A DNA stretch of 15,263 nt from Planctomycetota bacterium (GCA_038227875.1 JBBRPR010000109.1:1-15263); one strand, 5' to 3'; positions 1 to 15,263 are shown, counted from the first letter of the stretch. The notes: generated from the sequence alone by a model not told the origin. Translations and numbers: made by a program.

Positions 1-113
1 CCCTGCAAAGTTCGAGCTTTGCGGGGACCTGCTGTTTTTATAACCGTCCGAAATCTTCTGCGGCCTACTGACCGCATCGGCGCAGATTAGCGCGAGAATT
101 ACTGCTGTCTACG

Positions 114-830
114 ATGCAATACTGTGAGAGCCCTGACACGTGGAATAGCGAGAATGGCAGGGAACTCATCAATTCCAATCAGAAGATTTACCGCGGTTCC
201 CTCGCCATCGCACCCGATGGTGCGCGTGCCTGTTTTTTCGATAACGGAAAGGTCGAACTATGGGACGTAAATGCTGGGACGTTGATTCGAACTATGGGTG
301 ACGATTTCGGAGCCCCGTTTGTTTCCGCCCAATTCACTCCCAACGGTAGTTACGTCCTCCTCTTTTCCACGAAATATTTAGACATCTTCAATTTACAGGA
401 CGGAACGATCAATTCGCATTGCGAGCAGAAAATTCAAGCGAGTCAGATCAGCGCCGATGGATCGCGCATTGCCGCCTCCGAATACGATACAATGATAGTG
501 GATGTTCACACCGGCAGCGTACTTGCCGATTTGCCGAGCCAAACACGGTCGCTGTCGGACCTTTGGATTCCTAAAGTTCCCGATCCGGGAGTGGCTGACT
601 CGTCCATTTTTAGACGCAGGTTACCGCAGCCACAATTCTCTTCGGACGGAATGACAGTGCTTGCGGGGGATTCCAAGGACGAGCTCGGCGTCTGGTGCCG
701 CAACCGCCCTGAGTACTGGTGGGGCGTAGCCTGGCTGCCGGAATTCTGGCTCACGTCGTTCTTTACCGGCGCGCTGTTGTGGAGTTTGTGGCGCGATCGG
801 AAATCATCGCCACGATTGCCACTAAAGTGA
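114..830 (+). CDS. WD40/beta-propeller repeat protein with C-terminal membrane anchor (probably 5'-incomplete)
   Basis: WD40-like blades: 'SLAIAPDGARACFFDNGKVELWDVNAG', 'SAQFTPNGSYVL', 'SQISADGSRIA', 'QFSSDGMTVLAGDSKDELGVW'. C-terminal 'RPEYWWGVAWLPEFWLTSFFTGALLWSLWRDRK' is a TM segment followed by basic residues. Too few blades for a full propeller, and the start is uncertain. Confidence 0.7.
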   Translation: MQYCESPDTWNSENGRELINSNQKIYRGSLAIAPDGARACFFDNGKVELWDVNAGTLIRTMGDDFGAPFVSAQFTPNGSYVLLFSTKYLDIFNLQDGTINSHCEQKIQASQISADGSRIAASEYDTMIVDVHTGSVLADLPSQTRSLSDLWIPKVPDPGVADSSIFRRRLPQPQFSSDGMTVLAGDSKDELGVWCRNRPEYWWGVAWLPEFWLTSFFTGALLWSLWRDRKSSPRLPLK

Positions 831-868
831 CGTAGGGATTAGGCGTGGTCGTCCTTTAGATTTTTCAT

Positions 869-1942
869 TCACGGACGGCGTTCGCGTTCGTGCTGATACG
901 GTTCGCCGTTTTCAGCCACGCGATTAGAGATCGCGGTGAGCTTGTCGAAGAGGTTCTTCAAATTGGCGTCCGCCGGCGTTTCGGATTGGTCCTCTGAAAA
1001 ATTCCCGTTCAACATGGCTCGAGTCTGAAGGACTCGAATTTCCAGGCTCAGACGATGAGTCCGACTACCGTCGGAAGTGGTAAAGTTGAGGGGCGCCTGG
1101 CGATCCGTGCTGAACGAAGTCGCCACAAGCAACCGCGCCACCTCTGCAACTTCGATGTCATCCAGCGTCATTACTTTTTCGATTATCTGCGAGAACTCCG
1201 GAATCTTGATCTTGCTGCCAGCCGCATCCATTTCCCGGTAGCGGGTGATTTGAGTTCCTGCGATCCGCGCCCGCGCCCCTTCCAATGAGACCATCATTGG
1301 CTGCGACGTGTGCGTGGACGGATCCAGAGGGGACTGCAACATCGCGGTACATTGCATTGACGTCGCAGGCAGGTCGCCGCTGCTAAGCTTTTTCAGCGCC
1401 TCGGCGGAATCGACGGGTTGGTAGGGCTGACTCACGGTCTCCACAGCGAACAGCAGGGGCAACGCATCAGCCATGGATTTGACGGGCTTCTCTGGAATGG
1501 TCCACACCTTCGTGGCGCCGCTGAGCGTCACGGCAATTGTATTGCCGTCGTGCGCTTCGCCGGCGACCGGCTTTTGAGGTGTCAGCGTCAGTACTTGAGA
1601 ATCCACCAGGCCGCGCAACAGCGCCCGGACGTTTTCGGGTGAAATCAGAAATGGCGTCGCCGGATCCGACCAGCCAATTCCAGATCCATTGAAGACGATC
1701 ACGCGTTTGCCGGATCGCGCGACGACGCGCAGGCCCTCGCAGGAAAGTGTTTCGTCAGCCATGTCGGACAGAATTTTTTGCATATCATTTACTGCAGCGG
1801 GCTCGAGCTGCGCCACAGTTGGCAAGGAGGGTGGCGCCGCCGGCGTCAGACTGGGGTCGGCCGCACGGCTTCGACTCCACGTGAACGTCAGCACCAGAGC
1901 CGCGACCAGCGCTGCAATGGCAAAAGTAACTTTCGAGATCAT
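869..1942 (-). CDS. Secreted hypothetical protein (Sec signal peptide), 357 aa
   Basis: Start moved from 2083 to the ATG at 1942 (MISKVTFAIAALVAALVLTFTWSRSRA-AD), which is signal-peptide-like and has GAGGG about 8 nt upstream on the minus strand. No family recognised. Confidence 0.7.
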   Translation of the reverse strand: MISKVTFAIAALVAALVLTFTWSRSRAADPSLTPAAPPSLPTVAQLEPAAVNDMQKILSDMADETLSCEGLRVVARSGKRVIVFNGSGIGWSDPATPFLISPENVRALLRGLVDSQVLTLTPQKPVAGEAHDGNTIAVTLSGATKVWTIPEKPVKSMADALPLLFAVETVSQPYQPVDSAEALKKLSSGDLPATSMQCTAMLQSPLDPSTHTSQPMMVSLEGARARIAGTQITRYREMDAAGSKIKIPEFSQIIEKVMTLDDIEVAEVARLLVATSFSTDRQAPLNFTTSDGSRTHRLSLEIRVLQTRAMLNGNFSEDQSETPADANLKNLFDKLTAISNRVAENGEPYQHERERRP

Positions 1943-2167
1943 TGACGATCCCTCATTTGGAAAGTGCATCAAGCGTTGGCCGGCCGGAGCGGCCTCATCG
2001 ATCATGTACGTCGTCATTTCAAACTGTGAAGGACAACAACGACCCTTCCGTTGCACAATTCTTTGAAAAAAGTGCGGGGGCACTATTGGAACGGCAGGTT
2101 TGTCAGCGGCGAAAAAGGAAAAGGAAGGAATTTCCGAGCAGGTTGCACAACGTGTTTCAGTGCTGCT

Positions 2168-3628
2168 TTACTTCTTTCCTACGGGGACGCCCGACAGTTC
2201 GGCCATCCGCTCCTTCAACCAACCCGCATCCAGGAAGCCTTTGATCACCACTTCCTTCACGACCACGTCCGTGTTCGCGGTGAAGCCGATGCTCCAGGTT
2301 TTTTCAGACGGAACTTCCGCGGGCAGCGCCTCGTTGAGCATTTCCTTGTCGTCGAGCATAAAGCGAAAACGGTTCGGGATGCGGTCCACCTGATAGCGAT
2401 ACGTGCCGCCAGCGGCGGGGTGCTTCCAGGGTTTGCCCGTTCCGTAGGGGTCGGCGTATACGGCGCCAGCGGTCAGATGAATGTTGCCGGTGCCGATCCA
2501 CCGGGTCTTCAGGTAGGCGCTGCCGATCTTATTGACCTGGATATCGTGCTGCGACGCGTTGACGACATATTCCGTTCGCAACGCACCAGGCTGAAAGACG
2601 GCGCGGCACGCGAACATGTTGCTGTTGCCGAAATCCTTGCTCCAATGAATGACCTGTTTCACCCGCGCGCCATCGGGTCCGGCGGTGGCCGGGCCGTCGA
2701 AATCCTTCAGGCTTTGCGGATTTTTCTGAAAGTCGTAGCGCACTTCGACATAACGGTCCTCGCCCACTTTCAATATCTCGCCACTCAACGCCATCCGGAT
2801 CTGACCGCTGATGCTCGACGGAATCGCCCGGACCGCCGCCACCGGCGTAACGTTGGCGACAGGCATGGAACTCCCTACGGTTACAGGCTCCGCAACAGGC
2901 GGCATCACCGGCGGATGGGCGCTGCTCTCCACAGGCGCGGAATTGGGTGCAGGAATGCCGGAAGCCACAGGCACTACAGCAACCACCACAGGAGACGGCG
3001 GCGCAGCGACAGGCGCCATCGGCGCAACGGCTGGCGCGGGTGGATGAACATCGGCGATAGGAAGCGGCGGCGCGACGAGTGCGGGTTGAGCCGGCGGGGC
3101 CTCCGAAACAACCGGCGTTGGCGACGCAGCAACGACTTTCGGAGTCACCGACACCGACGCGGGCACTTGCGGCTTCGCTGCGACCGTCGGGGCCGCGACT
3201 GTGCGATCGGCGCTGCGGCCGCTGGACATTAAATACAGCGCACCAAACGTACCCAGCAACAACACCGCGCTAGCCGCCACGGGAACCCATGTCGCCATGG
3301 CATTCGCGGGAACTTTCGGCTCTTTCCCTTTTGGATAATCGTGCCCGGGTCCATTGGGATGGTGCCCCGAACTCGGTGAGCGGGTCCGACCCACTTCTTT
3401 GGTCGGCCGCTTGGATGGAGTCGCGCTTGGACTCGCCTGATGATGCGGCGAGTTGTCGTGCTTGACTTCTATTTCGGGTACCGCCTGCATCTCCATCGTA
3501 AAGACGCCGACGGCACACGATTGGCAAAAGACGCCCTTCAACTTCTTGTCTTTCGCAGCGCCCGCTTCCAAATCCAGGCTACTTAAGCGCTTGCCGCATG
3601 TTTCGCAGAAATAGAGTTTCAAGTCCAT
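2168..3628 (-). CDS. Single-pass membrane protein: N-terminal CxxC...CxxC Zn-ribbon, TM helix, Pro/Ala/Val-rich linker, C-terminal beta-rich domain
   Basis: Start moved to the ATG at 3628 (MDLKLYFCETCGKRL...GVFCQSC). TM 'WVPVAASAVLLLGTFGALYLM', then about 120 aa of PAV-rich stalk and a globular C-terminal domain. Confidence 0.75.
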   Translation of the reverse strand: MDLKLYFCETCGKRLSSLDLEAGAAKDKKLKGVFCQSCAVGVFTMEMQAVPEIEVKHDNSPHHQASPSATPSKRPTKEVGRTRSPSSGHHPNGPGHDYPKGKEPKVPANAMATWVPVAASAVLLLGTFGALYLMSSGRSADRTVAAPTVAAKPQVPASVSVTPKVVAASPTPVVSEAPPAQPALVAPPLPIADVHPPAPAVAPMAPVAAPPSPVVVAVVPVASGIPAPNSAPVESSAHPPVMPPVAEPVTVGSSMPVANVTPVAAVRAIPSSISGQIRMALSGEILKVGEDRYVEVRYDFQKNPQSLKDFDGPATAGPDGARVKQVIHWSKDFGNSNMFACRAVFQPGALRTEYVVNASQHDIQVNKIGSAYLKTRWIGTGNIHLTAGAVYADPYGTGKPWKHPAAGGTYRYQVDRIPNRFRFMLDDKEMLNEALPAEVPSEKTWSIGFTANTDVVVKEVVIKGFLDAGWLKERMAELSGVPVGKK

Positions 3629-3957
3629 CGCGGTACTCTCAGCCGGGAATTGAGCACATTGTGTGGCAGATGGGAGCAAGATAGTCAAAAATGCACAATG
3701 TGTCAAGTTCTTGCGCAGAATTGTATTTCTGCCCGGGGTCGGCCCTGACGCGGCGCAAAGCCGGGAAGAGGGAGCTCGCGAGTTGGTGACAGACCTGCTG
3801 GAAATGAACGGCTATACTGACCACCATCAGATAGCGCATCCATTTTCGCCCCGCAGGCGATGGCTTGCTCGCGCGTTATAAAACGTCCACCTCTTTGTAG
3901 TCCCACAAATTCCGCACTTGGGGTAGAGTCATGTGAAATCAAATAGGAATTCATTAT

Positions 3958-4536
3958 ATGAACGAGCCCGAACCGAAACGGCAGCGCGGGCATTCGCTTG
4001 ATCTGGCGCCGTCCAACCCATCCGCTCCCCCCAGCCATTTTCGCAAGCCGCACGCTGTCCGTCCAATCAACGAAAACTACGGCGCGTCGCAGATCGAATG
4101 GTACAGCTCCAGCGCCTTCTGGGGACTGGCGGCGGTGGAGCTCGTCGTCGCTGGCGGCATCGGACTCTGGACGCGCAAATGGATGGGGCCGGATTTTCTG
4201 TTCGTCTTCGGTTGCGTGGGTGCGCTGGCGCTGCTGATTTCGTGGGTGATTCGCATGGCCTGGCGCGACGAATGGATTGTCCGCGTGCTCGCGCTGGTGC
4301 TGTTTGAAGCGCTCGGCGTCGCCCGCCTGCTCTGCAGCGACCATCCCGGCGTCAAGCGCTACGAATACCTGATCGTGATGATGATCGCGGGACTGTTCGT
4401 GTTTCTCGTCCGCGTCGAACGCGATTACAGCCGGCGCAGCTGGGGCAGCACATCCTGGTGGAGCTGCAGCAGCGGATTCGGCGGCGGTTGGGGTGGCGGA
4501 AGCAGCGGCGGTGGCGGTGGCGGGTGCGGCGGTTGA
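3958..4536 (+). CDS. 4-TM membrane protein, TIGR04222-like, with Gly/Ser/Trp/Cys tail (putative MNIO substrate 1)
   Basis: Four hydrophobic segments, motifs 'MGPDFL' and 'FEALGVARLLCSDHPG', C-terminus 'SCSSGFGGGWGGGSSGGGGGGCGG*'. Clear paralog of 4632-5438. AGGA upstream of the ATG. Confidence 0.8.
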   Translation: MNEPEPKRQRGHSLDLAPSNPSAPPSHFRKPHAVRPINENYGASQIEWYSSSAFWGLAAVELVVAGGIGLWTRKWMGPDFLFVFGCVGALALLISWVIRMAWRDEWIVRVLALVLFEALGVARLLCSDHPGVKRYEYLIVMMIAGLFVFLVRVERDYSRRSWGSTSWWSCSSGFGGGWGGGSSGGGGGGCGG

Positions 4537-4631
4537 TGCACTCGTGATCCGATTACAATCCGCCCTCTTGATTGTAGCCACAGACCCCGTTTTCATAGGG
4601 TATCCTTCCGGTAAAAGGGAGGGAAAAAGAG

Positions 4632-5438
4632 ATGACGAACAATCAGAACGACCGCAAGATTTCCGTAAGCTGTCCCAAGTGCAAGCGCCCGATCACTTTC
4701 AACGATCCGAGTCCGCCAGGTCAACTTGGACCACCCGGGCCACCGGGCCCGCGTCCATCGATGTGCGTAGTATGTCCCTCGTGCAAGTCCCGCCTGCGAT
4801 TTAATCCACCTGCTCCACCCGATCCGCTCGCAACACCCGCCGCATCTATTCCATACGAAGACCCCGCCTTATCCTCGCCATTACCGCCAGAACCTTTCGA
4901 AACCATTTCTCCGACCGTTACCTATCGCGCGACGCACCGCTTCAAGTCCTCTTCACCTACCACCCCAACAGATCCCGACACGCTGGTTCCGAGCTGGGAA
5001 ATGCCCGGCTTCGTCCCGCTCCTGGTCGCACTGATGTTCGGAGCGCTGACCATCGGTTACGCCACCCGGCACGCGATGGGGCCGCCCTTCGCGACGCTTT
5101 ACTTCTTTGTCGGCGCACTGACGCTAGCCGTCGTTTCCGTATCGCGCTGGGGCTGGCGAAATTACTGGGGGATCAGCACTCTAGGTTGTATCTTCTATGA
5201 AACGCTGGGCGTGGCGCGGTTGTACTTCAGCGACCACCCGGGAGAACACAAGTATGGCTTCCTCTTCACGATGATGTTCATCGGCGCGTTTGTCTTCTTT
5301 ATCCGGAGCGACGGCATTGATCTCTCCGGTATCGATCTCTCCTCCTTCGGCGACAGCACCGGCAGCAGTTGCGGTGGCGGGTGCGGCGGCGGTGGATGCG
5401 GCGGAGGCGGTTGCGGAGGTGGCGGATGCGGAGGATAA
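4632..5438 (+). CDS. Zn-ribbon + Pro-rich + 4-TM membrane protein, TIGR04222-like, with (GGGGC)n tail (putative MNIO substrate 2)
   Basis: GGAGGG SD upstream. CPKC...CPSC at the N-terminus, motifs 'MGPPFATLY' and 'YETLGVARLYFSDHPG', C-terminus 'SSCGGGCGGGGCGGGGCGGGGCGG*'. Overlaps the start of the DUF692 gene. Confidence 0.85.
   Translation: MTNNQNDRKISVSCPKCKRPITFNDPSPPGQLGPPGPPGPRPSMCVVCPSCKSRLRFNPPAPPDPLATPAASIPYEDPALSSPLPPEPFETISPTVTYRATHRFKSSSPTTPTDPDTLVPSWEMPGFVPLLVALMFGALTIGYATRHAMGPPFATLYFFVGALTLAVVSVSRWGWRNYWGISTLGCIFYETLGVARLYFSDHPGEHKYGFLFTMMFIGAFVFFIRSDGIDLSGIDLSSFGDSTGSSCGGGCGGGGCGGGGCGGGGCGG
5370..5435 (+). repeat. Coding low-complexity repeat (Cys-Gly3-4)n, about 15-nt period
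   Basis: TGC codons at 5370, 5382, 5397, 5412 and 5427, separated by Gly codons with varied third positions. Confidence 0.9.
5415..5420 (+). promoter_or_regulatory. Shine-Dalgarno (GGAGGT) for the DUF692/MNIO gene, inside the upstream CDS
   Basis: GGAGGT at 5415-5420, 5-nt spacer, ATG at 5426. Confidence 0.7.
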
Positions 5439-6241
5439 AGATCGGCATCGGCTACCGCCATCCGCTGGCGGCGTGGCTCGCAACAAATCCGCCGGAAGTC
5501 TCCTGCCTGGAAATCACGGCGGAACATTTCTTCGACGGCGGCGACGCGAAGCTCTCTCAGCTGGCCGCGCGCTACCCGCTCTATGTACACGGCCTGGGCC
5601 TCTCACTGGGCACGCCCGGCCCGTTGGATCCGGGAATCCTGAAGCAGTTCGCGCGCGTGGCGGAACTCGCGCAGGCGCAGTGTGTCTCCGAACACATCGC
5701 ATTTTCGCGCACGGCGGATGTCGATCTCGGGCATCTCAACCCGGTGCGGCCAGACCGTGAAACGCTGCGCCTGTTCAGCGATCACGTCCGGGAATTGAAA
5801 GCGGCCTGCGGCGGACGGCCGGTGATCCTCGAAAACATCACGACGCATCTGGCGCTTAAGGGCGACTTGAGCGAAACGGAATTCCTAAATCAGCTCTGCG
5901 AAACAGCCGGCTGCGGGTTGCTGCTCGACGTGACCAACCTGTGGATCAACAGCCGCAATCACCGCTTCGATCCCCGCGCGTGGCTGCGCGAAATTCAGCC
6001 GGAGAAAATCGTGCAGCTTCACGCCGTCGGCTACAGCGCGCCACACGAAGCGGATGCAAACGCCCGCTATCAGGATTACCACGGTGACGCGCTGCAACCG
6101 GATCTGCTCGAGTTCATCGGCGAAGTCCTCGCGTACGCGCCGGTGCAAGCCGTGATCCTCGAACGCGACGCGAATTTCGAAGACACCGGCGCGATTCAAA
6201 CCGAATTGCGCAAACTGGAGCGGCTCTGTGGCGCAACGTGA
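5426..6241 (+). CDS. DUF692 family multinuclear non-heme iron-dependent oxidative enzyme (MNIO; MbnB/TglH/ChrH superfamily)
   Basis: N-terminal 'IGIGYR', 'LEITAEHF', and the metal-ligand motifs VHGLGLSLG, SEHIAF, LENI, LLDVTNL, QLH, DYHG and ILERD in canonical order. Start moved from 5369 to the ATG at 5426, which has an SD. Confidence 0.93.
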   Translation: MRRIKIGIGYRHPLAAWLATNPPEVSCLEITAEHFFDGGDAKLSQLAARYPLYVHGLGLSLGTPGPLDPGILKQFARVAELAQAQCVSEHIAFSRTADVDLGHLNPVRPDRETLRLFSDHVRELKAACGGRPVILENITTHLALKGDLSETEFLNQLCETAGCGLLLDVTNLWINSRNHRFDPRAWLREIQPEKIVQLHAVGYSAPHEADANARYQDYHGDALQPDLLEFIGEVLAYAPVQAVILERDANFEDTGAIQTELRKLERLCGAT

Positions 6242-6740
6242 TCTCACTTCGGCGCTGGGATTGCTGCTGAGCGACCGCGCGCTGCGCGAACTGCGTGCGC
6301 ATGACCCGCAAGCCGCCGCGCGGAAACTCAATTTGCGCGCCGCAGATCTTGCCGCGTTCGCTGCGCTCGATCCGGCCGGTTTGGAAGAGCAGGCCGCCGC
6401 GCTACTCCAAAAACGCTTCTACGAAGTCGCGCAGCTGCTCCCGCAGACCTGCGCACGTTTGGGCGAAAAAGCGTACGCGCGATTTCTGGCGTACGCCGAG
6501 CACGCGTGGCCGACAGGCCATCTCCGGCACTGGCTGGACGTCGTCGGTTTCGGCGATCACTTAAGAAAAGCGCGCGCACCGGAACTCTGCCGCGCCGAAT
6601 ACAACCGCGTCGCGTTCGTCACGGCCGATCGACGCTTACTCATCGCGCTAGTCCGCGAAAATTCCGCGCTGCCCTCTCTGCAGATCCTCTACCGCCGCAA
6701 AGGCGAGCCCCGGCAGATGGGGATCAAACTCGGGCCGTAA
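6228..6740 (+). CDS. MNIO partner protein (SCO6045-like; putative substrate-recognition subunit)
   Basis: The GTG start overlaps the DUF692 stop by 14 nt. The helical pattern 'QAAALLQKR..VAQLLPQT..RLG....RFLAYA......D..GF..HL' is one I recognise from proteins encoded beside DUF692/TIGR04222 genes. Function is inferred. Confidence 0.7.
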   Translation: MAQRDLTSALGLLLSDRALRELRAHDPQAAARKLNLRAADLAAFAALDPAGLEEQAAALLQKRFYEVAQLLPQTCARLGEKAYARFLAYAEHAWPTGHLRHWLDVVGFGDHLRKARAPELCRAEYNRVAFVTADRRLLIALVRENSALPSLQILYRRKGEPRQMGIKLGP

Positions 6741-6825
6741 TCCGTTCTTCGCATTCTTTGCGTCTTTGCTCGTGATTAAAAATTGCGGTTTCCAAAAACG
6801 GGCGCTTCTCGTACACCTCCACGGC

Positions 6826-7725
6826 ATGATTGGATACCTGCGCCTCGTTCGTCTGCCGAATGTGTTCACGGCTCTCGCTGACATTATCGCCGCATTCACG
6901 ATCATGAAATTCAGCGGCGCGTCGGTCACTTATGCCACGCTGGCGTTGCTGATGGGCGCGTCGGGAGCGCTGTATTTGTCGGGGATGGCGCTCAACGATC
7001 TGGCCGACCGAGAGGAGGACGCGCGGGTGCGGCCCAACCGGCCGATTCCATGCGGGCAGGTTTCGGTGACGGCGGCAGCGATCTGCGGCTTCGCGCTGAT
7101 GTTCGGCGGAATCGGTTTGGCGGCATTGAGCGGCGTCTCGCTGGCGTGGGCGGTGGCGCTGGCGATTTCAATTCTCGCCTATGATTTCGCAGCCAAGCAC
7201 GTCATCGTGCTCGGTCCGATCACGCTGGGTTTCTGCCGCTTCTTCAATGTGCTGCTGGGCTCCGCCGTGGCCACAACGACGACGTGGGAGGTGCTCAAGG
7301 ACGGCGGCGTGATGAACAAGCCCCTGGTGATGGCCTTGACGATCGGCATTTACGCCGCGGGCCTCACCGCGTTTTCCGCGCAGGAAGAAACCGGCAAGCA
7401 GATCCGCTCGATTGTGATTGGCTGGTTTTTCTGCGGCATCGCTTTGGCGCTGGGCGGACTGACAGGCAAAACATTTTACGGCTGGATTTTTCTCGGTCCG
7501 TTGCTGCTGCTGCTGCTGTATCGCACCGTCCAACTGGCGCGATCCGGCACGCCGATCGCCGCGCGCAACCTGGTGAGGACAGGTGTGATGGGCGTCTGCA
7601 TCGTCGACGCCGGATTGGTCCTGAATTTCGCCGGCCCGGACGCGTGGCCCGCGGCCATTGGCTGCGCGGCGCTATTGATACCGTCGATCCTCATTTCAAA
7701 GTGGCTCGCGCAGAAGGAAGCGTGA
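6826..7725 (+). CDS. UbiA-family prenyltransferase, EboC-like
   Basis: 'YLRLVRLPNVFTALADI', first Asp-rich motif 'GMALNDLADREEDARVRPNRPIPCG', 'LAYDFAAKH', 'GFCRFFNVLLG', multi-TM. Start moved to the ATG at 6826. Confidence 0.88.
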   Translation: MIGYLRLVRLPNVFTALADIIAAFTIMKFSGASVTYATLALLMGASGALYLSGMALNDLADREEDARVRPNRPIPCGQVSVTAAAICGFALMFGGIGLAALSGVSLAWAVALAISILAYDFAAKHVIVLGPITLGFCRFFNVLLGSAVATTTTWEVLKDGGVMNKPLVMALTIGIYAAGLTAFSAQEETGKQIRSIVIGWFFCGIALALGGLTGKTFYGWIFLGPLLLLLLYRTVQLARSGTPIAARNLVRTGVMGVCIVDAGLVLNFAGPDAWPAAIGCAALLIPSILISKWLAQKEA

Positions 7726-7790
7726 AAGGGACAGTTTTCCTTTCACAATTTCCATCGGACTGCGCGCGCCCGTTGCCACACTTCGCTCAC

Positions 7791-7820
7791 TTGCGCTAAC
7801 GCGCGCAACGACGGTATAGT
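7791..7820 (+). promoter_or_regulatory. Possible sigma70-type promoter for the GspE-like gene
   Basis: TTGCGC (7791-7796), 18-nt spacer, TATAGT (7815-7820). GGAG SD at 7841-7844 and ATG at 7854. Confidence 0.35.
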
Positions 7821-7853
7821 AATCGCGACGTACGAACCTCGGAGCAACCTACG

Positions 7854-9191
7854 ATGAGCGACAAGAAAGCTGGAGGCGCTGCGGTCGAGTCCAATAATCT
7901 CGCGGAAGCGGTGGCGGCGACGGAGCATCTCGTCCATTTCGTCTCCTCGCGCCCGATCCCCGAAGATTCCCACAAGCAGGCGCTGCTGGAAGCCATCGGA
8001 CAAATGTTCGAAGCGGCATCGCACGCGCTCTATTTCGATCCCAGCAGCGCAGGGTTGCGCATCAGCATTCCCACCGTGTCGGGGTTGCATGAAATTATTT
8101 CGCTGCCTCTCTCCGTCGGCCGGCAAGTGATCGAAGCGATCCGGGTCGAGACGTCGATGAAAGACGATCCGGGCGGCGGCGTGCACGGACCGTTCGCGCA
8201 TGGCGTGATGCGCGTCGAACAGGGCGGCGTCGAGCGGCGCTTGAACGTCGATCTGATTCCCACCGTCTACGGCTCGGCGGCGGTGCTGCGACTGATGCCA
8301 TCGCTGCCAGCCAGCAGCGGCGATCTGGCCGCGATCGGTTTTTCGCAGACGCAGGCGCCCACGATGGAAGCCCTGCTCACCAGCGGCAGCGGTCTGGTGT
8401 TGCTCGGTGGCCCCGACCGCGATTGGGTGCTGAACACCTGCTCGGGGTTGCTCTCCAAGGCGGCGATGCTCGGCCGCCGTCCGGTCGTGGTGGCGTCGCG
8501 TGCCGGAGCGGACATGGCCGGCGTCGCGCGCGTCGAAACCGGCCGCGATCCGGCTGACACCGCCAGCGCCATTTCGCGTCTGGCCGCCGCCGACTACGCG
8601 TGTATCGGCGTCGAGAATTTTCTCTCTGAAGAAGTCGCGCGCGCGGCGGCGGCAGCGGTGAGCGAACACAAGACGCTGATCTTCGGCATCTGCGGCGGAC
8701 GCAGCGCGCCGGAAGCCGTGGGCCAGTTTTACAGCCTGGGACTGCCCGGACCGGTCAACGCCGCGCTGGCGCTGGCTACGTGTCAGATCCAGATTCCGCT
8801 GCTCTGCGGCAAATGCGCGAAATGGGGCGACGTCTCCAACGAAGACGTTTCGTACTTCGGGCTCGATCCGTCGAAGCAGACGAACTTTTTCGTGCGCACC
8901 GGCTGCGCGGTCTGCAACGGTCAGATCCTGGAATTCGCACAGACGTTCGAGATCACGCAGATCACCGATGGCCTTCGCGAGAAAATCCGCATGGGCCTGC
9001 CCTTCGCCCGACTGGAAGGCGAACTGATGACGATGCCCGGCTACACGAAGCTGCTCCACCGCTTCGGCGAATTGATCCAGGAAGGAAAAAGTTCCGCGAC
9101 CGAAGCGCGCCATTATTACATGTGGCAGATTCCCAACGCCCCTCGCTCCGCGGGCGCTGCGCCGTCGGGCAGCAGCATGAAAGCGGTGTGA
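7854..9191 (+). CDS. GspE/PulE/PilB-like protein with degenerate ATPase motifs
   Basis: Family architecture: 'ASHALYFDP...LRI', 'IPTVYGSAAVLRL', 'LAAIGFS', 'SGLVLLGGP', and a tetracysteine Zn motif 'LCGKC...GCAVCNG' followed by 'FEITQITDGLREKI'. Walker A GKT is absent. Confidence 0.8.
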   Translation: MSDKKAGGAAVESNNLAEAVAATEHLVHFVSSRPIPEDSHKQALLEAIGQMFEAASHALYFDPSSAGLRISIPTVSGLHEIISLPLSVGRQVIEAIRVETSMKDDPGGGVHGPFAHGVMRVEQGGVERRLNVDLIPTVYGSAAVLRLMPSLPASSGDLAAIGFSQTQAPTMEALLTSGSGLVLLGGPDRDWVLNTCSGLLSKAAMLGRRPVVVASRAGADMAGVARVETGRDPADTASAISRLAAADYACIGVENFLSEEVARAAAAAVSEHKTLIFGICGGRSAPEAVGQFYSLGLPGPVNAALALATCQIQIPLLCGKCAKWGDVSNEDVSYFGLDPSKQTNFFVRTGCAVCNGQILEFAQTFEITQITDGLREKIRMGLPFARLEGELMTMPGYTKLLHRFGELIQEGKSSATEARHYYMWQIPNAPRSAGAAPSGSSMKAV

Positions 9192-9340
9192 ACGGAGTCA
9201 TTGGTCATTGGTCATTGGTCATTGGGCAATGGTCATCGGTCATTTTTCATTTACGTGGAGCGTGGTGGCAAGCCGAAGAGCCTGTCGACCGCACTCCGTA
9301 AATGACCAATGACCAATGACCAATGACCAATGAGTCCGTT
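9191..9340. repeat. Long imperfect inverted repeat built from GTCATTG / CAATGAC heptamer tandem arrays
   Basis: Left arm: AACGGA + (GTCATTG)x4 at 9197-9224 + four degenerate units to 9252 + ACGTGGAG. Right arm: CTCCGT-AAATGAC + (CAATGAC)x3 + CAATGAG + TCCGTT (9294-9340). It fills the gap between two convergent stops. Confidence 0.92.
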
Positions 9341-9342
9341 TC

Positions 9343-10548
9343 CTACTCCCCGGATTTCCACGGCGGCAACTCGCAGCGCAGTGCGCCGTCGTGCCGATAG
9401 CCGAGAGCATATTCGGCCTGGATGATCTGCTGGACTTCCTTCGTGCCTTCGTAAATCACGGCGCCGCGGCTGTTGCGCCAGAAGCGTTCGACGGGGAATT
9501 CGTTGCTGAAACCGTACGCGCCGTGAATTTCGATCGCGTGATCGGCGGCGAGCTGGGCGTTGACGGTGTTGGTCCACTTGGCCAGCGCAACTTCCCGCGT
9601 GCATCGCTTGCCCTCGTTCTTCATCCAGCCGCAGCGGCGGACCAGCAGGTCGCCGATATCGAGATTCTGCTGCATGTTGGCGATCATCTGCTGGACGAGC
9701 TGATGCTTGCCGATCTCGCGCTTGAAAGTCGTGCGTTCGTGGCAGTACTTAACGCTGGCGTCGAGGCTGGCGCGAATCAGTCCGACAGCTCCCGCGGCCA
9801 CGGTGAAGCGGCCGTTGTCGAGTGACGACATGGCGATGCGGAATCCTTCGTCGGCGTGGCCGAGAATATTCGCTTCCGGAATTTCCACGTCTGAGAACGC
9901 CACTCCGCCGGTGATACCGCCGCGCACGCCCAGCTTTCCGTGCAGCTCGTACGGCTTCACGCCCTTCCATTGCCGCTCGACGATAAACGCGGTGATGCCG
10001 GAATGATCGCGCACCGCCTGCTTGGCGCGGTCGGTGTAGGCCATGACCAGATACTGATCGGCGACGGTGCTGAGACTGATCCAGATTTTCTCGCCGTTCA
10101 GGACATAGCGGTCGCCCTTCTTTTCGGCGAACGCCTGGATGCCGGCGACATCGCTGCCGGCGGCCGGTTCGGTGAGGCAGAACGTCGAGAGTTTTTCACC
10201 GCGAGCCAGGGGCGCGAGGTACTTCTGTTTCTGCTCTTCGGTGCCCCACTGCAGCAGCGCGCAGCAATGCAGGCCGTTGTGGACGGAGATGATCACGCGC
10301 GCGGAAGAGTCGATGTATTCGAATTCGTCGGAGAGAATCGCCAGCGTGTGATAATCGAGGCCCAGGCCGCCGTATTTTTTGGGAACGCTGCAGCCCAGGA
10401 ATCCCTCTTCACCCATCTTCTTGTAAATGGACGGATCGGCCTTGGCGTCCTGGTCGCGTTCGCGGACTCCGGGAGCGACGATGCGTTTGGCGAAGTCGCG
10501 CGCGGCTTCTCGAAAGCTTTCATGGTCGGCGTTGTACGTGAGGTCCAT
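9343..10548 (-). CDS. Acyl-CoA dehydrogenase family protein
   Basis: 'FCLTEPAAGSDV', 'LNGEKIWIS', 'KLGVRG', 'IHGAYGFSNEFPVERFWRN', 'IYEGTKEVQ'. Start moved from 10701 to the ATG at 10548 (MDLTYNADHE, GGGAG upstream), which removes the overlap with yggS. Substrate not determined. Confidence 0.95.
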   Translation of the reverse strand: MDLTYNADHESFREAARDFAKRIVAPGVRERDQDAKADPSIYKKMGEEGFLGCSVPKKYGGLGLDYHTLAILSDEFEYIDSSARVIISVHNGLHCCALLQWGTEEQKQKYLAPLARGEKLSTFCLTEPAAGSDVAGIQAFAEKKGDRYVLNGEKIWISLSTVADQYLVMAYTDRAKQAVRDHSGITAFIVERQWKGVKPYELHGKLGVRGGITGGVAFSDVEIPEANILGHADEGFRIAMSSLDNGRFTVAAGAVGLIRASLDASVKYCHERTTFKREIGKHQLVQQMIANMQQNLDIGDLLVRRCGWMKNEGKRCTREVALAKWTNTVNAQLAADHAIEIHGAYGFSNEFPVERFWRNSRGAVIYEGTKEVQQIIQAEYALGYRHDGALRCELPPWKSGE

Positions 10549-10627
10549 AAAGTGATAATCTCCCGGGGAGTGCGCTTCGGTGTGGAAGCCACAACCGAAA
10601 ACACCTTCGATGGAGAGAGTATAACCG

Positions 10628-11419
10628 ATGATTCCCTCCGGCGACGCCATTTCAGTCGAATCGCTTGCGCGAAATTTAAAACACGTGCGCGATCGCATCA
10701 CGCAAGCTGCGGCAAAGAGCGGCCGCCAGCCCGACGCCGTTCAACTGATCGCCGTGACCAAGTACGCCGGCGCAGGACAGATTGAAGCGTTGCAGGGCAT
10801 GGGCGTGACCAACATCGGGGAATCGCGCGTGCAGGACGCGGAACGCAAGTTCGCCACGATGCTCGCCGCCAATACCAAATCCGGCGGCAAGAGCGATCCC
10901 TACGCGCTCAACTGGCACATGATCGGTCATCTGCAATCGAACAAAGCCGACAAAGCCGCGCGCATATTCCACGTCGTCCATTCGCTCGATTCGGTGCGGC
11001 TGGCCGAGGTGCTCAACCAGGAGCTCTCGCGCCCGCCCAACCCCGCGCACCCGACGCTGCTCCACCAGGTACTGCTGGAAGTCAACGTCGCTGAAGACGC
11101 CAAGAAGTACGGTCTTGAGCCGAAGATCGAGGAGCTGTGCAGCCTGTTGAAACTCTGTTCCGAATATGACCGCATGACCGTCGTCGGGCTGATGACGATG
11201 GCTCCGCATTCGGTCCATCCCGAAAAAACCTCGCGCCCCGTTTTCAAGCGACTCAACGACCTGCTCCAGGAATGCAACGAACGCCACGCCTACCGCGCGC
11301 CGCTGACAGAACTGTCGATGGGCATGACACAGGATTACGCCATCGCCGTGGAAGAAGGCGCGACGATGGTCCGCGTCGGATCAGCGCTGTTTCAGATGGA
11401 AGACGAGAGCCGCTGGTAA
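10628..11419 (+). CDS. yggS: Pyridoxal phosphate homeostasis protein (YggS/PLPBP)
   Basis: 'LIAVTKY' (PLP Lys), 'IGESRVQD', 'WHMIGHLQSNKA', 'HSLDS', 'GLMTMAP', 'LSMGMTQDY.IAVEEGATMVRVGSALF'. Confidence 0.97.
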   Translation: MIPSGDAISVESLARNLKHVRDRITQAAAKSGRQPDAVQLIAVTKYAGAGQIEALQGMGVTNIGESRVQDAERKFATMLAANTKSGGKSDPYALNWHMIGHLQSNKADKAARIFHVVHSLDSVRLAEVLNQELSRPPNPAHPTLLHQVLLEVNVAEDAKKYGLEPKIEELCSLLKLCSEYDRMTVVGLMTMAPHSVHPEKTSRPVFKRLNDLLQECNERHAYRAPLTELSMGMTQDYAIAVEEGATMVRVGSALFQMEDESRW

Positions 11420-11427
11420 AACAAACG

Positions 11428-11534
11428 ATGAACGATGATTGATGAATCCGGAGTGAGGCTCCGCGAAAAAAACTCGCCGCTAAATGCGGCGAGTTTTTAT
11501 TCGAGATTTCTAACATTCATCAATCATCGTTCAT
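11428..11534. repeat. Perfect 20-bp inverted repeat with 7-nt internal periodicity, enclosing a terminator
   Basis: ATGAACGATGATTGATGAAT (11428-11447) is the exact reverse complement of ATTCATCAATCATCGTTCAT (11515-11534). Confidence 0.9.
11468..11498. terminator. Bidirectional intrinsic terminator between yggS and the GH2 gene
   Basis: AAAAACTCGCCGC-TAAAT-GCGGCGAGTTTTT: GC stem with an A-tract before and a T-tract after, between convergent genes. Confidence 0.85.
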
Positions 11535-11545
11535 AGTTAGTTGTG

Positions 11546-13345
11546 CTATGTCAGCTTCTCAATCGCCGCCACTTTCGTCTGCGCTTTGTTGATGCGCTGC
11601 ATGTCGAATTTGGTGCCGCGGTCGAACGTGAAGATGCCGTTCTGTTCCTGATAGACGTCGGTCAACTGCGTGTAGCAGTAACCGAAGTGGTTGGGGTCGT
11701 CGAGCAGCACGGCGCAGAGTTTTTCGAAGCGGTCGTAGAATTCTTCGATCGTCTTCGGGCCGTTGCCGTAACCCCAGGAGTCCTCGCCCGCTTTCGCCTT
11801 CGGATTCCAGAGGATGCCGCCAAATTCGCTGCAGAAGTACGGCTGGCCGCGGTAGGGCAGCGACCACTGGCGGTTGTTCGGTCCGGTGTTGATCCACGGC
11901 TTGCCTTCGCCGACCTTGCCCTGGTTGGCTTTGAACTTCACCGGATCCTGCTCGTAATCGTGGGAGTCGTAGACGTCGGTCTCGGCGACGCGGTGCGAGT
12001 AGCCGGAGGTATCGAGCACCGGTCGCGTCGTGTCCATCGCTTTCGTGGCGAGGAACATCGCGCGCGTCACCACGTCCAGCTGCGTGATCTGATCGGTGAT
12101 GCCCTGCCACGTTTCGTTGAGCGGACACCAGCCGACAATCGCCGGATGCGAATAATCGCGTTCGACGGCTTCCAGCCATTCGGTGATGTAGCTGGCGGTG
12201 TGCTGCTGGTTGCCGCCGTCGGGACCGTTCTGATTGCTGCCCCAGTCGGCGAACTCGCCCCAGACGATGTAGCCGAGTTTGTCGCAATGGTAGAGGAAGC
12301 GTTCTTCGAAGACCTTCTGATGCAGCCGCGCGCCGTTGAAGCCAGCCTCCATGCTCAAGGTAATGTCCTTGATCAACGCCTCTTCGCTCGGCGCGGTGAG
12401 AATGCCATTCGGATAGTAGCCCTGGTCGAGCACCAACCGCTGGAAGACGGGCTTGCCGTTGATCTTGATTTTCTTCCCTTCAATCGTGATCCCGCGCAGA
12501 CCGGCGTAGCTGCTGGCGCTGTCCACGGTTTTGCCGGAGGCGTCGAGCAGTTCGATCTGGAGGTCGTAGAGATGGGGATCGGAGATCGACCAGAGGCGCA
12601 CGCGCTCCTGCGGGATTTTCAGGTCGATGCGTGGCGAAAGATCCGTGTCGGCAGGGACGGTGACGCTGACGACCTGACCTTTGGCATCGGTTAGCGTTGC
12701 TTTCAGCTTCAGTCCCGGCTGATTGGACGTGAGCGGCTGAACGAGCTGCAGCGTGCTGTTGCCCACATCGGGCGTGATACGGGGACGGCGCAGCGCGGTT
12801 TCGGGGACCGGTTCCAGCCAGACCGTCTGCCAGATGCCGGTGGTGCGTGTGTAGTGGCAGCCGAAATTCTGATAGAGCATCGACTGCTTGCCGCGCGGCT
12901 GCACCGGTCCGCGGTCATCGCGGGCGCGGACGGTGATCGTTACGGTCTGTCCCGGAGCCGCGACGCCACGCAGGTCGGCGCTGAAGGGCGTGAAGCCGCC
13001 GCGGTGGCGAACGACTTCCGTCTCGTTGACCCAGACGGTCGTGTCGTAGTCGCTGGCCTGAAAGTGCAGGAGCACATTCTTGCCGGCCCAGTCCTTGGGG
13101 ATCGTGACCTCGCGCTTGTACCAGACGCAGTCCATGAAATCGACATAGCCGACGCCGGAGAGCGTGGATTCCGGACAGAACGGCAGCGTGATTTTATTCG
13201 CGAGCTTGTTCTTCAGCAGGCCGCGGGTAAGCCCCGTGTCGCCGTGATCGATTTCGAACTGCCATTCACCATTCAAATTCAGCCAGTCCTTCCGGACGAA
13301 CTGGGGACGCGGGTATTCAGGGCGCGGGATGGACGGAGTGGACAT
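11546..13345 (-). CDS. Glycoside hydrolase family 2 (beta-galactosidase/beta-glucuronidase-like), no signal peptide
   Basis: 'PRPEYPRPQF..WLNLNGEWQF', 'LHFQASDY', 'HRGGFTPF', 'GIWQTVWLE', 'GFNGARLHQK', acid/base 'HPAIVGWCPLNE', nucleophile 'FCSEFGG', 'YTQLTDVYQEQNG'. GAGGA SD upstream. Confidence 0.95.
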   Translation of the reverse strand: MSTPSIPRPEYPRPQFVRKDWLNLNGEWQFEIDHGDTGLTRGLLKNKLANKITLPFCPESTLSGVGYVDFMDCVWYKREVTIPKDWAGKNVLLHFQASDYDTTVWVNETEVVRHRGGFTPFSADLRGVAAPGQTVTITVRARDDRGPVQPRGKQSMLYQNFGCHYTRTTGIWQTVWLEPVPETALRRPRITPDVGNSTLQLVQPLTSNQPGLKLKATLTDAKGQVVSVTVPADTDLSPRIDLKIPQERVRLWSISDPHLYDLQIELLDASGKTVDSASSYAGLRGITIEGKKIKINGKPVFQRLVLDQGYYPNGILTAPSEEALIKDITLSMEAGFNGARLHQKVFEERFLYHCDKLGYIVWGEFADWGSNQNGPDGGNQQHTASYITEWLEAVERDYSHPAIVGWCPLNETWQGITDQITQLDVVTRAMFLATKAMDTTRPVLDTSGYSHRVAETDVYDSHDYEQDPVKFKANQGKVGEGKPWINTGPNNRQWSLPYRGQPYFCSEFGGILWNPKAKAGEDSWGYGNGPKTIEEFYDRFEKLCAVLLDDPNHFGYCYTQLTDVYQEQNGIFTFDRGTKFDMQRINKAQTKVAAIEKLT

Positions 13346-13535
13346 GTCTTAAATCCTCAAGGGAGTAAAGTATCAACGCCCCAAGAGTACCCCGCTGCAC
13401 TCGTGGAGTACATCGGTCGGCTGCACGACCACCTTCGTAAAATACACATGAGGCGAGTTTGGAATCCAACAATGGAAGCGATCTTTCGCGAATTTTTGGA
13501 TTTTCAATTTTGAGATTTGAATTACTTTTCAACGC

Positions 13536-15263
13536 ATGACATCCATTTTTGACCATCCCGTGTTCCGTTACAGCCGTTACGTGTTGTGCGTGCTCAGCGC
13601 CGGCGCGACGGTGATGATCGCGGGGCTGGCCAATCCGCATTCGGTGCCGTGGCTGATCGCGTTTTACACCACGGCGGTGGTCATGATCGCGGCGTCGCGC
13701 CGGTTCAATCAGTCGCCACTTTATCGCTCGTTCGTGGTCTATCTTGTCGCGCAGATGGCCTATCTGCTGATCGTCTTTGCGCTCTTTGTCTGCGTGCCGG
13801 GGCGCAATCCGGAACTGACGCTCCGGTCGGTCCGCTTCTGGATGCACTACCTTTTCTTCCTGGGCATCTGCACCGCGCCGATTCACTATCATTTCACGTT
13901 GAGATTCGCGCAGTTCCATCATTGGATATGGAAGGTGCTGGAATACGCGGGCTGGGCCGGCTGCGTCTACTTCTGCATCACCAATATCCAGGGCACGTAC
14001 GTTAACAACTACACTTGGGCCGGCGTGGTCTGGGTGCCGAATACCGAACCCGTCTACGTTCAATTTTTCTACTTCACCAGCTTTTATTTGACACTCGGCG
14101 CGCTGGTTCCGCTGCTCTCGGTGTTCACCGCCGAGACGCGCAGCCGCCGGATCCAGATGTTGTTTTACTTTTTCGGCGCGTCGCCGGCCTGGCTTTCGTG
14201 CTGGAGCAACTTTCTGATCAGCTACGGCGTCAATCTTTATCCGGCCGGCGGCTTCATGTTCCTGATGCACGCGGCGCTGCTTGCTTACGCGGTGCTGGTC
14301 TACCGTGCGTTTCCGGTCAGCTTCAAGGTCCGTCGCGGCCTGGCCTATGCAACCTGCTGCGTGGTTCTCGGCGCCGTTTACGCCATCACGTCGCTCGTCT
14401 TGATCCAAGCCGAGCAGCAGAACACCGTCTCACTGCTGATTCGGCTGTTCGTGTTGCTGATCCTGATCTTCCTCTACGCGCCTCTGCTGGGCTGGCTGCA
14501 GCACCGGCTCGATTCGTTCTTTTTCAGAGACTCCGTCGACCGCGAGCAGTTACTCGAACGCTTTGCGCAGGAGACCGCGGCGGTGCTCGATCTGACGAAG
14601 GTCGCGGAAAGTCTCTGCGGCGTGCTTCACGCCGGATTGAAGCCCCGGCGGGTCGACTTTTATCTGAAACCATCGAGCCAGGACCAATTCGCGCTGGTGG
14701 GCGCGTTCGAGCAGACGTTCACCCCACAGGCATGGCCCTCGGAACAGAAATTGCCCGACGATGTCGCTGACAGGGTCGGGCGGGAAGTGGCGGCCTTCCG
14801 CACGCGGGTGACTGTCGCGACGCAGGATCGCGTCGTACAGATGGCCACCAGCGACGAAGCGCTCATCGTCCCGGTGGTCCACGGCGCCGAACGTCTGGCA
14901 TGCATCCTGATCGGACCCAAACGTGCCGATGAGGCTTTTTCACTCGAAGACATTCGCTTCGCCGAAACGCTGGCGGCCAGTTCGTCGAGCGTGCTGCAGA
15001 ACGCGCGCTCTTTCCTGCAGATCGAACGGTTGCAGAAGCTGACCGCGTCGATTCTCAACTCGCTCAGCACCGGCGTGCTGTTGATTACAGAAGACGGCGA
15101 CATTCTTACAGCCAACGGCGCTGCGCGGGAAATCTGCGGCACGGGTGAGCAGTTCCCGAACAAGCTCAACGCGCTGTGGGAAGTTCAGCCCATCCTCGCC
15201 AGCGCCATCCGCCGCGCATTGAAGGAACGCGATCTGCGCAGCAACGATGAGCTCCGTCTGGAA
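13536..15263 (+). CDS. Membrane-bound sensor (multi-TM HisKA_7TM-like N-terminus + GAF + start of PAS), probably a histidine kinase; 3'-truncated by the window
   Basis: Not in the ORF track because it has no stop. Translated by hand from the ATG at 13536 (MTSIFDHPVFRYSRYVLCVL...), open to the window end. Many TM helices, 'LAYAVLVYRAF...VRRGLAY', 'PLLGWLQHRLDSFFFRD', GAF-like 'LIVPVVHGAERLACILIGPKRADEAFSLEDIRFAETLA', PAS-like 'ILNSLSTGVLLITEDGDILTANGAAREI'. The output domain is not visible. Confidence 0.85.
   Translation, partial: MTSIFDHPVFRYSRYVLCVLSAGATVMIAGLANPHSVPWLIAFYTTAVVMIAASRRFNQSPLYRSFVVYLVAQMAYLLIVFALFVCVPGRNPELTLRSVRFWMHYLFFLGICTAPIHYHFTLRFAQFHHWIWKVLEYAGWAGCVYFCITNIQGTYVNNYTWAGVVWVPNTEPVYVQFFYFTSFYLTLGALVPLLSVFTAETRSRRIQMLFYFFGASPAWLSCWSNFLISYGVNLYPAGGFMFLMHAALLAYAVLVYRAFPVSFKVRRGLAYATCCVVLGAVYAITSLVLIQAEQQNTVSLLIRLFVLLILIFLYAPLLGWLQHRLDSFFFRDSVDREQLLERFAQETAAVLDLTKVAESLCGVLHAGLKPRRVDFYLKPSSQDQFALVGAFEQTFTPQAWPSEQKLPDDVADRVGREVAAFRTRVTVATQDRVVQMATSDEALIVPVVHGAERLACILIGPKRADEAFSLEDIRFAETLAASSSSVLQNARSFLQIERLQKLTASILNSLSTGVLLITEDGDILTANGAAREICGTGEQFPNKLNALWEVQPILASAIRRALKERDLRSNDELRLE

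Follow-up and report, generated by a model that had tools for sequence, protein, structure and literature searches.

The known targets of MNIO (DUF692) enzymes are small peptides and small proteins that are secreted. The enzymes of TglHI and MbnBC, which are solved MNIO-partner heterodimers, act on short leader-core peptides, and the substrates of the bufferin and oxazolin systems (BufA-BufB-BufC-DoxX and HvfA-HvfB-HvfC) are small Sec-exported proteins. The partner in these latter systems is a full DUF2063-RRE protein, or PME-type 1, a type defined by the Pfam DUF2063 family, a length of about 250-260 aa and a complete RRE domain. According to the sections cited here of a 2025 in silico survey in Microb Genom (PMC12452194), characterised MNIOs modify the protein encoded by the gene immediately before their own, and the cysteine-derived thiooxazoles of bufferins chelate Cu(I) and Cu(II). 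The same sections catalogue the combination of a membrane-protein tail, an MNIO and a "PME-type 2" partner, and they predict the tails of TIGR04222 proteins to be periplasmic, likening them to periplasmic bufferins. The concept of a membrane-protein tail paired with an MNIO is already in print as a genome-based prediction; our literature search found this survey only, and no experiment showing modification of a membrane-protein tail.

We analyzed one stretch of 15,263 nucleotides (the window) from a Planctomycetota bacterium (GCA_038227875.1, JBBRPR010000109.1:1-15263), in which a first-pass annotation had proposed that an MNIO and its partner act on the Gly-Cys tails of two membrane proteins. 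On balance, we think it probable that the locus is a compact protein-maturation cassette in which the MNIO and its partner modify cytoplasmic tails of the two proteins, P0001 and P0002, to yield a tethered, metal-binding product. Whereas a classical RiPP cluster has a short leader-core precursor with a leader protease or exporter, the locus encodes membrane proteins of 192 and 268 aa. The candidate substrates also differ from the leader-core peptides of TglHI and MbnBC, and from the Sec-exported substrates of the bufferin and oxazolin systems, in being integral membrane proteins without a signal peptide. DoxX, which is part of the bufferin operon, is absent from the locus.

The locus and its membrane proteins

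Four co-oriented genes, the last three overlapping, had been annotated, and all four ORFs were found on the + strand. P0001 (3958..4536) is separated by 95 nt from P0002 (4632..5438). The MNIO gene (5426..6241; 271 aa) is taken to start at ATG 5426, giving a 13-nt overlap with the end of P0002. The partner gene (6228..6740; 170 aa) starts at GTG 6228, which leaves a 14-nt overlap with the MNIO stop, and it shares its first residue with homologues. ATG 5426 is the likely MNIO start rather than TTG 5369, because the alignments of 45 relatives begin there. Judged from the 13-nt overlap, the MNIO gene appears to be translationally coupled to P0002; the MNIO gene overlaps the tail-coding end in the closest relative as well as in the window. 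Predicted promoters near the genes were not above shuffled expectation in a promoter and terminator scan. In an RNA library, a single contig of 253 nt, from a close relative, covered 4969-5230, and the library's other pieces fell only on GGC-rich repeats; this is too little to claim transcription of the locus.

Scanning of 17 window ORFs with Pfam and curated models found no protease or exporter family. Among 61 small ORFs (20-90 aa) between positions 3000 and 8000, 16 had at least three Cys, and none showed a Cys/Gly repeat or a start resembling a signal peptide. The annotated absence of a small secreted precursor, protease or exporter nearby was thus borne out. A UbiA/EboC-like gene (6766-7725) was considered as a cassette member and rejected, since the 66 related loci described below do not conserve it as a neighbour.

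P0001 and P0002 are paralogues, with 46% identity across 90 aa (E 7e-23). P0001 ends in GGGGGCGG, that is, in CGG before the stop codon, and P0002 ends in four CGGGG repeats followed by CGG. A hydropathy scan picked out four hydrophobic segments for P0001 and three for P0002, whose TM3 stretch fell under the threshold. In its AlphaFold2 model, P0002 shows four helices (127-144, 151-174, 179-199 and 209-224), with block pLDDT mostly >90. These results agree with the annotation of two paralogous four-helix proteins with CGG ends.

From its N-terminus, P0002 comprises a zinc-ribbon domain (residues 9-57; 4656..4802), a disordered linker, a four-helix membrane core (residues 127-224; 5010..5303) with a GPxF turn and with E190 and R196 in helix 3, and a Gly/Ser/Cys tail (residues 225-268; 5304..5435), which is the proposed main substrate segment. 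The tail is disordered in the model, with breaks and with pLDDT <50 from residue 240 on. Four of the 11 Cys of P0002 belong to the ribbon (C14, C17, C48 and C51) and five to the tail (247, 251, 256, 261 and 266). The ribbon forms four short strands in the model, has weak matches to zinc-ribbon families, and was matched by Foldseek to the zinc fingers of ZitP and LysW (2nb9, 5eio_C). For the four-helix part, Foldseek with the P0002 model gave no match, and the ESM Atlas yielded no usable match to the membrane core. Among 94 relatives, conservation is at least 90% for the ribbon's four Cys, for G150, F153 and R196, and for Cys 251, 261 and 266 of the tail; the intramembrane R196 is invariant, and E190 is kept in 76/94.

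P0001, which has no zinc ribbon, combines a K/R/H-rich N-terminus and four hydrophobic helices with a Gly/Ser/Trp tail (about residues 155-192; 4420..4533), a minor substrate segment proposed from the sequence. It matched the membrane-core profile at E 1.5e-36 and no Pfam or NCBIfam family, TIGR04222 included. Two of its four Cys, C170 and C190, lie in the tail, and this low number counts against our main reading.

The MNIO enzyme, its partner and the likely chemistry

The third ORF matched PF05114 (MbnB_TglH_ChrH) with 214.3 bits (cut-off 25) over profile positions 2-261 of 263, and it was likewise recovered in a whole-genome search. Its PDB relatives are 3bww and, at E 7e-10 to 2e-7, TglH and MbnB. 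Among 46 MNIOs of its clade, there is no exception to H55, H90, E136, N171, H199, D217, H219 and E246, while conservation of D168 is at least 90%. The conserved columns line up with the equivalent motifs in 3bww and TglH, and we take them to be the metal ligands of MbnB and TglH, in keeping with the full set of metal-ligand motifs that had been read from the DUF692 enzyme.

The best curated models for the MNIO were BufB (NF050167; 184.4 bits, cut-off 310) and HvfB (NF003818; 155.8 bits, cut-off 360), and the ApyH, MbnB and ChrH models gave at most 70 bits. The MNIO is under the curated equivalog cut-off of every characterised subfamily, and its chemistry is therefore extrapolated. A canonical BufB system, with 361.5 bits against the cut-off of 310, is present in the same genome.

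The partner has a predicted fold with a pLDDT of 87.1. Its five best structural matches in VIA-align were all solved MNIO partners, namely TglI (Z 9.2 and 8.6), NGO1945 (3dee; Z 8.1) and MbnC (Z 7.0 and 6.2); the NHLP-clan small protein Os1348 followed at Z 6.0, and the first unrelated row stood at Z 3.1. The alignment with TglI spans 163 residues, and identity to the solved partners is 6-13%. These matches support, by fold, the annotation of the fourth gene as an MNIO partner. The MNIO likewise aligns with TglH and MbnB at low sequence identity. The partner had no Pfam family at E <= 0.01, and at E <= 10 the sole row was ResB at chance level (E 0.4), with no DUF2063. Compared with the full DUF2063-RRE partners of the bufferin and oxazolin systems, it is a short form of 170 aa, with no more than a three-stranded sheet at the C-terminus, and it lacks the PME-type 1 features. 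In the cited sections of the survey, a PME-type 2 partner is one encoded right after the MNIO gene, without the DUF2063 signature and structurally kin to NGO1945/TglI (PMC12452194). Gene order, lack of DUF2063 and the predicted fold place the present partner in this type. Homologues of the partner carry the label PF26136, which our literature search did not find.

Because the bufferin maturase is the nearest curated model, a thiooxazole-type heterocycle as in bufferins would be the most likely product. A different MNIO chemistry on the tail, such as oxazolone/thioamide formation, TglH-like carbon excision or cross-linking, is unlikely, although it would fit an enzyme that fails every curated cut-off, a partner whose best structural match is TglI and a family whose reactions are described as diverse in the part of the literature drawn on here. 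Against it, BufB and HvfB score best by far, and the tail Cys are internal and repeated, in contrast to one C-terminal Cys.

Topology and the relation to TIGR04222 proteins

The first-pass annotation had suggested profile searches with PF05114 and TIGR04222 and had called P0001 and P0002 "TIGR04222-type". The PF05114 search gave the match described above, whereas the TIGR04222 model (cut-off 43 bits) gave no hit for P0001 or P0002 at E <= 10, so that the label could not be kept. The best TIGR04222.1 hit in the genome had 17.6 bits, and positive controls had 120.4, 58.2 and 114.8 bits. An hhalign comparison of the membrane core with TIGR04222 gave a probability of 45.7% over 31 columns. On TIGR04222 proteins, the match of the core profile was divided between the GPxFLxxY helix and the last helix pair; whole-protein E values went down to 4e-9, and the similarity is distant and split. 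By sequence, P0001 and P0002 belong to a compact family (zinc ribbon, four helices and tail) that may be distantly related to TIGR04222 proteins. Unlike these proteins, the family has an extra N-terminal helix and usually a zinc ribbon, and it is without a soluble insert of about 115 aa.

The locus shares with the TIGR04222-MNIO-PME-type 2 clusters, as the cited part of the survey presents them, a membrane protein without a signal peptide and with a C-terminal Ser/Gly/Cys tail, directly upstream of the MNIO (PMC12452194). Also in common are an MNIO near the bufferin-type enzymes and then a DUF2063-like partner without a Pfam signature, both being known from genomes alone (PMC12452194). For the side of the membrane on which the tail lies, the two predictions diverge: cytoplasmic for P0001 and P0002, periplasmic for TIGR04222 proteins in the cited sections (PMC12452194).

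We regard an N-in/C-in topology as plausible for P0002 on the basis of the model, because an even number of helices and an N-terminal zinc ribbon without a signal peptide would put the C-terminus on the ribbon's side. This part of the earlier topology claim stands, whereas its argument from an Arg-rich loop is weak given the segment lengths: K+R is 3.64 on the side of the N-terminus, loop 2 and C-terminus and 1.81 on the opposite side, yet the former spans about 34 residues and the latter about 15. The positive-inside signal of the four-helix family is weak.

It is rather improbable that the tail is a substrate modified before or during insertion and then periplasmic, like a tethered bufferin. 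Such a placement would follow the periplasmic prediction and bufferin analogy given for TIGR04222 proteins in the cited sections (PMC12452194), and both the split similarity of the four-helix core to the TIGR04222 domain and the weak positive-inside evidence leave room for it. The even helix count and the ribbon without a signal peptide argue against it, as do the segments that follow the last helix. In the four-helix family, the tail follows this helix directly, with R225 in 60/94 sequences, and single-helix variants have K/R immediately after the helix. The TIGR04222 proteins examined have 5-11 K+R in the segment after the homologous helix and, in about half, an extra hydrophobic segment before the tail, which is absent in the four-helix family.

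The accessions listed for another catalogued group, the adjamnio clusters, are reportedly in large part RefSeq WP_ entries, the kind given to cultured organisms. In Table 2 of the survey, seen in part, adjamnio-I precursors have 122-293 aa, 8-21 Cys and no signature, in the order precursor, MNIO, PME-type 2 (PMC12452194). Compared by length and Cys count, P0002 (268 aa, 11 Cys) lies within these figures and P0001 (4 Cys) outside them (PMC12452194). Two accessions of the four-helix family were absent from the adjamnio cluster lists in the cited part of the survey (PMC12452194).

Co-occurrence across genomes and fate of the tail

A word-based homologue search with the P0002 core found one relative only, and an exhaustive profile search revealed the family. 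It occurs mainly in Verrucomicrobiota and Planctomycetota MAGs, mostly PVC MAGs; a locus in 'Verrucomicrobia bacterium LW23', by contrast, seems to derive from an isolate. Within the phylum (401 genomes), the core profile found the window's own genome and two weak matches of about 24 bits, which had no MNIO or partner within about 1.5 kb. The N-terminal zinc ribbon is conserved in 84/100 full-length members, and 137 of the best 150 family representatives have at least three Cys in the last 45 residues. In the family-wide tail statistics, 492 tail Cys have a Gly-Cys-Gly context. In sister loci, single-helix proteins with the same tails replace the four-helix protein; the constant element is therefore the tail plus a membrane anchor.

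With the MNIO alignment as query, we gathered 66 related loci, 59 of which have at least 700 nt upstream. In the 3 kb upstream, 56/59 have a same-strand ORF with a Cys/Gly tail; a core-family gene is present in 47/59, and in 49/59 a Cys-tail ORF ends no more than 200 nt from the MNIO start. The partner was found in 63/66. The arrangement is more than chance, because the identical gene order recurs in dozens of MAGs, which we term unrelated though many of the 66 loci come from related MAGs. Since the loci were picked via the MNIO and many are from such related MAGs, the counts are not independent events. In the tree, one clade (SH-aLRT 100) holds 65 MNIOs that adjoin four-helix or small Cys-tail proteins or have the upstream side cut off, and 0/16 TIGR04222-linked MNIOs fall inside it.

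An enzyme-blind scan of metagenome contigs for the tail motif gave 40 C-terminal tails with at least 900 nt downstream. The MNIO was directly downstream for 5/5 tails of the four-helix family, 12/32 of TIGR04222 proteins and 0/3 of others. The family thus differs from the TIGR04222 clusters both in its separate MNIO clade and in its tighter MNIO coupling. Both samples strongly favour the expectation that Cys-tailed membrane proteins accompany close homologues of the MNIO.

We doubt that the membrane proteins are not substrates, that is, that their tails bind metal or Fe-S unmodified or serve as accessories like DoxX while the MNIO has its target elsewhere. Among the sampled TIGR04222-tail loci, 20/32 have no MNIO within 3 kb, and such tails can therefore exist without the enzyme. 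The complete coupling of the four-helix family in the enzyme-blind sample speaks against the non-substrate reading, as do the overlap of the MNIO gene with the tail-coding end, the closeness of Cys-tail ORFs to the MNIO start, the lack of an alternative Cys-rich small ORF between 3000 and 8000 with a signal-peptide-like start or Cys/Gly repeat, and the action of characterised MNIOs on the protein encoded just upstream as given in the cited part of the survey (PMC12452194).

For the maturation cassette, we infer a cytoplasmic tail, thiooxazole chemistry and metal binding. Four helices would anchor each of P0001 and P0002 in the cytoplasmic membrane, leaving the N-terminus and the roughly 40-residue tail in the cytoplasm. 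The partner may bind the MNIO and help to present the tail, in the manner of TglI, MbnC and BufC-type partners, and the iron- and O2-dependent MNIO would oxidise the tail Cys, almost all of them in Gly-Cys-Gly. By analogy with the bufferin and oxazolin systems, to whose BufB and HvfB the MNIO is nearest, Cys next to Gly are likely targets and a copper-binding product is plausible. A complex prediction of the MNIO, the partner and tail residues 222-268 scored 0.02 against a mark of 0.32, which is evidence neither way.

The modified tail would stay on the membrane domain, probably binding soft (copper-type) metal for buffering or sensing at the inner membrane face; we favour a tethered product, since protease and exporter genes are not conserved across the 66 loci, where the partner and a nucleotidyltransferase-like gene alone recur as neighbours. 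That the locus instead encodes a true RiPP, with the membrane domain as leader or anchor and an unlinked protease freeing the tail as a small metallophore, seems improbable: methanobactin-like and bufferin-like products are metal chelators and the tails have the disorder and high Gly content common in core peptides, but the missing protease and exporter weigh against release, and the strong conservation of intramembrane R196 and E190 suggests that the membrane domain has its own job.

More tentatively, the cassette may make an integral membrane metalloprotein whose tail is never released, with a cytoplasm-facing string of Cys-derived heterocycles on a four-helix domain that has an invariant intramembrane Arg and a conserved Glu and would itself help to handle the metal. 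This domain may pass metal across or along the membrane or signal its presence. If so, the modification would be a protein-level post-translational cofactor and not a RiPP natural product, in a topology opposite to the TIGR04222 proposal. More generally, if MNIOs rewrite membrane-protein tails, RiPP-type chemistry would reach ordinary membrane proteomes and create a new type of tethered metal-binding site. The family offers a clean test case, with short substrates (192 and 268 aa), near-obligatory enzyme coupling and a near-invariant tail motif, and the N-terminal zinc ribbon makes the topology question testable; the gain is a sharper testable system and not a new principle.

The nucleotidyltransferase-like gene occurs in 38/41 comparable loci. 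It is absent at the present locus and was not found in the host genome (88% complete), and the cassette could therefore be incomplete. The locus is an unusual version of the arrangement in lacking this gene and in carrying two substrate-candidate paralogues.

Gene layout, enzyme and partner

Gene order, overlaps, family assignments, tail conservation and the coupling to a dedicated MNIO clade were established at the level of sequence comparison. Two of the four genes encode paralogous membrane proteins, P0001 (3958-4536, + strand; 192 aa), which has a Gly-rich end with CGG as its final residues, and P0002 (4632-5438, +; 268 aa), in which four CGGGG repeats are followed by a terminal CGG. Across 90 residues of their membrane parts the two proteins are 46% identical (E = 7e-23), and their genes are separated by 95 nt. 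The gene for the MNIO (DUF692, PF05114) enzyme, P0003 (+), likely starts at 5426: alignments of 45 relatives open at the Met encoded there and not at 5369, the start of a long ORF call, which probably gives a 13-nt overlap with P0002. A further overlap, of 14 nt, joins the MNIO stop to the GTG start of the partner gene, P0004 (6228-6740, +; 170 aa). All four co-oriented genes of the first-pass annotation were present as forward-strand ORFs at these positions, and its remark that no protease, exporter or small secreted precursor lies nearby also held, as no protease, exporter or small Cys-rich secreted precursor was recognised in the window.

P0003 scored 214.3 bits against PF05114 (cut-off 25), in agreement with its DUF692 identity. 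The metal-ligand motifs described earlier were likewise confirmed, with His, Glu, Asp and Asn columns invariant or almost so in 46 clade members; these columns correspond to the residues that bind iron in MbnB and TglH. The enzyme could be aligned with the solved chains 3bww, TglH and MbnB. The nearest curated models were BufB, the bufferin maturase (184.4 bits, under the cut-off of 310), and HvfB (155.8 bits, under the cut-off of 360), while the ApyH, MbnB and ChrH models gave at most 70 bits. By these scores P0003 is bufferin-like yet outside every characterised MNIO subfamily.

The same genome contains a canonical bufferin-type cluster on another contig (C21: 94944-98723, - strand), so the system in the window is an addition and not the sole MNIO of the organism. 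This cluster encodes a BufB equivalog (361.5 bits, cut-off 310), a 331-aa HvfC-like partner and a 141-aa precursor, which has a signal-peptide-like start and repeated Lys/Gly/Cys motifs and is BufA2-like, under the cut-off. Contig C9 contains a third PF05114 match, which is weaker.

P0004 matched no Pfam family. We then compared its AlphaFold2 model (six sequences; mean pLDDT 87.1) with known structures by re-aligning Foldseek candidates. The model matched TglI (Z 9.2 and 8.6, with 163-166 residues aligned), NGO1945, the DUF2063 prototype (Z 8.1), and MbnC (Z 7.0 and 6.2), so that all five whole-protein matches were known MNIO partners, as the fourth gene had been proposed to be. The NHLP-clan protein Os1348 (6lk7) followed at Z 6.0, covering only the first 63 residues of the partner at 27% identity, and the next row was an unrelated protein at Z 3.1. 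A 2025 in-silico survey (PMC12452194) defines PME-type 2 partners as encoded after the MNIO gene, without a DUF2063 signature and with an NGO1945/TglI-like fold; P0004, as modelled, is such a protein. The N-terminal helical subdomain of the partner (residues 2-63; 6228-6420) resembles NHLP-clan leader-type proteins, a likeness also seen in its sequence (NF038399, E = 4.5e-4; second comparison, E = 0.0028). Partner homologues P0006-P0010 carry the precomputed annotation PF26136.1, and the family may already hold this recent Pfam entry.

The tailed membrane proteins and their association with MNIO genes

When 1.84 billion representatives were searched exhaustively with a profile of the membrane-protein family, 162 clusters matched at E <= 1e-3, 89 of them at E <= 1e-10. 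Among the best 150 of the 162, 137 had at least three Cys in the final 45 residues and 116 ended in CGG plus at most two residues; the overwhelming share of tail Cys (492 cases) stood in a G-C-G setting. Of the 100 proteins with a length of 180 aa or more, 84 had at least two CxxC motifs near the N-terminus. Across 94 aligned members, R196 in helix 3 was invariant. Conservation reached at least 90% for all four Cys of the ribbon, for the GPxF turn that joins helix 1 to helix 2, for G218 and for Cys 251, 261 and 266 of the tail. In the P0002 model, a disordered linker connects a four-stranded zinc ribbon to four confident helices, and the tail that follows is disordered. In structure searches the ribbon resembled LysW and the zinc finger of ZitP, and no solved structure matched the membrane part.

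The two proteins had been called TIGR04222-type. At the level of the model this label is wrong: neither P0001 nor P0002 matched TIGR04222 even at E <= 10, whereas the same model, as a positive control, gave 58-120 bits on tailed proteins adjoining more distant MNIOs. The family profile nevertheless matches TIGR04222 proteins in two pieces, the GPxFLxxY helix aligning with their first helix and the helix 3-4 pair with their last helix pair; TIGR04222 proteins differ by an insert of ~115 residues between these pieces. With hhalign, a three-sequence alignment of the family compared with TIGR04222 gave 46% probability. We take homology as likely, the four-helix family being probably a compact and distant relative of TIGR04222.

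The association with MNIO genes was analyzed in two samples. The first consisted of 66 loci from species-representative genomes, chosen through the MNIO and including many related MAGs; MNIO identity was 48-62%, three outgroups and two short fragments aside. Most hosts were MAGs of Verrucomicrobiota or Planctomycetota; a few bore the label Gammaproteobacteria, Myxococcota or another, and the closest locus-bearing relative was by label a Planctomycetota MAG. In the 59 loci with at least 700 nt upstream, a core-family gene (four helices and a tail, usually with the ribbon) preceded the MNIO in 47. A Cys/Gly-tailed ORF lay on the same strand within 3 kb upstream in 56/59, and one ended within 200 nt of the MNIO start in 49/59. 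The three loci outside the 56 had another arrangement (L041), a tail lost after the core (L080) or a two-Cys tail (L082). The partner gene was present in 63/66 loci, and the remaining three end at a contig boundary.

The second sample was blind to the enzyme, avoiding circularity: metagenome contigs were scanned for tail-motif DNA with no enzyme reference. The scan gave 80 loci, of which 55 had a C-terminal tail, 20 had the motif more than 10 residues from a stop and 5 had it outside any ORF of 40 aa or more. For the 40 C-terminal tails with at least 900 nt downstream, an MNIO lay directly downstream of 5/5 four-helix proteins, 12/32 TIGR04222 proteins and 0/3 others. Close MNIO homologues thus co-occur with Cys-tailed proteins in both samples, as the first-pass annotation had anticipated. 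In a quick maximum-likelihood tree (short search, single long-branched outgroup), the 65 MNIOs beside four-helix or small tailed proteins, including seven with the upstream side cut off, formed one clade (SH-aLRT 100), and all 16 TIGR04222-linked enzymes fell outside it.

Predicted topology and proposed modification of the tails

Several features count for a cytoplasmic tail: the zinc ribbon at the P0002 N-terminus lacks a signal peptide and the helix number is even, the first 35 residues of P0001 contain nine K/R/H, helices 2 and 4 each have a conserved Arg at the end (80/94 and 60/94), and single-helix variants carry K/R after the helix. The N-in/C-in topology first proposed gains from the ribbon and the even helix number, but not firmly from charge counts: raw K+R was 3.64 on the N/C side versus 1.81 on the other, with an excess in 68/94 sequences, and this excess vanishes once divided by segment length. 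About half of the sampled TIGR04222 proteins have an additional hydrophobic segment before the tail, which could carry the tail outward, as the survey predicts; the window proteins lack it. From these points together we infer that the window tails are cytoplasmic, and this may be the main point where the four-helix family differs from published proposals.

In the sampled TIGR04222 proteins, 5-11 K+R follow the homologous last helix. Across the 17 proteins of this type whose charges were counted (L092-L170), the short N-terminus in most and the helix 2-3 loop contain 0-2 K+R, and the stretch after helix 3 mostly 5-11. By this crude count, the positive-inside rule would assign their large middle domain to the cytoplasmic side; the survey puts it in the periplasm (PMC12452194).

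In the mechanism suggested by these data, the MNIO and its partner would form a heterodimer, the tail would be their substrate, and Cys at the G-C-G sites would be oxidised. By analogy with bufferins, the product could be a thiooxazole-type ring, and it might remain tethered to the membrane protein because no protease or exporter is conserved in related loci. Bufferin thiooxazoles chelate Cu(I) and Cu(II) (PMC12452194).

The interpretation of the cassette in the first-pass annotation, its family label apart, was largely right but not new. According to the survey, TIGR04222 proteins make up ~40% of the Cys proteins that lack a signal peptide and are encoded before MNIO genes, and their tails were predicted as possible MNIO substrates; the figures for its class 'adjamnio-I' are similar to those of P0002 (PMC12452194). 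The main text of the survey does not mention Verrucomicrobiota or Planctomycetota, and two four-helix-family accessions were absent from its lists. In the literature surveyed, we found no experimental paper on MNIO-linked membrane-protein tails. The locus would be a variant of a kind already predicted. What sets it apart is that its putative substrates, two paralogues, belong to a compact PVC-type family, that it has no nucleotidyltransferase gene and that the tail is probably cytoplasmic.

Variant loci and neighbouring sequence

In 52/66 loci (e.g., L005: 162-935), the membrane gene follows a ~250-aa gene whose product contains a weak, distantly ANT/AadA-like nucleotidyltransferase domain; of the four-helix loci with at least 1800 nt upstream, 38 of 41 have this gene. 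PF01909 matched 13/24 members (best E = 5.6e-5). The gene is absent from the window, where P0001 sits at that position, and searches of the host genome (9.3-Mb assembly, 176 contigs, 88% complete) with one protein and with a 24-sequence profile did not find it. Tandem substrate genes, as in the window, occur in 5/66 loci. The nucleotidyltransferase-like gene was also seen beside a TIGR04222-type locus (L087).

Eight loci have no four-helix gene, and all eight MNIOs are nested in the same enzyme clade. Six of them (L029, L060, L064, L066, L071 and L082) encode one to three proteins of ~60-130 aa with tails of the same Cys/Gly/Ser type, the shortest visibly single-helix; here an extra unannotated gene of ~180-210 aa lies immediately before the MNIO. 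The other two (L046 and L061) each have a single divergent tailed ORF in that position. L071 and L082 further encode a potassium-channel-like protein whose filter motif reads TVGYGD.

A common TTGTAG ... GGGTA pattern with similar spacing precedes P0001 (3895-3930) and P0002 (4590-4625); it could be a duplicated promoter or operator, and was not among the sites called in a sigma-70 consensus scan. The gene that begins 26 nt past the partner stop (6766-7725, +) encodes a UbiA-family, EboC-like prenyltransferase; since the 66 related loci do not share it as a conserved neighbour, it probably has no part in the cassette. Further on, an ORF of 456 aa with no family (7743-9113, -) overlaps one of 445 aa with weak T2SSE ATPase and HTH matches (7854-9191, +), and just one of the two can be real. 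In a DNA run from another study (X2), a 95-99% identical strain with a 9-nt deletion at 6745, just past the partner gene, covers 3700-7800 in pieces, so that more than one sample contains the locus.
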